Below are positions 1-52,018 of a DNA stretch of 52,018 nucleotides, one piece after another. Source of the DNA: Planctomycetota bacterium (lineage in GTDB: Bacteria; Pseudomonadota; Gammaproteobacteria; Eutrophobiales; Eutrophobiaceae); assembly GCA_047638675.1 (NCBI GenBank), contig JBLIML010000006.1, positions 1 to 52,018 on the forward strand, written 5' to 3'. The notes under the pieces were generated by a model that searched no databases, was not told the origin of the DNA, and saw nothing but the letters and a program-made list of their open reading frames with translations. Each line of letters opens with the position of its first letter. Position 1 is the stretch's first letter. The position numbers were made by a program, and so were the translations under genes.

Positions 1-2
1 AA

Positions 3-707
3 GCCCATGGCTTCAGCTATGTCCTTTAAACGCGGACTTATCACAACAAGTCGCGTATTTAAAAACAAAAATCTCTCTTCTTCCGCCGTCATCTCCAGAA
101 GGTTCTTCAGGCCCTCGGCACTGGTCGCTAACACCGCATCGGGCTTATCCACTCGCCATAAATTTTTGATCTGCACAGCTTCAATTTGTGGTTTCGCCCG
201 AAGATACAATTCTACGTATTGAATGTGGGCACCGCGAGCTATTAATTTATCGCCGAGCAATTCCCTGCCTCCCTGGCCACGAACAATCATTATTCTTTTA
301 TTTCGAACATTCTCTTGCTGTAGCTCATCAATGCCCAGCAAGGCTTCACTTCCGGTATTACCATCGGTATAACCTACCTCGTCAAAACCAAGGCCTAGCA
401 ATTCTTTATATGTACCACTGCCAATGGCAAGTATCGTTTTTTCTCTCGCTTGACCGACGATATCCGCCATTAAATAACCGGCATATTTCACCGCATTTTT
501 ACTGACGAATATCAGAACATCAAACTCAATGAGCGTTCTGAGCAATTGTTCCGCGGATTCTGATTTGATCAAGGGGCGGATTTCTATAGACGGCAAATGC
601 AAGACCTGGCCACCCTGTCTCTTTATGCTCTCCCGTAACTGTTCCGAAATACCGCCAGGTCGAGTAGCAAGTATTGTTCGCGACTGTAGAACACTACGGT
701 ACATCAT
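3..707 (-). CDS. hemD: Uroporphyrinogen-III synthase (partial, 3' end beyond window start)
   Basis: Absent from the ORF track because its stop lies outside the window. Manual translation from ATG at 707: MMYRSVLQSRTILATRPGG...LHLPSIEIRP...LIFVSKNAV...IVRGQGGRELL...ATSAEGL...VVISPRL. Overlaps the hemC stop. Confidence 0.9.
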   Translation of the reverse strand, partial: MMYRSVLQSRTILATRPGGISEQLRESIKRQGGQVLHLPSIEIRPLIKSESAEQLLRTLIEFDVLIFVSKNAVKYAGYLMADIVGQAREKTILAIGSGTYKELLGLGFDEVGYTDGNTGSEALLGIDELQQENVRNKRIMIVRGQGGRELLGDKLIARGAHIQYVELYLRAKPQIEAVQIKNLWRVDKPDAVLATSAEGLKNLLEMTAEEERFLFLNTRLVVISPRLKDIAEAMG

Positions 708-1632
708 TACCCTGGACTTCTCGTAAAATGGTACCGGCACCCATAGCCAATAACTGTGTACCTAGTTTATCGCCCACCGAATCCGCATCACCCACCAAAC
801 CACTGCAGGACGATTGAAGAATCTCACTACCATCAAGCCTGCCCACCAGACCATTAAGCGTCAATTGCGAATCCTTTATTTCGGCGTGGCCCGCGATAGG
901 CACATGACAATCGCCGCCCAAACGACGATTAAGCGCGCGTTCGGCAGTTACACACCATTGTGTTGTTTCGTCAGCCAATGGCTCAATCAAGGCCAGGATC
1001 GCTGTGTTGTTTGTGTTTATTTCCAGGCCCAACGCGCCTTGACTAATTGCAGGTATAAGATTTTGTATTGAAAAATACTCGCTTACTCTGGATTCAAGTC
1101 CAAGACGTTTAAGGCCAGCGGCTGCCAGAATTAGCGCATCAAACTGACCCTCATCGAGCTTTCGCAAACGAGTACCGACATTGCCGCGTATATCCTGGAT
1201 GCGAAGATCCGGCCGTCTGGCCATTAGTTGGCATCTACGGCGTAAACTGGACGTGCCTACTCGCGCACCTAAGGGCAAATCAGCAAAGCACGCATAGCGA
1301 TTGGACACAAAAACATCTCGAGGATCTTCCCTTTTCAGGACAACTGGCACGCTCAGATCCACTGGCAAATTAATGGTGACATCCTTCATGGAATGTACCG
1401 CAATATCTGCCCGCCCTGTTAATAAAGCCTGCTCTAGTTCCTTAACAAAGGCACCTTTTCCGCCCAGACTCTCAAGGCTTATGTCCAGCAAACGGTCGGC
1501 CTCGGTAGTAATACCCAGTACTTCTACCTGTATTTGCGGGTGCAAATCAACTAGCGCATCGCGCACAAAATTTGCCTGCCAAAGCGCCAGAGGACTTTCT
1601 CGCGTTACTATACGAATAGAAGAAGATGTCAT
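694..1632 (-). CDS. hemC: Porphobilinogen deaminase (hydroxymethylbilane synthase)
   Basis: Motifs TRESPLALWQA, KGAFVKELE, AVHSMKD, GTSSLRR, RGNVGTRL, GGDCHVP. Likely start at MTSSSIRI (1632). Confidence 0.97.
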   Translation of the reverse strand: MTSSSIRIVTRESPLALWQANFVRDALVDLHPQIQVEVLGITTEADRLLDISLESLGGKGAFVKELEQALLTGRADIAVHSMKDVTINLPVDLSVPVVLKREDPRDVFVSNRYACFADLPLGARVGTSSLRRRCQLMARRPDLRIQDIRGNVGTRLRKLDEGQFDALILAAAGLKRLGLESRVSEYFSIQNLIPAISQGALGLEINTNNTAILALIEPLADETTQWCVTAERALNRRLGGDCHVPIAGHAEIKDSQLTLNGLVGRLDGSEILQSSCSGLVGDADSVGDKLGTQLLAMGAGTILREVQGNDVP

Positions 1633-1747
1633 GTGTTTTTGCTGGTTTTTCGAAGTTTTAGCGATTTTTGTAAGCAGAATTATCTGGCATACATTAACAG
1701 CCATCACTATGATTCAACAACTTTAATCATCAACGATAAAACACCCT

Positions 1748-2698
1748 ATGAAACTAGGTGTCATAATGGATCCCATCAACGGGATTAATGTAAAGAAAGA
1801 CAGTACGCTAGCTATGTTATTGGCCGCGCAGAAACGCCATTGGGATATTCATTACATGGAGATGGGCGATTTGTATGTCGAAGCCGACAAGGCTATGGCG
1901 CGAAGTCGACTAATTAGCGTTGCTGACGACAACAAGAATTGGTATCAATTTCAAAACGAACACAACAGCCCTCTTACTGATCTTGATGTCATCTTGATGC
2001 GCAAAGATCCACCCTTTGACATGGAGTACATATATGCCACTTACATTCTGGAGCTGGCAAGCAAAGAAGGAACTCTGGTGGTAAACAGGCCCGGGAGTCT
2101 TCGTGATGCCAACGAAAAAATGTTTATTATGCATTTTCCACAATGTATTGCGCCGACACTAGTCACCCGAGAGGCAAACCGTATTAGGCAGTTTGCAAAG
2201 CAACATGGCGAAATTATCCTGAAACCCCTCGACGGTATGGGTGGCAGTTCCATATTTCGTATCAAACATGGCGATCCGAATACCAGTGTAGCGATAGAAA
2301 CACTCACCCGTCTCGGCACGAGCTACATTATGATTCAGAAATTTATCGAGCAGATTAGTGAGGGAGACAAACGCATTCTGTTGATCAACGGAGAACCCAT
2401 TGATTATGCCCTTGCCCGTGTGCCACTGGCGGGTGAATCACGTGGAAATCTCGCTGCCGGCGGCACGGGCAAAGGAATTGAACTCAGCGAGCGGGATCGC
2501 TGGATATGCGAGCAAGTGGGACCTTCTTTACGTGAACGGGGACTAATGTTTGTTGGGCTTGATGTCATTGGCGATTACCTGACCGAAATAAACGTTACCA
2601 GCCCTACCTGTATACGCGAACTCGAGAAGATTTATAACATCGATATTGCCGGTAAGTTAATGGACTGTATTGAAGTGAGCGTACACAGTCAAAAATAA
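1748..2698 (+). CDS. gshB: Glutathione synthetase
   Basis: Motifs MDPI..I..KKDST, MRKDPPFD, KPLDGMGG, RGNLAAGG, EINVTSPTC. Confidence 0.97.
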   Translation: MKLGVIMDPINGINVKKDSTLAMLLAAQKRHWDIHYMEMGDLYVEADKAMARSRLISVADDNKNWYQFQNEHNSPLTDLDVILMRKDPPFDMEYIYATYILELASKEGTLVVNRPGSLRDANEKMFIMHFPQCIAPTLVTREANRIRQFAKQHGEIILKPLDGMGGSSIFRIKHGDPNTSVAIETLTRLGTSYIMIQKFIEQISEGDKRILLINGEPIDYALARVPLAGESRGNLAAGGTGKGIELSERDRWICEQVGPSLRERGLMFVGLDVIGDYLTEINVTSPTCIRELEKIYNIDIAGKLMDCIEVSVHSQK

Positions 2699-2765
2699 AA
2701 ATACCCATTAAAACAGGCTTCAATTATTTTATAATCCGTGTGTATGACTTGCAGAGTAAAGCATT

Positions 2766-3728
2766 TTGAGTGAAGAAGTAAAACGCCCGATCATCACACC
2801 GACTGACCGATTGGGGTTAACGGTTTGCCTCGCCATCATCAGTCACGCCGTCATTGTGTTAGGCGTCACCTTTGCGAACGAAGATTCGCGCCAACCACGT
2901 TATAACACAATGGATATAGTGCTTGTGCAACAACGCAGCAAGCTCAGTGATGACGCGAAATTACTTGCCCAGGCGAATCTCGAAGGCGGAGGTGACACCG
3001 AGGAAGAAGTTTCCCCTTCGACACCGCTGCCACCCCCTTTCCCGGATAACCAGCCCGATGTAGCGGCGCCACCACCGGCGAATCCATCCCGGGCCCAGGC
3101 AGACACGGAATCGGAAGCGGCGTCCGAATCACAGGCAACGCCGGTAAGCGCACGAGAACAACTTGCCGTTGACACGGCAAGCGCAGAGATTAGTAGTCAC
3201 GCACCAGTAAAACAGCCAGAACAAGAAGTGCCTGAACCGGAAATCGCAAAACAAACTGTAAAAAAGACAAAAAAATCCCAACCTCAGCCAAGCGCTACGT
3301 CCTTATTGGCTAACAGCATGAAAATCGCCGCTCTTAGTGCGAGACTCGACCGACACCTCTTAGCCAAAGCGAAGCGGCCAAAACGGAAGTTTATCTCAGC
3401 CAGCACCCGCGAATACAAATACGCCGCTTATATGGAAGCATGGCGATCCAAAGTGGAACGGGTAGGCAATCTGAATTATCCGGATGAGGCCAGAAAACGA
3501 AAGCTCTCCGGCAGTCTTGTACTCGATGTGGCCCTGAACCCTGATGGCACTATTAATATAATCACCGTAAGACAACCGTCGGGCCACAAAGTCCTGGACG
3601 ACGCGGCCATACGCATCGTTAAACTTGCCGCTCCTTTTTCACCTTTTCCTGATGCCATTCATGGTGAAACCGATATCCTGCATATCATCCGCACCTGGCA
3701 ATTTCTGAAGAAAGGTGGTTTCAGATAA
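2766..3728 (+). CDS. TonB-family energy transducer (TonB3-like)
   Basis: N-terminal TM with SHAV His, Pro/Glu-rich linker, C-terminal TonB_C (NLNYPDEAR...SGHKVLDDAA...APFSPFP). TTG start. Sits in the usual gshB-tonB-yqgE context. Confidence 0.85.
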   Translation: MSEEVKRPIITPTDRLGLTVCLAIISHAVIVLGVTFANEDSRQPRYNTMDIVLVQQRSKLSDDAKLLAQANLEGGGDTEEEVSPSTPLPPPFPDNQPDVAAPPPANPSRAQADTESEAASESQATPVSAREQLAVDTASAEISSHAPVKQPEQEVPEPEIAKQTVKKTKKSQPQPSATSLLANSMKIAALSARLDRHLLAKAKRPKRKFISASTREYKYAAYMEAWRSKVERVGNLNYPDEARKRKLSGSLVLDVALNPDGTINIITVRQPSGHKVLDDAAIRIVKLAAPFSPFPDAIHGETDILHIIRTWQFLKKGGFR

Positions 3729-3827
3729 TTTTGTAATCGATTTTAATAAACTCACTTATGACAAATAATCAGCTTTGCAGCATTCAAACCCATAGTGTTT
3801 TGGGAAGTAGATGGATATTATCAAGTC

Positions 3828-4388
3828 ATGCGATCGTCTAACCTGACAAACCAATTCTTGATCGCCATGCCTGGCCTGGTGGATCCCAATTTCTATCATA
3901 CTGTGACCTATATATGCGTACACAACGATGAAGGTGCCATGGGTATAGTCATCAATCGACCGCTAGACATGGCTCTTGGAGAGGTGCTTGAGCAAATGGA
4001 TATGAAGCCCAGCGATAAAAAAGTCGAGCTCTTGCCGGTTTATCATGGTGGCCCTGTGCAAAGGGATCGAGGTTTCGTTTTGCATGAGCCGCTATCGCAA
4101 TGGCAATCTTCCGTTAATATTGACAACTCTGTCGGTGTTACAACATCCCGAGACATCCTTGAAGCCATTGCATCAGGTGGTGGCCCCAAAGAATCCCTGG
4201 TGGCCCTGGGCTATGCAGGCTGGTCTGCCGGTCAACTTGAACAGGAAATCATGGACAATGCCTGGTTGAGCGGGCCAGCGGAATCTGAGGTTATTTTTAA
4301 AACGCCCTGTGAAAAACGCTGGGAAACAGCCGCCGCGCTACTTGGTGTCGATATTAATTTTCTCTCGCCTGATATCGGCCACGCGTGA
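3828..4388 (+). CDS. yqgE: YqgE/AlgH family protein
   Basis: Motifs FLIAMP..DPNF..TV.YIC.H...GAMG..INRP, GGPV..DRGFVLH, LGYAGW..GQLE.E. ATG at 3828. Confidence 0.93.
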   Translation: MRSSNLTNQFLIAMPGLVDPNFYHTVTYICVHNDEGAMGIVINRPLDMALGEVLEQMDMKPSDKKVELLPVYHGGPVQRDRGFVLHEPLSQWQSSVNIDNSVGVTTSRDILEAIASGGGPKESLVALGYAGWSAGQLEQEIMDNAWLSGPAESEVIFKTPCEKRWETAAALLGVDINFLSPDIGHA

Positions 4389-4813
4389 GCAGTAAAGTCT
4401 ATCTCTGTTTCGATCATGGTGAAAAACGGATTGGAGTCGCCGTCGGACAATCCGTAAGCGCCACGGCATCTCCACTGGAAACGATAAGCGCTAAACACGG
4501 TAAACCCGACTGGAAGGCCATCAGCAGGATAATAAAGCAATGGGATCCACATGAATTCGTTGTTGGCAAACCGCTTACCATGCAGGGTGATCGCCAGGAC
4601 GCGACGGATGCAGCAGAGCGTTTTGCCCGACAATTACAAGGCCGCTATTTACTTCCCCTGCATTTTGCCGATGAACGTTTATCCACCCATGAAGCTAAAC
4701 ATCGTCTGAAAGACTCTTACAAGCTTGATCATCATGCCGCTCAAATAATCCTCGAGTCCTGGCTGTCGGATAAGCCTGTACGGGAAAGTGATGTTACAAT
4801 GCAAGACTCTTAG
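4385..4813 (+). CDS. yqgF: Holliday junction resolvase-like / pre-16S rRNA nuclease YqgF (RuvX)
   Basis: Motifs FDHGEKRIGVAVG, VVGKP, DERLST, D..AA..IL. GTGA overlap with yqgE. Confidence 0.93.
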   Translation: MSSKVYLCFDHGEKRIGVAVGQSVSATASPLETISAKHGKPDWKAISRIIKQWDPHEFVVGKPLTMQGDRQDATDAAERFARQLQGRYLLPLHFADERLSTHEAKHRLKDSYKLDHHAAQIILESWLSDKPVRESDVTMQDS

Positions 4814-4828
4814 GTTTCTTGTGCGCAA

Positions 4829-5329
4829 ATGAGTACGAACAAACATAATATTGAGCAAATAATAGCCGACATGCAAAATCGGCTAAGCACCTATCTGAGC
4901 GAGTCGGATATTGCAGAACCTTTGCTAATCGGGATCCAGACAGGAGGTTTATGGGTAGCTGATCGTCTCAGGCAAGCGCTCAATATCACATCTCCTCTCG
5001 GCGAACTGAATATCGCCTTTTACCGCGATGACTTCAGCCGTATTGGCATCCACCCTCATGTAAGCCCCTCCAGCTTGCCGTTTGACATTGAGGACAGACA
5101 CATCATTCTTATAGACGACGTCCTTTACACAGGACGTACCATCCGAGCCGCCATGAATGAAATCTTTGATTATGGCCGACCAGCAAGTATCTCACTTGCC
5201 GTTCTAATCGATCGAAGCGGGCGTGAGTTACCAATACAGGCCAACGTCGTTGGAAAAAGGGTGGAGCTCAAGAGCCACGAACATGTTAAACTCCTTGGCC
5301 CAGAACCACTGGCTCTGGAATTTAAGTAA
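4829..5329 (+). CDS. pyrR: PyrR bifunctional regulator/uracil phosphoribosyltransferase
   Basis: Motifs [35 protein letters not shown]. Confidence 0.95.
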
Positions 5330-5334
5330 CTCGA

Positions 5335-6315
5335 ATGACCTTAAACAATATTCAACTCGACGATAACGGACGCCTTAAGCATTTTCTTACCACTGAAGGT
5401 TTAAGTAGAGATCTTCTACTTGATATTCTTGATCACGCAGAGTCATTCGCCGGTGTTGGCAATCGCCCGGTTAAAAAAGTACCTTTGCTGCGTGGCAAAA
5501 CCATCGTCAATCTTTTCTTTGAACCTAGCACTCGCACAAGGACAACTTTCGAGCTAGCGGCGAAGCGTTTATCGGCAGATGTTCTTAACATCAATATCGC
5601 CCACTCTTCGGCAAGCAAGGGCGAATCACTGCAGGATACCTTGCGAACACTTGAAGCGATGCATTGTGATATGTTTGTGGTACGTCATAACAGCAGCGGA
5701 GCAGCTCATTTTATTGCTAAACAAGTATCGCCGCGTATCCGCATTATTAACGCAGGCGACGGTAATCATGCGCATCCAACTCAGGCGATGCTTGATATGT
5801 TCACAATTCGTCGCCACAAAGCAGATTTCTCCACACTAAAAGTAGCCATAATCGGCGATATATTGCATTCCCGGGTAGCACGCTCCGAAATACACGCGCT
5901 GACGACTTTGGGCGTAAATGAAGTTCGGGTTATCGCTCCACTTACCTTGTTACCAGCTCAAGTGGAAACCCTTGGTGTGCATGTCTTCCATGACATGGCA
6001 AAAGGCCTGGAAGATGTCGATGTTATTATTATGCTCCGCTTGCAACGTGAACGTATGCGCAGTGCCTTGTTGCCCAGTGAACAAGAGTATTTCTACAGTT
6101 ATGGATTGACTGAGGAGAAACTTAAATTCGCAAAAGACGATGCCATCGTCATGCATCCGGGCCCTATTAATCGCGGTGTAGAGATCGACACTCAAGTAGC
6201 CGACGGCGAACACTCCGTAATTTTGCAACAGGTAAGCCATGGCATCGCGATACGTATGGCCGTTATGGCCATGTGCATGGGCTCACTTTCCGAGCAGAGC
6301 GAAAAGGAGTCCTGA
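5335..6315 (+). CDS. pyrB: Aspartate carbamoyltransferase catalytic subunit
   Basis: Motifs [31 protein letters not shown]. Confidence 0.97.
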
Positions 6316-7598
6316 TGCGAATACGGATTAGCAAGGGCAGAATTATCGACCCGGCGAATGCTATGGACGAAATTGGTGAGATCTGTATTTCGGAAGGCAA
6401 AATAATTTCAGTATCAAAAAAGACCACGGCGGACTTTACAGCAGATTTGGAAATAGATGCCAGCGAGAAGGTGATTTGCCCTGGCCTCATTGATTTGTGT
6501 GCACGCTTGCGAGAACCGGGGCAGGAGCACAAAGCCACTATTAAAAGTGAGTCTCATGCGGCCATTAGTTCCGGGATCACCAGTATCTGTTGTCCTCCAG
6601 ATACACAACCCGTTGTTGATACCGCCGCCGTTGCTGAGCTCATCCAGCAACGCGCAGAGTCAGTGGGTCTGCTACGACTCCTTCCTCTGGGTGCGCTCAC
6701 CCATGGGCTGAAAGGCGAACATCTGGCCGAATTGTTGGCTTTGAAACGCGCCGGCTGTGTCGGTGTTAGCAATGCCTACGCGGACATAACCAATACCGAT
6801 GTGCTCCGACATGCGCTCGAATATGCGTACAGTTGTAACATGACTGTGTTTATACAAGCAGAAGATCATTACCTGAAAGGCGATGGCATCGCCCATGAAG
6901 GCGCCATAAGCACTCGCCTCGGCTTATCCCCTATTCCGGAAACAGCAGAAACTGTAGCCCTTAGTCAGGCCCTTTTACTCATCGAGCAAATCGGCGGCCG
7001 CGCCCACTTTGGCCGCCTGAGTTGCGCCCGTAGTATTGCGCTGATAAAAGAAGCGAAAAAGGCCGGTTTACCCGTTAGTGCAGACGTTGGCATCTGTCAT
7101 TTGCACCTGACGGAGATGGATGTGGATGCTTACAATGTAGACTGTCATCTACGGCCTCCGCTACGTAGCCAGCGCGACAAAGAAGCTTTGTGCCAGGGTA
7201 TCGTTAGCGGCGACATTGACGCCATCTGTTCTGACCACCAACCCCACGACAATGACGCTAAAGCTGCACCTTTCGCTGAAACAGCAGCCGGCGCATCCAC
7301 CATAGAACTTTTACTTCCTTTGGTTCTTGACCTGGTTGATAAAAAAATAATCTCGCTGGCGAATGCCATTGCCAGTGTCACCTGCAAACCGGCCGCTATT
7401 CTCGGCCTGGATAGCGGCACACTCAGTCCTGGCAGGCCAGCAGACATCGCCATTATTGATTTACAGCAGCACTTTACCGTTGAGCGGGGCACTCTAAAGA
7501 GTGCCGGTAAAAACACACCTTTTCACGGATGGGAACTGCAAGGTCTTGTGACTCATGCTCTCCTCGGTGGTCGACTGGTCTATCAGGGTAAAAAATAG
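6315..7598 (+). CDS. pyrC': Dihydroorotase-like protein, probably the inactive PyrC' structural subunit of ATCase
   Basis: Amidohydrolase motifs PGLID..REPG, PPLR, SDHQPH, NTPF. The metal-binding HxH is replaced by CAR (DLCARL). Start ATG at 6315 is coupled to the pyrB stop. Confidence 0.85.
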   Translation: MRIRISKGRIIDPANAMDEIGEICISEGKIISVSKKTTADFTADLEIDASEKVICPGLIDLCARLREPGQEHKATIKSESHAAISSGITSICCPPDTQPVVDTAAVAELIQQRAESVGLLRLLPLGALTHGLKGEHLAELLALKRAGCVGVSNAYADITNTDVLRHALEYAYSCNMTVFIQAEDHYLKGDGIAHEGAISTRLGLSPIPETAETVALSQALLLIEQIGGRAHFGRLSCARSIALIKEAKKAGLPVSADVGICHLHLTEMDVDAYNVDCHLRPPLRSQRDKEALCQGIVSGDIDAICSDHQPHDNDAKAAPFAETAAGASTIELLLPLVLDLVDKKIISLANAIASVTCKPAAILGLDSGTLSPGRPADIAIIDLQQHFTVERGTLKSAGKNTPFHGWELQGLVTHALLGGRLVYQGKK

Positions 7599-7603
7599 AG
7601 CCT

Positions 7604-8482
7604 ATGGAGCACCCTCTTACACGAGACACTATTAATCTGGAAGACGCCACCATCCTTGAACATCAGGCCTTTGCTGGCGACCAGTATTTACTGCGGTTGA
7701 AGGCACCTGAGATAGCGCTGTCGGCCCAGGCTGGTAGCTTTGTTCATTTACGATGTGATAAAGATTTGGCTATGCGTCGACCAATGTCGATCATGCGCGC
7801 GCACAAAAAGCAAGGCTGGATAGATATTCTATACAAGGCGCACGGCAAGGGGACAAACCTGCTCAGCAAACAAACGACAGGTGAAACGCTTTCTCTCATT
7901 GGCCCTATCGGTGTGCCGTTCAAACAGAGTAATTATAAGAAGCGACCTCTATTGATCGGAGGTGGGGTTGGAATACCACCGATGGTTTTTCTTTCTGAAC
8001 ATATCAACAAGACTAGTAAAAATGTTTCACCCTTTGTCATTATGGGTTCTGAAGTACCCTTTCCATTTAAAACCCAGCCTTCGCAAATCATGGTTTCAGG
8101 CATGCCTGACGGGATTATTGCGGCCATGCCTCTGCTCGAAGACTGGCGCATCGCCAGTCGACTTTGCTCTCTTCAGGGATATCCGGGCTGCTTTGACGGG
8201 TATGTCACTGACCTCGCTAGAGTCTGGCTGGATAGTATGGATAGTGAAGAGCATAAGAATATTGAAATATTCAGTTGTGGTCCGACGCCTATGCTAGCGG
8301 CAGTCGCTTTAATGGCAAAAGAGTATGGCCTGGCTTGCCAGGTATCGCTTGAGGAGTATATGGCCTGTGGAGTAGGCGGCTGTGCGGCTTGCGCCGTCCG
8401 GGTTGAAACCCCTGTCGGTCCTGCCATGAAACGCGTCTGTGTCGATGGGCCAGTGTTTGAAGCCTCCACAGTCTTTTCTTAA
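7604..8482 (+). CDS. pyrK: Dihydroorotate dehydrogenase electron-transfer subunit (family 1B)
   Basis: RRPMS (FAD), GGGVGIPP, CGPTPM, and 2Fe-2S motif MACGVGGCAAC...VCVDGPVF. Confidence 0.88.
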   Translation: MEHPLTRDTINLEDATILEHQAFAGDQYLLRLKAPEIALSAQAGSFVHLRCDKDLAMRRPMSIMRAHKKQGWIDILYKAHGKGTNLLSKQTTGETLSLIGPIGVPFKQSNYKKRPLLIGGGVGIPPMVFLSEHINKTSKNVSPFVIMGSEVPFPFKTQPSQIMVSGMPDGIIAAMPLLEDWRIASRLCSLQGYPGCFDGYVTDLARVWLDSMDSEEHKNIEIFSCGPTPMLAAVALMAKEYGLACQVSLEEYMACGVGGCAACAVRVETPVGPAMKRVCVDGPVFEASTVFS

Positions 8483-8496
8483 GCCCAAAAAGCCGC

Positions 8497-9261
8497 GTGC
8501 AGTACCAATCCCGACTTGTTGATAGCGGTCAAAAGGAAGTCCACTCGCAACTCCTCAAAGTGTTGGCTATTCATTTGCAAAGCGAATACAAAAAACCCAT
8601 TTCAATTCACAGTCAGACAATATTTGCTGCTGTTGAAAAGTTACGCAAACAACTGAATAAGCCCGTCATACTCGATTCAGGATGTGGAACCGGCAGCGCC
8701 ACTCGTGAGCTGGCACAACTATACGACGAGGCACTGGTTATTGGCGTCGACAAATCCTCTCATCGACTTGCCCGGGGAGGCGTGCATAAAGATGTTGAGC
8801 GCGAAGGTAACTGTCTTCTTGTCAGGATGGATCTCGTTGATTTCTGGCGCCTCGCCCTTCAGCACGGCTGGCGCCTGAAAAAGCACTATCTTTTGTACCC
8901 AAACCCCTGGCCGAAAGCAAAACATTTGCGGCGACGGTGGCACGCGCATCCTGTTTTTCCCCAATTGCTGAGTCTGGGCGGAATATTGGAACTTAGATGC
9001 AACTGGCGAATTTACGCTACGGAATTTCATGCCGCGATGAATTTCATAACACCTGGCGTCTGTAAGTTGACACAATACGATACGCAGACCGGGCTAAGCC
9101 TGTTCGAGCAAAAATACCTGGCAAGTGGTCACAGACTTTATCAATGCTGCTGCATATTGGACAATTTGGATACAAGTAACCAGAATATTGGTGAATTACA
9201 ACCAGCTATCTCCAGCCCCTTCCCTGGGAAAATCTTTTCCCAAAATGTTAAAGACTTATAA
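8497..9261 (+). CDS. SAM-dependent methyltransferase, TrmB-like
   Basis: LDSGCGTG SAM motif, VIGVDKS, YPNPWPK..H..RR, GG.LE.R.NW..YA.EF, S.FEQKY. Confidence 0.75.
   Translation: MQYQSRLVDSGQKEVHSQLLKVLAIHLQSEYKKPISIHSQTIFAAVEKLRKQLNKPVILDSGCGTGSATRELAQLYDEALVIGVDKSSHRLARGGVHKDVEREGNCLLVRMDLVDFWRLALQHGWRLKKHYLLYPNPWPKAKHLRRRWHAHPVFPQLLSLGGILELRCNWRIYATEFHAAMNFITPGVCKLTQYDTQTGLSLFEQKYLASGHRLYQCCCILDNLDTSNQNIGELQPAISSPFPGKIFSQNVKDL
9225..9242. promoter_or_regulatory. Perfect palindrome, candidate upstream activator site for a sigma-54 enhancer-binding protein
   Basis: TGGGAAAA-TC-TTTTCCCA, about 70 bp upstream of the -24 element. Confidence 0.55.
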
Positions 9262-9271
9262 ATATTTGATT
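9259..9271 (-). promoter_or_regulatory. IHF binding site (candidate)
   Basis: TAAATATTTGATT is the reverse complement of AATCAAATATTTA, matching WATCAANNNNTTR. Lies in an AT-rich tract between the palindrome and the -24/-12 promoter. Confidence 0.6.
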
Positions 9272-9310
9272 TATATATATAAATATACAATTATTTGAAA
9301 CATTTCAAGT

Positions 9311-9327
9311 CTGGCATATTAGCTGCA
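9311..9327 (+). promoter_or_regulatory. Sigma-54 (-24/-12) promoter for pqqA
   Basis: CTGGCATATTAGCTGCA: GG(9313-14)-N10-GC(9325-26), close to YTGGCACGNNNNTTGCW. Confidence 0.72.
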
Positions 9328-9384
9328 GTTATTAATATGCTTTGAAGATAAAACCTTAATTATAGCTGAACTGGAGAAACGACA

Positions 9385-9459
9385 ATGAAATGGGAAACAC
9401 CTACATACGACGATATTCGTTTTGGTTTTGAAGTAACTATGTACATCAACAATAAGTAA
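9385..9459 (+). CDS. pqqA: PQQ precursor peptide PqqA (24 aa)
   Basis: MKWETPTYDDIRFGFEVTMYINNK*, with the W..P.Y.D.R.GFE.T.Y signature and the ExxxY pair that forms PQQ. SD GGAGA at 9373-9377. Too short for the ORF track. Confidence 0.96.
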   Translation: MKWETPTYDDIRFGFEVTMYINNK

Positions 9460-9482
9460 TCCTCCCCCCAGGATAGTAGTTG

Positions 9483-9504
9483 AAGGGCCGCAAGGCCCTT
9501 TTTT
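9483..9504 (+). terminator. Intrinsic terminator after pqqA
   Basis: AAGGGCC-GCAA-GGCCCTT followed by TTTT; GNRA loop. Confidence 0.85.
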
Positions 9505-9656
9505 ATTGCCTGGAGGAAGTAGGCCAGTAGGGGCCTCGGATCTTGATTACTTACACCCGCCTTTCGACGTCGTGATCAAAGAGAAGCAAAGGCGTGGTGC
9601 CACAAGGGACAAGCATGGGAAAGGTTGCGGTAAACCTGAGGTGTATTACGTTTTTG

Positions 9657-10520
9657 CTAATCCCCCGTAAATTCCAAGGTTAAAACCGTTAAATCATCTT
9701 TGCAGCCCAGCCCTCGACTAAATTTTTCAAGTTCGCCTGTCAACGCTGTAGAAATTGAAGCGATCGATTCATTCCGGTGCTGTGTCAGAGTATCCAGCAA
9801 ACGGTGTAAACCAAAAATCTCTTTGTCAGGATTGCTCCATTCAATAGCAGCATCAGTGTAGGCAATCACTTTGTCGCCGACCGCCAGCTGATAGCTTTCT
9901 TCTTCATAGGGAACAGGTTCGTCTTCAAAAATGCCCAGGGCGCAACCCCCCTCATCGAATTGAACCAGGGTCTCGCCATTAGCAGGTATTATAATTAGCG
10001 ATGGATGGCCTGCATGGGTAACTGTTAAATATCCGCTTTGTGTAATTCGAAAAAACACACCTGAAACCGAACGCCCGGTCTGTCTGCAAGCAATCACCTT
10101 GTTTAAAATTCGAATCGATTCATCGGTAGCAAGATTACGTCTGATACCGTCCAGCCCAATATGTATCATCATCGTCATTAACGCGGCGGCTATTCCATGC
10201 CCTGTTGCATCCCCTAAAAATATTGCCAGCTCGCCCTCACGATTTAACAGGAAATCATAAACATCGCCGGACACGTCGCTATAGGGTCGATAGACAATGG
10301 CGATATCTAAATACTGTAGATCAATAGCGCTGGGCAACACGGCCCGTTGAAATTCAGCCGCCATGTCCAGTTCCTGCCGCATTTGTTCGTTCTGCCGAAT
10401 CAGCGCCGGCTCGGCGCTCTCACGTATTTTCGTCACCAATCTCGACTGTTCCATTATATTGGAAAACTCAGTTTTTCTGTCCGAGAGGACTTCCGTTATG
10501 TTATTAGTGACTATAAACAT
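9657..10520 (-). CDS. PP2C/SpoIIE-family Ser/Thr phosphatase (RsbU-like), no sensor domain
   Basis: Motifs ELDMAAEFQRAVLP, VSGDVYD, GDATGHG..AA, HAGHP, YTDA, DDLT. Confidence 0.9.
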   Translation of the reverse strand: MFIVTNNITEVLSDRKTEFSNIMEQSRLVTKIRESAEPALIRQNEQMRQELDMAAEFQRAVLPSAIDLQYLDIAIVYRPYSDVSGDVYDFLLNREGELAIFLGDATGHGIAAALMTMMIHIGLDGIRRNLATDESIRILNKVIACRQTGRSVSGVFFRITQSGYLTVTHAGHPSLIIIPANGETLVQFDEGGCALGIFEDEPVPYEEESYQLAVGDKVIAYTDAAIEWSNPDKEIFGLHRLLDTLTQHRNESIASISTALTGELEKFSRGLGCKDDLTVLTLEFTGD

Positions 10521-10617
10521 GGCTTTACATTAGAGGGCACAAAACTTCACCCCACCAAGGCCGAGATTAACAAAGCAACCGAAGAATGTTATCAAATTAT
10601 TTTTCTGCATTGACTTA

Positions 10618-10644
10618 GTATCGGCAGAAGGCTCGTAAGCTTAA
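10618..10644 (-). promoter_or_regulatory. Sigma-28 (FliA) promoter candidate for the PP2C gene
   Basis: Minus strand TTAAGCTT-N11-GCCGATAC versus consensus TAAAGTTT-N11-GCCGATAA, about 100 bp upstream of the ATG. Confidence 0.6.
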
Positions 10645-10773
10645 ATGGTGAATTCGAACAGAAAAATGTGGCTAAACCAATGCTGAACCGCGCTAACGGG
10701 CAAGAAATCCAGACAAAGGATGTCTATAGAAACCGATATTTATGTGTGTTATTCGATATGAGCTGCGGAGATT

Positions 10774-11832
10774 TCAACCAAAATTAATCTTCGCCTCAAG
10801 ATTGGTTCTCGAGTCGGCATTTCCAAGCGCTTCTTCAAGTTCAACACGGCCTTCTTTATAAAGTTCATAAAGCGCCATATCAAAGGTCTGCATGCCTTTT
10901 TGTCCGCTCTCCGCCATGGCCTCTTTAACGCTATTGAGTTCGCCTTTAAGAATCAATTCCGCAATATGCGGAGTGTTAATCAAAATCTCGATGGCGGCAC
11001 AGCGCTTACCATTAACTGCGAGAACCAGTCTCTGGGAAACGACTGCGCGTATGTTAAGTGACAGATCCATGAATAGCTGTTTGTGCATGTCCTGAGGAAA
11101 CATATTGATGACGCGTTCCATTGCCTGATTTGCATTATTGGCATGCAGAGTTGAAATCGCCAGATGGCCGGTATTCGATAGTTCCATTGCGGCTTCCATG
11201 GTGTCTCTATCGCGAATCTCGCCTATGAGAATAACATCGGGCGCTTCGCGCAAAGAGGCTTTAAGCGCATTAGGGTAGGACAGCGTATCAACGCCTACTT
11301 CGCGTTGATTAATTATTGATTTTTTATTGGGATGGCTAAATTCCACCGGATCCTCAATGGTTAAAATATGTCCAGACATGGTTTCATTACGATGATTGAT
11401 CATCGCTGCCAGGGTAGTCGATTTACCCGAACCGGTGGCGCCGACCATCAACAGTAAACCACGTTTGTTGCTAATCAAATCCTTCAATATTTCAGGGACG
11501 CCCAGATCTTCAATGGTCGGGATCTCACTGGGGATTCGACGTAGAACCATCGCCACTTCGCCACGTTGTTTAAATACATTGACACGAAAACGCGCTGAGC
11601 CATCAGGCATGGGAATCGCGAAGTCGCATTCCAGGTTCTCTTCAAATTGCTGGATCTGCTTCTCATTCATGATCCCGTAAGCTGCTGCCCTCGACATTTC
11701 ACCATCCAGTACGGTTTTACCCACCGCTGTGGCTTTGCCTTCCATTTTTATCTTCACCGGAGAATTTTCGGTGAAAAACAGATCAGAGGCATTTTTTTCA
11801 ACGACCAGTTTCAGGTAAGGAAGAATATCCAA
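10774..11832 (-). CDS. pilU: Type IV pilus retraction ATPase, second PilU paralog
   Basis: GATGSGKST, TIEDPVE, LREAPDVILIGEIRD, TLHANN, GMQTFD. TTG start. Confidence 0.88.
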   Translation of the reverse strand: MDILPYLKLVVEKNASDLFFTENSPVKIKMEGKATAVGKTVLDGEMSRAAAYGIMNEKQIQQFEENLECDFAIPMPDGSARFRVNVFKQRGEVAMVLRRIPSEIPTIEDLGVPEILKDLISNKRGLLLMVGATGSGKSTTLAAMINHRNETMSGHILTIEDPVEFSHPNKKSIINQREVGVDTLSYPNALKASLREAPDVILIGEIRDRDTMEAAMELSNTGHLAISTLHANNANQAMERVINMFPQDMHKQLFMDLSLNIRAVVSQRLVLAVNGKRCAAIEILINTPHIAELILKGELNSVKEAMAESGQKGMQTFDMALYELYKEGRVELEEALGNADSRTNLEAKINFG

Positions 11833-11879
11833 ACTTTTAAATCCCCTTTTTTATTGTTTTACTCGTGATTTATAAACTA

Positions 11880-13043
11880 TTACAACATCCCCGAATCTTC
11901 TTCGCTTGCTTCCAGGCTCAGGTGTTCCAGTCCAGCCATCTTGTCGCTGTCTTTGGCATCCTTGCCTTCCAATTTGATCCTCAAGCGAATTTCATTAACC
12001 GAATCAGCGTTGCGCAAAGCCTCTTCAAAAGAAATCTCGTCGGCTTGCTGTAGGTCAAACAAAGCCTGATCGAAAGTCTGCATGCCCATTTCTTTTGATT
12101 TTGCCATAAGGCTCTTGATCTCATGGACTTCGCCTTTCAGAATCAGGTCCGCCATTAATGGTGAATTAAGCAATATTTCGATAGCGGCCCGGCGACCCTT
12201 GCCATCAGGTGTTTTCACCAATCGCTGCGATATAATCGCTTTCAGGTTTAGCGATAAGTCCATCAGCAACTGTGTTCTACGTTCTTCCGGGAAAAAGTTA
12301 ATTATGCGATCCAGAGCCTGGTTTGAACTGTTTGCGTGTAAAGTTGCCATGGCCAGATGCCCTGTTTCTGCGAAGGCGATACCAAATTCCATGGTATCTT
12401 TATCCCGGATCTCGCCTAGCAGAATAACATCCGGTGCCTGTCTTAATGTGTTCTTAAGCGCAATCTCCCAGTCGTCAGTATCCACGCCGACCTCTCGTTG
12501 CATAATTACGCAGTTCTTGTGAGGATGAACATATTCAATGGGATCTTCGATGGTAATGATATGCCCATAGGTATTCTGATTACGATAATCGATCATTGCC
12601 GCAAGCGACGTTGATTTACCTGATCCTGTGCCGCCGACCATGATGATCAAACCGTTCTTCACCATAACGGTTTCTTTTAAAACCTCCGGCAATCCCAGTT
12701 TTTCAAGATTCGGCACTTCTGTCTCAATGACCCGCATTACTAATCCGCAAAAACTCTGTTGAATAAAGGCGTTGGCACGAAAACGTCCTATTCCCTGGGG
12801 CGCCACGGCGAAATTACATTCCTTGGTCGCTTCGTACTCTTTCAGCTGCCGATCATTCATGACGGCGTAGACCATGGCTTTGGTATTTTCCGGGGTTAGG
12901 GCGGTCTTTGACACTGGGGTCATTTTTCCCTGGACTTTCATGGCAGGCGGAAAACCGACTGTAACAAAGAGATCCGACCCTTTTTTTTCAATCATAAGCT
13001 TAAGCAGATCCTGCATAAACTTAACCGCCTGTTCTCGTTCCAT
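11880..13043 (-). CDS. pilU: Type IV pilus retraction ATPase PilU
   Basis: GGTGSGKST, TIEDPIE, LRQAPDVIL, ALDRIINFFPEE, GMQTFDQAL. Confidence 0.92.
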   Translation of the reverse strand: MEREQAVKFMQDLLKLMIEKKGSDLFVTVGFPPAMKVQGKMTPVSKTALTPENTKAMVYAVMNDRQLKEYEATKECNFAVAPQGIGRFRANAFIQQSFCGLVMRVIETEVPNLEKLGLPEVLKETVMVKNGLIIMVGGTGSGKSTSLAAMIDYRNQNTYGHIITIEDPIEYVHPHKNCVIMQREVGVDTDDWEIALKNTLRQAPDVILLGEIRDKDTMEFGIAFAETGHLAMATLHANSSNQALDRIINFFPEERRTQLLMDLSLNLKAIISQRLVKTPDGKGRRAAIEILLNSPLMADLILKGEVHEIKSLMAKSKEMGMQTFDQALFDLQQADEISFEEALRNADSVNEIRLRIKLEGKDAKDSDKMAGLEHLSLEASEEDSGML

Positions 13044-13075
13044 AGGGATTCCCCGTCTATATAAATATTGGCGTT

Positions 13076-14110
13076 CTAGAAATTGTCTCTATTGGTCGCC
13101 TTACTTCTGGCTTCATTGCGATCAACAATACCCTCTTTCACCAGCCGCTCCAGATCCTGATCAAGTGTCTTCATGCCAAAAGTCGCGCCTGTTTGAATAG
13201 CCGAATACATTTGTGCAATCTTGTTTTCCCTGATCAGATTTCGTATCGCTGGCGTACCGATCATGATCTCGTGAGCAGCGACTCGTCCACCACCTTTTTT
13301 CTTTAACAGTGCCTGCGATATTACTGCACGTAAGGACTCCGACATCATCGCCCTCACCATGTCTTTTTCTGCGGCTGGAAACACGTCAACTACACGGTCA
13401 ATGGTCTTGGCAGCGGAACTCGTGTGCAGTGTACCGAAAACCAGGTGACCGGTTTCCGCAGCGCCCAATGCCAGGCGAATGGTCTCAAGATCACGCATTT
13501 CCCCCACCAGTATCACGTCGGGGTCCTCGCGCAAGGCTGAGCGTAATGCTTCGGTGAAACCCAGGGTATCTCGATGGATTTCGCGCTGGTTCATCAGACA
13601 TTTTTTACTCTGGTGAACAAATTCAATGGGGTCTTCCAGGGTTAAAATATGGCCGTACTCGGTGTCGTTTTTGTAATCGACCATGGCCGCCAGGGTGGTG
13701 GACTTACCCGACCCGGTCGGCCCGGTAACGAGTACAACGCCTCTCGGATAGTCAGATATATCCTCAAATATTTTTGGTGCGCCCAACTGCTCAAGAGACA
13801 GAATGACAGAGGGAATAGTTCGAAATACGGCCGCTGAGCCACGGTTCTGATTAAAAGCGTTCACTCGAAAACGCGCCAAACCCGGCACCTCAAAAGAAAA
13901 GTCACATTCCAGGAACTCTTCAAAGTCCTTGCGGTTCTTATCGTTCATGATGTCGTACACCATGTCGTGGACTTCTTTGTGATCAAGTGGCGGCACATTG
14001 ACACGGCGCACATCGCCATCAACTCGTATCATAGGGGGTAAACCTGAGGACAAATGCAAATCTGAGCACCCGTTTTTTACACCAAACGCTAGTAATTCAC
14101 CGATATCCAT
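13076..14110 (-). CDS. pilT: Type IV pilus retraction ATPase PilT
   Basis: GPTGSGKST, LREDPD, and the PilT-specific AIRNLIRE motif. Divergent from yggS as usual. Confidence 0.96.
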   Translation of the reverse strand: MDIGELLAFGVKNGCSDLHLSSGLPPMIRVDGDVRRVNVPPLDHKEVHDMVYDIMNDKNRKDFEEFLECDFSFEVPGLARFRVNAFNQNRGSAAVFRTIPSVILSLEQLGAPKIFEDISDYPRGVVLVTGPTGSGKSTTLAAMVDYKNDTEYGHILTLEDPIEFVHQSKKCLMNQREIHRDTLGFTEALRSALREDPDVILVGEMRDLETIRLALGAAETGHLVFGTLHTSSAAKTIDRVVDVFPAAEKDMVRAMMSESLRAVISQALLKKKGGGRVAAHEIMIGTPAIRNLIRENKIAQMYSAIQTGATFGMKTLDQDLERLVKEGIVDRNEARSKATNRDNF

Positions 14111-14270
14111 CTACAGCCTCCAATTCAACGATTAATTTTCAAAGTTTTGAGTCTAATCCCTTACAATAATGCCATTCCAGCATGTCTTCGTGACTATTAT
14201 AATTTTCTTTACAGCCATCTCTGCAATGACCATATTACTGACATTTTGACCTATAGACTACTGTATTCCT

Positions 14271-14954
14271 ATGCAATTCATAGCTCAACAACTAAATATA
14301 GTCCGCGAAAAAGTGCGCGCCTTTGAAGCAAAGTATGGCCGCGAGGAAAATTCCGTGAAGCTACTTGCGGTCAGTAAAACACGTTCAGTGGAAGATATTT
14401 TACAGGCGATGGCCTGCGGTCAGCTTGAATTTGGCGAGAATTATCAGCAGGAAGCCAGTATCAAGGTTAATACCTCGAGCCTTAAAAATGTTGTCTGGCA
14501 CTTTATAGGCCCCTTGCAAACCAATAAGGCGCCTGACATCGCTAAACATTTTTCCTGGATACATTCGGTCGATAGAATCAAAATCGCTCAGCGTTTGAGC
14601 GCACTGCGCCCGCCAGAAATGCCGGAGTTGAATGTCTGTATACAGCTCAATATCAGTCAGGAAGCGAGCAAGTCTGGCGCTGCGAGCAGCGAATTAATCT
14701 CCCTGGCCGAGGAAATCTCTTCATTCCCGGGCTTGCGACTACGTGGTCTAATGGCGCTGCCAGCACCAACGAATGATTTCGCCAAACAACGCGAAGGGTT
14801 TTGTAGATTGCGCGAACATTTCGATCAACTTAAGTCGGCCGGATACAATGTCGATACCCTCTCCATGGGGACGTCCAATGATCTGGAAGCTGCTATCGCA
14901 GAAGGCGCGACCATTGTCAGGATAGGAACTGCTTTGTTTGGTGAGCGAAAATAG
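14271..14954 (+). CDS. yggS: PLP homeostasis protein YggS
   Basis: Motifs LLAVSKT, FGENY.QE, WHFIGPLQ.NK, LSMG.S.D, VRIGTALFG. Confidence 0.95.
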   Translation: MQFIAQQLNIVREKVRAFEAKYGREENSVKLLAVSKTRSVEDILQAMACGQLEFGENYQQEASIKVNTSSLKNVVWHFIGPLQTNKAPDIAKHFSWIHSVDRIKIAQRLSALRPPEMPELNVCIQLNISQEASKSGAASSELISLAEEISSFPGLRLRGLMALPAPTNDFAKQREGFCRLREHFDQLKSAGYNVDTLSMGTSNDLEAAIAEGATIVRIGTALFGERK

Positions 14955-15014
14955 GGCTCCCGTACATTAATTGATACACTGCAATGATTAATAATCGTCG
15001 TTCGAGAAAAACAC

Positions 15015-15842
15015 ATGAAGCAAGCTAGAATCAGTTTTCTTGGCTGTGGCAATATGGGTCGTAGTCTTATTGGTGGACTGATCGGCAATGGCTATCCTGT
15101 GGAATTGTTGTGTGGCGCTGATCCTGACGCGGAACAAAGAGAACAACTCGCTCGCCTTTTTGGTATTTCGGTATTCGCTGATAATAACGAAGCCATTCAG
15201 AAAGCCGAGGTAGTTGTACTGGCGGTGAAACCCCAGGCGATAAACTCCACTGTCCGCGAATTGGCGAACTCGTTAAACAAACAAAAGCCCTTACTTTTAT
15301 CTATCGCCGCAGGCGTTCGTCTATCGGCAATCCGAAGTAGCGCTGGCAGCGATGTGCCTATTGTAAGAGTCATGCCAAACACGCCCGCTCTCATCGGCTG
15401 CGGAGCTGCCGCGATGTTCGCCAATGAAAAAGTCTCGGCAGAACACCGCGATTTAGCAGAAGCTATTATGCGCTCTGTCGGTATTGCCATTTGGCTCGAC
15501 GACGAGGCCAAACTTGATGCTGTCACGGCCTTATCAGGCAGTGGTCCCGCGTATTTTTTCCTGGTTATGGAGCTTATGGAGAAAGCCGCTATAGAACTCG
15601 GGCTCAATGAAGAACAAGCGCGCCTGTTGACGCTGGAGACAGCTCTTGGCGCAGCAAAGATGGCAAGTGAAAGTGTTCATGCCCCAGGTGTGCTTCGGCA
15701 GCAAGTGACCTCACCTGGGGGGACAACTGAACGGGCCCTACAGGTATTACTGGAAGGCGATATTGAACGATTGTTTGGTGATGCCCTGAAGGCGGCAAAA
15801 AACAGATCGATTGAACTCGCCGACAAATTTGGAAATAACTGA
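15015..15842 (+). CDS. proC: Pyrroline-5-carboxylate reductase
   Basis: Motifs GCGNMG, LAVKPQ, RVMPNTP, SGSGPAY, VTSPGGTT. Confidence 0.96.
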   Translation: MKQARISFLGCGNMGRSLIGGLIGNGYPVELLCGADPDAEQREQLARLFGISVFADNNEAIQKAEVVVLAVKPQAINSTVRELANSLNKQKPLLLSIAAGVRLSAIRSSAGSDVPIVRVMPNTPALIGCGAAAMFANEKVSAEHRDLAEAIMRSVGIAIWLDDEAKLDAVTALSGSGPAYFFLVMELMEKAAIELGLNEEQARLLTLETALGAAKMASESVHAPGVLRQQVTSPGGTTERALQVLLEGDIERLFGDALKAAKNRSIELADKFGNN

Positions 15843-15847
15843 CAGAC

Positions 15848-16423
15848 ATGGCTTACCTATTACAGGCAGGGGTCACTTTAGTGCAATTTGTAGTCGGCAT
15901 TTATTTAATGCTGGTTTTATTGCGCTTTTTATTTCAATTAGTGCGCGCGGACTTTTATAACCCGATATCGCAGGCAATAGTCACAGCCACCAATCCTCCG
16001 TTGCGTGTGATTCGAAAAATTGTTCCCGGCTTTGGCGGCATCGACTGGCCGTCCATTATTCTGTTATTTTCCATTCAGGCTCTGGAAATTATTCTGTTGG
16101 CATTACTGATGAGCGGCCGCATGCCCTCAGTTGCTGCTTTGTTTGTTTTAAGCTTTGCACATTTATTACAACTTACAGCCTACCTATATATGTTTTTTAT
16201 TATGATTACTGTCGTTATTAGCTGGATTAGTCCGGGCGCGTATAACCCCCTGACCGTGTTAATCTATCAAGTCACTGATCCTCTAATGCGCCAGGTGAAA
16301 AGGCGTATCCCCACCACTGCCGGCCTGGACTGGTCTCCCATGGTTGTACTATTAGGAATTTATTTATTCATGTCTTTGGTGGTTGCCCCGCTCATGGATT
16401 TCGGCACCAGCCTTAACAGCTAG
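15848..16423 (+). CDS. yggT: YggT family membrane protein
   Basis: Two YGGT repeats (ADFYNPISQ..T.P; NP...TDP...GLD.SP) and gene context. Confidence 0.9.
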   Translation: MAYLLQAGVTLVQFVVGIYLMLVLLRFLFQLVRADFYNPISQAIVTATNPPLRVIRKIVPGFGGIDWPSIILLFSIQALEIILLALLMSGRMPSVAALFVLSFAHLLQLTAYLYMFFIMITVVISWISPGAYNPLTVLIYQVTDPLMRQVKRRIPTTAGLDWSPMVVLLGIYLFMSLVVAPLMDFGTSLNS

Positions 16424-16430
16424 CCTTTGT

Positions 16431-16724
16431 GTGTCCGAATTCTATAGTTACGCGGACAGTAAACTGATTTTACGTTTGCACTTACACACAGGGTGTAATA
16501 TTGATGCAATCGGTGAGCCCTATGGCGACCGTCTGCGTGTTCGTGTCAAAGCACAAGCCATTAAGGGAAGGGCAAATAAACACCTGATCGAGCTTCTCGC
16601 TAGCGAATTTGCTGTCAAAAAATCAAGTATAGCCATTCTCTCCGGGCTGCATAACCGTGACAAAACCCTGTCTATTGAAGTCACTGACAAACAACCGCTT
16701 TGCTTAGGGCCAGCAAGCCAATAA
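16431..16724 (+). CDS. yggU: DUF167/YggU family protein
   Basis: LRVRV.A....GRAN..LIE.LA..F.V.KS.I.I.SG...RDK. Likely GTG start at 16431. Confidence 0.8.
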   Translation: MSEFYSYADSKLILRLHLHTGCNIDAIGEPYGDRLRVRVKAQAIKGRANKHLIELLASEFAVKKSSIAILSGLHNRDKTLSIEVTDKQPLCLGPASQ

Positions 16725-16818
16725 TGTACAAAAATTTAATAGACTGGAACTTCTCACCAACAAGATGTCTGCTATAGTAAGAGCTTGCAGATTGATCTCG
16801 AAATTCAGGAGCATGCAT

Positions 16819-17262
16819 ATGATTAAATCCTTAACGACGTTATTAGCGGTTTTGATGGCCAGTGCAACACTTAGCGTAAGTGCTGAACAATCAAAGAGTT
16901 TTGGTGATTACACCGTGCACTTCAGTGCCTTTACCACGGACATTCTGACGCCGGAAGTGGCCAAGTCCTATCACATACCTCGTAGCAAAAATCGCGCTTT
17001 GCTAAATATATCGGTTCTAAAAAAAGTCATGAATACCCTTGGTAGCCCGGTCAGGGCCAAGATTAAAGCAACAGCAACTAATCTTAGTTCTCAGCTGCGC
17101 GAGTTGAATGTGCGTGAATTAACGGAACATGGCGCTATTTATTATATCGCCGAGACAACTGTTAACAACGAGGAAACTCTGAAATACACCTTGACCATCA
17201 CGCCTGAGGATGAGGCAGAAACCTATACCTTTTCATTTCATCAACAGTTCTTCACTGAATAA
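16819..17262 (+). CDS. DUF4426 family exported protein
   Basis: Signal peptide, then FGDY.VH.SAF....L.PEVA..Y.I.RS...ALLNISV and E.GAIYYIA. SD AGGAG 7 nt upstream of ATG 16819. Confidence 0.8.
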   Translation: MIKSLTTLLAVLMASATLSVSAEQSKSFGDYTVHFSAFTTDILTPEVAKSYHIPRSKNRALLNISVLKKVMNTLGSPVRAKIKATATNLSSQLRELNVRELTEHGAIYYIAETTVNNEETLKYTLTITPEDEAETYTFSFHQQFFTE

Positions 17263-17472
17263 AATAGAACCCCAGATCGCACTTGATGATTTGTGTAATC
17301 TTGGGCATCATCGATTGCCCCGTGCTTTGAGAACCTTTATTCGCCAACAAATATGCAACGGGTAATTCTTCAGTCTGAATCTGCTCACATTCGGCTTGCG
17401 CGAAAAAGTCTTCGACAAGTCAGATGTCGTAATAGATGTACAATAGTCATTTCTTTTTAAGCATTGCTTTTC

Positions 17473-18117
17473 ATGCATGAATATCAACAAGAGTTTATAG
17501 AATTCGCTCTTAAACAAGGCGTGCTTTGTTTCGGCGAGTTTACGCTGAAGTCAGGACGCGTTAGCCCTTACTTTTTTAATAGTGGTTTATTCAATGACGG
17601 TGCATCCCTACAGCGCCTGGGACGTTATTACAGACAGGCAATAGAGCAGAGCGAACTGGAATTCGATATGTTGTTTGGGCCAGCCTATAAAGGTATTCCA
17701 CTGGCCGCTGCGGTCGCGATTTCCTATGCGCAGGAACAAAATCGTAATGTGCCTTTTTCCTTTGATCGAAAGGAGGAAAAAGACCATGGTGAGGGCGGCC
17801 TGACTATGGGAGCGCCCTTAAATGGCAAGATTTTACTAATCGATGATGTCATTACCGCTGGCACTTCGGTGAACTTATCTCGGCAGCTCATACAGGCGGC
17901 TGGTGCGGCAGCCGTGGGCATTGCCATTGCTTTGGACAGACAGGAGCGTGGACAGGGCGAAAAATCCGCCATCCAGGAAATTGAACAAGAGCATGGAATG
18001 AAGGTCATAAGCATTATCAATCTTGAAAACCTGGTTGAACACTTGCAGTCTCGGTCTGATATGAGTAATTATCTTGCCAGTATTAATGATTATCGCCATC
18101 AGTATGGGCTGGGTTGA
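17473..18117 (+). CDS. pyrE: Orotate phosphoribosyltransferase
   Basis: Motifs FGEFTLKSGRVSPYFFN, FGPAYKGIP, KDHGEGG, DDVITAGT. Confidence 0.97.
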   Translation: MHEYQQEFIEFALKQGVLCFGEFTLKSGRVSPYFFNSGLFNDGASLQRLGRYYRQAIEQSELEFDMLFGPAYKGIPLAAAVAISYAQEQNRNVPFSFDRKEEKDHGEGGLTMGAPLNGKILLIDDVITAGTSVNLSRQLIQAAGAAAVGIAIALDRQERGQGEKSAIQEIEQEHGMKVISIINLENLVEHLQSRSDMSNYLASINDYRHQYGLG

Positions 18118-18217
18118 AATAAATGAGCCTGTTCTTATACTTTAAAATTCGCGAAATAAAGGTAAAATATTCATTAATTCCTCGAGCATAACAAGACGCA
18201 CCACGAAGGAAAGCTTT

Positions 18218-18838
18218 ATGAAAACAGCCAATTATCTATCTATTATTAGTAGTATCATTCTTTTATTGATGCTAAGCAGCCCTGCCCATGCCCGTTTTAA
18301 GTGCTGGACCAATAATGAGGGCATACGTGAGTGCGGCGAAACAGTGCCTCCAGAGTACGCCCAGAAAGGTCATCAGGAGTTAAGTGAACAAGGCATGGTG
18401 CTTGAGAAAAAGGACCGCGCAAAAACCGAAGAAGAGCTTGCTGAAGACGCACGACAGGCCGAAATAGCAGTGGCACAAAAAAAGATACAAGACGAACAAA
18501 TGCTTCAGGACAAGATTTTACTCGATACTTTTGTCTCTATTGCTGACATTGAGGCCGGTAGAGACGACAAGCTTACGGTGATCGAGTCTGATATTACACT
18601 CACTAATAAACGTAACGAGAAAACCCAGGAAGATCTGGACAAACGAATAGAGGCCGCTGCCAAGGCGGAACTAGGCGGCAATGCCCCTAACGAAGCTCTG
18701 TTGAAGGATATCGATTTATTGCGCACTCGAATCGAAAATAATAACGCGTTTATCGAGAACAAAAGCAAAGAACACGATGCGGTTAAAGCCGCAGCAGACG
18801 AAGATATAGTGCGGTTTAAACGATTAAAAGGTCTGTAA
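18218..18838 (+). CDS. Exported protein, DUF4124-like N-terminus plus coiled coil
   Basis: Signal peptide (AHA), then FKCWTNNEG..ECGETVPP and a long charged helical region. SD AAGGA. Confidence 0.65.
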   Translation: MKTANYLSIISSIILLLMLSSPAHARFKCWTNNEGIRECGETVPPEYAQKGHQELSEQGMVLEKKDRAKTEEELAEDARQAEIAVAQKKIQDEQMLQDKILLDTFVSIADIEAGRDDKLTVIESDITLTNKRNEKTQEDLDKRIEAAAKAELGGNAPNEALLKDIDLLRTRIENNNAFIENKSKEHDAVKAAADEDIVRFKRLKGL

Positions 18839-18852
18839 AAGGTCTGTAAAAG
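18825..18852. repeat. 11-bp tandem duplication at a gene end
   Basis: TAAAAGGTCTG twice plus TAAAAG, spanning the stop codon. Confidence 0.7.
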
Positions 18853-18862
18853 ATCAATGTTG

Positions 18863-19453
18863 TTAGAGAGATTTAAACATACCCGTTTTTAATACCTGCC
18901 ACTGTTCCGCACTATATTCTGTTGGCTTCCTGTCAAAATTTGTGCGGACGTACTGACTCATTCGTCCTTCAATTAAGGCAACAATTTCATTGGCAGCAGC
19001 GTCAATAGGGGCCATAGCCCGTGGGCCATCAGATAAATTGGCTTCTCGCAGGATCTGTTTAATTTGAGTTTCAACACGCTCAAAAAATTTACCTACACGA
19101 ACACGAAGCCGCTCATTTTCACCGATCAGCGCATCTCCCAGCAATACGCGTGTGATACCAGGATTTCTCTCTGAAAACCCCAGGACAAGCTGAATGAGTC
19201 TTTCACAACGCACAATCACGTTTTTCTCTTGCTCCATTATTTTATTGGTCAACGTAAATACCGACTCTTCGGCAAAATCTATCAAGGCTTCGAACATTTT
19301 TGCTTTGCTGGCGAAGTGCCTGTAAAGAGCCGCCTCGGAGACGCCAACGGCTTTTGCCAATGCCGCCGTCGTAATACGAGTGCCAGGGTTGGACTCTAAC
19401 TCCTGCGCTAGTACCTCCAATATTTGTTGGCGGCGATTAGGCTTATCTGTCAT
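18863..19453 (-). CDS. slmA: Nucleoid occlusion factor SlmA (TetR family)
   Basis: RR.QIL..LA..LE...RITTA.LA..VGVSEAALYRHF.SK..MFE and RNPG.TR.L.G.AL. Confidence 0.92.
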   Translation of the reverse strand: MTDKPNRRQQILEVLAQELESNPGTRITTAALAKAVGVSEAALYRHFASKAKMFEALIDFAEESVFTLTNKIMEQEKNVIVRCERLIQLVLGFSERNPGITRVLLGDALIGENERLRVRVGKFFERVETQIKQILREANLSDGPRAMAPIDAAANEIVALIEGRMSQYVRTNFDRKPTEYSAEQWQVLKTGMFKSL

Positions 19454-19465
19454 GTCAGGATAAAA

Positions 19466-23009
<3,544 letters not shown>

Positions 23010-23085
23010 GCTTTTGTCCTGCTTGTCGTTATGAATTTAGAAGAAACCAATATTCATAGTGGTCAGATAGAACGACCACCCTGTT

Positions 23086-23547
23086 TTACACACTTCTAAG
23101 ACCCGTATGACCGAAGCCCCCGGAACCACGTTGGCTCTGTTCAAACTCTTTAACAATTTCGAAATCGGCCTGGACTACCGGTATGAACACCATTTGTGCC
23201 ATTCGATCTCCCGGATTTATTTCGAACATTTGGTCACTTCGATTCCAGCAAGAGACGAATACCTGTCCCTGATAGTCTGAATCGATCAAACCGGTAAGAT
23301 TACCCAAAACAATGCCATGTTTGTGCCCAAGGCCCGAACGGGGCAATAAAACCGCGGCCAAACCGGGGTCGCCAATGTGCAGGGCAAAGCCTGTAGGGAC
23401 TAAAACACAGGCCTTCGGTTCAAGACGTAATTGCTCATCAAGGCAGGCGCAAATGTCCACTCCTGCCGAGCCGGGTGTAGCATAGGCCGGCAAGGGAAAC
23501 TCTGTGCCCAGGCGTGGATCAATGAGCTTTATTTGAATGTTTTTCAT
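23086..23547 (-). CDS. dut: dUTP diphosphatase
   Basis: Motifs [25 protein letters not shown]. Confidence 0.97.
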
Positions 23548-24733
23548 AGTAATTTTTTACAATGACGTGAAGTAGCTGACGCGCCAATTTATCTTTTGGT
23601 GCGGTGGGCAAAGACAAGTTGCCGCCGGGCCAGAAAACTTCCAGGGCGTTGTCATCAACGTCAAAAGCCAGCCCATTTCCAACGAGATTTGCAGCTATCA
23701 TATCCAGTCCTTTGCCTTCCATTTTCTTGATTGCGTTATTTTTCAATGACTGGGTCTCCGCAGCAAAACCAACCGTAAATGGCGGTCCATTTAAACTGGC
23801 TACATCTCCAAGGACATCGGGCGTTTTTTTCAATTGAAGAGATATTGATTGCTTGTTTTTTTTAATCTTTTGATCGGCGACGTCCTCGCACTGATAATCG
23901 GCGACCGCAGCCGCAGCTATGAAGATATCGACGCTGTCTGCAATGTTTAGCACAGCATCACGCATCTCTTTCGCGGTACCTACTTTGACACAATTTATCT
24001 TATCTGGTGCTTCCAGATCCACTGGACCAGAGACAAGCGTTACGTTTGCACCTGCCTCCAACGCTGCTCGGGCGATAGCATAACCCATCTTCCCGGAACT
24101 CCTGTTTGTAATGTATCTAACCGGATCAATTGGCTCCCTTGTAGGTCCCGCTGTAACGACAACATGCTTACCTGCAAGACTTCCGTTTTCGAATACCGCT
24201 TGAATCGCACGCTGCAATTGCTCTGGCTCCAGCATCCTGCCGGGTCCAATTTCGCCACAAGCTTGATCACCCGTCCCCGGGCCTAAAATCTTAATATCTC
24301 GATGCGATATTGTCGCAATGTTTGACTGTGTAGCCGGATTTCGCCACATCTGCTGATTCATGGATGGTGCGACCAACAAGGGAACATCTGCCGCGAGACA
24401 CAGCGTACTTAACAGGTCGTCGGCCAGGCCGTTCGCCAGGCGCGCAATAAAATTGGCAGATGCCGGTGCAATCAAAATCACATCACTCCAGCGCGCCAGC
24501 TCGATATGTCCCATGCCAGATTCGCTGTCATGATCAAGTAGTTCTGTGTACACAGGCCTACCAGATAAGGCCTGCATAGTCAGGGGTGTAATAAATTCAC
24601 ATGCGGCTCGGGTCATGACCACTTGCACCTTGGCGCCCTGATCACGCAAACGCCGGGTTAGCTCAGCGCTCTTGTATGCAGCAATACCACCGGTGACACC
24701 TAGCAGAACACGTTTATTAAAGAGCGTTTTCAT
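23519..24733 (-). CDS. coaBC: Phosphopantothenoylcysteine decarboxylase/ligase
   Basis: Motifs [50 protein letters not shown]. Confidence 0.97.
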
Positions 24734-24867
24734 GAACCCAAGTTTACCTTAAATTAATCAATTTTCGATATTAATCCTGAAAAATACTTGTATTATCTAA
24801 TGCTTGGGCTTGAATATTAATTTCAAAGCCCATTTTGTCACCATCAGCCAAATAACAAGGAGACGTT

Positions 24868-25542
24868 ATGCCGATTACGGACTGGCCGAGAGCCGAGCAA
24901 CCAAGGGAAAAACTCCTCACCCGAGGACCAGCATCTTTATCAGACGCAGAGTTACTGGCGATTTTTATACGCACAGGTATCAAAGGTAAAACCGCTGTTG
25001 ATCTTGCCCGGGAGTTATTAGGGCGATTTGAAAGTTTGCGCTCTCTGTTGGAGGCTGATTTGAGCTGCTTCTGCCAAAGCAAAGGCCTGGGTATGAGCAA
25101 ATTTGTACAGCTCCAGGCAGCACTCGAGCTAGGCAAACGCCACCTGGAGTCGACTCTTAAAAGCCAACACGCATTAAGTAATCCGAAAGAAACTCGTGAT
25201 TACCTCAAAGCGAGATTGCGTGCTTATCATCACGAAGTATTTGCCTGCTTGTTTTTGGATAATCGGCATCGTGTGATTTGCTTTGAGGAATTATTCACGG
25301 GCACCATAGACGGTGCCAGTGTGCATCCGCGGGAAGTGGTAAAACGAGCCTTGTTTCACAACGCTGCAGCAGTTATCCTCGCTCATAATCACCCTTCCGG
25401 GGTTGCTGAGCCTAGTCGAGCCGACCAAAACATCACCCAACGCCTTAAGGATGCTCTGAGCCTGGTTGAAACGCGGGTACTTGATCATGTCATCATTGGT
25501 GATGGAGAAACGGTGTCTTTTGCAGAGAGAGGCCTAATCTAG
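24868..25542 (+). CDS. radC: RadC (JAB/MPN domain) protein
   Basis: Motifs PREKL...G...[19 protein letters not shown]...PS..D, LDHVI. Chromosomal coaBC-radC-rpmB context. Confidence 0.95.
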
Positions 25543-25571
25543 GCTTATTGTCAGGTTTGGTACACCTGTAC

Positions 25572-25600
25572 TTGGCTCTTGCGCTGTTTCCATGTATAAT
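25572..25600 (+). promoter_or_regulatory. Sigma-70 promoter of rpmBG
   Basis: TTGGCT-N17-TATAAT followed by GC-rich discriminator CCGCGC. Confidence 0.65.
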
Positions 25601-25636
25601 CCGCGCTCTTTTTTGCTTTGTAGCGAGATTTTTACC

Positions 25637-25873
25637 ATGTCACGAATTTGTCAGGTTACCGGTAAACGGCCGATGGCGGGAAACAATGTCTCCCACGCCA
25701 ACAACAAAACGAAACGACGGTTTTTGCCGAATTTGCATGTCCGTCGCTTTTGGCTAGAAAATGAAAAACGCTGGGTACGTTTACGTGTTAGCTGCAAGGG
25801 TTTACGTATTATTGATAAACTCGGTATCGAAAAGGTACTGGCGGACATTAGTGCCCGCAGTAAATCAAACTAG
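25637..25873 (+). CDS. rpmB: 50S ribosomal protein L28
   Basis: [33 protein letters not shown]. Confidence 0.97.
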
Positions 25874-25884
25874 GAGGTAATGAT

Positions 25885-26052
25885 ATGGCTGGCAGCGCAA
25901 GGGATAAAATCAAACTGGTGTCTTCGGCAGGTACCGGTCACTACTACACCACCACCAAAAACAAACGCAACATGCCTGACAAGATGGAAATGAAAAAATT
26001 TGATCCTGTTGCCCGCAAGCATGTCTTGTATAAAGAAGCCAAAATTAAATAA
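25885..26052 (+). CDS. rpmG: 50S ribosomal protein L33 (55 aa)
   Basis: Manual translation [63 protein letters not shown]. Below the ORF-track cutoff. Confidence 0.97.
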
Positions 26053-26073
26053 TCTTTTTGCTAACAAACATCA

Positions 26074-26099
26074 AAAAAACCCGCTAAAGCGGGTTTTTT
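26074..26099. terminator. Bidirectional intrinsic terminator between rpmG and desA
   Basis: AAAAAA-CCCGC-TAAA-GCGGG-TTTTTT. Confidence 0.88.
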
Positions 26100-26118
26100 A
26101 TTGTCATAATGGTTATAG

Positions 26119-27285
26119 CTAAACTTGCGACAATGAATACCCTCGCATCGTCTGGGCAAAGTCCTCAAGCGCTTTAATGCCAGTTTGTTCTGCCTGCTGA
26201 CACCACTCTTGCAAAGCATCAAGCAATCCTTCCTGGCTCGCCGTTTTTTCCTGCCAGAGCGCCTGTAGTTTTTGACGGTACTCATACACGACGGATAAAG
26301 AATGACTTTGTGCCAGCAAATCTTCCAGTCGCTGTTTTGCATGGGTGTCCATCAAATTCTCATGACGGATCAACCAACGTTTGCCACGCTTGAAAAAATC
26401 TTTGCTAGTTTCGCTCGCCTTAGACTTTTCTTCCTTATACACCTGTTTGACAACGTCTCTGGCATAGACAGACATGATGTGTAAGCGGTTGGCAATGACT
26501 GCTTTCACTGTGTCAAGATCAACACCCTCTTTCGCGCTATCATGAGCAAGCTTTGGCGCAAGTTTTTTCACTTTAGCCAAACCCAAAGATTGCATCAACT
26601 TGATATAGCTCCAGCCCAAATCAATTTCGTACCACTTGGAAGAAAATCGCGCTGAGCTGGCGAAGGCGTGGTGATTATTATGTAACTCTTCGCCACCGAT
26701 AAACATTCCAAGAGGGATGATATTAGTAGACGCATCGGCAGATTCAAAATTACGATAACCCCACCAATGACCCAGCCCGTTTATAACACCTGCCGCAAAC
26801 ATCGGAATCCATGCCATTTGAATCGCCCAGATAGTCAATCCAATAAAGCCGAAACAGGCCAAATTGAAGGCGAGCATGATGAAAATCCCCAGAAAAGAAA
26901 ACCGGCTGTAGAGCTTTCTTTCCAGATAATCATCGGGCGTTTGAAATCCGTATTTCTCAAGAGTCTCCGGATTACGGGCCTCCTTGCGATAAAGCTCGGC
27001 ACCTTGCAAAAGAACCTTCAACACACCGACTCTTTGTGGACTGTGTGGATCTTCATCAGCTTCCACACGGGCATGGTGCTTGCGATGAATAGCAACCCAT
27101 TCTTTGGTCACGGTCCCGGTAGTCAGCCATAACCACAGTCGAAAAAAATGACTGATGCAAGGATGAAGATCCAGGGCCCTGTGAGTTTGATGTCTATGCA
27201 AAAATATGGTGACACTGGCAATGGTGACATGGGTAAGTCCCAGCGTAATAAGGACATAAGTCCATACGGGCAAATCATTGTACAT
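26119..27285 (-). CDS. desA: Membrane delta-9 fatty acid desaturase (DesA family)
   Basis: His boxes HRHQTH, HRKHH, HNNHH; DPHSP; helical C-terminal extension. Confidence 0.9.
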   Translation of the reverse strand: MYNDLPVWTYVLITLGLTHVTIASVTIFLHRHQTHRALDLHPCISHFFRLWLWLTTGTVTKEWVAIHRKHHARVEADEDPHSPQRVGVLKVLLQGAELYRKEARNPETLEKYGFQTPDDYLERKLYSRFSFLGIFIMLAFNLACFGFIGLTIWAIQMAWIPMFAAGVINGLGHWWGYRNFESADASTNIIPLGMFIGGEELHNNHHAFASSARFSSKWYEIDLGWSYIKLMQSLGLAKVKKLAPKLAHDSAKEGVDLDTVKAVIANRLHIMSVYARDVVKQVYKEEKSKASETSKDFFKRGKRWLIRHENLMDTHAKQRLEDLLAQSHSLSVVYEYRQKLQALWQEKTASQEGLLDALQEWCQQAEQTGIKALEDFAQTMRGYSLSQV

Positions 27286-27495
27286 AAGTCTTCCTCGCTA
27301 ATATCATTACCATGAATGCTAACGGAGTAGGCTCTGATATTCCAGTATTGAGTTTATAGATAAAAAAGACCAAAAAAAGACCCTTTATCCCGGTCAGGAC
27401 AATGCGAAGGCTAGCTTCCAGCGCAACTTCTCAGGGCAGTCCTGTTACACTTCGTATTTAGAACTTGTAGACTAAACAGAAATAATGATTTCGCC

Positions 27496-28455
27496 ATGGA
27501 CAAGGAAATACTAATCAATGTTGACCAAATTGACCGCTATTATGGTGATCAATGCGCGGTTGATGGAATAAGTTTTTCAGTCACTCGCGGTGAAGTACTG
27601 GGTTTCCTTGGTCCCAATGGTGCAGGCAAATCAACTACGATGCAGATCATCTGCGGCGTATTAGCAGCCAGCAGCGGCACGATTACAATTGCCGGATACG
27701 ATATCGTTGACGATGCCTCGCAGGCCAAGCAACATATTGGCTTTTTGCCTGAACGGCCGCCGCTGTACGACGACCTGACCGTTGATGAATACCTTACGTA
27801 TTGTGCTCGCATCCGTCTGGTCTCCAGAAACAAGCTTGCCAATGCACTTGCCAATAGTAAACAGCGTTGTGGCTTACAGAATCACGGTAAACGCTTGATC
27901 GGAAATCTTTCAAAAGGTTATCAACAACGCGTCGGCATCGCCCAGTCGATCATTCATAATCCTTCAGTGGTTATCCTGGACGAACCAACATCAGGACTGG
28001 ATCCTGTTCAGATTGTAGAAATACGTGAGCTAATTAGCGAGCTTGGCGCAGACCACAGCGTTATATTATCCACACATATATTGCCGGAAGTGCAAAGCAG
28101 CTGTGACCGCGTGTTGATTATAAATCGCGGAAGGTTGGTTCTCGATGAGAAAATTCAATCGCTGCACAACGACTCACATCAAGCATGCTGTACAGTTGCA
28201 TTGCGTAATGCGCCTTTGCTTGAAGAACTGGACAAAATTGAAGGCATTACACATGTTGATAGTCTCGACCAATTTCGATTTCGAATTATATATAGACGCG
28301 ACATAAACCTGCCCCAGCAGTTGGCAGACATCGCTGCGGCGTCCAATTGGGGATTATTTGAATTGATCCCGGAACAGGATTCCCTGGAACAGACTTTCGT
28401 TCGCCTTACGCGCGGCGAGCTTGATCAGCCTCCGAACATAGACAAAAATCTGTGA
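27496..28455 (+). CDS. ABC transporter ATP-binding protein (GldA-like)
   Basis: Motifs GPNGAGKST, LSKGYQQRVG, ILDEPT, STH. Confidence 0.9.
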   Translation: MDKEILINVDQIDRYYGDQCAVDGISFSVTRGEVLGFLGPNGAGKSTTMQIICGVLAASSGTITIAGYDIVDDASQAKQHIGFLPERPPLYDDLTVDEYLTYCARIRLVSRNKLANALANSKQRCGLQNHGKRLIGNLSKGYQQRVGIAQSIIHNPSVVILDEPTSGLDPVQIVEIRELISELGADHSVILSTHILPEVQSSCDRVLIINRGRLVLDEKIQSLHNDSHQACCTVALRNAPLLEELDKIEGITHVDSLDQFRFRIIYRRDINLPQQLADIAAASNWGLFELIPEQDSLEQTFVRLTRGELDQPPNIDKNL

Positions 28456-29201
28456 ATTCTATAGTTACAATAGCAAGCCATGAACTAAGGCGATTTTTTC
28501 TTTCACCGTTCGCCTGGATTATTCTAGCGAGCGTACAGTTTTTACTCGCCATTTTCTTTTACTTATTATTGTCAAAATTTATGGAATCCGGGCCATGGTA
28601 TGCTGGCCGCGGTTTGACTGAAGTCGTTGTCGTCGGATTGTTACAGATCACGGGCATTGTTCTTTTGCTCATTTCTCCCTTCGTCACTATGCGTTTATTT
28701 AGTGATGAATTACGCAGTGGCACGATTAAGTTATTATTATCTTCGCCTGTTTCTATAACAGAAATAGTGCTTGGTAAATTTCTTGGCGCTATGACATTCC
28801 TCCTTATCCTGATCGCCCTAATCTCGTTCATGCCCTTCTCACTAATCGCTGGCACCAGCCTCGATCTGGGTCTACTGGCTTCAGGGCTGATGGCATTAGT
28901 ATTATTGTCATCTGTTTTTGCAGCCATAGGACTGTTTGTTTCAAGCCTGAGCAAATCTCCACCAGTGTCTGCCTTTAGCAGCTTCATGCTCATGTTTCTC
29001 CTCTGGATAATTCATATTGCAAATGATGCGGATAACGAACAGCTTCAAACTATAGCCAACTATCTTTCTTTACAAAAACATTTCAACTCGCTTTTGAGCG
29101 GCGCCTTCAATTCTGTCGATGTTGTTTATTACCTGTTGCTTACAACATTTTTTATCGTTCTTTGTATCTGGCGTCTGGATGCTCTGCGCACTCACCAATG
29201 A
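28452..29201 (+). CDS. ABC-2 permease (GldF-like)
   Basis: About six TMs; TMRLFSDE.RSGT..LL.SSP.S...IVLGKF. Confidence 0.88.
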   Translation: MNSIVTIASHELRRFFLSPFAWIILASVQFLLAIFFYLLLSKFMESGPWYAGRGLTEVVVVGLLQITGIVLLLISPFVTMRLFSDELRSGTIKLLLSSPVSITEIVLGKFLGAMTFLLILIALISFMPFSLIAGTSLDLGLLASGLMALVLLSSVFAAIGLFVSSLSKSPPVSAFSSFMLMFLLWIIHIANDADNEQLQTIANYLSLQKHFNSLLSGAFNSVDVVYYLLLTTFFIVLCIWRLDALRTHQ

Positions 29202-30559
29202 AAAAACAAAAACAATTGCGTCTAATAAGCGCTTTCACGGCGATGCTCCTACTTATACTTTTCTCCTTGTTCGCCTGGCTTAGCACCCGTTATAACTTCG
29301 AAACTGATTTAACTCGCACAGGTAGACACACCTTATCCACCGCAAGTCAGCTGACACTGGAACGAGCAGTCAAACCTTTGAGCATAAGCGCCTATGCTCG
29401 AGAAAACTCCGAGTTACGTTTACTCATTACAAAATTTGTTGGGAAATTCCAAAGTTTAAAACCAGACATCTCCCTCCGATTCGTCAATCCCGACTCAGCT
29501 CCTGACGACGTGCGAAAATTGGGCATCAATGTTAATGGCGAATTGATACTTGTCTATGAGGGCCGCACAGAACACGTTAAGTCGAACAGTGAGCAGGCCT
29601 TTATTAATGCCCTGAACAGATTACTGCGTGGCACTGAACGGTGGTTGGCCTTTCTTGAAGGCCATGGTGAGCGGCACCCCATTGGCAAAGCGAATCATGA
29701 CCTCGGAGAATGGGCAGAACAACTCAGCTATCGCGGTTTCAAATTTCGGCCTCTAAATCTGGCGGAAACAAACGCCATTCCAGTCAATACCTCTGTTTTA
29801 ATTATTGCCAGCCCATTGGTCGCATTATTGCCCGGCGAGCTTTCTATAATCGAAGACTATCTCAATAAGGGTGGTAATTTACTCTGGTTAATCGATCCAG
29901 GCGTAGACTCCGGCATGGAATCGATAGCAAACCTGCTTGGAATCGCTTCCCTGCCCGGCGTGGTCATTGATACTGCAGGTCAGTTACTCGGCATCAGTGA
30001 TCCAACTATTGCATTAACCACAGCTCGACTTTATCCGGAACATCCGATCACCACGGGTTTTGATTTAACGGTATTTTTTCCAAAAGTGACCGCCATTGCA
30101 TCCCAGCCCAGAAAAGGCTGGCTGAGCCGGCCAGTGTTGATGAGTGGCAATCACACCTGGCTGGAGCTGGGAGAGCTTCACGGCGAGATTGATTTCAACC
30201 CCGCACAAGAACAACAGGGACCCCTTACGCTTGGCTTGAGCCTGGAACGAGTAGTAGGCTCGAGTGAAGATGATGAAAAGGAAGACAGGCAACAACGTGT
30301 CCTTGTCTTAGGTGATGGAGATTTTTTATCCAATACATATGTTGGCAATAGCGGAAATCTTGAGCTCGGCATGCGCATGGTCAATTGGTTAAGCAGTGAT
30401 GACAGCCTGATTTCCATCCCCACTCGCGCGATTGATGATGCCCAACTTAATATGTCCCAGTGGGCTCTCGGCGCTATTGGCCTATGCTTTTTGCTGATAT
30501 TTCCGCTTGTCTTTATCGGCATCGGCTTTTTCGTATGGTGGCGCCGAAAAAAACTATAG
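29198..30559 (+). CDS. ABC transporter auxiliary component (GldG family)
   Basis: N- and C-terminal TMs; DLT...HTLS, FL.GHGE, GGNLL.L.DP, GDGDFLSN..GN..L...VNWL. ATGA coupling at 29198. Confidence 0.85.
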   Translation: MKKQKQLRLISAFTAMLLLILFSLFAWLSTRYNFETDLTRTGRHTLSTASQLTLERAVKPLSISAYARENSELRLLITKFVGKFQSLKPDISLRFVNPDSAPDDVRKLGINVNGELILVYEGRTEHVKSNSEQAFINALNRLLRGTERWLAFLEGHGERHPIGKANHDLGEWAEQLSYRGFKFRPLNLAETNAIPVNTSVLIIASPLVALLPGELSIIEDYLNKGGNLLWLIDPGVDSGMESIANLLGIASLPGVVIDTAGQLLGISDPTIALTTARLYPEHPITTGFDLTVFFPKVTAIASQPRKGWLSRPVLMSGNHTWLELGELHGEIDFNPAQEQQGPLTLGLSLERVVGSSEDDEKEDRQQRVLVLGDGDFLSNTYVGNSGNLELGMRMVNWLSSDDSLISIPTRAIDDAQLNMSQWALGAIGLCFLLIFPLVFIGIGFFVWWRRKKL

Positions 30560-30566
30560 TCTTCCT

Positions 30567-31421
30567 GTGAATAAACGTATTGTTACAAGCCTGCTATTGC
30601 TGATAGTCGTTAGCGTTTTACTTGTGTTTTTTTTCCTCAGTGAAGAAAAGAAAACTGGCACCGAAATAATAACATTGAGTGATATCGAAGCAGAAAGCAT
30701 TAGACACATTGTTATTCAAAGGAAAAGCCGTGAAAAAATCGAATTTATCCTGAAGCAAGGCCACTGGTTCATGTCTTTGCCATTTGAAGCCAGGGCAAAT
30801 GTGACGCGGATTGAAGCAATGTTGCGTCTCCTGAGGCTCAGAAGCTTCGCACAAGTTGATCGGATCATCTCTCCATTGGCGTCATATCAACTGGATCCCG
30901 CGGCTATCACACTTCATATGGACAAGCATGAGTTTCATTTTGGCACGACCAGTCCCCTGGATGGTCGACGTTATGTAAGCTTTAACAATACGATACATCT
31001 TGTTAACGATAATCTATTTCATCAATTACACCAATCGCCGATGTTTTTCGTTAGTCCCCGGTTAATTCCAGCCGAAGAAATAATCACATCCATTCAGATT
31101 GCTGACCAAGTCGTAAGTAAGATAGGGTTCAACTGGACTTTGTCACCCCTCAATAATGACATTGCTGAAGAACAACTAATTAATCTGGCGGACGCATGGC
31201 AAACAGGGCGGGCGCGACAGGTAGCCCAATATGTTCCCCGTAACTCAAATGAAAAAATTATTGTGACACTAAGAAGTGGGCGTACCGCTCAGTTTGATAT
31301 AGTTTCAATAACACCCACGCTGATCCTGGGGAGAGCCGACCTTGCCCTGCAGTACCATCTGGACAGTGATGTATCCGAGAAACTATTTCTTCCAGATAAC
31401 AAACCAAATGAAGACAGCTAA
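30567..31421 (+). CDS. DUF4340-like membrane-anchored protein
   Basis: N-terminal TM, W....P...RAN..RI..ML, FG...P....RYV. Usual position after GldG. Likely GTG start at 30567. Confidence 0.7.
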   Translation: MNKRIVTSLLLLIVVSVLLVFFFLSEEKKTGTEIITLSDIEAESIRHIVIQRKSREKIEFILKQGHWFMSLPFEARANVTRIEAMLRLLRLRSFAQVDRIISPLASYQLDPAAITLHMDKHEFHFGTTSPLDGRRYVSFNNTIHLVNDNLFHQLHQSPMFFVSPRLIPAEEIITSIQIADQVVSKIGFNWTLSPLNNDIAEEQLINLADAWQTGRARQVAQYVPRNSNEKIIVTLRSGRTAQFDIVSITPTLILGRADLALQYHLDSDVSEKLFLPDNKPNEDS

Positions 31422-31475
31422 AGTGACAAATGTAAGGCCGATGCCCGCAGTTTTAGTTTACTAGAGCAATTTAAT

Positions 31476-32291
31476 ATGCCCGAATTACCTGAAGTCGAAA
31501 CGACACGTCTAGGCATAGAGCCTCACGTGCTAGGGCAGACTATATCCAAAGTTATCGTTCGAAACAGACAATTGCGCTGGCCTGTTCCTGCAACACTTAA
31601 CAGCCGTCTACAGGGCGAAAAAATAGAAAAGGTCGATCGCCGCGGAAAATATATACTTTTGCAAGTGGCGCAAGGAACAACGCTTATCCACCTCGGCATG
31701 TCCGGCAGTCTGCGGATTGTTGAAGCAAGCGTGGCTCCGGAAAAACACGACCATGTTGACCTGGTTTTGACAAATGGCAAATCTTTGAGAATGCGAGATC
31801 CCAGACGATTCGGTTCTGTATTGTGGGCTGGCAAAGAACCTTTCCAGCATAAACTACTTAAAGAACTTGGTCCGGAACCTTTAGAAGAAAATTTCACAGG
31901 CGACTATTTATATGCCTTGTCTCGTCGACGAAGTCAGGCCATCAAAACATTTATAATGGATTCGCACAAAGTTGTTGGCGTCGGAAATATCTATGCAAGC
32001 GAATCTTTGTTTCGCTGTGGAATTCATCCCTTACGTGCCGCGGGCAAAATTTCGAAACAACGCTATGAAAAACTGGTCGTGGCGATCAAGCAGGTATTGA
32101 ACGACGCTATTTACAATGGGGGCACTACCTTGCGAGATTTTGTCAACGAAGCGGGAGAACCAGGTTATTTTGCCCAAAAACTGAACGTCTATGGACGAAA
32201 TAATGAACCTTGTTATCTATGTAAAAACCCTGTTCGCCAAATCGTTTTGTCACAGCGCTCGACTTTCTATTGTCCACATTGTCAACGCTAG
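31476..32291 (+). CDS. mutM: Formamidopyrimidine-DNA glycosylase
   Basis: MPELPEVET, HLGMSG, DPRRFG, GVGNIYA.E, C-terminal zinc finger. Confidence 0.97.
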   Translation: MPELPEVETTRLGIEPHVLGQTISKVIVRNRQLRWPVPATLNSRLQGEKIEKVDRRGKYILLQVAQGTTLIHLGMSGSLRIVEASVAPEKHDHVDLVLTNGKSLRMRDPRRFGSVLWAGKEPFQHKLLKELGPEPLEENFTGDYLYALSRRRSQAIKTFIMDSHKVVGVGNIYASESLFRCGIHPLRAAGKISKQRYEKLVVAIKQVLNDAIYNGGTTLRDFVNEAGEPGYFAQKLNVYGRNNEPCYLCKNPVRQIVLSQRSTFYCPHCQR

Positions 32292-32371
32292 GATGGTTAT
32301 ATTGTCGCTGGTTCCACGGAACTCGAGCCAGGCTTAGTTACGACATAAAAATCGAATTCCGACACCAGTCA

Positions 32372-34328
<1,957 letters not shown>

Positions 34329-34808
34329 TTATTTCGCCAGACGCTCGCGCAAGGCGTGCTTTACGCTCTCGTGCACAAAGTTACTGACATCTCCACCTAA
34401 ACTAGCGACTTCACGAACTAAACTGGAAGATATAAAACTGAGATGCTCTGCAGGTGTTAAAAATACGGTTTCAGCATCCTCGTTCAAGTGACGATTCATG
34501 CCTGCCATCTGAAATTCATTTTCAAAATCGGAGACCGCTCGCAAGCCGCGAACTATCACCTTAGCGCCTCTTTCTCGCGCAAACGCCGTCATTAGTCCAT
34601 CAAAACGGCACACTTCGACGCGGTCCAATCCCTCCAATGCCTGTTTTGCCATTTCCACGCGTTCGTCAATGGTAAATGCGGTCGTTTTGCTTGTGCTTTT
34701 AGCGACAGCAACAATGATCTTATCGAACAAGCTTGTTGCTCTGGCGACGATATCGCTATGACCATTTGTAATCGGGTCAAATGTGCCCGGATATATGGCT
34801 GTTAACAT
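34329..34808 (-). CDS. coaD: Phosphopantetheine adenylyltransferase
   Basis: Motifs YPGTFDPITNGH, RGLRAVSDFE, ISSS.VRE. Confidence 0.97.
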   Translation of the reverse strand: MLTAIYPGTFDPITNGHSDIVARATSLFDKIIVAVAKSTSKTTAFTIDERVEMAKQALEGLDRVEVCRFDGLMTAFARERGAKVIVRGLRAVSDFENEFQMAGMNRHLNEDAETVFLTPAEHLSFISSSLVREVASLGGDVSNFVHESVKHALRERLAK

Positions 34809-35386
34809 TCTTTTGTTTCTCTCCCTAAGCTGCTTTCCAATAACATGTAATGAACTTTGCCTGCTTTGCCCTGTTTCGAAATCGTGTATGCCGAGGTGAT
34901 GGCTATATCACCATCGCTTTCGAGGTAGACAAGTGCTTTTGACCCTAAGTGTCCCTTGTTAAGCAACGTCTCACAAGTGTTCTGCAGAAGATTTTTTGAA
35001 AAAGGGGGATCCAGAAAGACAATATCAAATTTCTCTACCGAGGCGTCGAGGTAGTTCATCGCGTCATCGCAAACGATATTTAAGCCTGCTGTTTGAAATT
35101 CTCTTGACTGTTGAACCAACATATTCACGCTATTCCTGTTTTGCTCCACCATGGTAACCCTGGCGGCACCACGGGACAGCGCTTCAAAGCCCAAAGCCCC
35201 GCTGCCGGCAAATAAATCCAGGCAGTTGGCCCCATCAATGACGGGTGACAACCAGTTAAAAAGAGTTTCACGAACGCGAGAGGGTGTCGGTCTCAGTTCC
35301 ACGTTTTCCGGCAATTTAATCTTACGGCCGCGCCATTTGCCGCCGATTATGCGGATCTTGCCAGATGTTGGGCGAGCCTGCTTCAG
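34802..35386 (-). CDS. rsmD: 16S rRNA m2G966 methyltransferase
   Basis: IRIIGGKWRGRK lies upstream of the track's TTG start; also RPT..RVRETLFNWL, LDLFAGSGALG.EALSRGA, FLDPPF. The only plausible start is CTG at 35386, with SD AAGGAG 5 nt upstream. Confidence 0.9.
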   Translation of the reverse strand: MKQARPTSGKIRIIGGKWRGRKIKLPENVELRPTPSRVRETLFNWLSPVIDGANCLDLFAGSGALGFEALSRGAARVTMVEQNRNSVNMLVQQSREFQTAGLNIVCDDAMNYLDASVEKFDIVFLDPPFSKNLLQNTCETLLNKGHLGSKALVYLESDGDIAITSAYTISKQGKAGKVHYMLLESSLGRETKEC

Positions 35387-36702
35387 TTTGGCTCCTTGTT
35401 TGACGAACTATCCGGACCAACCATTACTGTAACCAATTTGTCAGGCACTATGCGCCGATTAAAGGCATCTCTTATATCCTCAGCACTTACCGCTTCGACT
35501 CGAGCGGTAAATGTCTCGAGGTAGTCAGACGGCAGATTGTAAAACCCTATCACGGTCGCATAAGCGAGAATATTACTGTTGCTATCAATGCGCAAAGGAA
35601 AGCCGCCAGTAATATTTTTCTTGGCAGAATCCAGCTCTGCCTGGCTTGGGCCTTCTTTGATGAACGATCTGATGTTCTCACGCAAGACCTTCAGGGCTTC
35701 TTCAGCCTGGTCGGCACGTGTGGCCAGACCCGCCAGGAAAGGTCCATTTTCCCGCATCGGCGAAAAGTAACTGTAGGCGCTGTAGGAGAGCCCTCGCTTT
35801 TCTCTTATCTCTTTAAACAATAGCGAAACTAAACCGCTTCCTCCAAGAATATGATTGCCAACATAGAGGGGGAAATAATCAGGATCCCCTCTTTTCATGC
35901 CCGTTTGTCCGAGCAGAATATGTGTTTGTGTGGAAGGATGGACGCTCTTTATCTGCTTTGCCCCAGTCAGTGCCGGCACAGCAATTATTGGCATCGCTTT
36001 TTCACCTCTTTGCAAAGATTGAGTCAACTCCTCTGCCAATGTCTTTGCTTGCGTTCTATCCAAATCACCAACGATGGCAATCGTTGCATTACTAGCAACG
36101 TAATACCGACTATGGAAGGCCGCGATTTCGGCCTGGCTGATAGAGGCGATGCTTTCCTCACTACCTTCTCGTGGGTAAGCATAAGGATGATCGTTATATA
36201 TCGCTGCATAAAAAGCCTCGCTGGCGACGGCTGCCGGAGACTGTCGTTTCTGTTGTATGCCGATAAGAAAACGTTTCCGTTGACGCTCCACGGCTGCTGA
36301 CGGAAAATCCGGCTCAGCCATTACTTTACGCAAGGTTACCAACGCCTTGTCCAACTTGTTTTTCTCAGCAAGACTTCTCAAAGAAACCGAAGCAGAATCG
36401 ATGCCCCCGCTGGCGCCATAATTGGCTCCCAATCGCTCAAACTCAAAACTGATCTCGTCTGCATTTAGCATCGCGGCGCCTTCTGCGAGCAAACTGTTTG
36501 TCATGGCAGACAGGCCTTTTTTGTCAATCGGATCCCGGGCGCTACCAGCATCAAAGGTCACTTGTATGTCAACCATGGGCAGTTCATGTGCTTCGACAAA
36601 ATAGACACTCGCTCCCGATGTGGTTTGCCAATGCTGTATTTGTGGACCTGCAAATACCGGGGAGGCAAAAATTAAAAAGAAAAACCAGAATTTAATGCCC
36701 AT
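35383..36702 (-). CDS. M16B peptidase, non-catalytic subunit
   Basis: Signal peptide; F.AGSA.DP; no HxxEH; LF.EIREKRGLSY R/Y motif. Confidence 0.88.
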   Translation of the reverse strand: MGIKFWFFFLIFASPVFAGPQIQHWQTTSGASVYFVEAHELPMVDIQVTFDAGSARDPIDKKGLSAMTNSLLAEGAAMLNADEISFEFERLGANYGASGGIDSASVSLRSLAEKNKLDKALVTLRKVMAEPDFPSAAVERQRKRFLIGIQQKRQSPAAVASEAFYAAIYNDHPYAYPREGSEESIASISQAEIAAFHSRYYVASNATIAIVGDLDRTQAKTLAEELTQSLQRGEKAMPIIAVPALTGAKQIKSVHPSTQTHILLGQTGMKRGDPDYFPLYVGNHILGGSGLVSLLFKEIREKRGLSYSAYSYFSPMRENGPFLAGLATRADQAEEALKVLRENIRSFIKEGPSQAELDSAKKNITGGFPLRIDSNSNILAYATVIGFYNLPSDYLETFTARVEAVSAEDIRDAFNRRIVPDKLVTVMVGPDSSSNKEPN

Positions 36703-38080
36703 GATGCGCTCCTCCGTTGCCCGCTCGTCTCTTGTTCGGATCCATAGGTAAGGGCTCTAGTACGGCAACCGTGAGCCTGTCATCGACAAAGTATTTTTTA
36801 GCAACGGCTTGCACTTGATCAGCTGTCACTGCTTGTACTCGCTCGACATATTCATCAACAATTTTCCAGGACAAACCTACGGTTTCCAATATACCCAGAA
36901 TCATAGCCTGGTAAAACACAGAGTCTTTTTCATAGATATCGCTGGAAACCACCTGGGCCTTCACTCTTTCGAGCTCTTCATCGCTTACTCGCTCATTCTG
37001 CAAGTCGCTTATTTCCTCACGAATGGCTAACTCAAGCTGGTCTGCAGAAATACCCCGTGCTGGTGTTCCGCTGAAGGTGAAAACGTCATTCAATCTTGAG
37101 GTCAGCGGATAACCCACGCCGACATTGCTGGCGATCTCCTTGCCACGCACAAGACGACTGGCAAAACGCGCACTATTGCCGCCGTCAAGTACGCCAGCCA
37201 GCACTTCGAGCGCATAGGGCTCCCATGCTAAGGTCTTATCCGGCCCAGCCAAAGCTGTCCTTAACACAGGTATCTTGTAGGCCATCTGAATTTGGGGCAC
37301 CTCGGCTGGTCTTTTCACCACGACACGCTTGATACCATGTTGCTCGACTTCTCTGTTTACAGCAGGTAACACGATCTTTTCAGCTTTTAATTTGCCAAAA
37401 TATTTTTTCACTAATTTATAGACCTTTGGCGGTTCTACATCGCCGGCTATCACCAGTGTCGCATTATTGGGTGCATACCACTGTCGGTACCAGTCTCTAA
37501 GGTCCTCCGCCCGCATGGAATGCAAGTCGGCCATCCAACCTACAACGGGCTGGCGATAAGGACTGGTTTGATATGCGGTAGCCAGCGCTACTTCCCTGGC
37601 AAAGGCACCAGGATTATCTTCAGTACGCATACGGCGCTCTTCTCGCACCACTTTAATCTCCTTGATAAATTCTTCGTCTGGAACAGTCAGATTACGCATT
37701 CTATCCGCTTCCAGCTCCAGGCTTATCGCAAGGCGAGATTTTTCAAGCGTCTGAAAATAGGCGGTATAGTCTGTACCAGTAAACGCGTTTTCCTCGCCGC
37801 CATTAGCAGAAATAATCCGCGAGAACTCGCCTTTTGGATTCTTTTTTGTGCCCTTGAACATCATGTGCTCCAGAGCGTGGGAAATACCCGTAATACCATC
37901 ATGCTCATAACTGGATCCCACCTTGTACCAGACTTGAGACACAACTATCGGTGCGCGGTGGTCTACCTTGACGAGTAATTTCAGCCCATTATCAAGAGAA
38001 AATTCATGAACTTCCGCCTGTACCGCCGTAAAACACCAGAGGGCACAATAAATTATGGTCGGATATACGCATTTCTTCAA
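36692..38080 (-). CDS. M16B zinc peptidase, catalytic subunit
   Basis: Signal peptide; HALEHMMFKGT (HxxEH), NAFT, EERRMR, Y.PNNA.LV.AGD. Confidence 0.9.
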   Translation of the reverse strand: MKKCVYPTIIYCALWCFTAVQAEVHEFSLDNGLKLLVKVDHRAPIVVSQVWYKVGSSYEHDGITGISHALEHMMFKGTKKNPKGEFSRIISANGGEENAFTGTDYTAYFQTLEKSRLAISLELEADRMRNLTVPDEEFIKEIKVVREERRMRTEDNPGAFAREVALATAYQTSPYRQPVVGWMADLHSMRAEDLRDWYRQWYAPNNATLVIAGDVEPPKVYKLVKKYFGKLKAEKIVLPAVNREVEQHGIKRVVVKRPAEVPQIQMAYKIPVLRTALAGPDKTLAWEPYALEVLAGVLDGGNSARFASRLVRGKEIASNVGVGYPLTSRLNDVFTFSGTPARGISADQLELAIREEISDLQNERVSDEELERVKAQVVSSDIYEKDSVFYQAMILGILETVGLSWKIVDEYVERVQAVTADQVQAVAKKYFVDDRLTVAVLEPLPMDPNKRRAGNGGAHHGH

Positions 38081-38356
38081 ACGACTCTCTCCTGTTGTTA
38101 GTCAAATTAATCTGCTGTTTAGCAAAACAGTTATTGCTCTTAGAGCGCGATTCAGTTTAGTAGTTCGGCATCTGTTAATGATAGGATCCTGCGTCAATTC
38201 TATATACAGCATTTCAACATTTATATCGATGTTGGACAATATGACAAAAGCTTAAGGTGATGATAACAGTATATTTATCCATCGTGGCCGGGTTCTTTCC
38301 TTTGCGGGGCGGGGCGGCAATACACTCAATTCAACTACGAAAACCAGTGCATAATT

Positions 38357-39322
38357 ATGTTCGGCATTAAAGAACAAAAGCACGATTCAGCCACAGATGG
38401 CTTTTTCCAGCTCCTTCGGACGGGTTTACATAAAACCAGGACGGGCTTACTCACCGATTTGGGAGACATTGTTTCTGGCAAACAAAAAATTGAGCCTCAA
38501 CAGCTCGAGGAAATTGAATCCAGATTGCTAATGGCAGACCTTGGCATCGAATCTACCAAACGTATTATGGATGCTTTATCTCGTGAAGCGAAAAGTCATC
38601 GGCTAGGCTCGAAGGAAGAAATTATCGCATGCCTGCGTGAGCAAATGATACAGATGCTGACGCCCGTTCAAGCCCCTATTGAAGAGATTTTCGTCATCAA
38701 AAAGCCTTTCGTAATTCTGGTGATTGGCGTTAACGGTGTTGGAAAAACGACGACTATCGGCAAGATGGCGAACTATTTTAGCAAAGCTGGTGACAAGGTA
38801 CTGTTAGCCGCCGGCGACACCTTTCGCGCTGCAGCTATCGAGCAGATTCAATCCTGGGGTGAAAAAAATAATTTGCCCGTTATCGCACAGCAAAGCGGAT
38901 CCGATAGTGCCGCCGTCATTTACGATGCCTTGCAATCCGCCCGCGCCAGAGACTGTGATATTGTCATCGCCGACACCGCTGGCAGATTGCACAATAAGGA
39001 CAATCTCATGGAAGAGCTGAAAAAAATACGCCGAACGATTAGCAAATTCGATGATGAACTGGATCTGGAAGTTTTACTTGTTGTTGATGCCGGCACCGGC
39101 CAAAACGCTATTTCTCAGGTTCGTTTATTCCATGAGGCCGTGGGCGTAACCGGTATTGCCTTAACTAAACTCGACGGCACCGCCAAAGGTGGCGTTGTTT
39201 TCGCGCTTGCTCAAACCTTTAACATCCCCGTACGCTTCATTGGTGTTGGCGAGAAGATAGATGATTTTCGTGCATTCAACGCAAGCGACTTTGTCGATGC
39301 TTTGCTAGACACGCAAACATGA
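38357..39322 (+). CDS. ftsY: SRP receptor FtsY (short form, no long acidic domain)
   Basis: Motifs GVNGVGKTTT, DTFRAAA, DTAGR, TKLDGTAKGG. Confidence 0.96.
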   Translation: MFGIKEQKHDSATDGFFQLLRTGLHKTRTGLLTDLGDIVSGKQKIEPQQLEEIESRLLMADLGIESTKRIMDALSREAKSHRLGSKEEIIACLREQMIQMLTPVQAPIEEIFVIKKPFVILVIGVNGVGKTTTIGKMANYFSKAGDKVLLAAGDTFRAAAIEQIQSWGEKNNLPVIAQQSGSDSAAVIYDALQSARARDCDIVIADTAGRLHNKDNLMEELKKIRRTISKFDDELDLEVLLVVDAGTGQNAISQVRLFHEAVGVTGIALTKLDGTAKGGVVFALAQTFNIPVRFIGVGEKIDDFRAFNASDFVDALLDTQT

Positions 39323-39996
39323 TTCGCTTTACCGATGTGTCTATGCATTACGGTGATGGCAATGAAGCCCTGCGAAAGGTCAATCTATATGTTGAGCAGG
39401 CAGCAATGGTTTATATTACCGGCCGCTCGGGCGCCGGCAAAAGCTCCTTACTGAGACTGGTCGCTTTAATAGAGCGACACAACAAAGGGCAGATTATCGT
39501 TAATGGTCAAAACCTGGAGCGTGTCACGGGCAACCGTATACCAATATTCAGGCGAAATATTGGCTTTATGTTTCAAGACCATCGCTTGTTATATGACAGA
39601 TCTGTTTTCGATAATATTGCCTTGCCGTTGGTTATAGCTGGATATCGCTACAAAGAAATCCGCCGGCGCGTACACGCTGCATTGGATAAAGTCGGCTTGT
39701 TAAAAAAGGAGAAGCATAGTCCGGTTGCTCTGTCTGGCGGAGAACAGCAAAGAGTTGGCGTTGCCCGAGCCGTGGTGCATCGTCCTGCTCTACTCCTGGC
39801 AGACGAACCCACCGGCAATCTCGACCCAGCACTGTCCTGGGACATCATGAAATTGTTTGAGCAGTTTAATCAAGTTGGCGTTACGGTGCTTATCGCCAGT
39901 CACGATCTAGACATGATCAGAAAAATGAACAAAAGTATTATTACCCTGCGAGAGGGAAGATTGCTTACGCATATAGGTAAAACAACGAACCAATGA
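39319..39996 (+). CDS. ftsE: Cell division ATP-binding protein FtsE
   Basis: Motifs [33 protein letters not shown]. Confidence 0.95.
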
Positions 39997-40958
39997 ACAA
40001 GCGTGCTGCCATTCAGAGCAATCGTTCTAACTTAAAGAAGATCTTGAGCACATGGCTAATGCAACATGCACAAGCCTGTATTTTTAGCCTGGGGCAATTG
40101 TTCAGATACCCACTGAATAGTTTGTTAACAACGGCGGTTGTCGGCATCGCGTTGTCCTTACCTGCCGGGTTTTATTTGTTGCTGGAAAATTGCCGACTTG
40201 TTGCAAGCGGCTGGGACGATAGTGCGGAAATTTCACTTTTCCTGAAACTGAATGTAAACGATGAACGAGCTCATTCTCTTGCCGAGGAGATTGGAAAGAT
40301 TAAAGGCATTTCTACTGTTAAGTTTATAAGCCGTGAAGAGGCGCTTCGTGAGTTTCAGCGTGAATCCGGGCTGAATGAGGCGATGAATGTGCTCGAGATC
40401 AACCCTCTCCCCCATATCTTATTGCTACAACCGATGCTTGAAGGGCTTTCCGGCCCGGAAAGCGACCAACTCATGCAAAAATTACGCGCTTTGCCAGAAG
40501 TGGATGCGGCTCAATTTGATCGACAATGGATTCAACGCTTGTTCGCAATTATCGAAATCGTTCGACAGGCGGTTATCGTGTTATCCATATTATTAGCTTT
40601 GGCGGTGTTGTTGATTATTGGAAATACCATCAGGCTGGCTATTTATAACCGCCGCACTGAGATCGAAGTAAATAAACTCTTTGGCGCAACAGAAGCTTTC
40701 ATTCAAAGACCCTTCCTTTATTCCGGCCTGTTTCACGGTGGTGCTGGTGGTCTGTTGGCGTGGGGATTAGTGAGTCTGTCCCTGTTTCTAATGAAATCTC
40801 CCGTGGCCCGACTGGCAGAACTCTATTCCAGCAATTTTACCCTGCACGGCCTTTCGATTCTTGAGTTCCTGCTCTTAGTCCTCGGTGGTGCCTGGCTTGG
40901 CCTTCTCGGCTCCTGGGTATCTGTAAAACGTCATATTAAATCAATTGAACCCACATAA
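39993..40958 (+). CDS. ftsX: Cell division permease FtsX
   Basis: GIALSLP, NPLP, GNTIRL.I..RR.EIEV.KL.GAT..FI.RPFLY. Confidence 0.95.
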   Translation: MNKRAAIQSNRSNLKKILSTWLMQHAQACIFSLGQLFRYPLNSLLTTAVVGIALSLPAGFYLLLENCRLVASGWDDSAEISLFLKLNVNDERAHSLAEEIGKIKGISTVKFISREEALREFQRESGLNEAMNVLEINPLPHILLLQPMLEGLSGPESDQLMQKLRALPEVDAAQFDRQWIQRLFAIIEIVRQAVIVLSILLALAVLLIIGNTIRLAIYNRRTEIEVNKLFGATEAFIQRPFLYSGLFHGGAGGLLAWGLVSLSLFLMKSPVARLAELYSSNFTLHGLSILEFLLLVLGGAWLGLLGSWVSVKRHIKSIEPT

Positions 40959-40994
40959 TCTCCATAAAAACATCGGCTTGATGCCCTGCTATAA

Positions 40995-41022
40995 GGAACT
41001 CCCACTATCATTAGCACTCTAA
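40995..41022 (+). promoter_or_regulatory. Sigma-E (RpoE/AlgU)-type promoter of rpoH
   Basis: GGAACTC-N16-TCTAA, resembling E. coli rpoH P3 (GAACTT-N16-TCTGA). Confidence 0.6.
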
Positions 41023-41037
41023 CTCGATGAGTGCTAA
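41011..41037. promoter_or_regulatory. CIRCE operator (HrcA site)
   Basis: Perfect TTAGCACTC-N9-GAGTGCTAA. Confidence 0.92.
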
Positions 41038-41078
41038 AATCCGCTTAATTAAAATCCTTAGAAATGGGGAGCATTAAA

Positions 41079-41930
41079 ATGAACAATTTGGCCAACTTAC
41101 AACTTGCCCTGCCGGCAGGCTCTCTGGACAGCTATATCCAGAGTGTTAACAAGATCCCTTTGCTCAGCCTCGAAGAAGAGCAAGATCTGAGTAGGCGATT
41201 CCACGAATCTGACGATCTTGAAGCTGCGCGCCAACTCGTGCTTTCACATTTACGTTTTGTCGTCCGCGTGGCCCGTGGTTACAACGGTTACGGTCTGTCC
41301 CAGGCAGATCTTATTCAGGAGGGCAATATCGGCCTGATGAAGGCCGTAAAACGTTTTGATCCTGATTTCGGAGTAAGACTTGTCTCCTTCGCCGTGCATT
41401 GGGTGCGGGCTGAAATGCACGAATTTATACTGCGCAATTGGCGCATCGTGAAGGTGGCGACGACCAAATCCCAGCGCAAATTGTTCTTTAATCTTCGCTC
41501 AGCAAAAAAGAGACTTGGCTGGTTAGATCAGGAAGAAGTGAATGCCGTTGCCAGAGATCTCGGCGTGTCGCCCGCGGATGTAATGAAAATGGAACAGCGC
41601 CTAAGCGCACACGATGCGTCTTTTGATGGTCCGGTGAACGAAGACCACGATGCCGATATTTTCTCCCCGGCAGGGTATCTGGAAGACCAGCGTCTTAATC
41701 CTGAGCAACAAACGGAAGCCTCTCAAACCGAAGCGCTCGACCAGCGGTCTTTATATACGGCACTTGATGAACTGGATGAGCGAAGTCAGGAAATAATCAA
41801 GCGACGCTGGTTGAGCGAAGAAAAATCTACCCTGCACGATCTTGCTGCGGTATATGGTGTGTCGGCGGAAAGAATTCGTCAACTTGAGCAAAACGCCATG
41901 AAGAAAATGAAGGCGGCTTTTTCTGCTTGA
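41079..41930 (+). CDS. rpoH: RNA polymerase sigma-32
   Basis: DLIQEGNIGLMKAVKRFDP, RpoH box QRKLFFNLR, SAERIRQLE. Follows ftsYEX. ATG 41079 with SD GGGGAG. Confidence 0.96.
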   Translation: MNNLANLQLALPAGSLDSYIQSVNKIPLLSLEEEQDLSRRFHESDDLEAARQLVLSHLRFVVRVARGYNGYGLSQADLIQEGNIGLMKAVKRFDPDFGVRLVSFAVHWVRAEMHEFILRNWRIVKVATTKSQRKLFFNLRSAKKRLGWLDQEEVNAVARDLGVSPADVMKMEQRLSAHDASFDGPVNEDHDADIFSPAGYLEDQRLNPEQQTEASQTEALDQRSLYTALDELDERSQEIIKRRWLSEEKSTLHDLAAVYGVSAERIRQLEQNAMKKMKAAFSA

Positions 41931-41943
41931 TTGTTAGTGGATC

Positions 41944-42855
41944 TTAACTATAGCCAAGCAGAACAGGGATATAGTGATCCACAAGCAAAAACGCGAACAA
42001 GGCCAACAAATAAACGATTGAATAAGAGAAGGTTTGCATCGCCAGACCATCTGAATGATTGCTTTGCATTTTGATTGCATAGTACAGAAACCACCCTCCT
42101 AGCACGACTGCGCCAAACAGATAAGTGGGCCCGCTCATCAATGTAACGTAGGGCAGCAGGCTGATAACAAATAAAATAACGGTATACAGCAAGATGTGAA
42201 GACGCGTGAATTTCACACCATGAGTGACCGGCAACATAGGCACGTCAGCTTTGGCATATTCTTCTCGCCGTGCAATAGCAAGCGCCCAAAAATGGGGCGG
42301 CGTCCAGGCGAAGATAATAAGAAACAGAAGTAGCGAGTTTGGATCCAGACTTCCGCTTATCGCGGTCCAACCGAGCACGGGTGGGGCGGCACCAGCTACG
42401 CCACCAATAACGATATTTTGGGGTGTCGCTCTTTTTAAATAAACAGAATAAATAAATCCATAACCAACCAGGGATGCCAGTGTGAGTACTGCGGTGAGAA
42501 AATTCACCATGACGGCAAGTATAATCATTGATGACAGACACAAACATCCAGCGAATATTATTGCCGCTTTCGTTGAAAGCTTACCTTTTGGCAAGGGACG
42601 TTTGCTTGTGCGTGCCATCAAAACATCTATTTTTTCATCGACGATGTGATTAATGCAGGCGGCCGATGCGGCAGCAAGACCAACCCCGAGACTACCAAAC
42701 AAAAAGGCGTCAAGAGGGATCATTCCCGGGCTTGATAAAAACATGCCTACGATCGCTGTAAAGACAATCATAGCCACTATCTTTGGCTTGCAGAGCGACA
42801 GAAAATCGCGCCAATCGAACGCGGAGATGGGTGCTGTTGTGATTGACTCTTTCAA
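41944..42855 (-). CDS. ctaB: Heme O synthase (protoheme IX farnesyltransferase)
   Basis: Motifs [37 protein letters not shown]. Confidence 0.95.
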
Positions 42856-42856
42856 T

Positions 42857-43876
42857 TTAATTCTCTGCGTTCCCGTTTTTGGAATATGAAAAATACAGCA
42901 ACGTGATTAAAGAAAGCACTAATAACGCGGCCACGGCATTATGCGCCACTGCAACAGGTAAGGGTAACACCAAAAGAACATTAGCGATGCCCAGGGAAAT
43001 CTGTGTCAGCAAAACGAACATGACCACACAGGCGCACCGTCTTAGAGCTTGATTCTTCATCATAAAAGCGCTAACTGCGAGACTTCCAATCGCGAGGAAT
43101 GTCAGTAAAGCGCCCACTCGGTGGGTAACATGTACAGCCGTTCGAGACATCGCATCAAGCACGCCGCCTTCATAATCTACGCCCAGGCCGCGCCAGAGAG
43201 TGAAACCTTCTCGAAAATCCATTTGCGGCCACCATTGTCCCTGACAGGTAGGAAAGTCTGTGCAAATCAGAGCGGAATAATTCGCGCTAGTCCAACCGCC
43301 GAGTGCAATTTGGCAAAAAACAAGCACCAGGCCTGCCGCAACCCACGGCGTCAACCTGCTTCTTTTATATCCGAGCAGAGGCTGGAATGCGGTAATCGAC
43401 AGCCAATACAACAAAGCCAGAATGGACATGCCACCAAGCAGGTGTGCGGTTACGATGACGGGTTTTAATAACAGCGTGACCGTCCACATTCCGAGCGCTC
43501 CCTGGAAAATCACCATCACTAACAAGGCATTCGGTGCAAATAACTGTGTAGGCCTTCCTTTCGCTCGCGACACCCAGCTTTTAATCGTCAAAAAGAGAAT
43601 AAGTAGTCCAAGAGTCTCTGCCGCATAACGATGCACCATTTCCTTCCAGGCTTTGCTCTTTTCCAGTGGTCGCTCGGGAAAAGCCTCGTTTGCCCGAGCC
43701 ATCGCGTCTGTGCCTTCCGGAACGAAAAACTCGCCATAGCATCCTGGCCAGTCAGGACAACCCAAGCCCGCATCGGAAAGTCTTGTATAGGCACCGAGGA
43801 CGATGACGCAATACGCTAACAAGCTTGCTAGCACATAGATGTAAAAATTAGTTTTGGAATAATTCATCGGCCGCAT
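42857..43876 (-). CDS. ctaA: Heme A synthase (CtaA/Cox15, Cys-pair type)
   Basis: Motifs [41 protein letters not shown]. Start uncertain (43876 or 43867). Confidence 0.92.
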
Positions 43877-44023
43877 GTTAATCAATGAAGGGGCAATCAC
43901 CCTGTCTCCAGGGCAGCGTATGCAGACCCCTTAGTGGAACGCCATTCAGGTAAGCAATATCGGTTTTCTTTTAATTCTGAAATGGTAGACGGCGGAGATT
44001 TCTACCGTCTACTAACTGCAGTG

Positions 44024-44407
44024 TTAATGTCCGTGACCCTCTTCCATCGCCAGAACTCCTGAAGCACCATCAAGGTATGTTGCCCGTATCACGTTGGTGT
44101 GATCTGCCTCAAAGCTCATAAGCGCTATCAACACCATTAACGCACCTGTTGGTATCAGAATTGCGCAGGCCATCGCCAGTCTTTCGTAATATAGATGCAT
44201 AAAAATGGCAGTAATGAAGCCCGCTTTTAAAAACATGAAAATGAGTATAAGCGTCCACCGAACCATCCCCTGGAACTGTAAATAATCAACCATATAAGAC
44301 AAGGCGCTAAGGACAAAAAGCAGCCCCCAAACCCAAAAATAAGTGGAAATTGGATGTTCTTGCGCTTCAGCCTCTGCAACCACCGCGACTGTTTTTGTTT
44401 CGCTCAT
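44024..44407 (-). CDS. Cytochrome c oxidase subunit IV family protein
   Basis: Three TMs; KAGFI.AIFMHL..ER. Confidence 0.85.
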   Translation of the reverse strand: MSETKTVAVVAEAEAQEHPISTYFWVWGLLFVLSALSYMVDYLQFQGMVRWTLILIFMFLKAGFITAIFMHLYYERLAMACAILIPTGALMVLIALMSFEADHTNVIRATYLDGASGVLAMEEGHGH

Positions 44408-44416
44408 ACCTAACTC

Positions 44417-45142
44417 CTACCAAAGATAAAAGAATGCAAAAATAAATACCCACACCAGGTCGACGAAATGCCAGTATAGGCCCATGATTTCAACAACCTC
44501 GTAACCGCCCCTGCGAGTGGTGAAAAAACCCGGCCTCATTTCGTCTAGATCGCCCCGCCAAACTTTCCTGGCAACAATCAGCAGAAAAATCACACCTATC
44601 GAGACGTGTACACCATGGAACCCTGTAATCATGAAAAAGCACGCACCGAACTGAGCGGCACCAAAGGGGTTGCCCCAGGGACGAACGCCCTCCGAAATTA
44701 GCTTGGTCCACTCGAAGGCTTGCATGCCGACAAATGAGGCGCCGAACATGGCGGTCAGCAGTATTAATAATGTCGTCATCTTACGGTTTTTCTCATAACC
44801 GAACTTAACCGCCATCGCCATCGTGCCGCTGCTGCTGATAAGAATGAAAGTCATAATGGCGATCAATATCAAAGGGATATGTTGCCCAAACAATGTTAAG
44901 GCAAAGACTTCGCTTGTATTAGGCCATGGCACGGTAGTGGACATACGTACCGTCATATAGCTGGTCAGAAAGCAGGTAAAAATAAACGTATCACTAAGGA
45001 GAAAAATCCACATCATAGCCTTGCCCCAGGGCACGCGCTTGAAGGTCAACTGATCTGATGACCAATCGTTAACAACGCCCTGTAGGCCCTCAACCAAAGC
45101 CACCGGTCTGCCAATCTCGTCTACTACAGCTTCGTTCGACAT
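44417..45142 (-). CDS. Heme-copper oxidase subunit III (CoxP-like)
   Basis: MWIFLLSD, T.ILI.SS, FF.ITGFHG.HV, LYWHFVDLVW. Confidence 0.9.
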   Translation of the reverse strand: MSNEAVVDEIGRPVALVEGLQGVVNDWSSDQLTFKRVPWGKAMMWIFLLSDTFIFTCFLTSYMTVRMSTTVPWPNTSEVFALTLFGQHIPLILIAIMTFILISSSGTMAMAVKFGYEKNRKMTTLLILLTAMFGASFVGMQAFEWTKLISEGVRPWGNPFGAAQFGACFFMITGFHGVHVSIGVIFLLIVARKVWRGDLDEMRPGFFTTRRGGYEVVEIMGLYWHFVDLVWVFIFAFFYLW

Positions 45143-45158
45143 ATATTTACCTTGTATT

Positions 45159-45830
45159 CTAAGTTGATAGCATCACACCAAATAAAATTACCCAAATCAC
45201 GAGTAGAAAGTGCCAGTAAATAGCACACAATTCCACGCTCGATCGTATGTTTGCTACTTTAGCACCACCAATCAGCTTAATGGTCGCCATACCCCAAACA
45301 ACCATTCCGCCCAAAAGATGCAAGGCATGAAGCCCAGTGATCAGATAAAAAAAGGCGTTTGCTGGGTTCGATTGTGCAAAATAGCCCGCTTTGAGTAATT
45401 CCTGCCAGGCCATGAACTGACCGGCCATAAAGGCGAAGGCGAAAAACCCGCCCGCAAGCAGGGCATTTCGGACAGCGCTGGAATCTCCATCTCTGGCACC
45501 AACACTCGCCCACTGCAACGCGATACTACTAAGCACAAGCACGCCCGTGTTTAGCCATAACAAATCAGGATCCGTTAAAGGCCGCCAGTCACCAACGTTC
45601 ATCCGCATCAGGTAAGCGCTGATAAACAACGAAAACATTGAAGTGATGACAGCAAGAAAAACAAATAGGCCAAGCTTCGCATTTGACAGATGCAAAGAAC
45701 GGCCGCTAAAATCCTCGTCTGACGCATATTTGGCGCTGGCGTCCCAGGGCTGAGTGTCGACCGATTGCTTCAACAGCCATCCGGCAACAACAATCATAAG
45801 CACAGCCATAAATATTAAAGTGATGGTCAT
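45159..45830 (-). CDS. Heme-copper oxidase subunit III (CoxO-like)
   Basis: KLGL.VFLA, NT.VL..SS, FFY.ITGLH.LH, YWHF...W. Confidence 0.88.
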   Translation of the reverse strand: MTITLIFMAVLMIVVAGWLLKQSVDTQPWDASAKYASDEDFSGRSLHLSNAKLGLFVFLAVITSMFSLFISAYLMRMNVGDWRPLTDPDLLWLNTGVLVLSSIALQWASVGARDGDSSAVRNALLAGGFFAFAFMAGQFMAWQELLKAGYFAQSNPANAFFYLITGLHALHLLGGMVVWGMATIKLIGGAKVANIRSSVELCAIYWHFLLVIWVILFGVMLST

Positions 45831-45848
45831 GATTAGTTCGCCTTCTGG

Positions 45849-47627
45849 CTAGCCCTCATCCTTGCTGCTTGCTTTCACACCCGATGGCGGAACATTCTGT
45901 GGGATAAAATCGTCCGCCGCGCCCGGAACACCAAAATCGTAGGCCCAACGATAAACCAGGGGCAACTCCTTACCAAAATTACCATGTGTTGGCGGTGTAT
46001 CGGGGGTCTGCCATTCCAGAGTAGTGGCCTGCCATGGATTACCGCCAGACTCCTTTCCGCGGAAATAACTGACGATAAGGTTATAGACAAACACCAATTG
46101 CACAGCGCCAACGATAAAAGCTGCTATTGAGATCCCGGCATTCAAGGTCATGGCGGACTCGGGTATAAAATCGGTGCCCTCAATAGAATAATATCTTCTT
46201 GGCACGCCCAGGAACCCGAGGTAGTGCATTGGATAGTAGATGGCGTAAGAGCCAACAAAAGTCACCCAGAAATGAAAATGACCCAGAGTATCGTTCAACA
46301 TACGACCCGTTATCTTCGGGTACCAGTGATATATCGCACCAAACACGACAAGCACCGGGGATACTGCCATCACCATATGGAAGTGGGCGACAACAAACAT
46401 CGTATCTGAAAGTGGCAGATCGATGGTGACGTTACCAAGAAATAGGCCCGTCAAGCCGCCGTTAATGAAGGTAAAAATAAAGCCGATGGCAAACAACATA
46501 GGCACGTTAAGCCGGATATTGCCCCGCCATAGAGTCAAAACCCAATTATAGACTTTAAGTGCCGTAGGCACCGCGATAATCAAGGTCGTGGTGGCAAAAA
46601 AGAAACCAAAGTAAGGGTTCATGCCACTAACATACATGTGATGAGCCCAGACAATGAAACTGAGTGCGCCAATAACTACGATTGCCCAGACCATCATGCG
46701 ATAACCAAAAATGTTTTTTCTGGCATTAACAGCGAGAAGATCAGAGACAATACCAAAAGCGGGTAGCGCAACGATATAAACCTCGGGGTGCCCAAAAAAC
46801 CAGAACAAGTGCTGAAACAAAATGGGACTGCCGCCAACATGATCGAGTTGCTGCCCTAATGAAATTATCGCAGGCATGAAAAAACTGGTGCCGATAAGCT
46901 TATCAAACAACATCATGATACAGGCAACCAATAGCGCAGGAAACGCCAGCAGTGCAAGCACTGTGGCCATAAAGATCCCCCAGATCGTCAGCGGCAAGCG
47001 CATAAGCGTCATGCCGCGCGTACGCGCCTGAAGCACGGTCACCACATAGTTCAGACCGCCCATAGTAAAGCCGACAATAAACAGGCACAGAGACACCAGC
47101 ATCAATATTATACCCAAGCCGTCGCCAGGCGTGCCCGGCAAAATAGCCTGAGGAGGATAAAGCGTCCAGCCAGCGCCGGTGGAGCCACCGGGGACGAAGA
47201 AACTCGCAACCAAGACCAGAACAGCTAGAAAATAAATCCAGAAGCTGAGCATGTTGACATAGGGAAACACCATGTCACGGGCGCCGACCATTAAAGGAAT
47301 CAGGTAATTACCAAAGCCACCAAGAAAAAGCGCTGTCAGCAAATAAACAACCATAATCATGCCATGCATTGTGACGAGCTGGATATATACCGAAGGATCG
47401 ATAAAAGCGAAGGAGCCGGGAAAACCCAGCTGCAAACGGATTAGCATGGACATCGCCAACGCCACAAGACCGATTCCCATCGCTGTGATTGAATACTGGA
47501 TTGCAATGACCTTGGCATCCTGACTGAAAACATATTTGCCTAACCACGTTTTCGCGTGATAGAGCTCCATCTCCGGGATTTCTGCCGCCCCTACAAACTC
47601 ATTATCGTCGTGCGCTGCAATAGACAT
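45849..47627 (-). CDS. Cytochrome c oxidase subunit I, A1 type (CoxN-like)
   Basis: TMHG, GWTLYPP, GHPEVY (A1 Glu), WAHHM, AHFH; D-channel Asp (ARDM) and K-channel Lys (PTALKV). Confidence 0.95.
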   Translation of the reverse strand: MSIAAHDDNEFVGAAEIPEMELYHAKTWLGKYVFSQDAKVIAIQYSITAMGIGLVALAMSMLIRLQLGFPGSFAFIDPSVYIQLVTMHGMIMVVYLLTALFLGGFGNYLIPLMVGARDMVFPYVNMLSFWIYFLAVLVLVASFFVPGGSTGAGWTLYPPQAILPGTPGDGLGIILMLVSLCLFIVGFTMGGLNYVVTVLQARTRGMTLMRLPLTIWGIFMATVLALLAFPALLVACIMMLFDKLIGTSFFMPAIISLGQQLDHVGGSPILFQHLFWFFGHPEVYIVALPAFGIVSDLLAVNARKNIFGYRMMVWAIVVIGALSFIVWAHHMYVSGMNPYFGFFFATTTLIIAVPTALKVYNWVLTLWRGNIRLNVPMLFAIGFIFTFINGGLTGLFLGNVTIDLPLSDTMFVVAHFHMVMAVSPVLVVFGAIYHWYPKITGRMLNDTLGHFHFWVTFVGSYAIYYPMHYLGFLGVPRRYYSIEGTDFIPESAMTLNAGISIAAFIVGAVQLVFVYNLIVSYFRGKESGGNPWQATTLEWQTPDTPPTHGNFGKELPLVYRWAYDFGVPGAADDFIPQNVPPSGVKASSKDEG

Positions 47628-47686
47628 CTAGATTATTCTCCTGGTGGTTATTTCAAATTGGCCTGGCGATCTCATTATTTTTCGTC

Positions 47687-48793
47687 TCAAAGGCCATCTT
47701 TGATATAGCTAATCAACGCTTCTAATTCCGCATCTGTCAAACTGCTAGGTGGCATCGATGGCGCATAACCATCCACTATTTTGGCATTTGGTGACAGGAT
47801 AGATTCTTTCAGATAATCGGCATCGACAACAATAGTGCTGCCGTCCGCCATCTTTTCCGTCTTGCCAAACAAGTCCTTCCATGTCGGCCCGATACTCGCA
47901 GCGCCATCTACACTATGGCAAACAAGACAGGCGTGAGACTCCGCTAGAGCACGGCCTTGTTCAGCCAAACTAAGGCCTTCCACTACAAGCGGTTTAGACT
48001 CCCCAGACACAGTCTGTGCATAGGTGGGGTAGGTTTTTAGCCAATCTTTGAAGTCTGCCTCTTCGTCCACAACCACATGGCCTCGCATGTTGTAATGACC
48101 TACTCCACACAGCTCTTCACACAGCGCATCGTATTTTCCCAGCCTGGTTGGCGTAAACCACATACTGGTAACGACACCCGGCACCATATCCATTTTCACG
48201 CGAAACTGAGCCACGGTATAGTTGTGTAATACATCTTGAGAACGCAGCAACGCGACTACTGGCCTGTCTATAGGGAGATGCACCTCGCCATTTGAAACAA
48301 GGACATCGTCCTGACCGTTAGGATCATCAGGATTCATGCCAAAAGGGTTGTCGAAGGAGACGTGCTGGGTATCAACAGTACCCAATACACCATCTTCACC
48401 CGGAAATCGATAGCTCCATTGCCATTGCTTACCAACAACCTCAAACACATCGGCGTCTTCTGGCGGATTAACGAACTTGGCCCATACATACAAGCCTGGT
48501 GTCAGCATTGCAGCAACGCCGATAGAAGTCAGAACGGTTAGCCAGACTTCCAGCTTTTTGTTTTCGGGCTCGTATTCAGATTTACGATCCTTATTGTAAC
48601 GAAATTTATACACGCACCAGGCCATGAACAGGTTAACTGCGACAAAAACCACACCGGTAACCCAGAATGTAATGTCAAGCGTGTCATCAATAGTACTCCA
48701 GTTGGAAGCAAGTTCTGTCAGATACCAGGGGCTTAGGAAATGAAAGAGTACGGAGCCTACAACCAGAAGAACCAGCGCTATTGCAAATACCAT
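47687..48793 (-). CDS. Cytochrome c oxidase subunit II with C-terminal cytochrome c (CoxM-like)
   Basis: CuA ligands DVLH...CEELCGVGHYNM; C-terminal CLVCH...M heme c domain. Confidence 0.93.
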   Translation of the reverse strand: MVFAIALVLLVVGSVLFHFLSPWYLTELASNWSTIDDTLDITFWVTGVVFVAVNLFMAWCVYKFRYNKDRKSEYEPENKKLEVWLTVLTSIGVAAMLTPGLYVWAKFVNPPEDADVFEVVGKQWQWSYRFPGEDGVLGTVDTQHVSFDNPFGMNPDDPNGQDDVLVSNGEVHLPIDRPVVALLRSQDVLHNYTVAQFRVKMDMVPGVVTSMWFTPTRLGKYDALCEELCGVGHYNMRGHVVVDEEADFKDWLKTYPTYAQTVSGESKPLVVEGLSLAEQGRALAESHACLVCHSVDGAASIGPTWKDLFGKTEKMADGSTIVVDADYLKESILSPNAKIVDGYAPSMPPSSLTDAELEALISYIKDGL

Positions 48794-49079
48794 ATTGATC
48801 TACATCCTCTGCCCGCCTAAAAAGCAGGATCTAAAGTTAAATAAACAACTGGGGTTCAAAAAAAGCGATGATAGCGGAAAAATTTATCTTAGACCACGAT
48901 TTTTCGTAGCGAATTAAGACAGTTATCCGAAAGTGATTTCAATTTGGATAATACTTTTGGTGCTGTAACCAAGGGCTTCCAGGTATGTCGGATTGGTTTT
49001 AGCCTAAAAAAACAAGCGGTATCGAGGATCCGTGCTGCACCTCCTGGAGCTCATAAAGAAAATGGCCCGTTTCAGCAGG

Positions 49080-49763
49080 CTACCGGTTTGACGCCATCCG
49101 CGCTCGCCAAACAGATAGTATTGAAATGCCTGTAATGACCCCTGCGAGGGCAATCGCCATTAAATAGACGCCGGTTTTCTCTGGAAGATAAGAGTCTTTT
49201 ACAAAGCTGGCGCTTAGGCCTGGCACGGCCCACAAATCGCCACTGCCCTTACCAACTTTCAGCTGAGCTTTCATGCCTTTTTCCATATGTTGTGCCATAT
49301 CACAGTGGACAAGATAGGTACGATCATCGCTGGGCACGATAAAAGAACCGGTTTGAGAATGCCCGCCCGCCGCCTCAAGATGAAACATCCCGCCGGGGTA
49401 GAGATATCTGGGCAATCCGTGAACCATCCATTGATGGCGAACTTCGTCCTGATTGATAAAAGTGACGGTAATGCGACTACAAGGCTCGACCTCGAACTGA
49501 TGTTGGCTCATGCCAAAGACAGTGCCCGGATAATCCGCAGCGTACTTCGTGCCAGCGCTTACTTCGAAGTCATAATCGCGCCCCAATTCTTCACAGTCTT
49601 CTGGCAAGTTGTGATGGTTGCTATTCATTACCATCCCCGTTCTGTCAAGTGTCATGTTGTGAAGAGCATGTTCGGCATGCGGATTCTCTGACTCGGCATT
49701 CACAGGAATAAATAAATTGGCCGCCAGAGCGCAGACTACACAAAAGATTTTTAAAGGCCCCAT
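49080..49763 (-). CDS. Membrane-anchored blue-copper cupredoxin
   Basis: Signal peptide, His/Met-rich N-terminus, type-1 Cu set H(RHQW)...HCDMAQHMEKGM, C-terminal TM. Confidence 0.82.
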   Translation of the reverse strand: MGPLKIFCVVCALAANLFIPVNAESENPHAEHALHNMTLDRTGMVMNSNHHNLPEDCEELGRDYDFEVSAGTKYAADYPGTVFGMSQHQFEVEPCSRITVTFINQDEVRHQWMVHGLPRYLYPGGMFHLEAAGGHSQTGSFIVPSDDRTYLVHCDMAQHMEKGMKAQLKVGKGSGDLWAVPGLSASFVKDSYLPEKTGVYLMAIALAGVITGISILSVWRARMASNR

Positions 49764-49805
49764 TCAATTATTCCGTGGTCGAGCAATCCCAGCACGCTTT
49801 CCAGG

Positions 49806-51476
49806 CTATCGCCTGCTAGAAAAAATCGCATTAATTGCCATTGCCACTAGAACACCCAGAGACAGGCCCAGGCCCAACAAACGCATCAACATCATCGGGT
49901 CTGACTTCGCGTCAGAAAATGTTCCCTCGCTCAAGCTCCCCCAGACCGGGGTTTCTTTTCGATAATAGGCTTCGGTAAAAAACTGTTTCAAGTCCATGCC
50001 CTGGGTGCGGGGCCAACCGTTTTCCTGTAAATAGTCTTCATAGACAATAGCGCTAACATTACCTCCCGGGCCCAAACCATCATTTGTGACGCCTTTTCCC
50101 TGATGATCATGAAACAACCAGATCCCCTGGCCATATGAATGCAGACCATCGTTGGTGGTTTGCAGTTCGAGATCCACGCGTTGCGCGCTGGCAATCCACA
50201 CCACGTCTCGAATGATTTGCGCTGCCGGTTTAACATTCACGCCATCATAGTGGGTAGCGGTCACCTTGTGTCCGTGGGTGTGCAGGGCGACACCAGTGCT
50301 GCCGCCGTTAACAACGCGTAATTTAATTCTCTCGTCGGGTTTTGCGACAATTAACGACTCCCGAAACGTGTAGGGAAACGACTTCCCGTTGAGCGTAAAA
50401 TAATCACTTTTTGCGTCCGTAATGTCGTAACGGCGATGCATATCTCTGGTAATCAGTCGCGGGTCGTTATGGGCCTGTATTCGATTATTCAAATCAATAT
50501 CAATATCCAGATACTGAAGATCGTACTCTCGATCGAAAGTTTCACTAACGGCGACCGACGGTGCTCGCACAAGGCCAGCGCCAACGTTCAGTGTTTGTAC
50601 CCAATTGTTAGGTCGGTTTTCCTCAATGACGAACAAGCCCTGCAATCCCATCATAATGTGTACATGAGTCTGCACATGGCAATGATAAAACATAGTGCCG
50701 GTCTGACGCGGCTGCATATTATAGGTGCGCGCATGGCCTGGCATCACCGGCTTTTCACTGGTAATTGGAACACCGTCATTACCTTCCCCTTCACTATCGA
50801 CATAGGGATGGTCGACACCGTGAAAATGGATCGTGTGTGGCATGTAGTGGCTATTTTCCAAGGTAATTTTTACATGATCGCCTTGTTCAACACGAATCGC
50901 TGGCGAGGGTAGACGCAACATGGAACGCGCCTCTACCGACTCAAAGTTTTTGGTGGCCATGCCAAACATCTTCGGCGCAAAAACCCAAAAACCCGGCTTG
51001 ATGCCCGGGGCAATGGCGTATTGCGCTGATGGCACGAGACTCTCTGGCGAGGCGCCATTGAGCTCCGCCACCTCGAGACGAATGTGGATTTCATCCGGGT
51101 CGCCATCACCATCCAGATCGCGTCCTTTCTCTACCGCATCCGGTGTCAGACCGCTGGCCAACAGAACCGCGTCGGAAACGTTATTCGTTCCGCGCACAAA
51201 AGCCGCGACGGCATTGGGGTTGTCAGCAACACAATTGGGCGAGCGGCGAACATTAACACCGGCAATAGTTTGAGCTTCCCGCCAGCCCAACAGGTCCTCA
51301 GGGCAAGGATCTTCGTTTTCTGTTATGCGCGAGTCTTTGCCTTCGGGTAGAGCGCGATAGGCATCTGCACCGAACCACTGACTCAGCTGCAGGCGCCACG
51401 CCATCGGATACCACTGTGGTGGAAAACACAAAAGCGCCAAAAGCGCGAAGATTATTAAGAGCCAACGAGAATACAT
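49806..51476 (-). CDS. Two-domain multicopper oxidase (type C-like), membrane-anchored
   Basis: Domain 1: PHTIHFHG and YHCHVQTHVHIMMGL (T1 Cu). Domain 2: LHTHGH and FHDH (no T1 Cys). Hydrophobic N- and C-termini. Confidence 0.85.
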   Translation of the reverse strand: MYSRWLLIIFALLALLCFPPQWYPMAWRLQLSQWFGADAYRALPEGKDSRITENEDPCPEDLLGWREAQTIAGVNVRRSPNCVADNPNAVAAFVRGTNNVSDAVLLASGLTPDAVEKGRDLDGDGDPDEIHIRLEVAELNGASPESLVPSAQYAIAPGIKPGFWVFAPKMFGMATKNFESVEARSMLRLPSPAIRVEQGDHVKITLENSHYMPHTIHFHGVDHPYVDSEGEGNDGVPITSEKPVMPGHARTYNMQPRQTGTMFYHCHVQTHVHIMMGLQGLFVIEENRPNNWVQTLNVGAGLVRAPSVAVSETFDREYDLQYLDIDIDLNNRIQAHNDPRLITRDMHRRYDITDAKSDYFTLNGKSFPYTFRESLIVAKPDERIKLRVVNGGSTGVALHTHGHKVTATHYDGVNVKPAAQIIRDVVWIASAQRVDLELQTTNDGLHSYGQGIWLFHDHQGKGVTNDGLGPGGNVSAIVYEDYLQENGWPRTQGMDLKQFFTEAYYRKETPVWGSLSEGTFSDAKSDPMMLMRLLGLGLSLGVLVAMAINAIFSSRR

Positions 51477-51552
51477 AGTTGCATCATACCGTTTTCGCGA
51501 AATCTTAGTACACTGTCCTTAGATCGAATTATGAATAGATGTTCGGCATAAT

Positions 51553-52017
51553 CTATTTACGCGCCGCCCTGTTATTATAAAAATATAGCGCTTGGGCTAG
51601 CACAAGCAGCGCAACAAAGAGCGGCACGTAGCCATAGCCAGACCCGCCCACCTGAAAGTAAAACACCGAGTGATAGGTTTTTTCCTTTTCAGGATGAAGA
51701 GCGGTGACGATGCCAATGTAACCGCCGCCCTCCTCGAATTCGTATCTAACTTTAAGCGCTCCCTCTGGCAGTATTACCGGTGGCTGGTAAAAAACAGTTA
51801 CCTTCTCAATATCATCAAAGACGAGAATATCATCCCAGTTTGCAAAGATGCCTATCTCGTTGACATCCTTGATAATGCGAAAATCAACCTGCATTTCCTT
51901 AAGAAAATCGTGCAAGTATTCAATTACGAAAATACTGTCGGCTACTTCAGGAATGTCTTCGCAAAACTCCTGGGTACCATTATTAAGCGGCTGATAACCG
52001 GTAAAATGCGCCGTTAA
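51553..52017 (-). CDS. PmoD/AmoD-like membrane-anchored protein (partial, 5' end beyond window)
   Basis: The frame is open to the window end: LTAHFTGYQPLNNGTQEFCEDIPEVADSIFVIEYLHDFLKEMQVDFRIIKD...YIGIV...F.F.VG plus a C-terminal TM. HFT.YQP..EFCEDIP..L.EM..DFRI resembles the PmoD/AmoD family as I recall it. Confidence 0.68.
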   Translation of the reverse strand, partial: LTAHFTGYQPLNNGTQEFCEDIPEVADSIFVIEYLHDFLKEMQVDFRIIKDVNEIGIFANWDDILVFDDIEKVTVFYQPPVILPEGALKVRYEFEEGGGYIGIVTALHPEKEKTYHSVFYFQVGGSGYGYVPLFVALLVLAQALYFYNNRAARK

Positions 52018-52018
52018 A

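Follow-up and report, generated by a model that had tools for sequence, protein, structure and literature searches.

This locus raises the question of why three membrane-anchored copper proteins are encoded directly ahead of a cytochrome c oxidase operon, and which enzyme they might serve. The window analyzed, 52,018 nt in length, equals one whole contig (JBLIML010000006.1). An ORF check confirmed the ten consecutive minus-strand genes reported in the initial annotation, with the order ctaB, ctaA, coxIV, two COX3, A1-type COX1, COX2–cytochrome c, cupredoxin, multicopper oxidase (MCO) and PmoD-family gene:

41944–42855, minus strand: heme O synthase CtaB/CyoE (TIGR01473, 318 bits)
42857–43900, minus strand: heme A synthase CtaA/COX15 (COX15-CtaA, 278 bits)
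44024–44407, minus strand: small subunit IV (COX4_pro)
44417–45142, minus strand: second COX3-like subunit (COX3 match)
45159–45830, minus strand: first COX3-like subunit (COX3 match)
45849–47627, minus strand: cytochrome c oxidase subunit I, A1 type (COX1; TIGR02891; GHPEV)
47687–48793, minus strand: subunit II with CuA motif and fused C-terminal cytochrome c domain (COX2 and cytochrome c domain matches)
48794–49079, minus strand: intergenic gap, 286 nt (alignment)
49080–49763, minus strand: single-domain cupredoxin, 227 aa (weak Cu-oxidase_2 match alone; cupredoxin fold)
49806–51476, minus strand: MCO, 556 aa (Cu-oxidase_3/_2/Cu-oxidase)
51553–52018, minus strand: PmoD/AmoD-family gene, 3′ part (154 codons), truncated by the contig end (PDB 6cpd)

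Subunit I carries GHPEV in helix VI and scored 650.6 bits against TIGR02891, slightly below the cut-off of 670.75; a CuA-type C-x-E-x-C-G-x2-H-x2-M stretch and CLVCH were read directly from the residues of subunit II. We liken the operon to CoxMNOP. With COX operons containing a duplicated COX3 (CoxMNOP-like/subtype a-III) it shares the two COX3-like genes after COX1, and it differs from them by the cytochrome c fused to subunit II; the duplicated COX3 appears as a named subtype in the available part of a preprint (10.1101/2020.03.01.968255). Family searches within the window identified no ctaG/cox11, sco, PCuAC or surf1, as the initial annotation had stated. For sco this absence is limited to the visible part, since the window is a whole contig that continues on contig C210 (231 nt overlap with the window end, 1 mismatch), which holds the missing 5′ portion of the PmoD-like gene as well as a divergent SCO1/SenC gene.

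The PmoD-like product matched no Pfam or NCBIfam family. A single-sequence search gave a match to PDB 6cpd (PmoD) with an E-value of 1.1e-5, and a profile of 34 homologs matched residues 4–128 of the 128-residue chain with 3.7e-22. The 5′ part on C210 (L003:6187–6696; probable gene start at L003:6343) encodes a signal peptide, HGG and C-x9-H; C36-x9-H46-x14-C61 is invariant in the 34 homologs, and a TM-like segment spans residues 128–146. [quoted passage not shown] According to the available text of Fisher et al. 2018, the motif class without this Met binds copper and forms no CuA, and some PmoD classes lie near MCO genes; the class linked to MCO there is Cx8M rather than the present C-x9-H (PMC6189053).

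The MCO comprises an N-terminal hydrophobic helix, a conserved extension of ~150 aa (DLDGDGDPD), a two-domain core and a C-terminal membrane helix, with TM-like segments at 1–19 and 533–551. The first domain carries the T1 motif, and the trinuclear site has its full complement of eight His; H217, H219, H265-C266-H267, H273, M276, H399, H401, H456 and H458 are invariant in 25 sequences. The PDB matches 2zwn (8.6e-31) and 3g5w (1.1e-28) lay in two stretches, and the best Foldseek match of the model (pLDDT 67) was 3g5w (E 5e-18), with 9cck also among the fold matches. These best sequence and fold matches, metagenomic mgLAC (2ZWN) and the Nitrosomonas europaea enzyme (3G5W), have in common with the present MCO the T1 site in the first domain and the full trinuclear His set, whereas ~230 residues are additional here (N-terminal helix, DLDGDGDPD extension, C-terminal tail with membrane helix).

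The cupredoxin, for which 3746 homologs were found, combines a signal peptide and a His/Met-rich N-terminal stretch with a membrane helix at the C-terminus. The T1 ligands H110/C154/H159/M164 are retained unchanged by 79 of 79 sequences, and so are M113, H115, H153 and D155 beside the T1 site. Its AF2 model (pLDDT 78) shows a cupredoxin fold with a C-terminal helix at 197–226, and the Foldseek matches were laccase domains and auracyanin. A weak hhalign match to MCO domain 1 (probability 2.9%) places M113/H115/H153/D155 at the trinuclear-site His. The 6cpd match, the MCO ligand set and the T1 ligands back the initial assignments as PmoD, two-domain MCO and T1 cupredoxin, and the C-terminal membrane anchors proposed for all three were recovered as hydrophobic helices.

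The three genes travel together. The MCO gene was directly upstream of the cupredoxin gene in 67 of the 68 loci with room for it, and in 56 of 61 loci the MCO gene was itself preceded by a PmoD-like gene; the tblastn hits were separated by medians of 120 and 93 nt. The cassette adjoined cox genes in 15/80 loci and CuMMO (xmoCAB) operons in 12/80, the latter in the order xmoCAB-pmoD-MCO-cupredoxin. Of the 36 loci flanked by 9 kb or more on each side, 23 had neither enzyme nearby and 7 had cox genes within 10 kb, in at least four different orientations. The linkage to cox genes exceeds chance. L006, G080 and G100, the three closest relatives, have the trio followed by COX2-COX1-COX3-COX3-COX4 on a single strand, and the cox-adjoining loci occur in scattered branches of the PmoD tree. 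IS-related genes were observed directly upstream of the cassette in L006 and G352.

Co-occurrence was determined in genomes sampled evenly across the class (400–401 per search). The cupredoxin was present in 15/401 genomes, every one of which had a CuMMO, the window-type oxidase, or both; the positives include three unpublished genomes (G214, G316, G482). It was found in 12 of 13 CuMMO (PmoB) genomes and in 7 of 10 with window-type cox1. Conversely, window-type cox1 occurred in 33/50 cassette genomes versus 10/400 in the class sample. In the window's order the cupredoxin was present in 10/126 genomes, including all six with full-length PmoB. There, the tie between cassette and oxidase is not obligate, because the cupredoxin was not seen in 10 of 12 genomes with window-type cox1 (≥71% identity) and ~7 cassette genomes were without the window-type oxidase. 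The initial view of the trio as a functional unit with a non-random oxidase linkage is borne out, but the linkage is not to cox genes only, as the tie to CuMMO is at least as tight.

The initial annotation had also suggested a search for pmo/amoCAB, which detected no CuMMO in the window's own genome. The PmoD-like type of the window belongs to a clade (34/45 tree rows) that never adjoins CuMMO. In gammaproteobacterial CuMMO operons, in contrast, a PmoD-like gene comes directly after xmoB. All PmoD genes are said to occur in genomes with a CuMMO operon in the available text of Fisher et al. (PMC6189053), whereas in the present set they also occur without one, namely in the window's genome and in 58/80 cassette carriers, one of them a closed chromosome. 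The extended pmo/amo operons (copC, copD, PCuAC) and cop-type periplasmic systems likewise have copper-binding accessory proteins beside CuMMO, but CopC, CopD and PCuAC are absent beside the present cassette.

The trio is a conserved cassette and probably acts as a helper module, so far undescribed, for these membrane-bound copper enzymes. It is best read as a membrane-tethered copper redox module serving CuMMO and the A1-type caa3 oxidase, and we assign a probability of roughly 0.4 to a copper-based electron relay between cassette and partner enzyme. All three products are anchored on the periplasmic side of the inner membrane via their C-terminal helices, and would serve CuMMO and the A1-type caa3 oxidase whose genes lie directly downstream in this locus. 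The cupredoxin may exchange electrons between its T1 copper and that of the MCO, by analogy with the pendant cupredoxin of archaeal MCO4, and with the partner, i.e. the cytochrome c/CuA domain of subunit II in this locus and CuMMO elsewhere. Surplus electrons would pass to O2 via the MCO, and the PmoD-like protein could hold copper at its Cys-His-Cys site and act as adaptor to the partner enzyme. The data establish the cassette, its linkage and co-occurrence, the complete redox-site ligands and the membrane tethering, whereas we infer that the proteins make contact, which way electrons flow and where they come from. The specificity for a rare oxidase (33/50 versus 10/400) is more in line with a direct partner than with a general copper service.

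Two known systems resemble this arrangement. In the Acidithiobacillus rus operon a membrane-anchored cupredoxin (AcoP, before coxB) is likewise encoded directly upstream of COX2-COX1-COX3-COX4, with the heme A/O synthase genes last, and AcoP binds the oxidase, as far as described in the available parts of the sources (preprint 10.1101/2020.03.01.968255 for the gene order; PMC10804444). In contrast, the anchor helix is N-terminal in AcoP and C-terminal here, the Cyc2/Cyc1/rusticyanin context is absent here, and the constant partner of the present cupredoxin is the MCO, not the oxidase; PDB searches gave no sequence match between AcoP and the cupredoxin. The archaeal MCO4 lineage (Nmar_1354, 9CCK), described in the available text as exclusive to ammonia-oxidizing archaea, also combines a two-domain MCO with an extra T1 cupredoxin in CuMMO-bearing organisms, the T1 site of the pendant cupredoxin being 13.5 Å from that of the MCO (PMC11761707). 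There the cupredoxin is C-terminally fused, whereas here it is separate and membrane-anchored, with extra invariant residues and a PmoD-like neighbor.

Several points argue against the relay. The PmoD-like protein, judged by its motif without the CuA-forming Met, would fit copper handling at least equally well, and the second invariant His/His/Met/Asp cluster of the cupredoxin would suit a metal-binding or catalytic site better than a plain carrier. MCOs normally hand electrons straight to O2 without energy conservation, which makes a role of the MCO in the relay awkward. Neither enzyme is near the cassette in the 23 fully flanked loci mentioned, and the cox genes seem to have a regulatory region of their own (see below).

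Copper provisioning or redox conditioning is an alternative that we regard as rather doubtful. The PmoD-like protein would carry copper, the second site of the cupredoxin would hold labile copper, and the MCO would pass the electrons on to O2, so that Cu(I)/Cu(II) is set and delivered to, or repaired at, the periplasm-facing copper sites of CuMMO and oxidase. This is consistent with the copper-dependent growth defect of a methanotroph that lost pmoD and with copper binding by non-CuA PmoD classes (PMC6189053, available text). Invariant C36, H46 and C61 are reminiscent of chaperone-type ligands, the four residues invariant in all 79 cupredoxins are placed at the MCO trinuclear-site His, both partners are cuproenzymes metallated from the periplasm, and the SenC gene is the divergent neighbor on C210. 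However, that placement derives from the weak 2.9% match, the link concerns a single rare oxidase type instead of heme-copper oxidases generally, and CopC/D, PCuAC and Sco are not recurrent beside the cassette in the 80 loci. Moreover, Cox11 was found in 9/9 other cassette genomes of the order, and three genomes of 98–100% completeness (G005, G020, G021) have the window-type oxidase without Cox11 and without the cassette. Since Cox11-less oxidase genomes also lack the cassette, it does not replace the usual assembly factors; a role as Cox11 substitute was rejected, and the idea of an alternative copper delivery in place of missing ctaG/sco is weakened further by the SenC gene beyond the window.

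It is improbable that the cassette is a self-standing periplasmic oxidase of a small substrate (hydroxylamine from promiscuous CuMMO, Mn(II), Fe(II), phenolics) whose adjacency to cox genes reflects island co-transfer. The MCO appears catalytically complete by its ligand set, the archaeal MCO with pendant cupredoxin oxidizes NH2OH with O2 (PMC11761707, available text), and the patchy distribution in order and class, the IS-related genes and the many loci with neither partner nearby fit this explanation. Against it, CuMMO or the window-type oxidase accompanies the cassette in each of its 15 carriers within the class sample, the several cox orientations and scattered PmoD-tree branches are hard to reconcile with a single co-transfer, and removal of hydroxylamine leaves the 58 CuMMO-less carriers unexplained. 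Periplasmic resistance systems of the cop type combine an MCO with small cupredoxin-like proteins that bind copper. The counter-explanation named in the initial annotation, here a generic CopA/CueO-type resistance unit with copper-binding accessory proteins, is nevertheless very improbable despite this composition and a weak partial NCBIfam copper_res_A match (55.5 bits versus a cut-off of 479), as the MCO has neither a Met-rich stretch (3.1% Met, ≤4 in 30 residues) nor a twin-arginine signal, the 34 + 150 flanking gene clusters contained no CopC/D, CusCBA, CopRS, CueR or P1B ATPase and a single resistance-type match (a 94-aa CopB fragment), no CueR/CopR boxes were found upstream in 37 loci with consensus patterns, and the co-occurrence of the cassette with CuMMO and a single oxidase type is tight.

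The 286-nt gap upstream of COX2 is real. No sigma-70-like promoter was matched within 48794–49079, and a weak terminator-like hairpin is located at 49080–49065. The earlier suggestion of a separate promoter is reasonable: in an alignment of four genomes, ~130 nt before the COX2 start were conserved and the distal remainder was variable, and the cox genes thus carry a conserved upstream region of their own, which seems to be regulatory. Inside the conserved ~130 nt, a stem-loop (CCTGC-N7-GCGGG) immediately precedes the COX2 ribosome-binding site.

The window comprises the entire contig C6 of a 4.33 Mb assembly of 340 contigs that is 87.8% complete. Gene products were identified by Pfam and NCBIfam matches, and all ten minus-strand ORFs proposed in the initial annotation were present. 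In the following list, identities rest on these matches unless given otherwise.

41944-42855, minus strand, heme O synthase
42857-43900, minus strand, heme A synthase
44024-44407, minus strand, small subunit IV
44417-45142, minus strand, COX3-like gene
45159-45830, minus strand, COX3-like gene
45849-47627, minus strand, COX1, with GHPEV motif
47687-48793, minus strand, COX2 with C-terminal cytochrome c domain, CuA-type Cys/His/Met stretch and CLVCH
49080-49763, minus strand, cupredoxin of 227 aa, with a weak Cu-oxidase_2 match as sole Pfam hit
49806-51476, minus strand, multicopper oxidase (MCO) of 556 aa
51553-52017, minus strand, truncated PmoD-like ORF, without any Pfam or NCBIfam family

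The COX1 helix-VI glutamate motif, the CuA ligands and fused cytochrome c of COX2, COX3 and subunit IV represent the parts of an A1-type caa3 oxidase, of which we take the GHPEV and CuA motifs to be markers. The remaining window consists of gammaproteobacterial-type housekeeping DNA, including ftsYEX-rpoH, slmA and pilT-like genes. Three PilT/T2SSE-type ATPase genes lie in a row at 10777-14110 (minus strand), and a 388-aa ORF at 26122-27285 (minus strand) combines the N-terminal part of a fatty-acid desaturase with the C-terminal part of an ISL3 transposase, probably through integration of an IS element into the gene. The start of the window (1-155) has a counterpart in contig C51: its initial 100 nt or more (100 nt being the stretch tested) recur close to the end of that contig, and their position there implies an overlap of 155 nt. 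The last 231 nt of the window overlap with contig C210 in reverse orientation with one mismatch; thus, both contig ends overlap other contigs of the assembly.

Contig C210 carries the missing 5′ part of the PmoD-like gene, encoding the signal peptide and the conserved N-terminal motifs, and no second copy of this gene was found in the assembly. In the simplest reading, C210 is the continuation of the window; the join is likely but not proven. A contig from run X3 also reaches 5655 nt past position 52018, without proving the join to C210. The initial annotation, which ended at 52018, is thereby likely extended by the start of the PmoD-like gene and a SCO1/SenC cluster. The latter consists of four genes divergent from the PmoD-like gene (C210, 2516-6077, minus strand) that encode SCO1/SenC, ccoN-like and ccoO-like proteins and a cytochrome c of 264 aa. 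The ccoN-like heme-copper subunit I scored 244.8 bits versus a family cut-off of 583, and the four genes together represent a divergent oxidase cluster of the C family, or one resembling NO reductase, that is accompanied by a copper chaperone.

The truncated PmoD-like ORF matched the solved PmoD domain (PDB 6cpd) as a single sequence at E 1.1e-5, and a profile of 34 homologs aligned to residues 4-128 of the 128-residue chain at E 3.7e-22. [quoted passage not shown] Residues C36, H46 and C61 (numbering of L006, the locus of a close relative) were invariant in the 34 sequences and form the pattern C-x9-H-x14-C, in which both cysteines of the CxnC core of the PmoD/AmoD family are retained. The CuA-forming set Cx7MxHxnC, confined to operon-type PmoD, was not matched, the Met position being occupied by K, T or other residues in the 34 homologs. 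According to Fisher et al. (PMC6189053), the Cx9H class binds copper and forms no CuA.

The MCO was matched in two stretches each by the two-domain laccase 2zwn (8.6e-31) and the Nitrosomonas europaea oxidase 3g5w (1.1e-28), which were also the best Foldseek fold matches (TM 0.64-0.66 on target) of an AF2 model of moderate quality (pLDDT 67.3). The T1 ligands in the first domain and the eight His residues of the trinuclear site were invariant in 25 family members, in which an N-terminal extension of approximately 150 aa with the motif DLDGDGDPD was likewise kept. Hydrophobic helices are located at both ends of the protein; no Met-rich stretch was found in the window's MCO.

The cupredoxin has 3746 homologs that are unnamed or labelled plastocyanin. 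It gave no PDB sequence match below E 0.4 and, with the weak Cu-oxidase_2 hit as its only Pfam match, was not recognized by the curated Copper-bind (plastocyanin/azurin) family. An AF2 model (pLDDT 78) revealed a cupredoxin fold followed by a C-terminal helix; its Foldseek hits included laccase domains (E about 4e-6) and auracyanin (TM 0.57). A Protein Atlas search retrieved its own clusters only, plus weak leads to sulfocyanin. The T1 pattern His/Cys/His/Met, assigned by motif only, corresponds to H110, C154, H159 and M164 and was invariant in 79/79 sequences of the alignment (two of the 80 loci had been left out because of a stop or X), as were R109, Q111, M113, H115, E130, H153, D155, Q158 and E161. 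In a weak profile alignment of the cupredoxin with the MCO (probability 2.9%, E 0.015), RHQWMVHG aligned with PHTIHFHG and HCD with HCH. Taken at face value, this alignment would make the cupredoxin a copy of the MCO T1 domain, in which two of the four trinuclear-site His are kept and the other two positions are taken by an invariant Met and Asp. M113, H115, H153 and D155, next to the T1 ligands, may constitute a further copper site connected to T1, comparable to the arrangement in nitrite reductase or MCO domains.

A scan of one genome per species yielded 589 stretches encoding a cupredoxin relative, of which the best 80 loci were kept; these derived mostly from genomes labelled Gammaproteobacteria, many of them from marine or sediment samples. 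Among these best 80 of 589, the cupredoxin gene was directly preceded by the MCO gene in 67 of the 68 loci with room (exception L076), and the MCO gene by a PmoD-like gene in 56 of 61 (exceptions L022, L038, L045, L066 and L076), with short intergenic spacers. In the one exception checked (L038, genome G158), a PmoD-like gene followed xmoCAB, the genes of a copper membrane monooxygenase (CuMMO), elsewhere in the genome. The three genes form a conserved cassette, and their products are periplasmic copper proteins that are tethered to the membrane and have intact redox sites. The linkage of the cassette to cox genes, suggested in the initial annotation, recurred only in part of the loci: within the best 80, genes of the window's oxidase type were found at 15 and, besides, xmoCAB, with matches to the AmoC, AmoA and PmoB families, directly upstream of the cassette at 12. 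Of the 36 loci flanked by 9 kb or more on either side, seven had cox, six CuMMO, none both and 23 neither. The cox genes were adjacent in co-directional downstream, upstream, divergent or convergent arrangement. Gene order was identical to that of the window in the closest relatives L006, G080 (locus L007) and G100; ahead of the trio and on its strand, G100 additionally has a canonical aa3 operon that includes Cox11 and is followed by ctaA. Other neighbors varied by lineage.

Within the order of the window's genome (126 genomes), the cupredoxin occurred in ten genomes and in four of 34 genera, and full-length PmoB in six genomes, all among these ten. Window-type cox1 (at least 71% identity) was present in 12 of 126 genomes; the cassette was shown only by the window's genome and G100, and the contig of G080 stops inside COX2, leaving its state not readable in this comparison. 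At class level, 15 of 401 evenly sampled genomes contained the cupredoxin; in the searches of 400 genomes (G422 was not scored), window-type cox1 was detected in ten, seven of them with cupredoxin, and PmoB in 13, of which 12 contained the cupredoxin. All 15 cupredoxin genomes encoded PmoB or window-type cox1, and four encoded both. These counts rest partly on the unpublished genomes G214, G316 and G482 and include related genomes, which do not count as independent. Both its position and the content of the genomes tie the cassette to CuMMO and to a single, rare type of caa3 oxidase.

A statement of 2018 by Fisher et al. (PMC6189053) holds that the host genomes of all PmoD/AmoD members encode a CuMMO. 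In contrast, no AmoA, PmoB or AmoC was found in the window's genome (87.8% complete), and 58 of the 80 carriers lacked PmoB, among them L059, a closed chromosome, and G100 with a completeness of 98%. PmoB was present somewhere in the other 22 carriers (17/50 and 5/30), and window-type cox1 in 33 of the first 50. One genome encodes canonical PmoB twice (E 5e-198), and its trio is located far from the pmoB genes; its PmoD-like protein has the C-x9-H pattern, and its MCO and cupredoxin show the architecture of the cassette. A maximum likelihood tree was calculated from 45 PmoD-like proteins (42 of 44 clustered sequences, two being dropped for X, and three CuMMO-linked ones from other places); the window's gene was left out because it is split over two contigs. 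The tree resolved two clades with 100/99 support. In the first, all 11 members adjoin a CuMMO; in the second, with 34 members, 12 cox-adjacent proteins are scattered among 22 with neither neighbor. The nearest relative of the window's PmoD-like gene, L006 (74% identical), belongs to the 34-member clade, and its genome contains a separate xmoCAB-pmoD locus besides the cassette.

The 286-nt gap between the cupredoxin and COX2 genes was analyzed for signs of separate transcription. No sigma-70-like site was identified in the gap, the region having fewer sites than shuffles, and only a weak hairpin resembling a terminator was seen at the stop codon of the cupredoxin gene. Comparison of the window with L006, G100 and G080 revealed conservation of the 130 nt that precede COX2 (48800-48930 in the window), whereas the remainder of the gap is variable; in total, the gap measures about 195 to 440 nt. 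Within the conserved part, a stem-loop (CCTGC-N7-GCGGG) is located just before the ribosome-binding site, and one G-U pair in it is replaced by A-U in G100. The conserved part next to a variable remainder points to a putative regulatory region of the cox genes' own upstream of COX2. A pattern search for this leader in 90 loci retrieved only L006 and L087. Metatranscriptome run X21 yielded just three small contigs inside COX2 (47715-48301) and none that covered the gap or the trio. In 37 loci, the region preceding the PmoD-like gene contained no match to consensus patterns for FNR, CueR, Fur or CopR boxes and no shared 8-mers.

The findings do not speak uniformly for one mechanism, some favoring electron transfer and others copper handling. 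We consider it most plausible, with a probability of roughly 40%, that the cassette would act as an electron relay for its partner membrane copper enzymes. This reading is favored by the link to one specific oxidase type, the invariant T1 sites and precedents such as the pendant cupredoxin described for archaeal MCO4 (PMC11761707) and AcoP of the rus operon (preprint 10.1101/2020.03.01.968255; PMC10804444). Ranked second, and somewhat less likely, is a role in copper handling, to which three features would fit: the PmoD-like protein has a Cys-His-Cys site, pmoD mutants are reported to show a copper-dependent phenotype (PMC6189053), and the cupredoxin has an additional invariant His/His/Met/Asp cluster. 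A cupredoxin, FtrB, has been proposed as a metal oxidase. In an improbable, more far-reaching alternative, the cassette would provide gammaproteobacterial CuMMO with their missing periplasmic partner, be it as electron donor, copper loader or both, and would have been recruited by a dedicated caa3 oxidase in CuMMO-free bacteria. If true, it would constitute a bacterial copper-only electron-transfer branch, like that postulated for ammonia-oxidizing archaea, and the cupredoxin would consist of one MCO-type domain whose T1 site is connected via Cys-His to a second copper site at an interface.

The alternative copper-delivery module considered in the initial annotation, in which the cassette would replace Cox11, Sco or PCuAC, was rejected on the distribution of Cox11. 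This gene was present in 107 of the 126 order genomes, including all five congeners and all nine other cassette genomes, and three genomes with the window-type oxidase that lack Cox11 (G005, G020 and G021; 98-100% complete) also lack the cassette. In the window's genome itself, the search for assembly factors gave a mixed result: SCO1/SenC is encoded on the likely joined C210, whereas Cox11, PCuAC and SURF1 were not found. With a completeness of 87.8% and Cox11 in all five congeners, their absence was discounted as evidence; the canonical aa3 operon may be unassembled. A generic copper-resistance unit of the Cop/CueO type, which the initial annotation named as a refuting outcome, was rejected: the MCO has neither a Met-rich stretch nor a Tat signal, and no cop, cus or regulator genes adjoin the cassette, the only copper-resistance-type match in the flanks (34 recurrent and 150 of 154 further gene clusters) being a 94-aa CopB fragment, with CopC/D, PCuAC, Sco, Cus, CopRS, CueR and P1B ATPase absent from the 34 and 150 clusters.

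All parts of the cassette belong to known families, and the location of some PmoD genes near MCO genes was already noted by Fisher et al. (PMC6189053). In the literature searched, we found no description of the fixed PmoD-MCO-cupredoxin cassette, though the supplementary neighborhood tables of that work may list it, and no report of its near-universal presence in sampled CuMMO-bearing Gammaproteobacteria or of a CuMMO-free PmoD clade beside a caa3 oxidase; a Tenderiales preprint and a Porticoccaceae CuMMO preprint do not mention the cassette. PmoD/AmoD is referred to as specific to methane and ammonia oxidizers both by Fisher et al. in 2018 and in a review from 2026 (PMC13058606). The role of PmoD/AmoD and the electron and copper supply of pMMO/AMO-type enzymes are open questions that the locus addresses. 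To these it adds a PmoD clade living without CuMMO, two constant partners of the PmoD-like protein (a membrane-anchored two-domain MCO and a putatively MCO-derived cupredoxin), and a cassette found in nearly all sampled gammaproteobacterial CuMMO genomes and otherwise with one rare caa3 type. With cultured non-methanotroph carriers, its function becomes separable from methane or ammonia metabolism, with defined partners for testing.

Further genes were observed around the cassette in individual lineages. An ORF of approximately 172 aa (L006:16351-16866 and eight other loci) lies beside COX2 or ctaB of the window's oxidase type in nine loci, often between cupredoxin and COX2; it matched no Pfam or NCBIfam family, and tblastn retrieved no homolog in the window's genome. 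Directly upstream of the cassette, an IstB-like IS21 helper was found in L006 (6497-7522) and a 436-aa transposase-like ORF, labelled without a family library check, in L093 (4128-5438); mobile-element genes at this position in two genomes fit the patchy distribution of the cassette. In L018, L035 and L051, a HupE/UreJ_2 membrane protein of a metal permease family (L018:2216-3214) and a PPIase are encoded directly upstream. Genome G513 (L094, L095), with canonical PmoB, encodes three cupredoxins, one with an MCO, one with a PmoD-like gene only and one apart, two of which score identically.
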